This document shows positions 1 to 64,000 of a stretch of DNA of 64,000 bases, one piece after another. The DNA lies in the NCBI RefSeq assembly GCF_036971445.1, contig NC_091471.1, positions 342,488,001-342,552,000 of the forward strand, in the 5' to 3' direction. The stretch is from Narcine bancroftii (taxonomy: Eukaryota). Within the stretch, counting starts at the first letter, position 1. Every line of letters begins with the position of its first letter. A program made the position numbers and the translations under genes. Under the pieces are notes generated by a model, which did no database searches, was not told where the DNA came from, and saw only the letters and a list, made by a program, of their open reading frames with translations.

Positions 1-304
1 TTTCTTGCTTAATATATTCAGCTTTGTTTACATAGAGGAGTTTTAGATTTCAATTATTGAACTACCTCTCTTACAATCTTTACCTGAAGCTTATTACATT
101 GTAATCATTATCTGTGTCTGTTTCCCTGCTTCATTCTTGTCCCTGCTGTGTTTATTTCCCATTAGTATCACTCATCGCATGCTTCCTTCTGCATTTCTTA
201 CAAGTGCTGGCTACAATCCCTAAATTCCCCTCTAAATTTGCTCGCACTTCGGCAAGCCTGATCGCTTGGCTACACTTCTACTCCCAGTGTACAAGCAGAG
301 ACTA

Positions 305-2036
305 AGGATCACAGCACCAGTAGTGAAGACAGTGGTTGAGGGAGGCGGAGGAGCACCTGCAGGATTGCTTTGAATCGATGGACTGGAGTAATATTCAAGG
401 ACTGATTTTCAAGATTGAATGAATGTGCCACAGCTCTCAGTGACTGCATCAGGACCTGTGTAGATGTGTGTGTCTCCATACTTTGAGCATCCAAACTAAA
501 AGCCATGGATGAACCAGAGATTTTGCAACTTGCTGAGGCCGACATGGATGGCATTTAAGACCAGAGATCCAGATCTCGACAGGAAGTCCAGGCACATCTG
601 ATGGAAGGCTATCTTAACTAGAAACTTGTAGGCCATTACATCCTACAAGGTAAAGCCTGACATCATAAATGAGTGTGATGCTTGAATCCCTGATGAGCTG
701 AACACCTTTTATGCTCACTTTGAAAAGGAGAATTCAACACTGTACCAATGAGAATCTCTGCAGAAGCTGGTGATCTTGTGATATTTATCTGAGGCCAAAG
801 TCAGAACATCTTTCAAGAGGGTGAACCCTCGCAAGGCATCAGGTCCTGCTGAGGGTAGCTGGAAAGGTACTGAAAATCTGTACCAACCAACTATCTGGAG
901 TATTCAATTTCTCATTTCTGCAGCCGATGTTGGCACCTGCTTCAAAAGGGAATCGATCAAAGAGCGAAGAGCGATGTGATCTGCCTCAATGACCATCGCC
1001 CAGTAGCACTCACATGTACAGTGATGAAATGCTTTGAGAGTCTGGACATGTCCAGAATTAACTCATATCTAAATAAAGATCTGGACCCACTGCAGTTCGC
1101 CTACCGCCACAATCTCTCCACAGCAGATGCAATCTCACTGGTGCTCCTCTTAGCCCTGGATCAATTAGACAACAACCACATTCACAACAGGCAGCATTTC
1201 ATCAATTACAGTTCAGCTTTTCGCACCATCATACCCTCAGTGCTGGTCAGTAAGCTTAACCACCCTGGTCTGGGCTGAATCATAGACGGCAATGAGGAAG
1301 CATACAGGAGCAAGATTGATCAGTTAGTTGAGTGGTGTCACAACAAACTTGCATTCAACGTTAGCCAATTTAAGCAACTGATTGTGAACTTCAGGAAGGG
1401 GAAATCAGGAGAATGCAAACCAGTCCTCATCAAAGAATCAGCAATGGAAAGGGTAATTAAATTCCTGGGTGTCAATAGCTCTGAAGATCTATCCCGGGGC
1501 CTTCATGTTAATGCAATCATGAAGAATGTTCACTCAGTTAAAAATTTGAGGAGATTTGGTATGTTAGCAAACCTCTTGCAAATTTCTATAGGTGGACCAT
1601 GGAGAGCATTCTGCCTATTTGCAACACTGCCTGGTTTGGAGATGCCAACAGGACGGGAGGAAGCTACCAAGAGATGGGAACTTGGCCAATGCCATCATGG
1701 GCATCAGTCTTCACCCTATCAAGGTCATCTACAAGAGGCGGTGTGTCTCAGGGAAGCAGCCACTATCCTCAAGAATCCTCACCACCCAGGCCATGTCCTC
1801 TTTTCATTGCTACCATCAGGAAGGAGATCCAGGAGCCTAAAGGCAAACACCCAATGGTACAAGAAAGCTTCTTCCCCTCTGCCCTCAGTTTTCCAAACGC
1901 ACAATAAACTATATACACTTTATCTCTTTTTTTGCATTCATTAATGTTTTTTAAATGAGTGTTTTTCATCTGTGAACCTGCTGCAAAGCAACAAAGTTTG
2001 TGACACATGATTCATGATAATAAATTCTAATTCTAA
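305..2036 (+). mobile_element. Rex1/Babar-like LINE remnant, degenerate RT with internal deletion near 1272
   Basis: ORF 976-1278 has RPVALTCTVMKCFE and DPLQFAYRHN-STADAI; ORF 1384 has KFLGV and LRRFG; HPGHVLFSLLPSGRR C-terminal motif; 3' tail CATGATAATAAATTCTAATTCT. Confidence 0.85.
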
Positions 2037-2576
2037 TAATCCCAAAAGCTTGCAAACTTTATTCAATAAATGATGATTAACCTGGCCAATTACAGGCTCT
2101 TCAAATATTGATGGCTTGAATGCATTTAAAAACACTAATTCCAAAGACAAGTAATAGTTACTTGGACAATCTTGGCCTAATAAAGGAGAGACATCCCAGT
2201 AGAGATTGTATTTGATGAATGTCACTGCAGGTTTTGGATATGGCATTAAGAAGGACAATGCATTTAAAACTGTATATATTGTCTTTCAATAGGCATTTGT
2301 ATACAAACCACAAAATAGGCGTGTAATCAAATTCAGGTTCAGGGGTTGGACGAGACGTGGAAATGAAATCGAAGAAGGCACAGTAAACAGATTTGCAATG
2401 AAAGATCTGGACAACAGCAGATGACCAAGTTTTTAAGGTTCTGTGATTGTATCACATCCACTTTTAACTCAGACCTGGGAGTAGAGAGCACATCTTCAAA
2501 TTTTGCTGGTGAGGTAAATAATTAAGAAAATATTAATAGATTTGAAGGGATGCGGAAAATCTTGTGGAACCAATAA

Positions 2577-3172
2577 CAGGTAGAGAATCTTTGGTCCGAA
2601 ACCCTTGGTACCAGACATTTTTTTGGAATTTGGAATTTTTTGGATAATAGAATAATAATAATAATTACGTTAAATCATTGCGCTGATTTCAGATTTGCGC
2701 AAAACAAAGACACATTCCAACTAAAAGGGCCACTGGAAGGGGGAGGTTGCGGCAGAGCGGGAACTAGCGGAATAATGTTTGGCCCAGACTAGAAGGGCAG
2801 AATGGCCTATTTTCTGTGCTGTCATGTTCTGTGGTTTTATAGATGCGTGTGGGGTGAGGTGATGACAGCATTGGACATGAGGTGGTGGCAGCGATGGACA
2901 CGAGGGTGTCCAGCCATCTACGACGAATAATCGAGCATCTGTATACAGCAAATTGGAGCCACTGAACTGTTTTTTCCCCCAGCTGGCACCTATAAAGTAA
3001 GGATTCACTAGGGCTCTACTAATCACCAACACGGACTGACATGGGATATTCAAGTGTGAGTTGAGCGACGGGTTGTGTTTGGCGCCAAATATGACTTTTG
3101 GTGTGCAGACGACATCCGTGGAAAAAATGTTCAGTTTTTGGATTTCAGAATTTCGAATAAAAGATTGTGTAC
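2577..3172. mobile_element. Tc1/mariner (Tigger-like) MITE containing a CR1 3'-end fragment (~2765-2840)
   Basis: Imperfect TIRs: GTAGAGAATCTTTGGTCCGAAA vs reverse complement of TTTCGAATAAAAGATTGTGTAC. Confidence 0.5.
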
Positions 3173-3369
3173 AATAATAACAACATAAGAAATGGAAGCA
3201 GGTGTGTCCATTCTGCCCCTCTTGTCTGGATTGCTATTCGCAGTTTTTACGATATCATTTTGCAGCAGTGACCAGCATTCAAAACAATATTGATCCTTAT
3301 CTTGATATACTCAGGGACAGAAACCCATTGCTTCATTAGATAAAGAATCTAAATATGTATTACATTCTG

Positions 3370-4020
3370 GGTGACAGACAATGGCAGGTGAAATTGAACA
3401 TAGGGAAGTATGATGATGTATTTTGGTAGGAAGCAGATAAAAAGCACATTACATCACGCACATTTTAAAAGGAATGTAAGGAACAAACCTGAAGGTGTTG
3501 ACATATAATTTTTTGAAAAGCAAATCCAATTAAAAAGCAGTTAATAAAGTCTATTGGAGTTTATGCTTTATAAAGGAAAATATACAGTACAAAAGCTGGG
3601 AAGTTCAACTAAACCTATTTAAATATTAGTTGTGTTCTAAGAGTATTTTGTTCATTTCTTACCATTACATTAAAGGAAGGATGTGAAGCCTTTTGAACAG
3701 TACATAAGAAGATTTACAGGAATTGTTCCAGGGATAAAGGATTACATTTATATAGAGAAACTTGAGAGCTGGGATAAATACCTCCAGGCAATGAAGGCAA
3801 AAATGATTAGATTTGTGTTTACAACTTTGAAAGATTTTTATAAAGAAAGAAGGTGTTACCAATCAGCTCAAGTGTTGATATTTTGAGGCTGCAGGTCACT
3901 GCTTATGGCAGAACAGAGGTGAGTGAGGAAAATCTTTCTAACGCAACAAGAATAATCTGCCTGATTGGCTGCAGGATATAAATCTAATAATATAACCTTG
4001 AGAAAGGAACTGAAAAATAA
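3370..4020 (+). mobile_element. Old CR1 LINE RT 3' remnant
   Basis: Decayed W-Q-x-K-F-N motif region and RRFTGIVPGIKD-like peptide in ORF 3683. Confidence 0.55.
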
Positions 4021-4136
4021 CATGAAAACATAAAAATATAACAAATAAAATAATAAAAACAATTATGTTTATGTAGAACAAGTCCAGAGCTGGGGGAAGC
4101 TGGCAATTAAATCTCTTCCAGAGGTATCATAACTGA

Positions 4137-4810
4137 TATTCAAGATACCATTAATGTCTTGTAATAGTACAAAACATGTAATAAACAAAATTGCCTTTTG
4201 CCTGCTGTAAGGCAGAGTTGCCGCTACTGAAGCAAAGAAAATCCCATCAGTTCACTGGGTGTCGGTGGATTCGACTCCAACACTCCCGCAGCCTTCTGTT
4301 CTACCCATCAGCGACCCAGTCTCCAATTCCAAATCTCCGACACGATCAGGAAGCCTTTAGTACCCAAGGAGCCCTTCTTGTCCCGAGCACCCTCTCCAAT
4401 CCCGCCTCTGATTCCTGAATACAGCAGCCCACACCTCTTGTCAGGTCCACTGACCAGAAGTCGCCTGCAGCCAGTGTGGCCCCCTCAGCCGCTGAGTCCT
4501 GTAAGGTAATCTCCCAATGGTTCTCCTTCTCAGCATGGGATGTCCTTCCCGATTCTGTGCCGGTCCACTGCTCCCCCGGAGTCTGCAACCCTCGTGGCCA
4601 CTGCCGAGTACGGGTGCAGCCATCCTTGGGCACAGATCTCGCGGGCGTAGGATTTTAAAATAAAACACCGTCAGCTCTTTTAACAGGCCGTTTTATGCCT
4701 GCCTGGAGTCACCAGCATTAGGACTGGGTGGCTGAACACTTTGGAGCAGTGCCATGCCTCCAGTCTCCCGGGTCTGTGCCAGCCAGCAGCACTGGCTTCA
4801 CAACGGCTCT
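4137..4810 (-). mobile_element. Non-coding retroposon family X, copy 1 (GC-rich body, Rex1-like tail)
   Basis: Colinear with 16165-17200 (same strand) and 31395-32118 (opposite strand); shared blocks such as GTCTGCAACCCTCGTGG and AGGCTTCCTGATC. Confidence 0.7.
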
Positions 4811-5321
4811 GCCTTTGTTTTCATCATGAGCACATTTGCTAACATGTGAAGGAGCGCTACAAGTCATAAAACCTATATGGTTTTTTTTTTCTTCTTGGAG
4901 TTGGAAGATGAGAGTAAGCATTTTGCCTATTTTTTTTTTAACTCATTTTATATTTTGATGCCATTTCTCTCTCACTTCCTTTGCTCTACTTGGGTGCTGT
5001 GCAGAGCTCTTCCACGGCCACAGTCATTCACCTCAAGGGCTGCAGTATATTTGAACCCATGTAGATTCTGTTTTGTTCTCTTTATTATTTATGTCCTTCC
5101 TCATTATGGCAATGGTTTTCTTTCGTTGACCACGACTAACACCTCTCCTTCCTTAATTTTTGATATGCAATAACTTGCAATAATTGCCAAGCTTCTTTCT
5201 TCTCAAGCCATTACTTGAATTATATCTGTCACCCTGTTTCCTCTAATTAGTGTTACAAATTTCTCCACTTTGTTGTTAATGCTCTGTCTTGGTTATACAA
5301 TAATTTTAATATTATTTTAAT

Positions 5322-5462
5322 ATTACATTTATATAGAGAAACTTGAGTACTGGGATAAATACCTCTAGGCAGTGAAGGCAAAAGCGATTAGATTTGTGTT
5401 TACAACTTTGAAAGATTTTTATAAAGAAAGAAGATCTGTTACCAATCAGCTCAAGTGTTGAT
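5322..5462 (+). repeat. Dispersed ~140-bp duplicate of 3741-3879
   Basis: ATTACATTTATATAGAGAAACTTGAG...CCAATCAGCTCAAGTGTTGAT occurs at both loci with few differences. Confidence 0.9.
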
Positions 5463-5689
5463 TTTACTATAATTTTTCATTAATTCCTGCTTTGTTCAAC
5501 ATTTTGCAAACACTCTAAACATGTCTTTTTATTTTTAATTCTCTAACCTCTATTCTTAACATTTCCCTTAACTTTACATGCTCAATCCGAACTGCCGCTC
5601 ACACCCAGAAACCAGCGCTATTCCTGCAGTAGCTTTTCATCCTGCGTCAGTCACTAAATTAAAGGCCTCCACTTCATGCCCCTTCCGTG

Positions 5690-5865
5690 AAGGTGGGTGT
5701 GATAAGAACAAGAGGTCATAGTCTAAGGATAAGGGGTACATCGTTTAGGACTGAGATGAGGAGAAACTTTTTCTCCTCAGAGAATTGTGAACTTGTGAAA
5801 CTCCCTACCACAGAAAGTTGTTGTGGATAGTTCATCAGACGTATTCAAAAGGGGGTGGATGCAGA
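5690..5865 (+). mobile_element. CR1 3' fragment
   Basis: AGAACAAGAGGTCATAGTCTAAGG...GAGATGAGGAGAAACTTTT, encoding the TRGH-L and RNFF motifs. Confidence 0.7.
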
Positions 5866-6344
5866 GTAAAGATTTGCGTGGTATCACTGACCTTGACACA
5901 CAGATAATTGATTTATTTCATTGCCTTCATTTCACTAAAACTCCATTCATTTTTTGCTATCAACCAATTATTGTGTCCCTATTGTAACTCCACCTGTGCT
6001 AAGTCAATGGTTTTGGAGATTGCCCCAGAGACCATAGAATGCAATATACTAATTGAGATGCTACTGCTTTGTGTGAATCAAAGTGAAATGGCAATGCGCT
6101 GAAGAGTATAAGGGAAGACTTTCTAGAAGTAGAAGCCAATAGCATAGTAATCTGAAAATCCTACAAAAGTGAGTCTATTTTAACATATGTAAGGAAAAAT
6201 CATTGATCAAGCGATTGTAAAATGACTTAGGAGCACTGATGCACAGAGAGACCTTAGGGGACATGCCCATGGTTCCCTGAAAGTGGTGAAAAATGACAGG
6301 CATTATGGTTGACATGGGTGAGGTGGATTACAAGGGCTGTTCTC

Positions 6345-7190
6345 TGTGCTGCGTTTTTTCAGGCGCCTTGCTGTTCAGCATGGGAAATCATGTCTCTCCA
6401 TCCATCACGGTCTCTGACCCACCGAATTGTAGTTGTTGCCTCTCCTGTTTCTAACCATGATGTTAATCCATGTATCATTTTCATTAACTGTCTCCCTCTT
6501 CATCTTTATCCTTCCTGCTTTCCAGTTGTAACTAAATGTTCCAATGTGTCTCTTAGAATGATGTGTCCAAAGAATTTTGATTGTTTTTTTCTGATTGTTT
6601 TCAGTAATGTACATTTTGTTCTTGTTCTTTGTAGAACTTCTCCGTTTGTTATCCTGTCCGTGTATGATATGCGCGGCGTTCTTCTGAGAAACCACATCTT
6701 CGCTGCATTGATTCTTTTTCTCCATTGCATTTGTGATCATTCATGACTCTCAACCATACATCAACATAGGAAATATGTTGCAGCTGAGAGTTCGAAGGTG
6801 GACGCCAATTGCTATTTTCATGTTTGTTGGGATGTTCCTCATTTCTATAAATGCTCTTCTTGCCATTGTTTTTCTTGCTTTTATGTCTATTTCACATTTG
6901 CCATCAGATGCTACACATGATCCAAGGTGTCTGAAGTTGTGAACTTGTTTCAGGATTTCATTTCCCAATACGATCCTACAATTTTTGGAATGTCAGGTTT
7001 CTTTGAAATTACCATTACTTCACTTTTCTTTATGTTTAAAGTTAGTCCATGCCTTTTGCTCTCTGCGTTGATGGTAGATACTAATTTCTGTAAATTTACT
7101 TCACTGTTTGCTCTCAGTACTGTATCATCTACATAGCAGATATTACTGATACTTATTCCGGGTAGGGCTTGTATGGTTCTCAATGTGCTG
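6345..7190 (-). mobile_element. RTE-clade LINE remnant, older family distinct from the young RTE
   Basis: Frameshifted minus ORFs: NICYVDDTVL...GLTLNIKKSEVM, FRHLGSCVASDGKCEIDIKARKTMARRAF, MWFLRRTPRISYTDRITNGEVL. Confidence 0.85.
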
Positions 7191-7397
7191 AATATCTCAG
7201 TGTTTCTATGGCTACAGGCAGCTGGAAAAAGGGGAATTCCCTGTTAGTTTGGGTGCTGAATAAACAAGCCATTTATCTGTGGTCCATATAATAGAACAGG
7301 TTGGATTCACCACAATTCTATCATTGGTGCCACTTTGCACATTGAAACAAAAAAGTATCAAATATTACATATGTTACAAATGTATTATGATCACCCT

Positions 7398-7789
7398 CTT
7401 CTTCTTTGGCTTGGCTTCGCGGACGAAGATTTATGGAGGGGGTAAATGTCCATGTCAGCTGCAGGCTCGTTTGTGGCTGACAAGTCCTATGCGGGACAGG
7501 CAGACACGGTTGCAGCGGTTGCAGGGGAAAATTGGTTGGTTGGGGTTGGGTGTTGGGTTTTTCCTCCTTTGCCTTTTGTCAGTGAGGTGGGCTCTGCGGT
7601 CTTCTTCAAAGGAGGTTGCTGCCCGCCAAACTGTGAGGCGCCAAGATGCACGGTTTGAGGCGATATCAGCCCACTGCTGGTGGTCAATGTGGCAGGCACC
7701 AAGAGATTTCTTTAGGCAGTCCTTGTACCTTTTCTTTGGTGCACCTCTGTCACGGTGGCCAGTGGAGAGCTCGCCATATAACACGATCA
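7398..7789 (-). mobile_element. Young RTE LINE, 5'-truncated, with 17-bp TSD
   Basis: ORF LYGELSTGHRDRGAPKKRYKD...CNRCNRVCLSRIGLVSHKRAC; (AAG) tail; TSD TGTATTATRATCACCCT at 7381-7397 and 7792-7808. Confidence 0.95.
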
Positions 7790-8389
7790 TGTGTATTATA
7801 ATCACCCTAATACATAGATAAATGGAGTTAAGCAGGAAAGTCTCCAGATGCCTGTATTGTGGTGCATTGCATCTATAGATAACTGCTTTGTTTTTATTTT
7901 TCTTTTATCACCTCACCTTTTCGTTATTTATATAATCTGTTTCAAAATGTTTCTGATGCCAGGGACATATATAAAATAATGACAGTAGGGCTTTTAAAAA
8001 AAATGTCATTGAAACAGGATTTCAGGATCCACTGGTGGTCCACAATGCCTCATAAGGTATTCCAATCCATTCATCTCACAGCGATGCAGAAGGCAAAGGT
8101 ACTAATGGCAAGAGCATGAGTGAAGAGCAGAGATTGGGTCCAGAGCAATTTAACGCAGTGACTATGCAAAGGAATTTCTCACCAGTGAAGAGAGGAGTGG
8201 ATTCAAGGTATTGCTGTGAAGAAACTAGATAAAGTGACACTCAAGACACTTTGCCAAATAATGTTGTCTCTTTACTCTAAAGAGAAGCTCAAAAATGTAA
8301 ATAATTATTGAATATATTCACTTAAAAAGCTCAAAGTTGTTAGCATTTTACTGTGTTACTCTAGAGCACTTTTCATTGCAAAAAATTCC

Positions 8390-9225
8390 ATCAGCACATT
8401 TTTCCCACTCCATCTTCTGCAGGGACCACTCCCTCCGTGACTCCAACATCCACTTATCCATTCTCACTAATTGCCCCTTGTAACTGCAGGAAGTGCTAGC
8501 TACACTTGCGCCCACACCTACTCCCTCACCAACATTCGGGGCCACAAAAAAGTCCTTCCAGGTGAAGCAACACTTCACTTGTTAATCTGCAGGAGTTATC
8601 AACAATATCCGGTGCTCCTGTTGTGGCCTCCTATACCTCAGAGAGACTGGGCGCAGACTGGGAGATTGTTTTTTTTGAGCACTTTCACTTTGTCCACTGC
8701 AAATGTTAGGACCTCCTGGTGGCCAACCATTTCAATTCCACACTAATATGTCTGTTCATGCCTTCATGCACTGCTTTACTCAGGCCACCGGCAAATTGGA
8801 GGGACAAACTGTGGGCAAACTCTAACTAGATAACATGAACATTAACTTCTCAAATATCTGTAAGACCCCTCCCCTGTCTCTCTCCTTCCCTCTGTCTCCT
8901 TTTCTCCAGCTTCCAATCCCAATTCCCTCTCCATTCAGAGACCTATCCCCTCCCCCATCACTTTCTGGCTATTTTCTCCTGCCCTCCCACCCATATCCAC
9001 CTATGACCTCTTACCTGTGGGCCTGTGCTCCTCTCCCTGCCCCTTTCCTCCTCCCATGCCCCCCCCCATTTTACTCAAAAACTTGCCTGCTTTTTGCTCA
9101 TTCCTTGACAAAGGGCTCAGGCCCGAAAAGTTGGCTACATATCTTTTAAAGAATGCTGAGCTTATCCAGCACTTCAGTGTATTGAACTACAATCACAACA
9201 TCTGCAGACTTTCTTCTTTAACATC
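8390..9225 (+). mobile_element. Penelope-like element 3' part (GIY-YIG endonuclease and terminal repeat)
   Basis: Decayed FQVKQHFTC-SAGVI...C..CGLLY..ETGRRLGD; pyrimidine tract; hammerhead-like motif at 9105-9135. Confidence 0.8.
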
Positions 9226-9734
9226 TTGGAATCTATGATTTTGTTTGGTGGTTTCTGCTAATATAAATTCAGTGTGAGTCATTCCACTTTGTCTCCTCCG
9301 CTACCTGTGGAATTTCCTTCTGAAATGATGGGGATGGGGGGGCTGAAGACACTAAATTAATTTTAGTAGGTTATCCAACATGTTTTCCATCATGAACACA
9401 TTTGCAAATTCAGTGCATAAGAGTCTTTTACCCTCTTCATTCAATTGTTCATTTTGCAGCTTTAAGCATTGCACATGTATTCCTGGCAGTAGATTCTATT
9501 AATGCAGCGGAGGTGGAATGGGAAAGTTAAAGGAGGTACAGACCGTACAATTGATTTTACCATGATCTGTTGCCATTGGCAGAATATAAAGAATTCTGAC
9601 AAGAAAATTGATTTTTAACTTGAATTGTTTGGCATCAAAAGTGATTTCCCCACTTTCCAGGTTTAGCTTTCGCATTTCAATCAGATGCATTTGCCCTAAC
9701 ATGATGATGCTTGCAAACAGTCTAAACCCAGAGG

Positions 9735-11150
9735 AATTGCCAGGATCCAGCATGGCTTCCTTCAGGGAAAATCTTACTTGACAAATTCTTTGGAATTCTT
9801 TGAGGAAGTGACAAGTAAGCTGGATAAGGGACCGTTGTATATTTGGATTTTCAGAAGGCCTTTGACAAGGTGCCGCACATGAGGCTACTTGACAAGATAA
9901 TAGCCCATGGCATAACAGGAAACATACTAGCATGGGTAGAGTAATGGTTGATTGGCAGGAAGTTGCTAGTGGTGTTCCTCAGAGATTGATGTTAAGGCTA
10001 CTTCTTTTTATGTTGTCAATTAATGATTTGGATTTTGAAATAAATGGCTTCGTGGCCAAGTTTGCAGCTGATATGAAGGTAGATGAAGGAGCAGGTAGTG
10101 TTGAAGAAACAGGGAGGCCATAGAAGTTCTTAGACCAATTAGGAAAATGGGCAGACAAGTGGCAAATGAAATATAATGTTGGAAAGTTACGGTCATGAAC
10201 TTTGAGAGAGAATTAAATGGACAGACTATTTTTTAAAAGGGGAGAAAACTGAAAATACCCACATTTAAATGGATCTGGGAGTCCTGGTGCATGACAGCCT
10301 GAAGGTAAGCATTCATATCGAGTCAGTGGAGAGGAAGGCAAATGCAATGCTGGCATTCATTTCAAGAGCAACAAAATACAAGAACAGGGATGTGATGTTG
10401 AGGCTTGATAAGGCACTGATGAGATCTCATGGAGTATTGTGAGCAGTTTTGAACTCCTCATTTAAGAAAGGAGATGCTGATATTGGAGAGGTTCAGAGAA
10501 TCTTCACGGAATGAAAGGGTTATCATATGAGGAGCATTTCACAACTCTTGCCCTGTAATCATTGGAATTTAGGAGAATGAGAAGGGATCTCATTGAAACA
10601 TTTTGAATGTTCAAAAGCATGCAGATCTAGAAAGATTGTTTCCTTTGGTTGGAGAGTCCAGGAAAAGAGGGCACAACTTCAGGATTGAAGGGCATCTGCT
10701 TTGAACAGAGATGTGGTAAACCATTGTTATAATTGGCTGCTGTCAGCTGGACATGCCTCCTGAGATTGATCCTACCCGTAGCCATTTCACTCTGCCTTGA
10801 TCAGTCAATGAGGTTGACGGCTGTTTCAATCTATAGTTAATAAAAGCCTATCAATTTCACAACAGTCTTGTGCGATTATTGATGGTGCATCAGATGTGGA
10901 GGAACATCTCTAGCCAGAGGGTGGGAAATCTAGGGGATTTGTTCCCACAGGTGGTTGCAGAAGCCAGGTCTTGGTGTATTTAAGGCAGAGATTGATCGGT
11001 TCTTGATTAGCCAGGGCATCAGAGGTGATGGGGAGAAGGCCAGGCTAATTGGGGCTGAGTGAAAAAATGGATCAGCTCATGATTAAATGGTAGGACAGAC
11101 TTGATCGGCTGCATAACCTATTTCTGCTCCTGTGTCTTATCGTCGTATAA
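9735..11150 (+). mobile_element. CR1 LINE RT remnant interrupted by a solo LTR
   Basis: QHGF, YLDFQKAFDKVPH, SGVPQ, KFAAD and WQMKYN motifs; CR1 3'UTR. Confidence 0.9.
10712..10892 (+). mobile_element. Solo LTR (~181 bp) nested in CR1
   Basis: TGTGGTAAACC...AATAAA...ATTGATGGTGCATCA; CR1 sequence resumes afterwards; termini resemble 35075-35295; TSD ambiguous (GATG if the start is 10714). Confidence 0.7.
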
Positions 11151-11267
11151 TCCAGGTGACTATAACAATGTAGGAGCAGGAGATGGCTATTTTGTTCATC
11201 TCTTCAGGAAGATCGTGGCTAAACTATGGCTCCAACTCTACTTTCTTGCCCTTATTTAAGTCATAGA

Positions 11268-11500
11268 TTTAAATTGAAATGTACAGCACAGTTACAGGTC
11301 CTTCTGGCCAAGGAGCCCATGGCTCAAATTAATCTACAAGCCCCGTACATTTTAAAGGGTAGAAGGAAAGCAGGGCACCCCGCCAAAACCTTGCAGACAT
11401 GAGAAGAATGTACGCACTCCTTACAAACAGTGATGGATCTGAACCAGAATTGTTGGTGCTGAAATAGAATTGCACACATCACCATGCTCACCTTGCCACC
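11268..11500 (-). mobile_element. tRNA-derived V-SINE
   Basis: Reverse complement has a GGTGGCA head, V-domain TGTAAGGAG...TCTGC and an ATTTAA tail; homologous to 39461-39700. Confidence 0.7.
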
Positions 11501-11632
11501 CAAGTGCATATATGTGCAAGTCAGCAAGCTTCTAGTAAACTTTACGGCACAGTGAGTAACAAACCCTTGCAACATACTCTAATCCATCGGGCTCACTTTG
11601 CAATGCATTCTGGTTTTGAGCTTTTTGACTCT

Positions 11633-11998
11633 TGTTAGGTCTGCTTTGTTCATGAATGAGTGAGTCAGACACCAGACTGAGTCGAAATCAAGGTTCTTTG
11701 TTCTTTATTGCCGGATTGTAACACTTGCAACTAACAGTGTTAGTTGGAGAAGGCGCATTCTGCCGTTATCAGCAAGTGGTGTTTTTTTTATAGCTCAGGA
11801 TACGTACTTAGTAAATTATCACACCATGACATTGTCCAATGAATAAACTGTTGCTATCCTTCTCTCTTAGTCTGCTGCACATCATTCTTGTTATTGCCAC
11901 ACTTATCTTGAGTGTACAAGGTCACACCTGCATCCTGTTACTCCTTAGTACTGGGTGACTCCTTCTCCGGTCCCATCTCATGATGTTTTTACCTTACA
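11633..11998 (-). mobile_element. Solo LTR family A, copy 1
   Basis: TGTTAGG...CCTTACA termini; TSD CTCT; TATA and AATAAA on minus strand; homologous to 38123 and 55519. Confidence 0.92.
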
Positions 11999-12156
11999 CT
12001 CTTTAAATCACCATTATGCCTAAGGAAACTGGATGGGAGACTCTTTTTGAGAGTGGAGAAGATGAAGTGTGAAGGTCCTTAATCATAGTCACTATCTGTT
12101 GACTTCTCTGGGAAGAAGCAGATCACAGGAACAAACTGTACGATCTTTGAAGTTCA

Positions 12157-12860
12157 AGTCCATTTCACACTGACTAACCAGTAAATTGGCTGTTCAACGA
12201 ACTGGTTAAAGAAGCCGTTTTTGCCTTTCACACGGGACCACTGTTAACCAGTTCTCTGTGTCTTTTCACAATCGCCCCCAGGCATCCCCTGGGAGAACAG
12301 CGCCTCTCCTCCACTGGTGACATCTGAGTGATGCTTCGAGCAATGGCAGCCTTGCCCTCCCAGAATTCTTTGCAGCAGTGCAACCCCTCCGTGAGTGCTC
12401 CTTTCTCTGCCGCATGGAATTCCCTACAAGGTTCACCATCACTCTCTCTCTGCGACTTTCCCATAGTCTTTATAAATTGTCCACCTATGTGTTTTTATTC
12501 CCACTACCACTTTCCCATAGTCCTTTATAAATTTATAAAGGTTTGTACGTCGGTACAACAGGGGCTGAATGGCTCATGCTGTGCTTTATATAATGCTTAA
12601 TTTTGTTATAATTAGGCATGATTAATTTTATTTAAATAGAAGATCAGGCTTTAGTAAATTGAATAAAAAGTTTAGACCTTCTTAATCCTTTGTTTCCCTC
12701 ACGTTCCTGCACTCAAGCAAAAACATCATCAACGTGCCATTACTTTGTCCTTGGATAGTCCATGTCCCTTTCACACTGGGCTAATTGACACATAGGCATC
12801 AAATGACACCAGGGATGATACACCCTACCTAGGGGGTCCATCCTCGGGGTGAAATAGGAT
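12157..12860. mobile_element. Probable PIF/Harbinger-like non-autonomous DNA transposon
   Basis: Repeated TTTCACAC motifs (12163, 12226, 12769) and inverted GGTGAAA at the right end; internal 24-bp duplication 12456-12533. Confidence 0.35.
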
Positions 12861-13499
12861 CAGGAGTAGGCCACTTGGCCCATCAAGCCTGCAAAGTTTG
12901 CAGCTTCTCATGAGCACTTCGACACTCATTATCTCAGATGGAATACAGTATAAAGTATCCTTACTTGAAAGAGGTGACAATCAGTGGTGGAAATGCAAGT
13001 CAGCACAGGTAAATTTGGTTATGAGGGAAACACTGATGGCTTTTCCCCTCCATTTCCATTTCAGGATTATTGAACAGTTTTAACAAATTATGCACACTTG
13101 CCTTTTCAATTGATTTAACTTAGCTCAGTGTCAATTCCCTACAAGATTGGATTCTCATTTGTTATGATTGAATAAACAACTAGCCTCACACCAATATTGT
13201 TTGAAGTTTGTGATTTGTATTACAATACCTTATGGATTTGATTATGTGGGTGTTTATCCAAAGTGTATTTTTTGTCACAGTAATGTTGAAGAACTGTTCC
13301 ATGACATGCAAGTTAATGAATATTGATGAGACGAAGTGAGCTTCTTAAAATGCATATGCTTGGAGATTTTGGGAACTGGCTTGTGGGATTCTGCATAAAT
13401 GAAGTGTAATTTTATAGCTGTTTATTAAAAATTACAAGTTGGTAACACTCTCACCTGTGTTTCAGGAGTCCTAATCCAAAGATTTAGGCTCTGGAGTCT

Positions 13500-14165
13500 G
13501 GAGTCATAGTTTTACAGCGCAGAAACAAGTCCTTAAACTCAAAATGTCCAGGCCAACCAAACTAGTCCCATTTGCTTGCATTTGGCCTCTATCCCTCTAA
13601 ACCTTTCATAGCCACGTGGCTGTCTAAATGTCATGAACATGTTATTCAATTTTAATTTAGTGATACAGAATGATAACGGGCCCTTCCGGCCCTCGGGCCT
13701 GTGCCACCCAAATGCACCCACATGACTAATCAAACTACATGTCTTTGGAATGTGGGAATAAATCAGAGCCCTCAGTGGAAACCCACATTTACACAGGGAG
13801 AATGTACAAACTCCTTACAGTGATGGATTCAAACTCAGATTGCAGGCAATGTAATAGCTTTACACTAACTGCTAGGCTAACCGTGCTGCCCCTGTACAAT
13901 TGTCCTCACCTCTACCACTTACTCTGGCTGCTCAATCCACATACACACCATCTACTCCTTATAAAATGTGCCTCCAGGTCCTTTGAAACCTTTTCCTTCT
14001 CACCTTAACTCTCGGCCCTCCCGTTTTACATTTACCAACCCTGAGAAAAAGTACTTTGTCCTCCCTCAATCTCCTGTGATCTGGGAAGAAAGGTACCAGC
14101 CTGTCCACCCTCTCTTTATAGTTCAAGATTGTTAGTCTCAATAACATTATTTTCCGCTTCCTTTC
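13500..14165 (-). mobile_element. CR1 3' remnant split by a V-SINE
   Basis: Minus ORF LNYKERVDRL...RRLRED; CR1 3'UTR at 13500-13640. Confidence 0.65.
13648..13892 (-). mobile_element. tRNA-derived V-SINE
   Basis: GGAGAATGTACAAACTCCTTACAG is the reverse complement of the V-domain; head GGGGCAGCACGG. Confidence 0.8.
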
Positions 14166-14444
14166 CAGCTTGTTTGATATGTCTGTACACTTTCATTCTA
14201 ATTGGGTGACTTTCCATGTCACAGCTGCCATTTTACAGATGACATATCTTCCCTCTAAGGAGGCAAGATTAATGTCCAAGACAATATTTATTCCTCAGTT
14301 AATATTATATAGCAGGTTATCTGGTTACTTTCATATTTACTGTTTGTGGGAGCTTGCCATGGGCAATTAAGAAGTAAGGGATGGGTGAGGCACTATATGA
14401 ATACAGTATGTACATAACCAGTGCATCCAGGAGTTTGGTTGCTT

Positions 14445-15053
14445 GCTGTTGTGGATGGAGGAAACGTGGCCACCCTGCCTGTCTAGAATGTGTGTATTGT
14501 GGGTGGTCACATGTCCTCCCTGTCTGAAACTTATTCAGAAGTCATATCAATCAAGGTTGGACTCTGGCCACTAATTAGTGCACACCTTGCCATTGGCCAA
14601 TTTAAATCACCGGTCATTATTGGTTCACTGTATATAATGCCAATGCATAGCACATTCTTTTAATCGGCCTCATGGTGCAAGCCCCAGTGATCCCTCCATG
14701 CCATGTGGACATTTCTGGAAATGGCGCAGATAAGGCGGGTACTACACTGAAGCTGATCTATACTATGGCAATAGATCAATATTTGCAGAGAGCCACATCT
14801 CCATTGGTATAGGGAACCAGGTGTGTGTAAGAGTTCTTGTTTGTAGTGTGTGCGTGGGTGTTGAGAATAGGTTCACTATTGTTGGGAGTCCAACATAGGT
14901 CTGAAGTGAATCATTGCTCAAGTGAAATAGTAATTGAGCACCATTTAACGGTCTCCCGTGTTTGTCTCCCATGTGTTAATTAAAGTCACGTGTGACTCTT
15001 TGTTTGCCTTATGGAGTCCAGACTCGTCTCTCCGTGAACCAACCGAACCTGAC
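14445..15053 (+). mobile_element. Possible solo LTR, left boundary uncertain
   Basis: CCAAT-type boxes, TATATAA at 14631, ATTAAA at 14979, ends CCTGACA; no TSD found. Confidence 0.35.
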
Positions 15054-15589
15054 ACTCTTCTCAACTCAACACTTCCACACACGTTCGTGCATATCCAGTG
15101 AATATGGGATGAAGTATAGCCCCACCCCACTCCCTCCCTTCCCCCCTCTACTCCCAAACTGCCAGCTTTTGCTTTCCATGCTTGTAAGTGAATGGTGATC
15201 ATATGATTAATGTTGCACAAGCATAAGCCAGGATGCTCCAGAGAGATGAGCGTGAAGTACGAAACAAAACTAAAATAATGAGAACAGCTATTTCAATATC
15301 GCCACTCCAAAAGTACCATTATACTTTCAACATTCCCAAACAGAAATGCATTTCGAGCACATTTTTTTCTACAAAACTGGCAGCCAGAGTAATGGTCCAT
15401 TGGCACAAAAATTTGTTAAAATTACACCAAAGCTGATACTAAATGAAATGTGAAATTTAATAAAATCTAGTATCTCTAATAGATGTTGTTAAACACATTG
15501 TTGTTAAAAACCGATCTCACTCATTAATGTCCCGTTAGGATAGGAAATCATGATCTCTATGTGACTCCATACAGAGTTTGCAATGATGG

Positions 15590-15800
15590 ACATTTATGGA
15601 CTCTTACTTGGGCATTTGTTGATTTAAACAAAAACTCTCTGTATTGCACTGTTTACAGTTCTTTATTTGTTTACATGTATACACTGTGTACAGTTTTTTT
15701 CCACGACCAATAAGTGATAATTCTGCCTCATCTGCAGGGAAAAAAAATCTCAGGGTTGCATGTAATGTCATGTATGTACTCTGACAGTAAATCTGAAATC
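15590..15800 (+). mobile_element. Rex1-type LINE 3' tail fragment (second copy at ~54080-54235)
   Basis: TTTATTTGYTTACATGTATACAYTG...CCAATA...TACTCTGACARTAAAT shared by both loci. Confidence 0.6.
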
Positions 15801-16164
15801 TTGTTGGCTCTTAGCTACCTCCTCAGTTACGAGTAATTTACAAAGCAGCAGTGAATGCTGGGATTGTGACTGACATCCACGTCTTGTGAATGAATAACCA
15901 ATCGCATACAGACACGGGATGGCATTTGTAAACATGTAGGACTCGCGTGATGCACAGTGACATAGCTAGCAGAGAGTTACCGTCTCCAGTGTTCTGATTT
16001 CAATCCTGACCGCTGGTTGTCCATGTGGAATCTGTGCATTCTTCCGTTGACGGTGCAGCTTTTCCCCATATGCTCTGGGTCTTCCCATATTCCAAAAACA
16101 TGTTCATTGTGAGTTTGATTGATCACAGAAAGCTGAACCTATTGCAGATTCAACAGTTCAAAAG

Positions 16165-17200
16165 GTTCATAGGTTCCTTTTATTATCATGTAAGAATATA
16201 TTAAAAATGTAAGATTTGAGATACACTTCAACTTTTGTCTGCCATAAGGCAAACAAAGAGTCATTATGAGCATTACCTGGCACCCTTTACAATATGGGAA
16301 AGAGATACAAAAGACTCCTTTCAGAGACATTCACTGCTCCTGCTACAACTGCACCTTCACAGACTCCAGTTCAAACCATCAGATCCAACCTCTGATACGA
16401 TCAGGTGACTTTCAGGGCCTGAAACCCTTCAGGAGCTAGTCTTGCCCTCAGCACACTCTTGAATCCCAGTTCTGATTCCTAGTTCCCACGAGCCATTGTC
16501 TAGAAGTTTGCAGCCTGTGTAAGTCCTTCAACAAGTCACCAGCAGCCCGCCGCCTGTGTGAGTCCTTCAACAAGTCACCAGCAGCCCGCCGCCTGTGCGA
16601 GTGCTTCAGCCATCGAGTCCCCTGCTGGTCTGCTGCCAAGGTCACCTTCTCTGGAGGGTCATCGTCCATGCTCCTCCTGTTTAAAATTTAAATTTAGACA
16701 AACAGCACGGCAACAGGCCCTTTCAGCCCACATCCATGCTTCGTAATTTATACCCAATTAACCTACAACCCCCAGTTTTGAGTGGTGGAAAGAAACTGGA
16801 GGACCTGGGGAGACAAACTCCTTACAGACGGCACTTGGTTTGAACCCCAGTCTTGAGCGCTAGTGCTGTAAAGGCGTTGTGCTAACCGCTACGCCAGCCG
16901 TGCTGCTCATTCTCAACGGGGGATGTTCTCCCCGATTCTGGTCCCGTGTGCCGGTCCGCTGTTCCCCAGGTGTCTGCAACCCTCGTGGTCTGCTGCTCAG
17001 CACAGGTGCTGCCAACTTAGACAAAGTCCCTGTGGTTCCAGGATTTTTCTTAACAAAACACCGTTGGCTCCTCTAACAGGCTGCTCACAGCTTATACGGG
17101 GGTGTCAACATCATGATCGGCCAAGAGGACCTCAACTCCCTCGCACTCCCGGGTTGGCATGAGTTGGCACTCCCGGGTTGGCAGCTATGGCAGTGCTACC
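16165..17200 (-). mobile_element. Non-coding retroposon family X, copy 2, with a 39-bp tandem array (16513-16608) and a nested SINE
   Basis: Homology to 4137-4810; unit GCCTGTGTGAGTCCTTCAACAAGTCACCAGCAGCCCGCC x~2.4; 24-bp-period duplication at 17143-17183. Confidence 0.7.
16681..16905 (-). mobile_element. tRNA-derived V-SINE nested in family X
   Basis: Reverse complement GCAGCACGGCTGGCGTAGCGGTTAGC (A box), GGTTCAAACC (B box), CTGTAAGGAGTTTG, and an ATTTAA tail. Confidence 0.85.
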
Positions 17201-18439
17201 TTTTTTTGGTTGGTAGAATTGAGATAAGTTGATGGGAATTTGGGGAGACTGCTGAAGGATTAGTGTAGGATTGAGGCACAGTAGTCAATGTGGAATTGAT
17301 TGACGAAAGGGTCTGTTTCCATACTCTCTGACTCTTAAACCATTATTTCCCATTCTCATTCTAATCTCTCCCAAATAAATATTCTGCAGTCTTACAGGAT
17401 GCTCCTGGGGGAAGAAAAAGGAAAGTTGCTAGATCTGTTTCTATTCAAGTGTGTAATCTGAATCAGAATTTTGACAATCTGATCATTTAAAGTAAAACAG
17501 GTCTTTCTGGGTCAATGAATTCAATCTTGAGCAAATAAATGAAGCTTGCAAATGTGAATGGAACTCACAAAACATCAGTCAATTTAGGGGACTGGCTGGA
17601 CATTGATCTGTTGGCCCTCATATCTTTCAACTGTTGCTTCAACGTCCAGATCCAGAGCTAGGTTGGGTGAAAGGTGCAGAAACCGAGATGTCTATGTTTT
17701 CTTGCAGTTATTCTGTTCACACTGAAGACGTGCGTGAATCGGTGGGTGAACAATCACAGTGGGGAGAAAGCTCCACACCTCAAAGAGACCCGAGGGCATA
17801 TTTCTTCATGTACAACATCCCTTTGCTCCTGGAGAATAGCAGGTTGCTGTTGGGTAGTCTCTCTCTGACAGCAGATTGTACATGGTGACTAAATTGGTCT
17901 GTTACCATGTTGACGAATCCATGGCTCTATGATTCTCAAAGTGTATCTCTCTACTCACTGATCTGTTCACGATTGCCATCATTCTGCTCAACCAGGACAT
18001 CTACCTATTCTTTGGAGCTGTCTCTATATTCCTTGAGAGAATCAAGCATCTCTCATCTGGCAGAGGCCAAGTCTCAAGCCAGATGAAGATAAGATAGCTT
18101 AGAAGAAGAAAGACCTTAAGTGGCTTCCTGTCACCAGCTAGAACCGAAACCCTTTGTCTGTGCGTGATGGGGCTGCTGTTCTGTGTTGCTACCAGAATGG
18201 TCTCCTCTTTCCATGCAACCTCCTGTGAGAGCATGAAAACGATTCCATGTCATCTGCTTCAACAGGCCAGGCACCTGCATCCTCAATTGAACCCCACCAA
18301 TCAGCCTTTTCATAGAGAAAACCAATTATAGCTCTTATGTGAGACCTCTGGAGCAGTGTGGATGAGTGGATGCTCCACTCCCACTACTGGTGTGCATCCT
18401 GTGGCATGCATCTCTTTAATCTGCTGCAACAACTTCATG

Positions 18440-18662
18440 GTATAAACACAATGCTTGAGAAATTCAGCAGGTCAGACAGTCTACTTGATATAGTAAGGAT
18501 AAAGATACATAACCAACGTTTTGGTCTTGAACCCTTCTTCAGGATATGAGCAAAATATAGTCAGGTGCCTGAACAAAATCTATACGGTCTCACCTGCTAA
18601 GTTGCTCCAGCACAGTATTTTTACTTTAAATCATGGTGTCTGCAAACTTTTGTGTTTTACTC
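18440..18662. mobile_element. Penelope-derived inverted terminal-repeat pair with hammerhead motif on the minus strand
   Basis: AAACACAATGCTTGAGAAATTCAGCAGGTCAGAC is inverted relative to GTCTCACCTGCTAAGTTGCTCCAGCAC; reverse complement of 18512-18545 reads CTGAAGAAGGGTTCAAGACCAAAACGTTGGT. Confidence 0.7.
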
Positions 18663-19339
18663 TCAACCTGATCTGGTGTAATGTGTGTTGTGTTCATGGT
18701 CATCACCCTGTCCTTTTCTCCTCTCCCTCTAAAATATCCTCCTGCTCCAGCTTCTCTTGATCTGCTCAGACTTGTAACATTCTGGGGACTTTGGAACAGG
18801 GGCCTCTCCGGATCGCCTTCAAAGATTAAGCAAAGATATTTTGCATTTGTAGGCAACATCCAAAGGACCTAAATGGAGATGCAGTAACATTATTTGCAAT
18901 AAGAATGAATACTGTAATGAAATTAAAGGAGACACCATGATCACAATGGAATATTGTTAGCTTTAGTCTTGGTCTTGAGATGATTCAGGCCTCTGTGGCC
19001 CCTCTGCCCATTGGGACGAGCAGGATCTATTCCACCTGATGTATTCTGCACTGGTATCTCCATCCTATCTCATGCTGAGTTAGCCTGGATGGAAGAGATG
19101 GCACACTTGAGTCACCTTTCCATTATCCTGTTGGACGTTAGACCCGTCTGTCAAGGTACAATGGTGCTGAGGGTGAAGTAGGTGGGAGTTGTGGATGGAG
19201 TAACAGTAGTATGCATGCCTTGATAAGTGTGTCAATGTAAGAAAACAATCTTTGTGGTGGTCTGCTGCTCACTTTGACAGACCTGAAATTTCTTAGAACA
19301 TTCTTCCATGCTGTGAAATGATGACCCCAACTATCTCCT

Positions 19340-19557
19340 TGTGGTGAATGTCTGCCAAGCTGCCTGTCTCCCCTCTGGCAAGCCTTGCTGTACTAACATT
19401 GGCTGTGCAATATCTCTACTGTTAAGGACACTCCCCTTGGGTATAACTGCGTATGCACCTATTGTCTTTCATTATTGTACCATCAGTTTCTGCTAATAAA
19501 AGCCATGATTATTGTTTGACCACATCGTCTTTTTCTACTTCATCAACTGGCACTTCA
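19340..19557 (+). repeat. 5' LTR
   Basis: TGTGGTGAA...CACTTCA; TATAA at 19443; AATAAA at 19495. Confidence 0.97.
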
Positions 19558-19572
19558 ATTTTATTAACAGAA

Positions 19573-20400
19573 ATGGATGCAGTCCTCAAGCCAGAGTGGC
19601 TGATAATCGACCCGTCTGTCCCGAGGGCCAGAGAAATTTTCAACCACTGGATTGCTTGTTTCAATTACTACATGGCACGAAACAACGTGGTTGATGAGGT
19701 GATACAGTGGGGCCACCTGAACTCTCTGCTGGGTGAGGTCCCTTTTGCCGTTACGCAAGGAGCTACCACTCTGGCTATAGCCCGGGAATGTCTGTCTGCT
19801 TACTATGTAGCACCACGGAATGTGGTGCTTGCTTGACGCCAGTTGTTGACTAGATGCCAGAAACCCAGGGAAAGTGATGCTGCCTATGCACTGGCCCTCG
19901 ACTCACTGGCAAACGAACATGATGTCAGGGCAGTCAATGTGCAACAACACCGCGACGCCTTGAATCTGGATTCTTTTGTCAACGGGATTGATTCCAGTTA
20001 CACCCGACAGAGGCTGCTGGAGACGGAGCCCCTAACCTACGACCGGGCAATCACTCTAGCCAAAACACTGAGAAGTGCCATGCGGTCCAGTGAAATGCTA
20101 GAAACCAAAATGGAAACATCCAGGAGTGCTGGAACCCCGAAGGAAAGAAAAGGGCAAACTCCTGAAAAATGCTACTTCTGTGATGAGAGCTGGCACCCCA
20201 GACAGAAGTGCCCAGCTCAATTTGCTACCTGCAGCTATTGTGGGAAACTCGGCCACATCGCTAAAGCGTGTAAGGCGAAAAATAATCCCACTGATAAGAA
20301 GAAGAAGAGAATCACCAAGAAAATGCATTCTGGAGCTGCAGGAATGGAAGACAACTGTGAAAAGGGGAATCTTCAGATGAACAGGCTGAATAGACTTTGA
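19573..20400 (+). pseudogene. Gypsy gag with premature stop at 19834-19836
   Basis: Starts MDAVLKPEWL; two CCHC knuckles, CYFCDESWHPRQKC and CSYCGKLGHIAKAC. Confidence 0.9.
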
Positions 20401-20479
20401 GTGACGGCAAGGTGAGATCCCCTGTGATAGCTCAATTGACTGTAAAGCTTGGGGGATGTTACGGATTGGAGCGGTCGAC

Positions 20480-23251
20480 TATGAAGGGGAAGGTGAATGG
20501 TGAGACTCTTGATTGCCTAATAGACTTGTGGAGTACTGACTGCTACATCCACAAGAGAGTTGCCAGAGCCTTAAATTTGCGGAGATATCCAGCGAACTGA
20601 AAGATATCGATGGCTTGTAGTGAACTTACAAAAACTGTATGGGACAACTGTAAAGTTACTTTAAATTTGCAGGGACATTGCCTGGCTGATGTGTGGCTCT
20701 TTATAATGCCAGAGCTCTGCGCCCCTGTGTTACTGGGGTTAGATATTCAATCTCAGATGAACAGTGTAGTGTTAAATTTCGATGGGCCACTACCCACACT
20801 TAGCACCCCCCGCACTAGTTACTGTGGTCTGTCCGCATTAAAGATCAAAGCTCCTTCCCTTTTCAGTGATTTATCCCGAGTGTCAGCCGATTGCCACGAA
20901 GAGCCGTTCTTACATCAAAGAGGATCGTGAGTTTATCAAAGCAGAGACCCAGAGACTGCTTAAAGAGGGAGCAATTGAAGCTAGTAAGAGTCCGTGGCGG
21001 GCCCAAGTGGTAGTCGTGAAAAATCACACTAAGAGACGACTGGCTATTGACTACAGCCAGACAATCAACTGTTACACGATCCTGGATGCCTACCCCCTGC
21101 CACGCATCAATGAAATGATTAATCAGATAGCGCAATACAAAGTGTACTCCACTATCGACCTCAAAGCAGCTTATCACCAAATCCCCATTAAGAAAAGGTA
21201 ATGGCCCTATACGGCTTTTGAGGCTGATGGGGGGGGTTTATACCAGTTTAAAAGGGTACCTTTTGGGATCACTAATGGTGTGTCCATGTTTCAGAGGGAA
21301 ATGGATAAGATTGTTAGGATGTATGAGTTACAGGGTACATTTCCCTATCTGGATAATGTCACTATCTGTGGGAAAACACAGGCTGAGCACGACAACAACT
21401 GAAAGAAATTTTTAGCAACAGCTAAAGAACTCAACCTTACATTTAACGAGGGCAAATGTGTGTTCAATGCGACAGAGCTACCCATTCTGGGCTACATTGT
21501 CTGCAAGGGTGAAATCCGCCCCGACCCAGAACGAATGGCCCCCCTCAAGAAGTTACAACCCCCAGACTCAGCAAAAGCCCTTAAAAGGTGTATGGGATTC
21601 GTTTCCTACTATTGCAAATGGGTTCTGGACTACGCCACGAAGGCACGCCCTCTGTTTGACACTAAATCTTTTCCTCTCTCTCTCTCTCTCTCCATTGGCC
21701 TTGAAGGCTTTCGAGAGAATTAAAGCTGATTTTGCCAAAGCTGCACTCCTGTCCATTGACGAGGATGACCCATTCCAAGTGGAAAATTATGCCTCAGATT
21801 GTGCCTTGGCACAAAAGGGCAGACCTGTGGCATTCTTCTCCCACACGTTACCTGGACCTGAACTTAAACATCATGCCTTTGAAAAAGAAGCCCAGGCTAT
21901 TATTGAAGCTGTTCGCTACTAGAGACACTTTCTAGCTGGCAGAAAATTTACTCTTGTCACTGATCAGAAATCTGTAGCCTACATGTTCAGTACTAAACAC
22001 AAAAGTAAAATCAAGAACAATAAGATGGCACGCTGGCAAATAGAACTCTCAACTTATAATTATGAGATCCAGTACAGACCGGACAGATTAAATGATCCCT
22101 CTGAAGCATTGTCACGATCTGCTGCTGGTGCTCAGCTGGGGGGGCTAAAAGAGATCCAGGAGTCACGAGGTTCTTCCATTACATAAGGGCTAAGAACCTT
22201 CCTTACTCTCTGGAAGAAGTCAGGAAACTGACTAAAAGCTGTCCTGTTTGTGCAGAATGCAAACCGTAATACTTCAAATCTCCGGAGGCCACTCTCATCA
22301 AGGCAACCTGACCTTTTGAGAGGATTAGCTTAGATTTTAAAGGACCGTTACCTTCCAACAACAAAAATGTATATTTCCTTACAGTAATTGACTAATATTC
22401 CAGGTTTCCCTTTACGATACCCTGCCCTGATGTCTCATCAACATCTGCCATTGAGTCACTTGACAGAAATTTCAGCATTTTTGGTTTTCCCAATTACATT
22501 CATATCGATAGGGGCTCAGCATTCATGACCGCTGAACTGCGGCGAGCCCTGCTACGGAAGGGGATTGCCACCAGCTGTACCATGAGCCTCAACCTGCAGG
22601 GCAATGGGTAGGTCGAAATGGCTAATGCTACAGTCTGGAAGACTGTTAATCTTGCTTTAAAAACACATGGTTACCCTGTTACCCGGTGGCTGGAGATGCT
22701 GCCTGAAGCGCTACATTCTATTCGGTCATTATTGTGTACTGCAACAAATCAAACACCTCATGAATGTATGTTTGCCTTTCCTAGGAAATCAGGAACTATG
22801 ATGGACTGGCCAGCCTGTTTATCTGAGCCTGGAACCGTGCTGCTGAAGAGTCATGCTCGGGCGCATAAAACAGACCCCTTAGTCCAACCAGTTCAGCTAC
22901 TGCATACCAACCCCAACTACGCTCATGTTAAATTCCCAGACGTGAGTACTGACACTGTACCCCTAATAGATCTGGCCTCGCCTGGTTCGCCCCTTCCTTA
23001 CACCCCTACTCAGAGTGAGCCTGAGAGATTGGGCTCACTCCCCCCAGCCTGTGACCCATAGTAAGCTTTCAGATGGCCATTCTGAGGCTCCACTGCCTCA
23101 CGCTGGCGATTCTGGAGCCGGTCCAGAAGTCAGTCCTTCCCACACTACACACCCAGGACCTGTACCAGTTCTCAAGTTTGCAAAGGAGCCACCTGTTTTG
23201 AGAAGAAGTACCAGAATTTGTAAACAACCTGATAGGCTGACATATTCATAA
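20480..23251 (+). pseudogene. Gypsy pol (protease, RT, RNase H, integrase) with multiple stops and frameshifts
   Basis: CLIDLWST (PR); SPWRAQVVVV, IDYSQTIN, LDAYPLPRI, STIDLKAAYHQI, PFGITN, YLDNV (RT); RPVAFFS, EKEAQAI, TDQKSV (RH); CPVC, LDFKGPL, DRGSAF (IN); terminal LRRSTR. Confidence 0.92.
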
Positions 23252-23406
23252 ACCATCTCATTATATTTTGATTGCTTGCTAGATACTGGCGTATTTTGGC
23301 TGTTAGAGTATTCTCAATGCCAAACATGGTATCCATGTATCGCTTGCTTCAGTCTTTCCTAGGAGCTGTCCTTTTGATTTTAACCCTTCTTCTGCCGGGG
23401 GGAGAC

Positions 23407-23623
23407 TGTGGTGAATGTCTGCCAAGCTGCCTGTCTCCACTCTGGCGAGCCTTGCTGTACTAACATTGGCTGTGCATTATCTCTATGTTAAGGACACCCC
23501 CCTTGGGTATAACTGTGTATGCACCTATTGTCTTTCATTATTGTACCATGAGTTTCTGCTAATAAAAGCCATGATTATTGTTTGACCACATCGTCTTTGT
23601 CTACTTCATCAACTGGCACTTCA
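23407..23623 (+). repeat. 3' LTR
   Basis: Direct repeat of 19340-19557, preceded by the polypurine tract GGGGGGAGA. Confidence 0.97.
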
Positions 23624-24205
23624 CTCCTACCAGGGTAGTTGACCACTGGCACTCAGGAGCCTCCAATTTTCTCCCCTCCCCATCGTGCAGAGGCTCACTC
23701 ATCTGTCTATTCTTAATTTACTTGTAATTCTTTGTCTCCTTCCGTAAATTGAAGGGCTCCATTTCCTGCATTGTGTGCGCTGCTGTTGGGTGTGTACTTT
23801 CAAGTGGCAATACCCTTCAGTAATTACTGAGCAGGCTGTGTTGACTAATACATTCAAATGAGCAAAATTTTATTAAAAATCTAGTAAATGTGTCTGGCCA
23901 CATCAAACCAAGCTGTGAAGGATCGCTGACAGGACACATTTTCTCTGTTGCTCTTCTCACAGATGTCGCCTGATCTGTTTAGTATTTCCAGCTATTTTAA
24001 ATTTTTTAGTTTCAATAGAGCCTGTCTCATCAGGGCAAGCTCGACTTTAGCACTCATTGCTGGGTGTGAACCACATGCAATTTCAAACGCTTTTTTTTTG
24101 TGGAGCATCCAATAAGAGCAAAATATCTAAAGGAAGTCTCATTACTGTGCACCCAAAACAGAATGTTTTTTATTTTATTTCAAGTTTCTAGCCTTTGCCA
24201 TGTTT

Positions 24206-24207
<2 letters not shown>

Positions 24208-24245
<38 letters not shown>
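24208..24245. repeat. (TA)n microsatellite
   Basis: Uninterrupted AT dinucleotide run. Confidence 0.95.
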
Positions 24246-24251
<6 letters not shown>

Positions 24252-24329
24252 ATTTCTGTCTTCTGTTTCCATCCATGTCCTTCTACGTAACTTTCCAGGC
24301 AGATCATGCGACTACCAAGTCTCCACCAC

Positions 24330-24792
24330 CAGAGGAGATTTACCAGGGTGTTGCCTGGATTGGGACCAAGCCCTTATCAGGGGTTAGCAGAGCTGGGATT
24401 TTTTGCTTTGGAGCGTAGAAAGATGAGGGAAGACTTGATAGAGGTCTACAAGATGGAGAGGCTAGATAGGGTGGATAGCCAGCACTTGCTTCCCAGAGCT
24501 GGATCAGCAAACACCAGGAGACCTATGTACAAAGTGAGGGGGAGGGAAGTTTAGGGGAGACATCAGTGTTAATTTTTTTTAAATGCAGAGAGTTGTGGGT
24601 GTTTGGAATGCCTTGCCAGGAATGTGGTGGTGGCTGAAACATTGAGGGTATTAAGAGAGTCTTAGACAGACACATGGATGAAAGAAAAATAGAGAGGTAT
24701 GGGGTTTGGAGGGTTTAGTACTTTTTTCTAGGAAGGAATAAATGGGTTGGCACAAAATCGGCACCCAAGGGTCCTGTGCTGTATTGTTCTAC
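24330..24792 (+). mobile_element. CR1 3' fragment
   Basis: QRRFTRVLPGL...LERRKMREDLIEVYKM; 3'UTR AAGGGTCCTGTGCTGTATTGTTCTA. Confidence 0.9.
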
Positions 24793-24889
24793 GTTCACCC
24801 GCCTTTCAGCCAGCTCCACTCTTTTCTCCCTTGGTTTCCACTCTACCATGGATATTCTCTTTGTTCCCTCCCCCCCTTCCTGCCATGTA

Positions 24890-24990
24890 AAACATGTCTG
24901 ATGAAAAGTCCTGACCTGAAATATTAACTCCACTACTCTCTCTCTACAAATAATTCAAGACCTGCTGAATATTTCCATTATTCTCTGCTT
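24890..24990 (+). mobile_element. Penelope-like terminal repeat fragment with hammerhead core
   Basis: CTGATGA...GAAAT at 24898-24922, followed by GACCTGCTGAATATTTCCA. Confidence 0.6.
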
Positions 24991-25453
24991 CCAACCACCC
25001 CACCACCCCCCCCCCCCCGCCCCCACCCCTTTAATTTGAATTATTGGAACTGAATAGAGTAGAGCTTAATAGCTTCAGGATTTGTCTATAAAGTGAAACT
25101 TGCCCTAACTGAGCCAAGTTAATGGCAATATTGATGGGCATAGCCATAGGAGCTTTTAACAAATTAGGTAGCTAATATATCACAACTGGATAGTCGGTAA
25201 CAAAATGTCAATGAGCATTCCTACAGGCCATTTCATATGATATTCTGTATGCCAAACCCAAACACATTATGTCAAGGTTCTGGCGATAAATGAGTTAAAG
25301 CACGTACTGCCAAATAACATTACTGATCGAAACACATAGGAGTAGCAAAAATTAAGGGGACGCTCGCTACTATCAGAAAAAGACAGAGAAAAAACAGTTG
25401 TATGTTCCTTGGCTTGATAGATGAGTAGAGCAGACATGTTTTATGCTCTAATG

Positions 25454-25670
25454 CAGCCTTTCTCAACAGGGGCTATGTGCCCCCACACCCTGGGGGCTAC
25501 AGCACATTTAAGGGGGCCTGTGGACTGAAACCCTAAAATATTTTTATGTAGTTGATAGGAGAGAAGTATGGAAGAAACCAACTAAACAACTGCTTCTTAA
25601 GGAAGGGGGCCTATAAAATTTGAACAGAATCATAAGGGGCCCATAGTCAACAAAAGGTTGAGAATGGCTG
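25454..25670. mobile_element. hAT (Charlie-like) MITE
   Basis: TIRs CAGCCTTTCTCAAC and GTTGAGAATGGCTG; decayed 8-bp TSD (CTCTAATG / TTGTAGTG). Confidence 0.8.
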
Positions 25671-25764
25671 TTGTAGTGCATGGTCCAGTACCAATTATTA
25701 AACAAAAGTCAGTGGGCACACCATTCCTTGAGAAATTGACCATCTGGCTAATTCTTGCTTGTTT

Positions 25765-25766
<2 letters not shown>

Positions 25767-25821
<55 letters not shown>

Positions 25822-25832
25822 TTATATATATA
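25767..25832. repeat. (CA)n(TA)n compound microsatellite
   Basis: Direct inspection. Confidence 0.95.
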
Positions 25833-26077
25833 ATGTTCATATTGAAGTCTTCAGTTACCATTTATATGCATACTTTTTCAGGTTTTATCACTTTTAATCT
25901 ATAAGGAACACCAAGATCTGGGATTCAAATGCACCACCTCTAGAATCCTCAGTTCATAGTGCTTTCTATAATCCACACCACATGAATTTAGTGCATCACC
26001 CTGTAAGTGGAATTTTTCTCTCGAACTAGCGACATTATTGGTCAAATTGTCTATTTATTGCATAATTAAGTTAACCA

Positions 26078-26620
26078 TTGGCCAATATGGAGTCTTCTGT
26101 GCAGTTCTGGTCACCTATCTACAGGAAAAATATCACTAGGATTGAAAGAGTGCAGAGAAGATTTACTTGGATGTTGCTGGGACATCAGGAACTGAGTTGC
26201 AGGGAAAGGTTAAACAGATTAGGACTTTATTCCCTGAAGCATAGAAGAATGAGGGGAGAATTGATGAGGTATACAAAATGATGAGTAGAGAGAGAGAGAG
26301 TAAATGGACGAAGGCTTTTTCCACTGAAGTTAGGTGAGATACAAACCGGAGGACATGGGTTAAGGGTGAAAGGGGAAAAGTTTAGAGGGAACATTAGGGG
26401 GAAACTTCTTGACACAGAGTGGTGGAAGTGTGGAACAAGGTGCCAGCTGAAGTGATGAATGCAGACTCAATTTTAACATTTAAGAAAAATTTGGACAGGT
26501 ACATGAATGAAAGGGGTATGGAGGGCTATGGACTGGGTGCAGGTCATTGGGACTCGGCAGAATAATAGTTTGGCACAGACTAGAAGGGCTGAAGGACTGT
26601 AATGCTCTATGGTTTTATGC
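26078..26620 (+). mobile_element. CR1 3' fragment
   Basis: VQFWSPIYRKNITRIERVQRRFT...RLGLYSL; same family as 60900-61358. Confidence 0.9.
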
Positions 26621-27524
26621 TTAAATCTCATTCATGGGTTGGGTGTGTCTGGCCTAAGCTTTCTCCAAGTGCATATGTAATTATAACTTAAACAATATAA
26701 AACAATAAGCTACACCATTCTCATGCTTGCTTTCCTGTTGACATGTTTCCTGATCATCTGATCAATTCCTCCACCCCAATTACCTAATCAATATCAGTCT
26801 GACCGAGAACACCGATTTCCACAGATGCTGGTGATGAACATGCAATTGCTAGCAGAAAAATTGACATGAATGCAGAAAGTTTTGAGTAATGGTGTAAACA
26901 TTATGTGGATGTTACATTATGCCTCATATCAAATGAACCTTGTATATTGTATGCATCCATCTTATAGTTCACACATCTTCGATTGAATGAATGCACATTC
27001 AGTTCAGTCTCTGTCATTCACATCTATCTTCACAGAATACACTGCAGAAGAATTTTGTGCTGGATCATCTTGTTTATCTCTGGTTCAGCTCTGAAAAAGC
27101 CTTAAGGGAATGTTCACTGACATTTTGATACTTAATTTTCAGTTGTGTTTTATTAGCCAACTAATTCATTTGCTTTTTATTTAATTGATGAAAACCTTCA
27201 AAGAACATAGTCCCCAGTTTTCTGCTATCTTCCCCTGAAGGTATTGACTCATTCCTCTTCTATCTCCTTTGCAAGATAATGCTTACTAGCAGTGATACAT
27301 TCCCAGTAGGCATTTGAATCTATTCTGTATTCAATGGAATGCATTGTCGGGAGCAACAGAAAACATGGAAGTTTTATTTTAACGGTGGCCTTGCTTGGTT
27401 ACATTTAAGACAATTATAATTCCAGCTCTGATCACAATTTTTTAAAAAAGAAATTTGGAGCAGAAACAGTCCACTCACAGCTGTCCTACCATTTCAGTAC
27501 AATTATGGTGAATCTACCAGAAGT

Positions 27525-27999
27525 AGAGGTCGACAGCATCGAGTCCACGCTGCTGAAGATCCAGCTGCGCTGGATGGGTCACGTCTCCAGAATGGAGGAC
27601 CATCGCCTTCCCAAGATCCTGTTATATGGCGAGCTCTCCACTGGCCACTGTGACAGAGGTGCACCAAAGAAAAGGTACAAGGACTGCCTAAAGAAATCTC
27701 TTGGTGCCTGCCACATTGACCACCGCCAGTGGGCTGATAACGCCTCAAACCGTGCATCTTGGCGCCTCACAGTTTGGCGGGCAGCAACCTCCTTTGAAGA
27801 AGACCGCAGAGCCCACCTCACGAACAAAAGGCAAAGGAGGAAAAACCCAACACCCAACCAACCAATTTTCCCTTGCAACCGCTGCAATCGTGTCTGCCTG
27901 TCCCGCATCGGACTTGTCAGCCACAAACGAGCCTGCAGCTGACGTGGACTTTTTACCCCCTCCATAAATCTTCGTCCGCGAAGCCAAGCCAAAGAGAAG
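27525..27999 (+). mobile_element. Young RTE LINE, 5'-truncated
   Basis: Open C-terminal ORF to 27942; tail; possible 9-bp TSD ACCAGARGT (27516 and 28000). Confidence 0.95.
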
Positions 28000-30348
28000 A
28001 CCAGAGGTTTAATTATTTTTCTGTGCCAGTTCCTCATAGCCCTCAATTTCTTGAATTTTTTTTCAAAATGTATTTACCTCCTCCTTAAATATTTCCAGCG
28101 ATTTGTCCTTCATAACTCTGTGGGTTAGAGGATTCCAGGCATTCACCATCCTTCAACAGAAAATTTCTCATGTACTTGAATTTTAAATAATCACCCTCCT
28201 ATTGTATACCTATGACTCCTCACTTGAGGCTCTCCCTCCAGTGGATTTTTTTAAAAAACATCTATCCTGACAAGTTTCCTAAGGAATTATATGCTTCAAT
28301 GAGATAATCCATCATTCAACTAAAGAATACAGATCTAATATCCAACGCCATTCTTGACAGCTCAACTCTCCCATCACATAATGATCCTAATGAATATTTC
28401 CAGTAGTATCATATTCTCTCTTTAACCATCAACCAAAGAGGATGCTGTAGAGATTCCGTACACAACTGGTAAGCCAGAGACATTAGAATTCAAATCTCCC
28501 TGTGGCGAATTATAAAATCAAGTGTAATAGATCTTACTGAGTTAATCAAATTGTAACCATGAAGATCCATAAATAATGAAAATCAATGACTTAGATCTTT
28601 CCCTCTGTGGGGGTAACCCAGTAATTCTTCCTAATTTCCCCATATTACATACGACTCCAGCCCGACATCATTTCAGGTTTGATTCCTAATAATTCTGAGA
28701 TGAGCAACTAAGTAGAGAGGGATATTATGCAAGGAATCAAAATCTGGGGCCAATGTAACTTGGCCTTGCCAGCATCACCTGCAACCTTCAAGAAACATTT
28801 CAAAAAAGCATACGATAGAGTTGTCCCATCAGCCTGTAACCTCAGCAAAGACTGTCACTGTATGGATCTTTGGCTTCCTTTTAAAACAATATGCATAATT
28901 TCAAACAGAACATTCTTGTGCTTTGTACTTTTCAATCCTACTTGAACATCCTTTTCCTGGCATTAAGACAGTCAGATGATTGGATAAAACCCAAAAGTGC
29001 AAAAGATTAAAGAGATGTATTGAGTGGTGTTGGATACAAGATGAGCAGCTTTGGTCCTCAACCTCTGTGTGTCTTGGGAGGACTGATGGAGTTAAAGATT
29101 TCCAGAAGCATATCTGGTGCATCTCTAGCCCCTGGGATATGGGAGATCACTGATGTAAGCCTCGTGCCCTCTAATTCAGTTATCCTTGTCAGTAAACAGC
29201 CAAGAAATCAATGCACAATTTGAAAATAAAAAAAATGACAAAATACTTTTGATTACGAGGGGTTGTCTGAAAGTAAAATCATTCTTAAAGATTGAAACGT
29301 CTTAATAATATTTGTAAATCAAACTCGTGCCAAATGTAACTTTAACCTAACACGTAAAGAAGGAAATCTGTGGCACTGGTAGAATGCCAATTCCTGCCAA
29401 CTGTTTGTGTATTGGAGATGAAAAGCTGGTGGAATGCACAGCCAGGATAACGCCTGAACCCAGTTTTCCCAAATCGCTGGTTTTATTAATATCATCCAAA
29501 TTAATATTTGGATGGGGATAATTTCAAGAAAAGCATTCCTACTCTAAAGTAAGTAGCAACACACAGGTTAACACAATATAAATGATGGATTTGAAATAAT
29601 AAGGAAGGTGTACTGGTTGAAGCATTGGGGGGGGGGGAAAAAGACGCTTTTTTTTAATAAAAATCACAAACATTGCCACTGTGTCCGAAATAAACTAAAT
29701 ACCACAAAGAAGTCATCTAGTACAAATCAATCTGTACTTTCAATAAAATAAATTATGTCCTATCCCTGACCTTTTTATTTCCATTGTTGAAGTGTTTAAA
29801 TGGATAATACTACTTTCCCTAAAAGCACCATGAAATATTCACTGATTTATACATCATTTTGGCAATTCAGATATTCCATCAGCCCACACTGCAATCTAGA
29901 CTCCCACTACAATCACTCTTACCAACTGGTTAAAACTGACAGCCTTAGTATTAAGAAGCAGTGGTGTATTTAGATCAGATTATATCAAATTTCCAAGAAC
30001 AAGTATACATTCAACCGTTTTTACGACTGTGCATGCATGTATTTTTCTTTTTAGCTGAGAAAAATCGTAACACATTTGTCTTTAATTCTGGATGGATTAT
30101 ATCTCTGCCCCTACAAGAAAGTGGAAATATGCTTAAATTAACTTTGATTGGAAGCCCAGGTTCTTTAACTTTTTGTCTATTTGAAAATTGGCACTTTGCC
30201 CAACTTGACCTTGCGGGAGCTTTTAACAAGCAACCAATTTGCAGCGTGGCACATTCAAGCTATCTTAATGGCTGTAATTAGTGCCAATTAATATCTGAAG
30301 GTATTTATTGTTCTCCTGTTGGATAATATGACTTGTATAATGTGCTAC

Positions 30349-30724
30349 CAGTGGTTCCCAACCTTTTACTTTCCACTCACATACCACTTTAAATAGTCCC
30401 AATGCCATAAGTGTTCTGTGATTAATAAGGGATTGCTTAAGGTGGTATGTGGGTGAAAAGAAAAAGTTTGAAAACCCCTGTTTTAATCATTCCAAATTGA
30501 CTCGTTATGTGCACGGTTTCATAACTCCAAAGGAAATGGGCCAATGACAATTTTTCTCAAGCAAAATATTTCAGTAATAATTGGGTCTAGAGCAGTGATT
30601 CTCAACCTTCCCTTCCCACTCACATACCACCTTAAGCAATCCCTTACTAATCACAGAACAACTTATGGCATAGGGATTACTTAAAGTGGTATGTGAGTGG
30701 TAAGTAAAAGGTTGGGAACTACTG
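30349..30724. mobile_element. Composite hAT MITE, copy 1 (two inverted ~132-bp units plus spacer)
   Basis: TIRs CAGTGGTTCCCAACCTTTT and AAAAGGTTGGGAACTACTG; flanking (TG)TGCTAC repeat; 30349-30480 is the near reverse complement of 30592-30724. Confidence 0.9.
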
Positions 30725-31182
30725 TGCTACGCACAAGCATGAGTATTAAAATAAAACAATTAGTTTATCACTGTTAATTCTCAAGGTCCCATGTTAAATA
30801 TAATGGTTACTAAATTATCCATTACATAAAAATTGACCTACTATGTTATTGTAGAACTTAACCTCTTTATTTGATATTTTGCTTCAGAGCATTGAAATTA
30901 TATCTGCAGGATAATGGGTGATAATGGTTTTCAAGCTAACAATGTTTTTGAAAGGGTTCAAAAAAAGCCACCAAATAAATAGAGCAAAGAACTAATATTT
31001 CACCTGTAACTCAAATGTGTTCATTGCGCTCTTGTTGACCTTCTATTGATTCTTTTCTTTGAAAGATGCATTTTTTACTTGTCCACCCATTTTTTTTCTC
31101 AATATTCACCCTTCCCTCTTGAACGTGGGAATAATTGATGGGATACAAGTCCGTGGGATTTGTAGAGTGCATTGCCATTGTA

Positions 31183-32254
31183 CAAGTAATCTCAGGTAAT
31201 GAATGGGTTGAGTTTTTGTAAGTCAATTTTTTTGCAAGTCAGAAAACATACAAAAATTACTTAAAGGTAACCATTTCACTGAACGGTTTAAAAAGCATGC
31301 AAGACTGATAAGAAAGGAGTTACTGTTCTTTCATTAATGCTTGTGTCTCTGAAGGGACGCTTGCTTCTCTTTCTCATTTAAACAAACTGTTGGCACTGCC
31401 CGAGCAATGAGTGCTGCCACAGATGAGGACCTGGGAAAGTGGGAAGCAAAGATACAGCACTATGTTACAGGGTCCTGCAGTCCTGCTGACTGGTCCTAAT
31501 ACTCTATATAGGCTTTAAATGAGCTATTTTCTTTTAAATTCCTTCAACCATGGGGGTCTGTGCCCAAGAGGGCAACAGCAGACTGGTACAGGGCACCATA
31601 AAGAGGGAGAATACCCCCTGTTGAGAAGGAGAAGCATAGGAGATGACCCTACAGGATGGTGACCACGGCAGCAGACAAACAAGGGGCTCAGCAGGCCAAC
31701 GGCCCCATACGGGCTGTGGGCTGCTAACAACTTGCTGTCAAAGGACTCGCACAGGCATTGGGCTGCTGGTGACTGGCTCAAGCAAACCAGGTATCAGAAC
31801 CGGGATTTGAGAGGGTACTAAGAGCAAGAAGGACCTTGGTCACTGAAGGCTTCCTGATCATTTTGGAGATTTGGATCTGGAGCTAGGGTTGCCAATGGTT
31901 TGAACTGGAGTCTGTGGAGATGCAGAGGCTGAGGAGCTCTGATACAAATCTAGAGACACAACGGTATCCCTGAAGGGAGCCTCTTTTGCTTCTCTTTCTC
32001 CTATCATTAGGCAATGTTCATGGTGACTCTTTGCTTTACAGCAGAGAAAAGTTGATGTATATCATGCATATTATGTTTTTAATTTATAGATTTGTGACAA
32101 GGATCCTTGAATCTTAAGTTCCTTAAAGTCAAAAAAGGAGAAGAATCCAGTTTTTCTGTTCACAGGATTGAACAGAATTTTTGATGTTAATATGGGAGCT
32201 TGTTTGTATATAGGGGTGAGAGTAGGTGAGACATTCACAAGCTGAGGAGGCCTG
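31183..32254. mobile_element. Tigger-like element hosting family X copy 3
   Basis: TA-flanked decayed TIRs: CAAGTAATCTCAGGTAATGAATG vs reverse complement CAGGCCTCCTCAGCTTGTGAATG. Confidence 0.45.
31395..32118 (+). mobile_element. Non-coding retroposon family X, copy 3
   Basis: Colinear with the reverse complements of 4137-4810 and 16165-17200; tail GTGACTCTTTGCTTTACAGCAGAG...GTGACAA. Confidence 0.7.
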
Positions 32255-32751
32255 TATTCTTTCAGCACATGATCCTGGGCATTCTAAAACCATTCAAAGA
32301 TCAAACTGGGCTCAACCTCCAACTATACCCAAAGATCACTTGAAGGCATTCAAATCTTGGAAGTTCTTTTGATGATCCTGTTCTAGCACAGCTAATGTTA
32401 ATATTAGCCAATCTGCTTATTAGTCTACTTACCAGGGACCAATTTTATCCAGTGAGAAGTCATCAGCCAAATTGAACTCTGGGCACTTCTCACTAGATAA
32501 TATTACAAAGCAAAAGTCTATGCATATAGTGTGTACAAATTAAATGATAAAATCTAACTTTTCAAATAGTCAAATTCAAACTTGACATTGGAAAAAGATT
32601 AATTTTCTTTCAAACAACTGGTTACTCCAATCACTGAAAACAATGTCCATTTCAGTCACTTTCATTTCTTGGTTTCCTTTGCCTTGTGAGATCATCTCAA
32701 AAGAATGACTATCAAAATTGAAAGATAAGAAAAGAGCCCCAACAATGATTA

Positions 32752-33351
32752 ACCGAACCATGGGTCCTCTACCAGCATCACCTACGGCGTCTAGAACGCT
32801 TCCACCAGCGTTGTCTCCGCTCCATCCTCAACATTCATTGGAGCGACTTCATCACCAACATCGAAGTACTCGAGATGGCAGAGGCCGACAGCATCGAATC
32901 CACGCTGCTGAAGATCAAACTGCGCTGGGTAGGTCACGTCTCCAGAATGGAAGACCATCGCCTTCCCAAGATCGTGTTCTATGGCGAGCTCTCCACTGGC
33001 CACTGAGACAGAGGTCCACCAAAGAAGAGGTACAAGGACTGCCTAAAGAAATCTCTTGGTCCCTGCCACATTGCCCACTGCCAGTGGGCTGATATCGCCT
33101 CAAACCACGCCTCACAGTTCGGCGGGCAGCAACCTCCTTTGAAGAAGACCACAGAGCCCACCTCACTGACAAAAGACAAAGGAGGAAAAACCCAACACCC
33201 AACCCCAACCAACCAATTTTCCCCTGCAGCCGCTGCAACTGTGTCTGCCTGTCCCGCATCGGACTTGTCAGCCACAAACGAGCCTGCAGCTGACGTGGAC
33301 ATTACCCCTCCATAAATCTTCGTCCACGAAGCCAAGCCAAAGAAAGAGAAG
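32752..33351 (+). mobile_element. Young RTE LINE, 5'-truncated, with stop codon and small deletion
   Basis: High similarity to 58153-58922; GCCAAGCCAAAGAAAGAGAAG tail. Confidence 0.95.
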
Positions 33352-33994
33352 TTTGTCACCAACAATCATCCATTCCAATGGAGAGGTGTGCTCAGTTTTA
33401 AATCCATTCACATAAGCCCATTGTCTATGCACATGGATGCGGGGGGTTGAGAAATTGCTTCTCTGATTGTGTAGGTGTTATTGAGGGAGATTCTGGAGAA
33501 CTAGAGTAGGGTCAATGATCTTTAACATTTGTTTTATTTCTCAGTTGAAATGTCAGAGACTGTATTACAGTCAGCAGCCTTTGGGCATTGTTGCAGTTCA
33601 GACCACATGGTGTGCTTGAGAGGGAATGAAGCCTAGCAACCAAACATTTGAAAACCAAAGTAGAACTGGAATTATGCTGCATTCTGACTTCAGAAGGATT
33701 TGGTCTGTAAAAAAGTATTATTTGTTTTCAAAATTGTAGTGTAAATTGAGTTCTGGGGACACAGTGACTCCCAATCCTGCGAACATGTTTTCTGAAAAAG
33801 AAATCCTTGAAATACTCTCCCAATGATATCAGCTAGTTCCAGAACTTTATTTTGCAGTTATTAGAAGCTTTTCATTCAATACAGCACAACTGATCAGTGA
33901 GATGGTGTAAAAATTACACTGATGAACTCTTCATCATCTGCATTCTACAATTGTATGAAAAAGCTGCAGCTATAAAACTGACTTACTTTCTTTC

Positions 33995-34090
33995 AGAAGA
34001 CCGCAGAGCCCACCTCACTGACAAAAGACAAAGGAGGAAAAACCCAACACCCCACTCCAACCAACCAATTTTCCCTTGCAACCGTGTCTG
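33995..34090 (+). mobile_element. Internal RTE fragment without 3' tail
   Basis: EDRRAHLTDKRQRRKNPTP..NQPIFPCNR. Confidence 0.9.
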
Positions 34091-34434
34091 AACACATGGA
34101 CACAAGTGTCCATGAAAAAAAATAACTGAGTAATAGATGACTGAAAGCTATTAACTGTTGGGGGAAATGTTTCCAAAGATGTCAAGAGAATACATTTAAA
34201 TGGTTTTGTGGAGGTGTTTCTTGGATTTTTTTTGCCATTACAAGGGCTAATTAATAGAATTTGCAATGAGTATGAATTATTCTATCAGCTCATTTTCATA
34301 TGGAAGAGAATGTAGCTGGAAAACTAACCATTCATTATGCTTATTTGATCTCTTAATTACAAGCATTTACATAGGAAGAAATTTTGCTAAGGTGCTGCAT
34401 GACTACCAATCAGCTGTGGTGTTAGACAAATTTC

Positions 34435-34618
34435 ATGCCTCCCCCCACCTTTATATTCAGTGCCTGCCTGTTTCTTGCTCATACCTTGATGAAGGGCTCA
34501 GGTCTGAAACATTGGTTACCCTTTACTTTCTACAGATGCTGTGTGGCCTGCTGAGTTTCACCAGCAATATTGTGCATTGCACTTGGACCTCAGCATTTGC
34601 ACACTTTACTGTTTAACT
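34435..34618 (+). mobile_element. Penelope-like terminal repeat with hammerhead motif
   Basis: ACCTTGATGAAGGGCTCAGGTCTGAAACATTGGT followed by CCTGCTGAGTTTCACCAGC. Confidence 0.75.
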
Positions 34619-35074
34619 TGTGGAAAATAGCTGTTGTTTAAAGACCAGAAATCAGTGCTCTCTTTAATTGCAGCCGAATAAGCGGTGGCATGCTCCTGCC
34701 TTGGTACATCCCACCAAATCGTTGAATAGGGATTCCAGATTAAAACAGAGTGATGTCAAGCGAGCAGTGGTGCATTTCCAAGCCAGAATGCTGTGTGAAT
34801 TGAAAAGAATGTGCACACGATGCTGATCCAATTCACCTACAGAGTTTGATGTTCTTGATGGTGAGTTTAGAGATGCAGAGGAAACATTTTTTTTAAGTGG
34901 TAGATCCTCCAGCTGCAATGAAAGGTGGGTGGTCTGTCAAGCAGATTGCCTTGTTTTGAATAGTAATAAGAAATTTGAGTGTTGTTGGAGCTGCACTTAA
35001 TGCAGGGTCTTCTCCTATCCTCAAAACTTACGAAAAGGCTTTGGATGGCAGGAGTGGTGTCACTCACTGCTGGA

Positions 35075-35295
35075 TGACGCACCATCAATTACTCAAAAGA
35101 CTGTTGCTGAGAAACCAGTAGGTTTTTATTCACTTAAGAACAATGGCACATCCATTACTGTTTGACTGTCCTGAACTGAGGTGGGGGCTGTGGCACAGTC
35201 ACCTTTATACAGGAGCCTGTGGGGAGGGGGCACAGGTACAATCGGCCAATAGGTGTGCCTGACCAAACAATTATATGCAACACCGGCTTGCCACA
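35075..35295 (-). mobile_element. Solo LTR (221 bp)
   Basis: TG...CA termini; perfect 5-bp TSD CTGGA; TATAAA and AATAAA on minus strand; reverse complement starts TGTGG like the Gypsy LTR. Confidence 0.85.
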
Positions 35296-35619
35296 CTGGA
35301 TACGCAGGCTCTGTCGTGCACTTGTGGCCACAGGATTTAAGTCCACTCTGCCAACTGTGTTTTGACATGTTACTGAGTGCCTAGTTTGATAATGTTATTT
35401 TGTTAGCTCTGATTCTTCATTTGAAATATGCAGAGTGGCCTACTGTCTGAAACCACTGCATGGGTCACCATGCTTCTCACCATTATGCCTGTACATTGGG
35501 TTAAATATGATTCAACCAGTAGACAGATTTGCACCTTATTACCATTAATTTCAATCTGACTAGGACATTCATCCCACGCTCAATTATTTGAATGGTGAAC
35601 CTCCGTAAATATAATTAAG

Positions 35620-35775
35620 ACAAGGCTGGATAGATTTTTACAGAGGAGATTTAAGGGATATGGGAGAAAGATAGGCTCATCTCCACCTACCTTTCATCAG
35701 ATCAGCAATGATCTCATTGAATGGCGGTGCAGGCTCGACGGGTCGGATGGCCAACTCTTGATCCTATTTCTTACA
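35620..35775 (+). mobile_element. CR1 3'UTR fragment
   Basis: GATCTCATTGAATGGCGGTGCAGGCTCGACGGGTCGGATGGCC...CCTATTTCTT. Confidence 0.7.
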
Positions 35776-36548
35776 CTCAAACTTAGTTGGAAAAGGTAAG
35801 CGAGAGCATTTTGGTTCAAAATTATTTTAATAAATATTATCTTAAAAAGAATATCTTAATTAAATTCACTGGACATTTATTAATTTGTTTAATAAATATT
35901 CATGTTTTCATTTTAATCCATTTCAATTGTCTGTCGACTTATTGCATTATTTGTGGGCAGACTGTTTAAATGTCACGGGATTAATGTTTTCTTAAATCCC
36001 TGAGAATAGTTACTTATCCTTTACAAAAATCAGTGCAATTGCTGACAGAGTAAACTTCAATAAACACCCATTCTTAAAATGATGCATTTCTTAAAATGAT
36101 TAATTCAGCAAATGTTGCAGTATTATTTGAAATGTATTGTGGCTGTTTTGACTTAGAATGTTCCTATCAGCAGGTATAGATTCATAAATTGAAGACTTAC
36201 GCCACATACAGTAAAAGAAATTTTAACAAAAATTCATAAATTTAATGGTATGGTTAACATTTAGCATGAGATGGTTAAAAATGCTATCCTGTCCTCTTAA
36301 CTTTTTTTGTTTGCAAATTAAACAAGAAAGCAGGATATTCGTTCCATTTATACTTCAGGACTTCTTAACACATTCAGCATTTTGGCATTGATGCACAAAA
36401 TTATTCAAGTTTTAATATTAAACACAACTTGCATGTGGAGTCTTAGGGAAATCAAATTCCTAGATTATATGGGGAGAGTTGGTGTATTTACGTGACTGGC
36501 CTGCCTCCATAGATAGTGCCAGAATAATAAAGTGCACACTATATATAT

Positions 36549-36584
36549 ATCTTCGTCCGCAAAGCCAAGCCAAAGAAGAAAGAA
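36549..36584 (+). mobile_element. Minimal (~35 bp) 3' tip of the young RTE
   Basis: ATCTTCGTCCGCAAAGCCAAGCCAAAGAAGAAAGA, flanked by ATATA. Confidence 0.85.
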
Positions 36585-36719
36585 TATAGGGAGAGGTGTG
36601 GCACAGCATATTATCTCAAATATACTTATTACTATTTCAGCATGCATTGTTTCACAAAACGTTTCTACAATACAACTAGAGACAATTGTTGGGTCTCCTT
36701 TGGGTTAATTGGAGGCTAA

Positions 36720-37580
36720 TAACACAGGAGCACCTCAAGGATGTGTGCTTAGCCCACTGCTCTACTCTGTCCACACCTACGTCTGTGTAGCCAGGCACAA
36801 TTCATATGCCATCTACCAATCTGCTGATAACACCATGGTTGTCGGCAGAGTCACAGACGAGGAAGCGTACAGGAGGGAGATAGATCAGCTAAATGAGTGG
36901 AGTCACAACAACAACCCTGCGGTCAATGTCAGTAAAACCAAGGAGATGATTGTGGACTTCAGGAGGAAATCAAGAAAACACGAACTACTCCTCGTCGAGG
37001 GGTCAGCTCCGGGGAGGGTCAAGAACATCAAATTCCTGGGTGTCAGCATCTCTGAGGAACTCTCCTGGAGCCTTGATGTTGATGCAATCACAAGGAAGGC
37101 TCATCAACTGCTATACGTTGTAAGGAGTTTGAGGAGATTTGGTATGTCACCGAAGACTCTCAGAAACTTCTGTAGGTGTACAGTGGAGAGCATTCTGGCT
37201 GGTTGTATCACTGTCTGCCAAAACTCGGGACAAGAAAAAAACTCGAGAGAGTTGTTAACTAGGCCTGTGACATCGTGGGCACCCATCTTCATTCCATTGA
37301 AGATACTCACCAGAAGCAGCGACTTAAGAAAGCAGCTTCCATCTGCCGCCTCTCCATTCCATTGCCTTCTTCACTCTGCTACCATTAGGGAAAAAGGTAC
37401 AAGAATCTGAGAACAAACACTCGGCCATCAGATTCCTGAATGATCAATGGCCACAGACACAATCTTTTTCTTTTACTATTTTAATTTATTTTGTAAGATG
37501 CTTTATATAAATGTTTGCACTGCAATACGACAGTGAAAATAATTTCATGACATTCTCGTGACAATAAATTCTGATTCTAA
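36720..37580 (+). mobile_element. Rex1/Babar-like LINE 3' half
   Basis: NTGAPQGCVLSPLLYS, ADNT, NVSKTKEMIVDFRR, KFLGV; tail GACAATAAATTCTGATTCT. Confidence 0.9.
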
Positions 37581-38122
37581 ATACCTGTTGGGGAAATTAA
37601 TTCAATGAATTAAGTGCTCGGCCTACATTTTAAGCAGACTCTGAAAGATAATTACAAGTTGTTGATTCCTTATGGATTTTGAGCACTTTTTTTTAATTCC
37701 AATTTTTTTTTTGCACATGATCCAAATTTGCACGTGAACTGTGGCTTTTCGTGATGGTTTGGCATGACTGTTGTTGACCAAAACACAATGTCGAATGTAA
37801 AACTTATTGAATTGCACTTGATAGCAGCAACACCTGCATTTCAGGATTTGAACTTCCAACAAAACTTCACAGTGAACATAGAAATGAGAAATGCATTCTT
37901 CTGTGTTAGAAAGATTTGATTACTGAATATCCTGAATGCATTTAATAGTATTTAATGAGGTACAATTCTGTAGAAAATTTGGGAAAATAATCTCAAATCA
38001 GCTATAAAATGAATGTTACAAACATAAATGCACTTCAGTTTGCATTAGAGAATAATGATCAATTGATTTTCACAGACAATTTAATTTGTAGGCACCATTT
38101 GTAATTCATTTTCTATAGAACA

Positions 38123-38555
38123 TGTTAGGTCAGCTTTGTTCATGAATGAGTGAGACAAACACCAGGCTGAGTCGAAATCAGGGTTCTTTGTTCTTTATTA
38201 CCGGATTGTAACACTTGCGACTAACAAAGTTAGTCGGAGAATGCATTCTGCCGTTATCAGCAAAATGGTGATTTTTTATACCCTTGGATATGTGCTTAGA
38301 ACATCATCATATCATTACTTGTCCAATGACTAAAACTGTTGCTATCCTTTCCCTGCTAGCTTCCTGCCTCTCAATCCATCAATGTCTCTCTTATCTTGTA
38401 AGTACAAGGATGCATTCACATCTTGTTACTGCCCTGTACATTCCCATCTCATGATGTTTTACCTAACAGGAGTACAAGGACACCTCCCCTTCTTGTTACT
38501 GCCCTGTACAGGGTAACTCCCTACACATTCCCATCTCATGATGTTTTACCTTACA
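38123..38555 (-). mobile_element. Solo LTR family A, copy 2
   Basis: TGTTAGG...CCTTACA; TSD AACA. Confidence 0.95.
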
Positions 38556-38689
38556 AACACAAGACCTTTGATATCTTACATTTGCTATTCAGCCTGTTGC
38601 TTTGGTCCAAAATATGTATAAAATTTTCAAAAAGGCATAAAAAATATTTCTCTTTCCCTCATTAGGCCTTGAGTCTGTATTAAATGCAC

Positions 38690-39900
38690 CAGGGAAAGAA
38701 TGTAATGGGGAACAGTCTGCAGAGTCAAGTCTAATGAGAGGAGAAGGCTGGCAAATTTAAGGTTGAAGAAGGATGTTGAGGGTTTGGTGAGGAAAAGGAG
38801 GAAAATGTCAGATTTAAACTGTCCAGATCAAATAAATCCCCTGAGGAATACAAAATGTGTGAGAATATATTTGAAAGTCAAAACAGAAGAACAAAGAAAA
38901 AGGCATGAGGTGGAGCTAGTAAGCAGATTAAAGGAAAACCCCTTAAGATTAAAAGGGTAGCAAGGGATGATCCCTTTAAAGATGAACAAGACTGTATTTG
39001 TGTGGAATAGTTTTCATCAGATATTACTGTGAAGCTGATCATGGAAGCCAAGGAATTGAAGCAAATGAATTGCAATGTATATGATCATGTGAGAAGTACC
39101 AGGGAGGAGATATTGGCAGCTTTTGAATGGATTAAGGTGGACAAATCCCCAGGACCTGAGGAAATGCAGTCTCATGCCTTGTGGGAAGAAATTGCGGAGG
39201 CCCTCAATAAAATGTTGAGAAGTGCTGAAGGGCTGGAAAGTGACTAATATGACATTATTCAAAGAGGGCGGCAAGGACTGCAACAAGACACAAACTACAG
39301 GCGAAAGACTTTGATATCATTAGTCAAAAAACTGCTGCAGGTGATTCGAAGGATCAGGATCTACTAGGATTTGCGTAGGCAGGGGCTATTGTAGGTAGTC
39401 AGCATGGTTTTGTCCATGAGACACCATGTCATTCAAATCTGATTTTCTTTTATTTTGAAGGGTGGCACAGTTGGTGCAGCGGTTAGCACAACACCTTTAC
39501 AATGGCAGCGATCGGGACTGGACCGGAGTTCGAACCCAAGCTCTCTGTAAGGAGTTTGCTTGTTCTCCCTGTGTCTGTGTGGGTTTTCTCTGGGGACTCT
39601 GGTTTCCTCCCACTGTTAAAAAACATAACAGGCGTGTAGGTTAAGAGGGTACAAATTGGGCGTCACAGACTCATGGTGTATGTCTAAATTTAAATTTAAA
39701 AACAGAGATGACCAAGAAAACTGATGAGCTTAAGGTGGTGGATGTTGTGTATATGGATTTGTGTAAGTCCTTTCACAAGTTCCCACATGGAAGGTAAATT
39801 TGGAGTATCTAAAAGGAGCTGGCTAATTCAGTTCAACTCTGGCCTACTGGAAGGGGAAGGGGGTAGTAGCATAGGCCTGTAACCACTGGTATGCTGCAGC
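38690..39900 (+). mobile_element. CR1 ORF2 middle remnant split by a V-SINE
   Basis: IKVDKSPGPE; QHGF; DVVYMD...F.K.PH. Confidence 0.8.
39461..39700 (+). mobile_element. tRNA-derived V-SINE
   Basis: A box TGGTGCAGCGG; B box GTTCGAACC; V-domain GGAGTTTGCTTGTTCTCCCTGTGTCTGTGTGGGTTTTCTC; ATTTAA tail. Confidence 0.88.
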
Positions 39901-39960
39901 AATTATATCTATCTTAATTTGGACAGCTGGGCAAGTTAACTTTGTGTAAAGAGGCTGATA

Positions 39961-40314
39961 CAGTACGTTTCCCCTTATCCATAGTTCTGAATGCCAAAAG
40001 GATCCATTAACCAACCTTTTTTGCGGAACCTTCGTGACATCACAAGTTGCAAAAGATTTATCACCCAACTTGCCCATGTGGGGCTTTGACACCTGTTGGC
40101 GCCATTTTGATAACAACAGTGCTCTCATGTACTGTACAAAGCAAAGATCAAGTTGTTTTTTGCTACACACTAAACATTATTTCATGCTTGAAAAGCCCGT
40201 TGTTTAACCGCTGATGCTACTGAGACGATGAAAGCCATTGTTCCATCAACTGAGAAAACCCAATTACCAAAAACTGTCCGGTCTCAAGTGTTTCGGATAT
40301 GGGGAAACATACTA
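39961..40314. mobile_element. Tigger-like MITE
   Basis: TA|CAGTACGTTTCCCCTTATCC ... GGATATGGGGAAACATACTA|TA. Confidence 0.85.
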
Positions 40315-40986
40315 TACGTGTATTTGTGTTACTCATTTGCAATTGTGTTCCAGTCAGAAATTTCCACAGTTACTGTTGACATCAGAGCATTATATTAGCT
40401 CAACCTATTTAAATTTTATTGCTCCCTCTTTATCTATTCTGCCTGTGGCTGTGTTCATACTTCATAATATATGGATGAGTTGTGTGGTGCTCCAGTAGTT
40501 TTCATCATGGAAACCCACACAGACACAGGAAGAACAAGCAAACTCCTTACAGAGAGCTTTTGATGTCTGTTGACATTACTTGGCATCCAAGCTCAGGAAA
40601 ACTCTGGATTTATTACTGCCAGGTTAAGATAACCCTACTCTTTAACTTCACGAAAATCATACCCTCATTACCTCTTGAAATTGCCTGTGTTATAGTGCAT
40701 GATATTCAGTTTTTATGATATTCAGTTTTCTGTATAATTATTTGGAAAATAATTGAAAGAACAGGAAAAGAATACAAACTCCTCTTATTTTTAACCTTAA
40801 AGGACACATTATGTTGATTTTTTAAATTGAAGATGCTATTTTAAATGATTTCTTAACACCATCCTTTCCAAATGCAGGATGAAAACAGCTACCAGGAATG
40901 CAATGGAACAGAAAGCTGTTTTTATTTGAGGAGAACAAAGAAATAAGATGAGAACCTTCAGGGAAAACATGATGGAATGGTAAATA

Positions 40987-41619
40987 AAGTGGTTCTCAAT
41001 CTTTTTCTTTCCACTCACGTGCCACTTTAAGTTATCTCTATGCCACAGGTGATTGCTTAAGTTGATATGTGAGTGGAAAGAAAATCTTTGAAAGCCACTG
41101 TTTTAATTGTACCTAATTAACTCATTATGTGCATGGTTTCATAACTCCAAATGAAATGGGGCAATGACAATTTTCATCAAGCAAAATATTTCAGTAAGCA
41201 TGGGTCTAGAGCAGGGGTGTCAAACTCAAATTCACAGAGGGCCAAAATTAAAAACTTGGACTAAGTCGTGGGCCAAACGAAATATTTATTGAAAATTTTC
41301 AACAACATCTGCATGTTTTCTCTTCTTTCAACATATGTAATGTTAAACTATTTCTTATTAAAATAAATGTTTAATAATAGTTTTGGTTAAATTCTTTCCA
41401 GAAGAAGCATTAACAAATGAGAAATAAAATATTCAATAAATAATATTTCTCTATAACCTTTAAGCTCCTTTTAAATGTATTTTTTTTCACAAGCCAATAA
41501 GTCAACCTTCCCTTCCCACTCACACACCACCTTAATCAATCTATTTCAAATCACAGAGCATCTACGGCATAGGGAATACTTAAAATGGAATGAGGAAACT
41601 CAAAGGTTGAGAACCACTG
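40987..41619. mobile_element. Composite hAT MITE, copy 2, carrying a piece of a second hAT at 41212-41501
   Basis: Same unit-spacer-unit layout as 30349; CAGGGGTGTCAAACTCA terminus inserted right after TCTAGAG; decayed TSD GGTAAATA / GGTTAATG. Confidence 0.85.
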
Positions 41620-41656
41620 GGTTAATGTCTTAAGCAGCTCAATAGATATATGACTT

Positions 41657-42310
41657 GCGTGTACAGAGCCGTTGTCATACCCACGCTCTTGTTCGGCTCC
41701 GAATCATGGGTCCTCTACCGGCATCACCTACGGCTCCTAGAACGCTTCCATCAGCGCTGTCTCTGCTCCATCCTCAACATTCATTGGAATGACTTCATCA
41801 CCAACATCGAAGTACTCGAGCTGGCAGAGTCCGCAAGCATCGAATCCATGCTGCTGAAGACCCAACTGCGCTGGGTGGGTCATGTCTCCAGAATGGCAGA
41901 ACATCGCCTTCCCAAGATCATGTTCTATGGCGAGCTCTCCACTGGCCACTGAGACAGAGGTGCACCAAAGAAGAGGTACAAGTACTGCTTAAAGAAATCT
42001 CTTGGTGCCTGCCACATTGACCACCGCCAATGGGCTGATATCACCTCCAACCGTGCATCTTGGCGCCTCACAGTTTGGCGGGCAGCAACCTCCTTTGAAG
42101 AAGACTGCAGAGCCCACCTCACTGACAAAAGACAAAGGAGGAAAAACCCAACATCCAACCCCAACCCACCAATTTTCCTTTGCAACCGCTACAACCGTGC
42201 CTACCTGTCCCGCATCGGACTTGTCAGTCACCAACGAGCCTGCAGCAGACATGAACATACCCCTCCATAAATCTTTGTCCACGAAGCCAAGCCAAAGAAA
42301 GGAAAGAAGA
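41657..42310 (+). mobile_element. Young RTE LINE, 5'-truncated, more diverged copy
   Basis: VYRAVVIPTLLFGSESW...; stop at 41950; AAG tail. Confidence 0.95.
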
Positions 42311-43863
42311 TAAATATCCATCTTTCCTTTATTTATACAAAAGCTTTTCATCAAAGTATCTGATGAAATGAAGTACTGGCTGATTCAAGTTCCAATACCA
42401 TCGCTGCTACACCAATTTGACTTTAATTTAGCAATGCAACATTCCACTGGCACATATCACCCTGGGCTATCATTGTGAATTTGGTCATTTAATGCCAATT
42501 AATGTCAGTGTAATAGCAAACGTCCATGCTGTGCATTCACAGCCTGTGGGAATTAGACTGAAACTCATTTCAGACAAAATCTTTTCAACTATCTCAAAGA
42601 CTTCCTTGACATAATTATTAGATGAATTTGAACTGGGAATTGTCAAATGATTTGTTTACCAAACTTTTGGCTCTGATTTTAGAAAATTATTTCTGAACTA
42701 TTCCAAAGAGTTGCACAAAAAAAGTGTTTTTTTTTTTTTCTTTAATAAAAAGCCCCAAAACTTTAGCATTATAATCTGAAGAATTCTTTCAATCTTTATT
42801 TAATCTTAATATTTAATTATAATTTTTTTTTACAGGTAACTAAACCCTGATTTGTTTTTCATAATCACTAGAAGATTATTATATGTAATATGGCATTAAA
42901 ATGAATTGGTGGATAGTTTTATTTTCCAACTCTACAATCATCCAAGAATTCTTTACTCATCCTTTCTTCCCCATGTAATGTTTCATCCCAGTGAAACACT
43001 ATAATGCAGAACATCTAACAGTTGAATCCAATTGTGGAACATAGTCCCAGAGCTTCTGGAATCAGGAGGTGTAACCGCTTCCCTCACCCCGATACCTCAG
43101 AGCATGAGAGCACCAACATACAGCCTGAGCCAGTATGAAAATGAAAGTTGAGTCAGCCTTTTGAGAGACTGACGATGTATTGTTGATATCTAATGAATAA
43201 TTTGATCATTATATATTTTTATGGAATAAAAATAATCATTTTTTACTTGGAAAAGTTAAAGTTATTTCAGTGACATGCAGGCTTTTCCAAGGAATGAAAT
43301 ATTAATTTCTTGTACATGATAGGAAACATCCCAAGACAAAAATCAAAAGAGCATGAAAAGTTTCTTTCTCCCCATTTTCTTTGAACACTTTCAAACACGT
43401 ATTGTTCGACCAGCTAAATTATTGTATGAGGTGACTGATGTCCTGCCCTCCTAATACCAGTGGGTGAACAGAAGTGAATCTGTGAGATTTCCTGTTGGTG
43501 CAGATTTTGTGGATCATGTGGAAAAATTGTTGACCCTTCATTCTCACTCCAAAATGTCTATTTTTTAAAAATTCATTCTCATGACTTGTTATTCAGCATT
43601 AATATACTGGAATTCCTTTTTTATTATATATCTAAATATAATGATTTTAGTTTGTGATAACTTACTTGGCAAAAGTGGATGGGACTGTATCCCTATTAAC
43701 GCTGATCAAGACCAAGGGTACAAACAATGTAATTTTATCAATTGTGCCAGCAGAACTGTAGAAAAGCAATCAATTCACTAATTAGTCTTTCAAAGTATTC
43801 CGCATCCTCTGAGTTACAGGGTGTTCAGTGGGGCTTGTCACTAAACACGACCCTTGAAACATA

Positions 43864-44117
43864 AGGGACTTTTACACAGCTGCTGAGAAGCAGAACATTT
43901 TCTGCTCTGCTGGCAATGTAAAAATGTCGAGATGAAATTTATTATGTAAATTCCATCCCTCAGTTTTTCCACCAGGACTCTTGCACATTTTTACAGGGCG
44001 GCTGCACCAAAGGTAAGAGAGGGTGCCCATGGGGATGACAGGGGTGAAGGGGGATAATCTACCCCCAACTCAAATATCCAGCCTCCAAAAATACCGCAAC
44101 TGCAGTGTAAATGCTCT
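43864..44117. mobile_element. Harbinger-like MITE
   Basis: AGGGACTTTTACACAGC vs reverse complement AGAGCATTTACACTGC; internal TTTTACA motifs. Confidence 0.45.
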
Positions 44118-44614
44118 GTTTGTCTGAATGGCCAATCCAGAGGCAAGTACGCTGTTTCTTTTGTTATTTCTCCTTTACTTCCATGTAAAAATGTCAATAG
44201 TCTCAATACACTCACTAAAGATCTTATCTGCTTATTACATTTTTATCTCTTCTAACTGATGATGATGTAGCACAGATCAAATCTCTACAAAATTGTTTTT
44301 CATATTTGTTTACTTACAAGTTATCACCCAGTGTATTCAGTGTGTGTTTTGGAGCAGAAAGGGAGCTGTTTTGCTGCATGGTCAAGTATAATTTTATATT
44401 TGGGTATGGAGATGGCAGAAATAATTCCATGATCTGAGGGCCCCAGGAAAAAAGATTTACAATTGAGTGTGTGGGTTGGAGACTGAGGTAAAAATTTCTT
44501 CCAATCCTTTGATCTCTATGTTATCCACAGAACCAAGTTCACAACATTTCCCTAATACTTAGTTCACTTAAATATGAAAATATATCTAACCTCAGTTAGT
44601 TTTCAAGTTGGTTA

Positions 44615-45241
44615 AGCCCGTTTCACACCGCCATCCCTCCTAGGAAGCTGGTAAACTTACCTGGCATGCAGTACCCGGTAAGTAATTCACACCAGACAAT
44701 TATTTACTTGGTTCATCTGGATCTCTTGGATCTAAGGGGCCCCCACCTCCAGCAATGATGTCATGAGTGACATATTTCACACTCACAGGGCAGTGAAATC
44801 ATAGCGGGAATAAAGCACCTAAGCACTTAATGTATATAAGACCGTGGAGAAAAAATGCACACAATTTAATAAGACCTATGTCCTCAATGTATAAAAGACC
44901 ACAGTGAGCTTCAGATTATTCAAATTGAGGACAAACCACAGACCAACTTGTCATTATTCCCTAAACAATAGAGAATAACAACTATATACATAGCATTACA
45001 TTGTATTAGGTATTATAAGTAATTTTGATGATTTAAAGCACAGGTACACACTGATAGCTCCACCAGCCATGTGCTGACAGCCCTGCCGACTGCACAGTTA
45101 CATTTCACAGCCCCACCAAGGGTCAAAGCCTAATTGATTTTTATTTGCCCTGCCTGACTTTCCTTTCACACTGCCAGATTACTGCAATGGAACTGCTAAA
45201 TTGGTCGGTTTAACCCCCTTTATTTGGCAGTGTGACTGGGT
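44615..45241. mobile_element. Harbinger-like MITE with TTCACAC subterminal repeats
   Basis: AGCCCGTTTCACACCGCC and GGCAGTGTGACTGGGT; TTA at both flanks. Confidence 0.6.
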
Positions 45242-45275
45242 TAGGTTCTCAGGTTGGTTAGTTTTCAACCTGGTA

Positions 45276-45471
45276 CAGTAAAAGCCCTGTTATCTGGAAT
45301 TTAAGCAACCTGCCAAAAATATTGTGGAAAATAAATAGGAAAAAAAATGAAAATTTAAAATTGGTGCGCCTCACCATTAGTTCACCAATCGCACAGTCTC
45401 AAGCAACTGGAAATTTCACTTATCCTACATCTACCAATTCCCATGGGTGCCAGAATCCAGGGGTTTTACTC
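45276..45471. mobile_element. Tigger-like MITE (related fragment near 58985-59050)
   Basis: TA|CAGTAAAAGCCCTG ... CAGGGGTTTTACTC. Confidence 0.7.
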
Positions 45472-45549
45472 TTTTTGTAAACCTTCCCTGTACTATATAT
45501 TACAAACATGAATAATAAAACAAATAGATCCACACAACTAATATGTTGG

Positions 45550-45818
45550 TGTGGTGATACAACCACTACACTGGCTGCACTCCTACCAGCCTACTGCAAG
45601 GGGGAAACCATTACACCTGCAGGTAGGCAACCTGGAAGGCTGGCCCCACCTGCCGCTGTCAATCTCCGGCCTGTAAAAAGACTCGAGCCAGCCCCTTTGG
45701 GGACAGTCAGACTTGTGGAGCCAGCAAAAATACTAAGACTAGTGTATGTTTAAGCTAATTAGAGTTTGTTGTACAGTCTGTAGATTTGCATCACAATTAT
45801 TCGCACAGCGCACACATA
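45550..45818 (+). mobile_element. Probable solo LTR
   Basis: Starts TGTGGTGA like the Gypsy LTR; GC-rich; TGTAAAA TATA-like box; flanks GTTGG / ATTGG. Confidence 0.45.
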
Positions 45819-48255
45819 ATTGGCATTAAATTTCATGAATACAATTGTGGGTTGGAATATAGAAAACTGTGAGCAAGGGTAGGGCATTGACGAGGATTAT
45901 CAATCACCTATCGTGGCACTTTTTTTAACTGAACCCATATCCTAGCATGTTTATATGTTCAAGTAGCAAATTTGAGAGGAAAACTGAAAGATAAAAAGAT
46001 ATTGATGGTTGGTATATCATCAAAAATATTCTGTTTTCACTATGTTCTATCAGTTAAAATACAATTTATCGGGCAAACCAACATGTTTTGATTTGCACTG
46101 GAAGTTGTCAGTCTCAATTAATCAGATCATTTGGGCCTGAGGGAATTAGATAGGCTTAAGGACTGGATTTGGAGCAATCATCCATTTCTTTCTACCACTG
46201 CTTGTCATCGTGAGAGATAAAAAAATATACTTGGTTACTGGAAATAAGATATCTCCAATTTATCAGGAATCTTTTCCAATACTTAATAAATGAACAGCAG
46301 CTCTTTAAAAATCTTCCCTCAAAATGACTCCTTTTGCGTCAGACTGTTGCCCATATGTGAAGGTTTTTTTAAAAATTAATTGGTTGCCAGCTTGTTTAGG
46401 AAAATTGAATATTCCCTGGTGTGAAATTATTATCTGGTTTTATTGGACATGGCCCACCATGGTGCCAAAGCTATTTCCAAAGGTGAGAGAGGAAGCAGGA
46501 TTTAGGTGGGATGTGATTTGCTGCAATATATTTTAGTGCCAGGAATCAGACATAGAAGTGTAGATGACACTAAAAGACCAAAAAAAGGGGCAAAGTGTTC
46601 TCCCAACACCAAAAGTGATCTTCATATCTTCAATGCTGATGTACTGGCACTGTTGCTTTTGTCTATCTAAAATAATGGAAAGAAGGCTCACACTCTCTCA
46701 CTCACACACACTCAAATTTTCTATCTTTCATTTCCTGTCAAGGATTAAGCCACAGGTATTATCCAAACAGGAGAGATGCACTCAGGAATAGACTTCTCCT
46801 GCTCTTCAAGGAGAAAGTGCTGCATCACTAGTGCTAACCGTAGCAGATCCACAGAAGAGCATCTTCCTGTTTTAGAGGTGAAGTGTTGACTATTATTGGA
46901 GCAGCAAACAAAGCCACACAGTAACAATCGAGATGACTATGTACTCATGACTGGATTAATTCATGTTCTTCTGATCATATTAGTTGAGAGTAATACAGCA
47001 AAACACACACACGCACACAGTGGGTTCTGACAAAGCCACTGTTATTACAGATCAATTCTTTGATATGTGCAGTTATTTTCTAGTGGTCAGGTTTGTCCTT
47101 TAGACTGTTGAAATTCCTGTCTTTTGCTCCTAAATTTTAATTGAACCAAAATGGAGTAACTATCACTTCATTTGACCAAGGACACTGCAGGGACAAGGAA
47201 CATGGATTGGTTATTAATGAACCTACTGATGAATTTTACTCAACATCACAACAAAGGCAAATATGTGCACCATTGTTGTGAAGGCAATTTTGATCTACTT
47301 TTGAATGCCAAAATGAAACTTCTGGTACCAAGATATTAAAATGTTGTCCTGCTTGCCTCCTGTCAAACAGTGGTGAATGTTTCTCAATGGGGCAATACTT
47401 CATATTTTATTTTATCAATGGTATCTTATTACACAATACAGTATTATAAACCCAAGGCTTAGCAATACAATGCAGTATAAATTCTATTCTGAATATATAC
47501 AATATTGAACATGGTGAAATTATTTAAACCAGGTCAAAAGAAACAGATTCTGATGAATAAAAAGCAAATGCTTTTCAAGAAAATAGAATTTAATTTGGAA
47601 TGGGCAAAATTAAGCAAATTAACTTGGATTTATGTTTTAATTTGTCGTATATATTGCTTTAATTCACTGAATCCCCAGTTCTTTTTATTTTCACATTAAA
47701 TTACTATTTTTCTCCTTGCTTTTAAGTGCCAATATGTCTTACCAAATTCTTCCCAGAGGGTCTCTTCCCCCATGTTGTTATGTAATGAATTGCTTACAGG
47801 TGCAGTACATCTGCTCCCCACTTGTGTTCATGAAATGCTTCAATATCATGGGTAGTTTGGGATAACTTAACTTTGGAGTCTTGGTTGTGAGCCGACATCT
47901 TGCTAAATGTTCTTTTAAAAAATAGTGTGCGATGATAGAGTCAGAAAATCACATAATATTATGAGGGAAGAGTTGGATTTTAAGTTTTTAAATCTTGTCA
48001 AATCTTAAAGATTCAAGTACTCCCGATCCTCATTTAGCTTACCCCCTAATTTTACAACTCTCAGATGTGTGTCCAACATCAATTTATTGCTCAAACCTCT
48101 TCAAACGTATGCAATCAATCTTACTACTTCCATTTGCTTTACTGTTTTTTTTTGATAGGGTCTGAAACTATATTGAAAAATTAAGCAGGCAGCAAATAAC
48201 TAAGTCAGTTTTATATTTTCCAATAAAGGATTTAGACCAGGAACAAGAACAGGCC

Positions 48256-48381
48256 CTTTGATTCAGAAACCTTGATAGATGTGATGTTGTATCAATGGTA
48301 TCTTTGATTCAGAAACCTTGATAGATGTGATGTTGTATCAATGGTATCTTTGATTCAGAAACCTTGATAGATGTGACGTTG
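48256..48381. repeat. 46-bp minisatellite, ~2.7 copies
   Basis: CTTTGATTCAGAAACCTTGATAGATGTGATGTTGTATCAATGGTAT starting at 48256, 48302 and 48348. Confidence 0.95.
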
Positions 48382-49273
48382 GCATTCTTTACAAATTCTT
48401 TGTCAATCGTTACAAACTATTTTGCGGAACCTTTAATTCATTTCTTTCTCTATTCACGAAAACCATACAATTTACCACAGATCTGTATTTATCCACCTGA
48501 TGCAGCATCCGATGTCTTCGAGAGACAACATTCTTTGCATTATAAGATTGCAACACCAGGAACTAATGATGTGAACTAAAGAACATTGATCACAGTAGTA
48601 AGGTAGAAATGATGATTGATCCTTGGCAAGTTTCTGCCATTGGTGGAAGGTGACAATAAGATCTGTGAATTGCCTGTTTCTATTCCTTAAAGTTTCAAAA
48701 ATGGTACAACTCATCTCTACCTTCCTCAATTTTTGGTTTAATCAATAAATTGCTGGTAAGACACACATTACCTTGGGTAGTAGCAGATTCTGGGATTTCT
48801 CATCTTGTGGCTTTATACTTCTTTCATATTTATTGTGTTCACCTCAATATATGCAGAAAATTGGTTGAGCCACATTCTATTATTTTAACTGAAATACTAG
48901 AAGTTTTTTTTTTACAATGCCTCCTTAGAGTTTAAGAACCTATGTACTGAATCTTTTTGTTTTCCCTAGGATAAGATTTGCAGAACTTTCAGGATTCCCA
49001 CATTGGAATTAGATGACTCAACAATTAAATCATTTATGGGTGGGGTGTGGGGTGCAGGAGGAGGTTTATATGGGAAGAATATAATATTTAAGCCCCAAAT
49101 GAGTAATTAACCATTAATCTGTATGGGGCTAAATTAAGCTTGGGAGGAATGCAAGCATTAATTAATTAATTAATTGTTAAGGATGTGTAAAATCAGTGCT
49201 CTGGAAAACACTTTTAGCTTCAACACACAGAAAAGTCAGCTATCCCTTGGTCTCAAATGCATTTAGTATAGAC

Positions 49274-49581
49274 CAGTGGTTCTCAACCTTTTTATTTCCA
49301 CTCACATACCGCTAAGTATTCCCTATGTCATAGGTGCTCTGTGATTAGTCAGGGATTGCTTAAGGTGGTATATGGGTGGAAAGAAAAAGTTTGAAAACCA
49401 CTGTTTAATCATACTTAATTAGCTCATTATGTGTGCAGTTTCATAACACCAAAGGAAATGGGCCACTGGCAACTTTTCTCAAGCAAAATATTTTAGTAAC
49501 AAGTTGGGTCTAGAGCAGTGATTCTCAACCTTCTCTTCCCACTCACATGCCACCTTAAGCAATCCCTTACTAATTGCAGAG
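49274..49581. mobile_element. Composite hAT MITE, copy 3, right end truncated
   Basis: GTATAGAC|CAGTGGTTCTCAACC; same spacer ending GGGTCTAGAG. Confidence 0.88.
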
Positions 49582-50401
49582 TAGGAGATGTTGATGAGAG
49601 CTGAATGCATCTTGTTTGCAATTAGGTACTTCCTCTATCTCCTCTGTGCTGTAAACCCTTCTTAAAGATCATTGCTGGAAAATTATACTTTCCAGTTTCA
49701 AGATGACTGTCAGGCAAACTGACTGTGTGGATGTTACAGGATGGGTAAGCTCACCCAGGTTGTCAGGTCTGACCCTCAAGCCAATTTGAGTCTTGATTTA
49801 GAACAGATGTGGGTGCAGATGAATCTATATTATATCAGTACCCCTGTCCTAAATTGGTGCTGAAAGTTTTCTTCCCTGGAATATTGCATTCCTTCCAAAT
49901 CCCTCTATTGGACAAGTTTTAACCTGTGCTTTTTCCATGAATACCATAAGGGATTTAAAGTTGGCAATAGTGATTTACTGACAACTTTGTGCTATAATCT
50001 CTTTACAATATTACTAAAGACAAATCCATATTTAAAGATCAATTTAAATAAGTATAGGGGCAGGTCACTAATAGTTATGGGTGTATGTCTCATGAAAAAA
50101 CACTTTCTAATCCTGCAATCTCCCTGAGACTAGAAAAGTCAGCTCCAATAACAACTAATTTTTCCAATGTTGAGAACATAGTTTGATAAGACAAATATAT
50201 TTATATAAATGACTTTCACATTCCTTTCAGAAGATCCCAAAGCATTTGATAGCATCAGTGTTGTAATACAGTAAAGTGCAGTAAAGCCACACAAATTACA
50301 ATATTATAATAACCAAAATAAATTATTTATTTTCAAAAATTATGGGATGGAAGGGAGAAAATGTTGGTCCAGAATGAGTGATGACACTATAATAAATATC
50401 A

Positions 50402-50638
50402 CAGTACAGAAAAGTCCGGACTGCTCAGGGAACGGGTCGGTTAGGATTTTTGGATTCTCAGGCAGTGCTATAGTGCTTACATAATGCATCCATGCATCCA
50501 TGTAATGCAGGTGTGTGCACACACATGCATAATGTATCCATGCAATGCATGCACGCATGTAAAAGCCAAGAGTTTTTGAAAAGTCCGGGTTCTTGAGTGA
50601 TTTGAATTTCTGGCATCCAGATTTTTGGACTTTTACTG
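50402..50638. mobile_element. Tigger-like MITE with ATGC-rich core
   Basis: CAG..AAAAGTCCGG ... GGACTTTTACTG|TA. Confidence 0.65.
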
Positions 50639-51984
50639 TATTGTTCATGTCCATTTGAGATTTATCATCTTGTCACAAAAAGAAAATGCACCAGTAAGTG
50701 TTGGCTTTGACTTCTGCATTCAAGTCTGTGCACTGGGACTTGAACCCAGAGAGAGGCAAGAATCCTCACAACTGTGAGCCACAGCTGACTCGACTCGTAA
50801 GCCGTTTCCTTCCATCCTCTGTTATTTGATGATGTAATTTCCATTCCAAATTCATTAAAAAGCAATTGAAGCTTATAAGCAGAAAATAAACAGTAAGTGA
50901 AAAAATGTTGGTGATATATTTGAAAGTTCAGTTTTTAATCTTCCCAATTTTTGCAATCAGTTGGTGCAAAAAGCATTTTCCAGTACCAAGTGTCTAATCT
51001 GTTAAAATTAGCCACTGCCAATAAAACATGCGAGTTCTTTGTTGAGATTGTGACTGAATTAAAATCTAAATGAAACATTCCACATGTCCACTGTCATTTC
51101 ACAATCGAATCCCATAGTGTAGGTCGAAAGTAATGAAGTGACACCACTTTCTATCTACCTATTCATATTTCCTGGCGATTTAAAAAAAATTATACAGTGA
51201 TCCAAGTTGATTTTTCAAGATTAAATCAGAATTATTTGATGATATTTCTCATCATACAACGGAGCTTCTAAAATAAAACAAATCCTTAAAATCCCAAGAG
51301 GTGTAAGTTTGGGATGGAACACTTAACTTGAATTGTCTTTTGATTTCCAGGCTAGATTTCAGATTCATTCTGACAAAACTGCATAGTCTATCGAAAACAA
51401 TTAGATCTGAATGCATGTCCTAAACCTAAAATGATACATCTTCAGAATGCTCCTGGTTGCAAAGGCTAATTAGAGTGACATTATGGCTAAATATTTAATC
51501 TTAAAAATGGTTTTTGTGGGGTCAACTAAATCAGATTTAAAAACACCACCAATATTCTTTATTTTGTTCCTACTGTATTCTTCTACCCAATGTGTTCTTC
51601 TTCCCACTCATGCTAAATCTTTATAAAACTAGTAGGTTATTAATTCAGCCAAAAATTTACTCTAACAAAATATACGCAAGTTATTTTCTAAAACTAGAGA
51701 CTTTTAAGAAATTACCCCTTAATTGCTAGTGTTGATTTGAAGTCAGAGGAACAGAACGCATTCAAACTGCTGCTCTAATGCCCTGCCTTGAGTTTAATGG
51801 CCATTCAAAGTAAAGGCATCACTATTAGAGGCCGTAAATAAGATCTGGATAGTTAGAGGTCTAAAAACTCTTTTGGTCATATAGAGAATCTTGGCCAGAT
51901 TCTTCTTGCTAATGCACATTCCCAAAAAAGAAACCAGCACCCTTACCTCATATTAAAAAGGTGTGTGAAAGAGTACCAAAGTTT

Positions 51985-52859
51985 ACGGGTTGAAAACAAC
52001 GTCTTCTCCTCACTGACGGTCAACACAGGCGCACCTCAAGGATGCATTACTTGCTCCTCACCCGTGACTGATGAAAAGGCATCATTCAAATTTGCCAATG
52101 ACACCACGGTCGTCGGTAGTATCACAAACGGCAATGAGGGGATGTGTAGAGAAGAGAGATTAGCTAGGTGGGTGGTGTGATAATAAAACAACCTTGCCAC
52201 GCAATGTCAGCAAAACCAAAGTGCTGATTGTAGACTCTGGAGGAACTCAGGAGAACACGACGGCTCAGCAGTGGATAGGGTCAAGAATTTCGAATTTCTG
52301 GGAATCAACATCTCTGAGGTTCTGGGCTGGGGGCTTCATGCCAATTTAATCACAAAGAAGGCTCGCCGATGGCTTTACTTTGCGAGGATTTTGAGGAGAT
52401 TTGGTATGTCACCAGAGATTCTCAGAAATATCGACAGGTGTACCATGGAGAGCATACTGTCTGGTCTGGAGGTACCAATGCACAGGACAAGAATAAAAAA
52501 CTCCAGGTGTTAACTTGGCCCACTCCATCGAGGACATCTACAGGAGGAGGTGGCTTAAGAAAGCATCCTCTGCCCTCAAGAACCCCCATGATCAGGCCAT
52601 ACCCTCTCCACCCTGCTGCCATCAAGAAAAACGTACAGGAGCCTGAAGATGAGCAGCCAGTGATGCAAGGGTAGCTTCTACACTTCCACTATTAGATTTC
52701 CTAATGGACAATGAACCAGGAACACAACCTCACTTTATCCTATTTTCTTGCACTATTTATTTATTTCTGAAATATAATTTAAAGCAACATTTGCACTGTG
52801 ATTCTGCCGCGAAACAACGAATTTCATGAGATGTTCATGACAATAAATTCTGATTCTGA
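51985..52859 (+). mobile_element. Rex1/Babar-like LINE 3' half
   Basis: LTVNTGAPQGC, KFANDTTVVG, FEFLGINISE, LRRFGMSP; tail CATGACAATAAATTCTGATTCTGA. Confidence 0.9.
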
Positions 52860-53419
52860 AAGGTGTCTTGTTCTTTGTAGACTATCGCATGCCTCAGAAT
52901 TTCCACTGGTTAAACCACGCAAACAACTTGAAGTGCTATTTTAGGGCAAATCATGATTCTAACAAATTAATGGGGCTTGATTTCATTGTGCCAAGATATC
53001 TAATACCAGTTAAACTTGCCATTGCATGTCAAAAAAAAAATTGTTACTGAGGATTGAAAACATAGAAAGTAGACTTTTAGATCCTGGTCTAAGTCCAATT
53101 AACCAGTTAGATTGAAGAAACATGAAATTAATAAGCATTTCAAGAAGTTTAGGTTAGAAAACAACATTCACTATAAATTAATGGATTCCCACAGACACCT
53201 TGACTACAAATTCTCCAAACTTGAATTCTGTTCAAGTCTCCTTTTTTTTGCATCTCTGTTATACCTGTTCTGAAGATGTCACTATCTACACATTTTTTCC
53301 TCAGCTGTAAATTCTTATCTAACATTGTCAACAACCTTCCCACCCACATCTTTTCCATTTCTCAGAACTCTGTTTTCACCCCTTCTTTTCCTTTCCAGAA
53401 TAAGGGGAGGTAGCTTTTG

Positions 53420-54765
53420 CGAGTAAAACACAGGCACTTCGATTAAAGTAAAAACACAACGCTGGAGAAACTCAGCAGGTCAATCAATGACTTTTATATA
53501 GCCAAGGTAAAGATGCATAACCAACATCCCTGAGCCCTTCATCTTTTATCTTTGCTTGCATTCTAACAGTCCTCCACATCCAATGCATCACCAACTACAA
53601 CTTTCCACACTTCTATGAAAATGCCAATCTGTACTTTCAAAGGGGTCATTCCATTTAGCATATTCTGATTTAATCTTCTGCATAGATCAAGTGACACAAC
53701 CTTTAACCCACTAGCACCCAAATGCATTCCTCATGAAGCAGTGATTGATGTACCTGACTTAAGTTTACTCGACTGCATTCACTTCTCACAATGTGATCTC
53801 CTTTACACTTGAGAGACTGAATCCTGATTGGATAATCCATATGGGAAGCCCTGAGCTTCCAGTCACCTCTATCCCACTCCAATTCTGAATTCTCTGTCCT
53901 GTATTTTTGAAATGTTTTCATCGTCATAAAACAGGAAACTCCACATTCAATTTTACCATAGCATGATCCCACAATCCTTCCAAGTGAAGCAACATTTTAC
54001 TCATGAATCTTCAGGGGTCATCTTCTGAATCTCGCACCTTCTGTTGTGATCTCCTCTACATCAGAGGAGCATCTCAGCTCTGTTCACTGCAATCAGTTTG
54101 TTAACATTTCTTTATTTGCTTACATGTATACATTGAGTACAGGTTTTTTTTTGCATGACCAATAGGTTGTAATTCTCCCTTGCCCGCAAAAAAAGGAATC
54201 ATGTATATACTCTGACAATAAATGTGAAATCAAAGAAATCAGTGGCAGTGGATCTCCCAATGATCCCCCATTTTAATTGCTGTCCCATTCCCTTACTGAC
54301 ATGTCTGTCCATGGTCGCATATACTGCCAGACTGAGACCACCCTCAAGTTAGAGGAAAAGCACCTCACCTCCTGTCTGGGCACCTTCCAAACAGATGGCA
54401 TTATATTGACTTTTCTGGTTTCTGTTAAGTCCCTTCTCCCCCCTCCTTTCTTCTTCCCCTGTCGTCTTTACCCCAACTCTCTCTCTCTTCCCTTTTCCCT
54501 CAGTCTCCTTTCCCAGAGCCAAAATCAATTCTCACCTTTCCTCTTATCATATCTAATTAACACCTTTTGACTGTTGGCCATTCTTCAGTCTTTATTGAGA
54601 TGTCTTCCTGTTTATTGCTTATATCTGGAAGAAGGGCTCAGGCCCGAAGCGTCGTCCACAAATTTTTACCTTCCATGGACGCTACAAGACTGGCGGAGTA
54701 ACTCCAGCATTTCTGTTTGCTTTTACTACAAACACAGCATCTGCAGACTTCGATGTTTCCCATTC
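53420..54765 (+). mobile_element. Penelope-like element with inverted 5' terminal repeat (53420-53543) and a nested LINE tail
   Basis: GIY-YIG remnant at 53970-54066; QTETTLKLEEKHL..CLGTFQ; hammerhead motif at 54625-54654; 5' part is the reverse complement of the terminal repeat. Confidence 0.75.
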
Positions 54766-55518
54766 TCCCCCCACCCCCTGTTTTATAAAAACATATTATC
54801 TGTTTAAATGATGTTGATTGAGGAATATTAACAACCAAAAAACAGAAGTGAGCACTTACCCTTAAAAATGGTGGTATGGGGCCAATTTATATCCACTTCT
54901 GAGGGGCAATATACTTCTTGGTTTAAGGTCTCATGTGGAAAACAAGTTCTTCCTTTCTTTCTCAGAAAACCATACAAAGCCACTTCACTTTGGGTGAAGA
55001 GATTCTTTCTAATGTGCTGGTCTCAGTTAATGATCAAGGCACAATCATGGGAATTGAACTCACAACTTTCAAATTCAGTTGAGAGCAGTGTAGAATTGCC
55101 CAGACAGCACATGGAGATAAAAATGATCAACTTGGGCAGAAGTACCAGAATTTAAAATCAAATAATTGTCTAAAATTTCCTTTGGATTTATTAGCTCTGT
55201 CTGCAGTAGTACCATGATTGTTTCAAATGATGAAAACAACTGAATTTGAATACTGTAATAAATCTATATCTAGAACAGAAACATACTTGCATTACATTTA
55301 AATCAGATATATTAAAAAAATCATTTGGACTCAGACGACATACTAACTTCATTATAAATGAAGTTAAATGCAACTTTAGAGTTGGTTGCAAAGATTAGGG
55401 ACATCCACTTGATACAAAGAAATAATTTTCATTCTTAGCTGTTGGCTGCTAATTACTTCAGAAATCTGAATGTGGCTTATCTTTACACAGAATCCTTCAG
55501 TACAGAGGGGATGAAGGG

Positions 55519-55962
55519 TGTAAGGTAAAACATCATGAGATGGGAATGTGTAGGGAGTTACCCTGTACAGGGCAGTAACAAGAAGGGGAGGTGTCCTTGT
55601 ACTCCTGTTAGGTAAAACATCATGAGATGGGACCGGAGAAGGAGTCACCCAGTACTAAGGAGTAACAGAATGCATCCTTGTACTTACAAGATAAGAGAGA
55701 CATTGATGGATTGAGAGGCAGGAAGCTAGCAGGGAAAGGATAGCAACAGTTTTAGTCATTGGACAAGTAATGATATGATGATGTTCTAAGCATGTATCCA
55801 AGGGTATAAAAAATCACCATTTTGCTGATAACGGCAGAATGCATTCTCCGACTAACTTTGTTAGTCGCAAGTGTTACAATCCGGTAATAAAGAACAAAGA
55901 ACCCTGATTTCGACTCAGCCTGGTGTTTGTCTCACTCATTCATGAACAAAGCAGACCTAACA
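55519..55962 (+). mobile_element. Solo LTR family A, copy 3
   Basis: TGTAAGG...CCTAACA; TSD AGGG; TATAAAA at 55805; AATAAA at 55885. Confidence 0.95.
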
Positions 55963-56819
55963 AGGGTTATGGGAAGTGAGCAGAGACCAGGACTAGTAGC
56001 CAGCATAGATCAACCTCTGAATAGCAGCGCAGCATTATGGGACTTGGTGGCCCACTCAGAGTTCTTGTATTCTTAGAGGAATGTGCACATGTCACTTGGG
56101 AGGATGGTTTATGTTGATGGACAGAAACAAAAAAAAGTCTGTAAGATCAACACATTCCCATCAATTGTTCTTTTTAGCACAAATTTTATAGTTTTCACTG
56201 TTTTATGGAACACCTCCAGACGCCTCAAGTTTCTGGAACTGCGCTAAATAAACACAAGTGGATTCAATGAAGTGAATTTTAAAAAAACTTGGGTATAAAG
56301 GTTCGGCCTAATCCTATTAGCAAAAGAAATACAACTCATCATTAGAGCCCCTTACTAGCTGTCCCTCTATTCCCCAGGCCTTAAACCTCTGCTAGATTGT
56401 AGCAGTATCAACACTTCCTTCTTGGTTCATATCTTTCGCTGTTTCTCCAAGCTTAAAGAGCTGTCAGTCTGAATAATTTTGATAGAATCTCAAGTTTAGT
56501 AATATCCTTCCATGACTAGTTAATAAAAAGTTGATATTGGAAATGATTTGTAATTATAATAGGCACTGCGGCTGATGTTAATCATCAAAATTGTTAATCC
56601 TGTGTTCTATTTGCTTTGAAACAATGGAGAAGAATATAAGTGTATAAAGTGATTGCACAGAGTTTTGCCACCATGCATTTTCAGCTGGAAGCCAATTTGC
56701 AGTGAGCATGAGCCAAGGTTAAGACATCAGAATTCCAATGCCATCACTCTGTGTCCAAGCTGCACTAAGGATTGAGATACTCCAAGAATATTAACAAGTT
56801 TATTGACAATGTTTAACCT

Positions 56820-57120
56820 AATTGGAAAGGAGACAGAGGAGTAGGGAAAGGTTGTTTTGGCGGGGGGGGTTAACATAAATTGGAGATGCCGACTTATTGG
56901 AGACCATCGAGAGCGGAATACAAGGTATTGTTCCTCCAATTTGTGGGTGGCCTTGATTTTGGCAGCACACAAGGGCATGGACAGACATGACAGTGTGCAA
57001 TGATGTGTGGGATTAAAGTGGTAAGTGGTCTTTTAAATAAAAGTTGATCGACATTTACTTCCTGCTGATGCCACGGACCTGCTGAGCTTGTCCAGTACTT
57101 TTGTGCATTTTACAGATTTT
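56820..57120 (-). mobile_element. Penelope-like fragment with adjacent inverted terminal repeat
   Basis: Minus ORF ATHKLEEQYLVFR; plus-strand GACCTGCTGAGCTTGTCCAG at ~57076. Confidence 0.65.
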
Positions 57121-58152
57121 ATGTTTGGATCGCTCTCAATGAGAAAGAGGGAAAGCTTTGTAATGTACATTTTCTCTAAGAAGGGAAAGAGGAATATTAA
57201 ATTCATTGCATCCTTGTCCATTTAACATTTGTAATAATACAGTTCTTTCTTCCTTCTTTCAGTTCAGTGCATTCTGCTTGGCTTCCCACATTAGAAAGTA
57301 TTTGCCCCTAATCTAATAAGCCTGAGATGGATCAGCATGACCCACCTTTACAAATTGCTGCTCTTTCAGCTTCCCTCTATCTCTAATTCTGATCTGCATT
57401 TCTAATCTATCAATCTTCTCCACAGGAGGTGGGTAGCTTGAAGCCTCAAAATTCATCAATATCCCCATGGAATTAATCAGATTTCCAGGGCCACAAGTGA
57501 AATCTTGATATACAACACAAATGTTAGCCATTAAATTACACTCACACAGCGAGAGCAAAGTGACTCCTGCTAGCTGAACTGTCAAGTATTCTTCAGGAAG
57601 CGCAGTGGGAGCATTCCTCTGAATAGTGATGACTAGGTACATTAATGACCATCTCTTCAATCTATGCTACTGATGCACAGTGAAGCTGTCATGTAGCAGC
57701 ATCTTAAATCAATAACTGACAGCACAGCAATTACAAATTCTTCGAAGATTATTATCAAGACAACTTTGATCTTAATTACCTTTACTGCTTGTTCCAGCTC
57801 GTGTTGGTGGTGAAATAAAGGTGAAAGGTGGGCACTTTTAATTCCCTCTGTTTTTTTATTCCAGATTCCCCACCCCAACCATCCATCTCAGTTTGCATAG
57901 GCTCCAAGAAGAATTGACTCCTTGCTTGGGGAACATGTTCCACAGAACATGCCCCCCCCCCCCCACCAAATCTAGAGGCCTGAACTACTGACTTAATACT
58001 GAAAATGAATCAAAGGCATTTCTGAACAGCCATTCAGAATTCTTCTCAGAACAACACCATAGTTCATTCAAACTATGCAATATCTCAATTTATTACAAAA
58101 TATGCATGGTTTGAGAATAACTATTTGTTTAACTAGTATTGAGTAACCATTT

Positions 58153-58922
58153 CATCAGATGCAAGGATCGACAATGAGATAGACAACAGACTCGCCAAGG
58201 CAAATAGCGCCTTTGGAAGACTACACAAAAGAGTCTGGAAAAACAACCAACTGAAAAACCTCACAAAGATAAGCGTATACAGAGCCGTTGTCATACCCAC
58301 ACTCCTGTTCGGCTCCGAATCATGGGTCCTCTACCGGCACCACCTACGGCTCCTAGAACGCTTCCACCAGCGTTGTCTCCGCTCCATCCTCAACATCCAT
58401 TGGAGCGCTCACACCCCTAACGTCGAGGTACTCGAGATGGCAGAGGTCGACAGCATCGAGTCCACGCTGCTGAAGATCCAGCTGCGCTGGATGGGTCACG
58501 TCTCCAGAATGGAGGACCATCGCCTTCCCAAGATCGTATTATATGGCGAGCTCTCCACTGGCCACCGTGACAGAGGTGCACCAAAGAAAAGGTACAAGGA
58601 CTGCCTAAAGAAATCTCTTGGTGCCTGCCACATTGACCACCGCCAGTGGGCTGATAACGCCTCAAACCGTGCATCTTGGCGCCTCACAGTTTGGCGGGCA
58701 GCAGCCTCCTTTGAAGAAGACCGCAGAGCCCACCTCACTGACAAAAGGCAAAGGAGGAAAAACCTAACACCCAACCCCAACCAACCAATTTTCCCTTGCA
58801 ACCGCTGCAATCGTGTCTGCCTGTCCCGCATCGGACTGGTCAGCCACAAACGAGCCTGCAGATGACGTGGACTTTTTTACCCCCTCCATAAATCTTCGTC
58901 CGCGAAGCCAAGCCAAAGAAAG
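58153..58922 (+). mobile_element. Young RTE LINE, longest copy, open reading frame 58146-58865
   Basis: TISSDARIDNEIDNRLAKANSAFGRL...CNRC...HKRAC with no stops; perfect 15-bp TSD ATTGAGTAACCATTT (58138-58152 and 58923-58937). Confidence 0.97.
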
Positions 58923-60079
58923 ATTGAGTAACCATTTGTTGATTAGAAGGAGCTCTCTGACTGCAATAGTACATTAAGATTTGCAACAAAAATCCCCAGT
59001 GCGTGGAATTCAAGCAACCGACAACCTAAGCAAATGAGGGGGATTTTTAAAAAATCAGAGGAAATAAATTAGAGCGACTAAGGACAAATAAAAATTTAAA
59101 TAAAAGTTTAACATTGTAAAAGGAAATGCTCTCCGAAGCAACACATCCCCAGTCGTACCCCGCCCACAGCAGCTGTTTGAACAAAGTTGTGTTTGAATTG
59201 ATATGGTGGTGCCCAGACTGATGCTGTTGGGTAGACTCTCCCCCAAAGTGTCTCCCTATCCCTCCCTAATAATATTAATATATTAATAAGACTTTATGTG
59301 TAAATGGGGAAGGGGGTTAATTATGATGGTGGCATGGTTAGCGAAGCAGTTAGTACAACAGTGCTACAGTGCCAATGAGTGGGGTTCAAATTTAGTAAAT
59401 TACGGGAATTACCTGTTTTAATTGAACTTTATACAATTAAGATCTACAATACTGATTTAGTTTTCACATTACATTTGGCAATGTCTTTTGTCTTTTAAAC
59501 TGCTTGTTCTTAATGCAGGTGTATTAGTTAGGCATTGTAAGAGTGTGTCTCAGTCAACTGGAAAATTTGCATATCTGGCATCTGCATTATGCTGGACACT
59601 GGGATTTTACTGTAAACTAGTTCTGGTGCTCTGAGGTTACTGCAGTCTTTTTGTTCTAACTCATCGGTTACCTCAGGTGGTTGTTCTGGGATGAGTTCAT
59701 CTTTTGGAGAACTGGTTAGCTCAAAAATTAGGGCAACATGACCAAGCTTAATCCAGGTTAATATTTGCAAGTGGTATTTTCTCATCTCTGATTTAACTGA
59801 GTCAACAAGAATAAAAGTGCCTGTTATATTATGTATTGGAATTCCAATTGATCACATGTTTTTTGGCTTAATGGATTGTCAAAAGATACCCATAATATAC
59901 AGACAGGTTATTCTCTCCACCTAACAGCATTTGCAATTTATTAACAGATATACCCACATTTAATGTTGACACTGTCTATTATAAATGCTGTTAATTGCAG
60001 TTTAATACTTATGCTGTTGATGAGAACCTAAAAGCTTCAATAGACATAGCCTAGATGAAGTGTCCACTGGTTACTAAAG

Positions 60080-60635
60080 ACCAAATTTTGTTCATGGTGA
60101 AACCAATCTGCCTGGATGGCAAAAGAGAGCCACTTCCAGTTTTCTTGATGAAAGATTTAAGGTAGTAAATTTAGAATGGAGAGGAAGAGGAATTGGTTTT
60201 CCTAGTGGGTGGCACCTCTGATAGCTCAGTGGTTAGAGCACTGGTCATGTAAACCAGGATCGCGAGTTCGCTTCTGGCTGGGGCCTTATTCCGTGAGGGG
60301 CGCTGGACAAAAAAGTGACTCTCTGTCTTCCTTACGGTAGACAAAGTTAAAGAATTTCATGTATGTTACATTCTAAATGTAGTATTATGAGACAATAATG
60401 GAAACTTTCCCTTTATCTGTGGAATTCACTGCCCATTGAAGCAGTGACCTCAGTAAATATGGACAAGGTTCGATAGATTTTAACATAGCAAGGGAACTAG
60501 GTGATATGAGGGGAAAAGGCAGGTGGGTGGAAATGGGCTGATTATCAGATTAGCCATGATATCCTCGAATGGTGGAACAGGCTTGATGGGCCAGATGGCC
60601 CACTCCTGCTGCTATTTCTTATGCTCTTACGTTCA
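60080..60635 (+). mobile_element. CR1 3' fragment split by a tRNA-Thr SINE
   Basis: GAGGAATTGGTTTTCC..GGGTGG and CTGTGGAATTCACTGCCC join across the insertion; CR1 3'UTR follows. Confidence 0.75.
60215..60413 (+). mobile_element. SINE with tRNA-Thr(UGU)-derived head (60215-60286) and Rex1-like tail
   Basis: ATAGCTCAGTGGTTAGAGCACTGGTCATGTAAACCAGGATCGCGAGTTCG...GCTGGGGCCT closely follows vertebrate tRNA-Thr-TGT; acceptor and T stems are damaged; no T-run terminator; followed by a LINE-type tail. Confidence 0.85.
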
Positions 60636-60899
60636 TGTGGTCCCAATGGCCTATCAAGTATTTGTTCTGGGTTATGGTTTTGACAAACTACTGCATTAAA
60701 ATATATTGTCCCTTGGTTCCTTTGAGAATTACTGAAAATTTTCATCCCTTAGTTGCAAGGCATCCTTTCTTTCATCCCGGGCATAATTCTAATACATCTC
60801 CAATGCACCTTTTCCACATCTTTGACATGTTCCTAAAGCATGGTGCCCAGAATTCAGTGAAATTATCAATTGTGGACTAATCATAAATACTGTAATACA

Positions 60900-61358
60900 G
60901 AACCATAGAGAACACTAGAGTGCAGAGACAAGCCCTTTGGCACATCTAGTCTGTGCCAAAATATTATTTCACCTAGTCCCCTTGACCACACCCAGACCAT
61001 AGCCCTCCTTACCCCTCCCATCCAAGTACCTGTTCAAATTTTTCTTAAATGTCAAAATGGAGCTTGCATTCACCACTGCAGTTCCTTCCACGCTCTCACC
61101 ACTCTCTGCATGGTTTCCTCTAATGTCCTTTTTAAACATTTCCCCTTTCATTTTTAATCCATGTCCTCTAGTTCCTTTCTCACCCAACCACAGTGGGAAA
61201 AGCATGCCTGCACTTATTCTATCTATACCCCTTATAATTTTGTATACCTCTCTCAAATCTTCCCTCATTCCTCTATGCTTTTGAGAATAAAGTCCTAACC
61301 TGTTTAACCTTAGTTCCTCAAGTTCCGGTGAATTCCTTGTCAGTCTTCTCTGCATTCT
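60900..61358 (-). mobile_element. CR1 3' fragment
   Basis: QRRLTR...LNRLGLYS...DLREVYKII.G.D...TRGHGLK. Confidence 0.9.
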
Positions 61359-61689
61359 TTAATTGTACCGTTTATAGTAGCCTTTTGTCCTCACACAGTA
61401 ATTCCTCAAGGGGAGATTAATATTTTCCAAAAGGCATTTTCTGCATGTGCACTATTCTGGAAAATTAACACAAGTTATTGATCTTGAAAATAAAACTGAA
61501 AAAAAAAATCATAATTCAATGTAGGTCTTTAATTTATGGGCATCATCCCAGGAAGTGCCTCCAGCATTTTTATGCAACATCTGTAATTAATGGCTCCCTC
61601 AAGAAGTTACATGAACCATGCTCTCAAGAATTGATCTCACATGGCTTCTTTATTTGTGCAGAATATTTACTTTAATGACAGCAAGTTAT

Positions 61690-62400
61690 GGGACCTACAC
61701 ATCAGGAACAAAATACATGGGGTGGCCCTTTTGTATTTGGAATGAACATGTCCAAAAGGTTGAACATCTGAAAGAGGCAAAATTAAAAGGGAAGCTACCG
61801 GGACATGCACCTTTGGGACAGGGCATGTTAAATATTTTTGTCTGAGAAAGCCCAAGATTATTACTGGAAAAGGATGTTCACAGTTTTGGAGGGAGAGTCT
61901 AATGAAGAGCATTAGAGGTAAGGTTCTAGGGCAACCAAGGAGGCATTCAAAAGGTATTAAGTAGTGGCAGACTTGATACAAATACTCAGAATTTAATTCA
62001 ACGATTAGGCTAGTAATTCAAACCAATGCCACCAGATTAACGGGAACCATACAAATTAAGGAAGCTACAGAGAAATCAAAATTAGGATAATAAATGCATT
62101 GAGACAGGAAAATATGATTAGCCAAATAATAGACATAATCCAGGATTGAGGAATAATCCATAATTGAGGAAGGAGAATGGCTCATTTAATAGGAGATGAC
62201 TGGAGAAAATAGTTGAGCAAATTAACACTTAGGTGTGGAGATCATTGCCCAGGAGGGTGATCATGTTAGCATTTGAGTTGTTTACTGCTGCAGGAGTATG
62301 AATCAAATTTAAAAGGCCTCCAGGCAAGGCAAGGTCAAAACAAGGCCTTACAATATATGAAAAATGCTTTAATGCTCGCATGCCTTAAAAGGGACCATTC
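61690..62400 (+). mobile_element. Old CR1 ORF2 5' (endonuclease-region) remnant
   Basis: Purine-rich decayed coding sequence with LGxGDH-like CACTTAGGTGTGGAGATCAT. Confidence 0.35.
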
Positions 62401-63489
62401 CCTGTTTTATACCTTTTAATTTTTTTAAAATTTAAATGCATCATAATTTTTTTGGTCATAAATGTAGCAAAATTTTATTTTTATTATTATCATCCATGTG
62501 CCTTTCCTTCTTGTCCTTCCAGCATCTGGTCCAGCTGGTGTCAGCCTCAGACAATCGTAATGCCAGTGGCTCCGTTTTATCATCACTCAGCATATAATGT
62601 CAGAAGAGTGCCTTCTACCACACATGCTGGGTTCTTTCCAGTTCCCACAACAACCATCTGTAAGAACCGGGAATGAGCTTACAACAAGGGGCTTGTCATG
62701 ATAAACCCACCACAATGGTATATCTGTAACTGCATAGAATTACATGACATGAACTCATCAATGCTGCGGTTCATAGGATATCTAAACCTCATCCCTCCCT
62801 GATTCCTTTAATCAAACCTAAAACCAGATCTGCTGATTCCTTTCTCCCTCTGACAGATATACTCACAACCCTTTATACAAAGCGAAGTTTCCACTATCAT
62901 CTGTGACCTTGCAATACAATTTTAAATTATTCATTAAAAGATGAAAATTTCGTCAAAAATCTGTACAAAATGTAAATGTATTACATGATAGGATATCTTC
63001 TGTGAATAAATTTAAAAGAAATGATGATTACTTTAACTACTGCCAATGTATTTCAATGTACATTTGTGATATCTTTTGTATTCAGGGACCTTTTGGCCTC
63101 TCTTTGGTTTCTAGGGATGTCGGTGTGTAAGCTGTACAATTTAACATTATTTCAATGTTCAATAATAACTTAAGAATGTAATGTCTGTGAAATTGGGTGG
63201 TTTCAAGCCAGTGGCAGCCTTACTTGGGTCTTTTAAGTTCGAGGCTGAGACATATTAGCCAGCAATCTACCCATTGCAAAAGGAGTCAGCATACTTTCTG
63301 AAGGGAAATTGGGGTGGTCAATTAAAAAATTAATGACAGAGTTGCTGTCACGGCAGTGCTGCCGCTGGTGCAGACCCAGGAGAGCGGTTCTGGAATTCTC
63401 TGCAACTGTAGCATGGTCCACTGTCACTATCTTTCAAAGATCAAATTCATATAGTTGAGATCACATAAACAGCAGACATATTAGGAAAG

Positions 63490-64000
63490 ATCACAATCTC
63501 CGGATAGGTCGATAGAGAATCAAAAACCAGCAAGTGATTATTTCCATCCATGTCCCAACTTTCTCCTGGTAAGTATGGGCTCCTTTGTCAGCTTTGTATG
63601 ATGTTTCAAACAGGTCTTGCAGCTTGAAACCATTCTTGTCAATGCCAGCATTTATAAACAGCATATCTGGCCTTCCTCTTCCATTTTCCATTCCAAGGTC
63701 CCCCTTATGCACCCTTTTCAGCATCTCTTGTTGCAGCGAATGAAGAACGATAATGCAGCTCTGTCTAAATAGAAGCCCATTGACAACACTCAGCTCAGCT
63801 CTGATGTTGTACTATGGCTGACATTCACCTCTAGGCCATCCTTCATTCAGATTCTTGATGACCTTCTGTAGAACTGTGTCCTTTTCTGTTCCAGCTGCGA
63901 GCTGCTTGGATTTCATGTCAGATATGGGAAGAGATTCAGTGATAGGTTCACATCTGTCTTTTTTCAACTCTCATTGTGTGCTTCACTCTGCGCCATTTCC
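63490..64000 (-). mobile_element. Second Gypsy (Mag/K02A2.6-like) integrase N-terminal remnant, running off the window edge
   Basis: Reverse complement reads KDTVLQKVIKNLNEGWP...IRAELSVVNGLLFRQSCIIV..SLQQEMLKRVHKGDLGME. Confidence 0.8.

Follow-up and report, generated by a model that had tools for sequence, protein, structure and literature searches.

Likely self-priming from an LTR segment in a Gypsy clade outside the sampled Tf1/sushi elements

Described self-priming systems and the Gypsy element of the window

In the published accounts that we found, self-priming of Gypsy retrotransposons is tied to the Tf1/sushi chromoviruses. Tf1, Tf2, Tj1 and the Tf1/sushi elements at large, which provide the precedent for Tf1-type self-priming, combine the gene order of Gypsy elements with the absence of a tRNA site; a stretch of the LTR is complementary to the site just behind the 5′ LTR, and an extra short helix stands beside the central duplex, as described in bioRxiv 10.1101/2022.12.06.519325, PMC4600332 and PMC5341516. 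The clade reported here shares these properties but differs from Tf1/sushi in lacking a chromodomain or SH3_Tf2-1 in the 120 homologs listed, in forming a separate RT clade, and in a predicted primer that ends in a poly(A) hexamer and sits one base from the LTR. Moreover, the Tf1 self-primer is the extreme 5′ end of the mRNA, whereas the arm of the window family is predicted from TATA spacing to lie ~16 nt downstream of the start, and in place of the three-duplex pretzel of Tf1 there is support for one extra helix.

Plant Tcn1 chromoviruses and TAR (Houba/Osr-1) Copia elements have also been predicted to self-prime, the criterion being at least 10 complementary bases starting 0–5 bp after the 5′ LTR (PMC6317226). 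Our clade has such a stretch as well but belongs to other lineages and hosts, Tcn1 grouping with Tf1/sushi and TAR being Copia. Dictyostelid Skipper elements resemble the clade in being Gypsy elements with no TGG and a pyrimidine-rich site replacing the tRNA PBS, but they are chromoviruses, and no complementary left-LTR segment is reported in their description (PMC5006619). For metazoans, the non-chromovirus Gypsy clades Cigr-1, Mag A/B/C and MolGy are listed in PMC6238403, from whose main text the words PBS and primer are absent; no mention of Cigr, Tor or PBS was found in PMC2774666.

The window is the 64,000-nucleotide stretch of Narcine bancroftii DNA that was analysed. A decayed Gypsy LTR retrotransposon of 4.28 kb occupies its positions 19340–23623, with the following features.

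19335–19339, + strand: 5′ target-site duplication, CTCCT; identical five bases at 23624–23628
19340–19557, + strand: 5′ LTR, 218 bp, TG...CA; direct repeat with 23407–23623 (210/217 identical)
19442–19446, + strand: TATAA box, from sequence; putative function from core-promoter spacing
19487–19501, + strand: LTR arm, candidate self-primer; 14/15 complementary to 19559–19573, covarying in 29 families
19495–19500, + strand: poly(A) hexamer AATAAA inside the arm, from sequence; predicted primer 3′ end at 19501
19502–19505, + strand: GCCA directly past the arm, marking the predicted cut and providing the 5′ strand of a second helix, from family conservation and fold
19558, + strand: lone unpaired base between LTR end and primer site; CA+A in 28 of 29 families, CA+G in one
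19559–19573, + strand: primer-binding-site position, complementary to the arm, no TGG; from sequence, family copies and covariation
19576–20400, + strand: gag, two CCHC-type knuckles, one in-frame stop; weak PF00098 match, clade-like N-terminus, tblastn
20463–22992, + strand: pol, with protease, RT, RNase H and integrase, without chromodomain; Pfam on the window and other natural copies
23397–23406, + strand: polypurine tract preceding the 3′ LTR, from sequence
23407–23623, + strand: 3′ LTR, with second copy of arm and poly(A) hexamer and no downstream pairing partner; direct repeat
23624–23628, + strand: 3′ target-site duplication, CTCCT, equal to 19335–19339

The two TG...CA LTRs with their target duplication, the order gag-protease-RT-RNase H-integrase and an RT closest to Ty3 among solved structures identify the element as Ty3/Gypsy; the best PDB match of the RT is 4ol8_A (E 2e-13), followed by Ty3-G Gag-Pol 7q5b_A (E 2e-12). 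The LTR limits agree with the 5′ LTR end at 19557 given in the initial annotation, and the alignment of 30 genomic copies of the family begins at the same first LTR base. In the window copy gag starts 2 nt past the paired site, pol is broken by stops and frame changes, and gag-pol is recovered as five tblastn pieces in changing frames with 9 stops; this copy is dead. Its family has at least 532 exact LTR/primer-site junctions in its own 3.3-Gb genome. Two full LTRs, 93–98% identical, are found in 12 of the 20 copies fetched at length, 10 of these 12 having a similar polypurine tract, and no open frame in the 20 exceeds 376 codons. Elsewhere in the window, an element of ~376 bp with long terminal inverted repeats (30349–30724) is MITE-like, and 3′ fragments of two kinds of elements lie at 7455–7904, 27409–27942 and 58143–58865, and at 1279–1944 and 36709–37410; we take both kinds to be LINE-like from their motifs.

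An integrase query retrieved 957 longer proteins at E ≤ 1e-30, 120 of which were listed. The named hosts among these 120 matches are rays, catsharks, a nematode, an anemone, Hydra, a crinoid and an aphid; corals are represented by cluster members. As in the initial annotation, no chromodomain is found: PF00385 and PF24626, that is, a chromodomain or an SH3_Tf2-1 domain, are found in 0 of the 120 homologs listed and are missing from natural copy P0003. In the comparison set, PF00385 is present in 38 of 65 sushi-type proteins. A quick, unrooted RT tree of 73 rows, which includes no named Tf1, Mag or Cigr-1 reference, puts 46 clade rows including the window on one side of a long branch (SH-aLRT 100) and apart from 20 sushi-type rows (95); its other rows are six integrase-first rows (99), which we take to be Gmr1-like, and one that is presumably CsRn1-like. 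Because the tree separates clade rows from sushi-type rows, the clade is not nested in the sampled Tf1/sushi elements; it may be sister to Tf1/sushi or of independent origin, both being compatible with the unrooted topology.

The same genome contains decayed remnants of sushi-type chromoviruses with chromodomain-like C-termini (L142:1390-3136, minus strand; L146:1255-1884, minus strand; L169) and an abundant integrase-before-RT family matching PF24626 SH3_Tf2-1 (L143–L144, L147–L151, L153–L163), presumably Gmr1-like. Since this family scores with PF24626, the domain is not a marker of chromoviruses alone. PF24626 matches from the genome had been tried as chromovirus references; they are mostly integrase-before-RT elements and were kept as a separate group.

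Complementarity between the LTR arm and the primer site

The sequence after the 5′ LTR starts ATTTT and, as initially reported, has no TGG. Positions 19559–19579 match the reverse complement of 19481–19501 at 18 of 21 positions, with a 14/15 core (19487–19501 with 19559–19573) and a G-U pair at 19486/19574; the arm had further been described as aimed at the U5 edge from 1 nt away, and a single unpaired base, 19558, lies between LTR end and site. All of these observations held on re-examination. The sole core mismatch of the window copy is a C·A at 19493/19567. None of 5000 dinucleotide shuffles of the LTR reached 14/15, the best being 13 (in 4 shuffles), and the 14 matched core pairs have pair probabilities of 0.88–1.0. 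Taken as a whole, the 181-nt region folds with ordinary stability (z −0.82); what stands out is where the helix lies.

An arm is conserved, but the length of 21 nt first given to it did not stand, the conserved part being 12–17 nt long and ending at an AAA/GCC boundary. The 21-nt extension was rejected as a family feature, its outer CATC/GATG pairs being private to the window copy. These pairs rest on C19484, which occurs in 1 of 30 copies (the window; G in 28, T in 1), and the family feature is therefore the 15-nt core. This core is perfect (15/15) in 19 of the 30 copies, 28 of which have G at 19567, and none of the other 11 carries a compensating change, which is what decay following insertion would produce. 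Across the 532 exact junctions, base 19565 is T in 494, G in 35, A in 2 and C in 1, and in 28 inspected copies with G the facing arm base is unchanged. This is an excess of a transversion (window 19565, own-genome copies L170–L199); some of the G copies lie close together on contig C1, and no clear linked marker was found for the G, one column reaching p 0.005.

Relatives were collected with an alignment of the Gag N-terminus, which gave 80 metagenome loci, and a polyprotein alignment, which gave 6 MAG loci; 80 of the 86 were analysed, six being without gag start or omitted. The metagenome and MAG contigs are tied to the proteins of named hosts solely via the RT tree. Elements of the clade are 4.0–4.5 kb long, and Gag begins 14–53 nt after the start of the primer site. 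In size, single ORF and CCHC knuckles they resemble Cigr-1 and Mag, and we take Cigr-1 as a candidate name only. Six loci (L136–L141) are eukaryotic Gypsy elements of the clade on contigs binned as bacterial MAGs, most likely host DNA carried into bacterial bins. No relatives were found in the viral contigs scanned.

Perfect inverted repeats of at least 11 bp are present near the gag start in 46 of 75 loci (the window, one own-genome copy and 73 others with 110 nt or more of upstream sequence) and in 0 of 71 coding-region controls, whose maximum is 9. Clustering of 74 loci (100-nt cut-off) and the own-genome copy at 78% DNA identity yielded 34 families, each represented by its best-scoring locus. 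In 29 of them the arm pairs in the same register, from the second base after the CA of the LTR, with letters that differ between families, a loop of 24–72 nt between arm and site, and no TGG at the junction (0/29). The pairing starts at LTR end + 2 in 11 of 12 two-LTR loci, 7 of which have a perfect target duplication; the LTR ends of these loci were taken from the 3′ LTR copy via repeat alignment and trimmed to CA. The signature is absent in 5 of the 34 families: L117, L137 (junction not contained), L083, L063 and L092. In L083 the 5′ LTR seemingly lacks its 3′ half together with part of the primer site (L083:4901-4992, 8578-8780), while arm, GCC and hairpin persist in the 3′ LTR, and 6 nt left ahead of gag are complementary to the arm.

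At the variable positions 7–13, pairing holds in 192 of 203 cells, whereas 10,000 permutations average 100 and never exceed 130. As the arms had been picked as best matches, the control was repeated with a free search per LTR, in which 27 of 29 own pairs but 8 of 812 foreign pairs reach 12–13/13. A covariation alignment of 28 pairing families and the window (L115 omitted) has 15 pairs, 14 of them with double changes; 95.4% of its 435 cells are paired, 97 by double changes and 3 by G-U, and sliding it by one base lowers pairing to ~46%. None of 500 shuffles scores as high, although such counts are not probabilities, because each family is represented by its best locus and the families are related. 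Covariation between LTR arm and post-LTR site is thus clearly positive in 29 families, with double changes on both sides.

The initial annotation had the candidate primer end at the poly(A) signal, and in 24 of the 29 families the arm does end in or beside AATAAA or ATTAAA. Its last six bases are AATAAA in 11 families, ATTAAA in 11, a hexamer shifted by one base in 2 and non-canonical in 5. Pairing is kept apart from the hexamer, since non-canonical arms still pair, namely those of L093, which ends TGAAGA and keeps 15 bp, and L067, which ends TCAAAA. The arm is followed by GCC in 22 of 29 families and by ACC in 5. In the window, GCCA (19502–19505) forms a second short helix with TGGC (19548–19551), and across families a helix directly after the arm averages 4.2 bp, compared with 2.8 in shuffles (0/300 shuffle sets as high). 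No third helix common to the families appears in single folds.

Predicted priming route and its alternatives

Core-promoter spacing places the start of transcription relative to the TATA box. Because TATAA lies at 19442–19446, a canonical start is predicted near 19471, where an initiator-like TTCATT is located 29 nt downstream of TATAA (A19471). The arm had been said to begin close to the expected transcript start: TATAA is indeed upstream of it, but the predicted start precedes the core by ~16 nt instead of coinciding with its edge. No TATA position is conserved across families, and a fitting TATA distance is found in the window family only. The 60 nt upstream of the arm are A-poor (16–26% A per 10-nt bin), and an A-poor stretch between TATA and AATAAA has been described in PMC3601003.

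We are confident, short of certainty, that the primer site of the clade pairs with its own 12–17 nt LTR arm and not with a tRNA, and that the elements likely self-prime after a predicted cut at AAA/GCC. Transcription would start upstream of the arm, near 19471 in the window, and in the nascent RNA the arm would fold back and pair with the primer site. This would mask the 5′ poly(A) signal but not the 3′ copy, because the partner strand exists only behind the 5′ LTR. Cleavage by the element's own RNase H is predicted between 19501, the last paired A, and 19502, a step that has been shown for Tf1. RT would then extend the new 3′-OH through the spacer base and U5 back to GCC, and the first strand transfer would use as its repeat the ~15–25 nt from GCC to the poly(A) site. 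When the primer is copied during plus-strand synthesis, the arm sequence would replace that of the primer site. Such rewriting would explain why almost every change is a double Watson-Crick one; the scarcity of G-U pairs also fits a site rewritten from its primer, and a fixed register is what a primer needs. The occurrence of G at 19565 with an unchanged arm (35 of 532 junctions; 28 copies inspected) is not predicted by a strict rewrite-from-primer model and counts against it. In Tf1, the self-primer is reportedly not removed. The acidic residues of RNase H are kept in the intact relatives aligned, a conservation that does not by itself show activity.

In a partial host tRNA set (34 sequences, 16 anticodons; one mis-called tRNA-Glu record had a long intron and its matches were ignored), the best match to the window is 7 nt at offset 14, and no host tRNA of this set explains the site across families. 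With the same partial set, the constant anticodon-arm site of the half-tRNA type (Bianca, Osser) is not seen, the site letters varying across the 29 families. Priming by half of tRNA-Ile has been described in plants, for Copia Bianca, in PMC6317226. Correspondingly, the 5′ half of tRNA-Ile(AAU) could prime here, the LTR match being secondary; host tRNA-Ile(AAU) genes share 9 nt with the arm of the window family, and the anticodon loop pairs with 19561–19569 in copies with G at 19567. This pairing is, however, weaker than that of the arm (9 bp, −11.2 kcal/mol, against 15 bp, −17.6, in copy L039), two bases out of register (offset of 3 nt, against 1 in all families) and absent from the other 28 families, which have different primer-site letters. 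Furthermore, copying of inosine is expected to give C, whereas 35 junctions have G and 1 has C at the base that faces the wobble position. We therefore rejected half-tRNA-Ile priming as highly improbable. Three matches to the tRNA-Ile(AAU) pattern (L052–L054, G000:C11:190433033-190435957) lie on the same strand within 3 kb.

Three further explanations concern the helix itself. It might serve only to hide the 5′ poly(A) signal, some other primer being used, which would account for the AATAAA or ATTAAA at or beside the end of the arm in 24 of 29 families; where retroviruses have the signal in R, the 5′ copy needs to be suppressed, in HIV-1 partly via a stem-loop (PMC12789967). Yet occlusion requires neither a register fixed one base from the LTR end (29/29) nor so few G-U pairs (3 cells, as opposed to 97 with double changes), L093 holds its 15 bp without a canonical hexamer, and the element would be left without a primer, so that we regard occlusion alone as quite unlikely. 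It is also unlikely that the arm copy in the 3′ LTR is the one that primes, with the hexamer in U3, transcription beginning at GCC and the primer being cut from the 3′ end either of the same RNA or of a co-packaged one. The constant GCC or ACC past the hexamer could be such a start site, other families have no conserved TATA to fix the start, and retroviruses with the signal only in U3 exist (PMC12789967). However, in the window family the 60 nt from TATAA to GCC are double the usual spacing, and the initiator-like site follows TATAA by 29 nt; the A-poor 60 nt upstream of the arm match the TATA-to-AATAAA pattern (PMC3601003); and cutting the 3′ copy would remove the R of that same RNA. Finally, chance complementarity of AT-rich sequence might be suggested by the low complexity of the first six pairs and by a whole-region fold no better than shuffles (z −0.82). 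It is refuted by the inverted-repeat controls, the permutations, the free search and the covariation alignment, with 0/5000 shuffles reaching 14/15 and covariation at the variable positions of 29 families, and its probability is negligible.

Our best reading is that the element is likely a Tf1-like self-priming retrotransposon outside the Tf1/sushi group, with a duplex that would mask the 5′ poly(A) signal as well; cleavage, priming and start site are inferred. The candidate self-priming put forward in the initial annotation accordingly gains support from covariation, the separate RT clade, the missing chromodomain and the lack of a fitting tRNA in the set scanned.

Novelty and implications

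Self-priming itself is already known; its signature is found here in a clade with neither the chromodomain nor the RT nesting of Tf1/sushi, most likely as a Tf1-like mode of priming. No description of self-priming in a chromodomain-less animal Gypsy clade was found in the openly accessible literature searched, and the motifs of the clade were not found in its main texts or in the supplements searched, including those of PMC6238403 and PMC8556966.

Named members of the lineage, among the matches listed, come from cnidarians, a nematode, an aphid, a crinoid and cartilaginous fish. It is possible, although we lean slightly the other way, that a large and old lineage of animal Gypsy elements evolved tRNA-free priming independently of Tf1/sushi, using its own poly(A) signal as the primer 3′ end, such that one duplex both suppresses 5′ polyadenylation and defines the RNase H cut at a conserved AAA/GCC step. 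Through the overlap of arm and hexamer, a short LTR would have an economical way of keeping its transcript from ending at the 5′ copy, and the fixed register yields an exact predicted cut site. Such elements would be overlooked or wrongly scored by annotation software that requires a tRNA match. If self-priming holds for this widespread, chromodomain-less animal clade, 3′ tRNA fragments would not be able to control its elements, and tRNA-free priming would be commoner than assumed, probably with more than one origin.

Follow-up and report, generated by a model that had tools for sequence, protein, structure and literature searches.

The 64-kb stretch of ray DNA analysed here, referred to as the window, carries a decayed Ty3/gypsy LTR retrotransposon, the parts of which are listed in Table 1. 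The element was recognized from matches to a zinc knuckle, reverse transcriptase (RT) and RNase H; both gag and pol are broken. Membership of Ty3/gypsy follows from the LTRs, the target duplication, the polypurine tract and the order protease–RT–RNase H–integrase, the last of these being read from a better preserved relative, L061. Among RTs of solved structure the best match is that of Ty3 (E = 2e-49). Since a 5-bp target duplication flanks the element, host DNA follows directly after the 3' LTR. No tRNA gene was found within the 64-kb window. A CT microsatellite lies within pol (21664–21703), and a TA repeat is located about 600 nt beyond the element (24205–24245). The family to which the element belongs is abundant in the host genome, where first-look searches returned 2,048 DNA and 9,934 gag candidates, figures that are not copy numbers. 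The labelled proteins closest to this family are from rays and sharks.

Table 1. Features of the retrotransposon in the window. Positions are those of the window.
Feature	Position	Strand	Basis or remark
5-bp target-site duplication, left copy	19335..19339	no strand	Identical 5 bases at 23624-23628
5' LTR, TG...CA, 218 bp	19340..19557	+	Direct repeat of 23407-23623, 96-97% identity
TATA-like box, predicted	19442..19449	+	Loose-pattern motif match
Initiator-like motif	19469..19474	+	Predicted transcription start near 19471, from motif spacing
Segment that might pair with 19573-19581 in a second helix over the AUG, in competition with the first (weak)	19476..19483	+	By-eye reading; family-level tests marginal
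LTR arm, predicted self-primer; poly(A) signal and one further A at its 3' end	19487..19501	+	
AATAAA in 5' LTR, predicted paired	19495..19500	+	
Leader arm at primer-binding-site position, one base past the CA of the LTR; no TGG	19559..19573	+	
gag start codon; first one or two bases only within the duplex	19573..19575	+	M1 conservation, pairing probabilities
gag with two CCHC knuckles; interrupted at 19834-19836 by an in-frame stop	19573..20400	+	
Decayed pol region, several stops and frameshifts; approximate bounds	20601..23251	+	Pfam matches for RT and RNase H; position for protease and integrase; domain order from relative L061
Polypurine tract	23397..23405	+	Sequence
3' LTR; arm copy at 23553-23567 and AATAAA at 23561-23566, both without a downstream partner	23407..23623	+	
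5-bp target-site duplication, right copy; host DNA next	23624..23628	no strand	Sequence

The LTR arm and the leader arm are complementary at 14 of 15 positions, with one mismatch in the window copy. At up to one mismatch, the 15-mer matches three times in the window, where 0.04 matches are expected; apart from the match to itself there is one on the reverse strand of each LTR. The initial annotation had proposed that this one hairpin would hide both the 5' poly(A) signal and the gag start codon. Its anatomical basis is sound: AATAAA does lie in the paired LTR arm, the ATG follows 15 nt (19558–19572) past the end of the LTR, and the partner arm stands behind the 5' LTR only, because the target duplication places host DNA after the 3' LTR and the helix is absent there. 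The placing of the gag ATG within the partner arm holds in part, with the A paired and the U paired through G–U but the G lying outside the duplex. The proposed folding comparison of 19470–19600 with the 3' LTR context was likewise divided. The helix is present in the 5' fold and missing from the 3' fold, but the folding energy is unremarkable (z = −1.14), so that the evidence for the duplex has to come from its position and from covariation.

Within 30 copies of the window family, 14 of the 16 pair positions are kept in 29–30 copies and the remaining two in 28 and 25. The position that is mismatched in the window copy is paired in 28 of the 30, and in four copies a common variant of the leader leaves the hexamer's first A unpaired. 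The duplex is AU-rich, with an energy of −11.4 kcal/mol in the window and of −13.9 to −22.5 kcal/mol in seven other loci.

Relatives were gathered by gag and pol searches of the host genome and of genome bins. The scan covered 109 loci; scoring left out L083 and L087, both of which have no gag start, and the remaining 107 reduced to 88 unique loci. These fall into 19 families, of which the host supplied 14 and the bins five. A duplex scoring at least 10 was present in 79 of the 88 unique loci and in 18 of the 19 families, compared with 1/88 and 2/83 stretches in the two controls. Its register is fixed, 73 of the 79 duplexes beginning one base after the CA of the LTR. The duplexes are 13–17 bp long and the LTR arm ends in A[AT]TAAA in 73 of the 79, while the remainder of the arm varies. 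Even within one family (L044, L075 and L091, with gag identity of 77–78%) the arms differ, each being fully complementary to its partner. At L048 no duplex was found, and the DNA upstream is unlike an LTR end. A control gypsy family from the same host genome has TGG at the primer position and no self-complement there. The five bin families, which have the same pattern, come from contigs that had been assigned to genome bins of marine bacteria; these contigs (L082–L089) bear animal-type gypsy elements and most likely represent host contamination. A scan of viral contigs found no relatives, and four metagenome loci (L078–L081) with weak, integrase-only matches were dropped as relatives.

Covariation was assessed in 23 representatives, a biased sample inasmuch as most are the best-pairing copy of their family and the families are related. 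In this set 88% of the cells pair, compared with 37–49% in slid registers. Changes on both sides are seen at 14 of 17 pairs, a result matched by none of 500 shuffles, although the double changes in four columns are partly due to a one-base register shift between families with AATAAA and families with AATAAAA. The 14 core pairs (322 cells) comprise 310 Watson–Crick pairs, three G–U pairs and nine unpaired cells. RNAalifold, unaided, recovers the same helix, and L082, which has the variant ATTAAA, shows a matching change in its leader arm. A rival explanation, that AU-rich sequences are complementary here by chance, could draw on the ordinary local folding score, but the survey with its controls, the covariation and the rarity of the 15-mer are all contrary to it. 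With covariation and a fixed register together, we reject chance complementarity as having a negligible probability.

Two further regularities at the LTR arm's 3' end were noted. The last three A–U pairs are invariant across the 23 rows, and a G and a C, the first and third base past the arm (19502–19504 in the window), are kept in at least 90% of them. Together these could form a cleavage-site signal.

What, then, is the duplex for? A published criterion for predicted self-priming is LTR complementarity of at least 10 nt that begins 0–5 nt after the LTR, as given in PMC6317226. The elements considered here have no TGG and carry an LTR complement of at least 10 nt starting within that interval. 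The spot at which a tRNA would normally dock is here complementary to the element's own end-repeat, so that the element likely primes with its own RNA, and the position of the duplex, its fixed register, its covariation and its nearly pure Watson–Crick pairing all fit a self-primer. On this sequence evidence we consider that the duplex is likely to be a self-primer of the Tf1 type, in a chromodomain-less Ty3/gypsy lineage of animals that has no tRNA-type site; we would put the probability of this reading at about 0.8. Self-priming would also account for the lack of a tRNA-type primer site in such elements.

The precedent is Tf1, the primer of which is its own first 11 bases, released by RNase H cleavage (PMC7175516); about half of Tf1 cDNA ends bear a single-stranded copy of the primer site (PMC11042837). 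By analogy, transcription of the window element would begin near 19471, and the R segment ending in AAUAAAA would fold onto the leader just beyond the LTR. A cut in the RNA would then follow behind the last A, the probable agent being the RNase H of the element, as it is in Tf1; the 3' end so produced would prime minus-strand DNA. The short stretch between the cut and the poly(A) site would be used in strand transfer. Finally, the primer would presumably be copied into plus-strand DNA, regenerating the site and keeping the arms matched, which would explain the near-perfect Watson–Crick match.

The predicted start derives from TATA-like and initiator-like motifs, defined by loose patterns, which lie 29–34 nt apart in 14 of the 23 representatives and place the start 28–78 nt upstream of the 3' end of the arm. 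With such a start the primer would be longer than that of Tf1 and only its 3' part would be paired, and the poly(A) signal would lie within R. This leads to a caveat, in that the primer would not, as it does in Tf1, lie at the very 5' terminus, and the copy of R at the 3' end could pair instead. In several families (U3 regions of L043, L054, L073, L076 and L095) the TATA-like box reads AATAAA and lies about 30 nt upstream of the predicted start. Separately, a database gene model, P0002, seems to enter the LTR family at the AG before the arm (19485–19487 in the window) and to read into gag; host transcripts may thus use the start of the arm as a splice acceptor.

Alternatively, the duplex might be purely regulatory, serving to mask the poly(A) signal or forming a stem between U5 and the leader, with priming left to an unrecognized host RNA or to some other site. 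The duplex is AU-rich and the primer itself is a prediction from sequence, and both points leave room for such a view. However, the leader arm sits at the primer position and changes with the LTR of each family, so no single host RNA could match it, and G–U pairs and bulges are nearly absent, unlike the situation in a hairpin of merely structural function. We regard a purely regulatory duplex as very unlikely. The anatomy of the duplex suggests that it is chiefly priming that constrains it.

The lineage that bears this predicted self-primer forms a distinct clade in the RT tree (support 100/99), apart from two other host lineages. Its members have a single gag-pol frame, two CCHC knuckles, an RT motif of the YLDN type and no chromodomain; none was present in the four long polyproteins inspected, and Pfam gave none among the 120 relatives listed, some of which are partial. 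The RT of a host family with a TGGCGACGAG site, possibly Mag-like, is only 25–26% identical to that of the lineage. Labelled relatives come from Trichuris, Ischnura, Actinostola, Apostichopus and cartilaginous fish. Chromoviruses are treated as absent from protostomes and echinoderms in PMC2774666.

CsRN1 elements are described, in PMC2582038, as having a tRNA-Trp site, a CHCC gag motif and a 4-bp target duplication. This clade was rejected, as the window lineage has no TGG, carries CCHC knuckles and makes a 5-bp duplication; the LTR start TGTGGTG alone fits. The marker set of the Cigr-1 clade, a non-chromovirus Ty3/gypsy group from Ciona, is given in the supplement to PMC2774666; some Osvaldo members share it. 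The lineage has the same markers, judged from the translation of L061 by eye and with Pfam: two CCHC knuckles, an ILG-type protease, integrase after RNase H, loss of GPY/F, no chromodomain and no env. The likeness to Cigr-1 is one of markers. No sequence link to a clade name was found through the literature on YLDN, PwRn1, MolGy and Cigr, and a motif search of the supplements to PMC6238403, PMC8556966 and PMC2774666 gave no match in the searchable files.

In the literature consulted, self-priming is demonstrated for Tf1 and is a prediction for the relatives of Tf1 and for a small number of plant lineages. PMC6317226, PMC4600332, PMC10085805 and PMC5006619 tie it to Tf1/sushi, Tcn1 and TAR copia elements and suggest an unexplained priming mode for Skipper. 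The window lineage shares with Tf1, Tf2, Tj1 and the Tf1/sushi chromoviruses the lack of a tRNA-type site, a sequence after the LTR that is complementary to a segment of the LTR, and the order gag-PR-RT-RH-IN. It differs from them in having no chromodomain and in relatives labelled as nematode, insect, cnidarian and echinoderm. The duplex is of 13–17 bp, whereas that of Tf1 has 11, and the arm is predicted to lie 28–78 nt into the RNA and ends in a poly(A) signal. A conserved three-duplex 'pretzel' is described for Tf1/sushi in PMC10085805; in the consensus fold of the lineage (RNAalifold) this was not found, there being a single helix. The plant elements Tcn1 (gypsy) and TAR, Houba and Osr-1 (copia) are predicted self-primers by the same sequence criterion (PMC6317226, in the text available). 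They belong to other lineages and hosts, and that text mentions no overlap with a poly(A) signal for them.

We found no title in the open literature on self-priming in a non-chromovirus animal gypsy element, although subscription papers (Butler 2001 and the Cigr-1 description), Repbase and GyDB may note it. Nor, in the open literature as distinct from those same sources, did we find a title on a primer that contains a poly(A) signal. The signature of self-priming in a chromodomain-less lineage of animals would imply either another origin of the mechanism or a wider ancestral spread. It would also imply an escape from control exerted through host tRNAs and tRNA fragments.

As the partner arm has no counterpart behind the 3' LTR, the self-primer is predicted to mask the 5' AAUAAA as a side effect, and this masking is possibly a second, selected role. 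In the window element the predicted pairing of the hexamer is 0.99–1.0 in the 5' context and 0.06–0.21 in the 3' context. A set of 16 related elements, of which three have no hexamer at the arm, left 13 to be scored; the hexamer pairs at 0.94 or above at the 5' end in 11 of the 13, and at 0.06–0.77 at the 3' end. A duplex that is real, conserved and specific to the 5' end, with an AAUAAA predicted to be paired only there, makes poly(A) masking a reasonable hypothesis. If functional, such a mask would be a simple answer to the question of how identical LTRs come to polyadenylate at the 3' end only.

HIV-1 has the same problem, since AAUAAA is transcribed at both ends and the 5' copy has to be silenced. 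In that virus RNA structure surrounds the AAUAAA, and the region of the gag AUG pairs with U5 (PMC5961354 and PMC3694450). The HIV polyA hairpin, however, lies in R and so at both ends, with 5' specificity derived from U1 at the splice donor, as far as those texts describe it. In the window lineage it is the primer-binding site that would act as the partner; the function, which has been shown for HIV, is only predicted here.

Whether the duplex has also been selected to mask the 5' AAUAAA against premature polyadenylation, through a partner outside the LTR, is harder to judge. The constancy with which the hexamer closes the LTR arm (73 of 79 duplexes) although other arm positions vary, the compensating leader change that accompanies the ATTAAA of L082, and the pairing of the hexamer in the 5' but not the 3' context all speak for selection. 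The partner would emerge 26–63 nt after the arm, at about the time when downstream elements are transcribed, judging from the spacing. Against this, L088 keeps a perfect 17-bp duplex that ends in GGTAAA, with no canonical hexamer in the arm or the loop; L085 and L086 have a second AATAAA in the loop, which the duplex leaves uncovered; and the variant noted above unpairs the first A in four of 30 window-family copies. The link may moreover be one of inherited register, as the R that takes part in strand transfer is delimited both by a fixed cut site and by a fixed poly(A) signal. Other routes of suppression also exist, among them proximity of the poly(A) site to the cap. Retroviral solutions include a signal located in U3, U1 snRNP, weak sites and U3 enhancers (PMC3694450 and PMC5961354). 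Weighing these points, we consider selection for masking to be possible, if somewhat less probable than its absence. The full proposal, in which a widespread animal Ty3/gypsy lineage would use its poly(A) signal as the 3' end of a self-primer, one duplex would both silence polyadenylation at the 5' LTR and start reverse transcription, and the two LTRs would be told apart by a primer-binding site that is the mask, with a flanking helix over the AUG in some families, is more tentative and seems to us doubtful.

The ATG in question is the real gag start, as M1 is invariant in 46 aligned gag relatives. In the window copy the predicted pairing of A, U and G is 0.99, 0.84 and 0.06, respectively. In 26 of the 29 scored copies of the window family two bases of the AUG fall within the main duplex, which reaches the codon in that family alone of the 18. 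Elsewhere the AUG typically lies 4–22 nt beyond the duplex, the exceptions being one locus with no ATG found and one off-register match. The claim that the same hairpin hides the gag start codon thus fails as a conserved design.

The initial annotation had further suggested a switch between translation and priming. Such a switch might act through occlusion of the start codon by the main duplex or by an adjacent helix, in which the part of R lying 5' of the arm would pair with the first codons and for which there are signs in about five of 16 families with marginal support. In the window family the median predicted pairing of A, U and G with the 5' region is 0.99, 0.99 and 0.68. In three families of 14 copies each, the flanking helix is more stable than with shuffled partners (−12.1 against −7.2, −9.5 against −4.4 and −10.9 against −6.0 kcal/mol), but the helix was noticed post hoc and these families were chosen because they showed it. 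It also beats shuffled partners in the L102 family. A permutation of own versus foreign partners gave p = 0.037, with p of 0.36–0.98 in nine control windows, whereas Wilcoxon tests gave p = 0.07, 0.30 and 0.86. Pairing of the AUG with the 5' region is close to zero in four of 16 families, and the main duplex overlaps the AUG in the one family only. Primer cleavage would in any case remove the cap, so that masking of the AUG would not be needed to separate the two fates of the RNA. A start-codon switch therefore appears unlikely.

Other gypsy elements of the host showed some features of their own. One further lineage (L145, L147 and L149) lacks both a TGG behind the LTR and a clear self-complement of the LTR at that position (best score 7–9); by eye, pairing looks possible between the end of its U5 and leader sequence about 20 nt farther downstream. 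A related family (L050, L052, L058–L061, L074 and L077) is very young, with LTR pairs that are 99–100% identical and long open frames, and in some of its copies a tandem repeat rich in alanine and threonine separates gag from protease. At L059 two LTR-derived repeat pairs occur in an odd arrangement that suggests a nested or tandem insertion.
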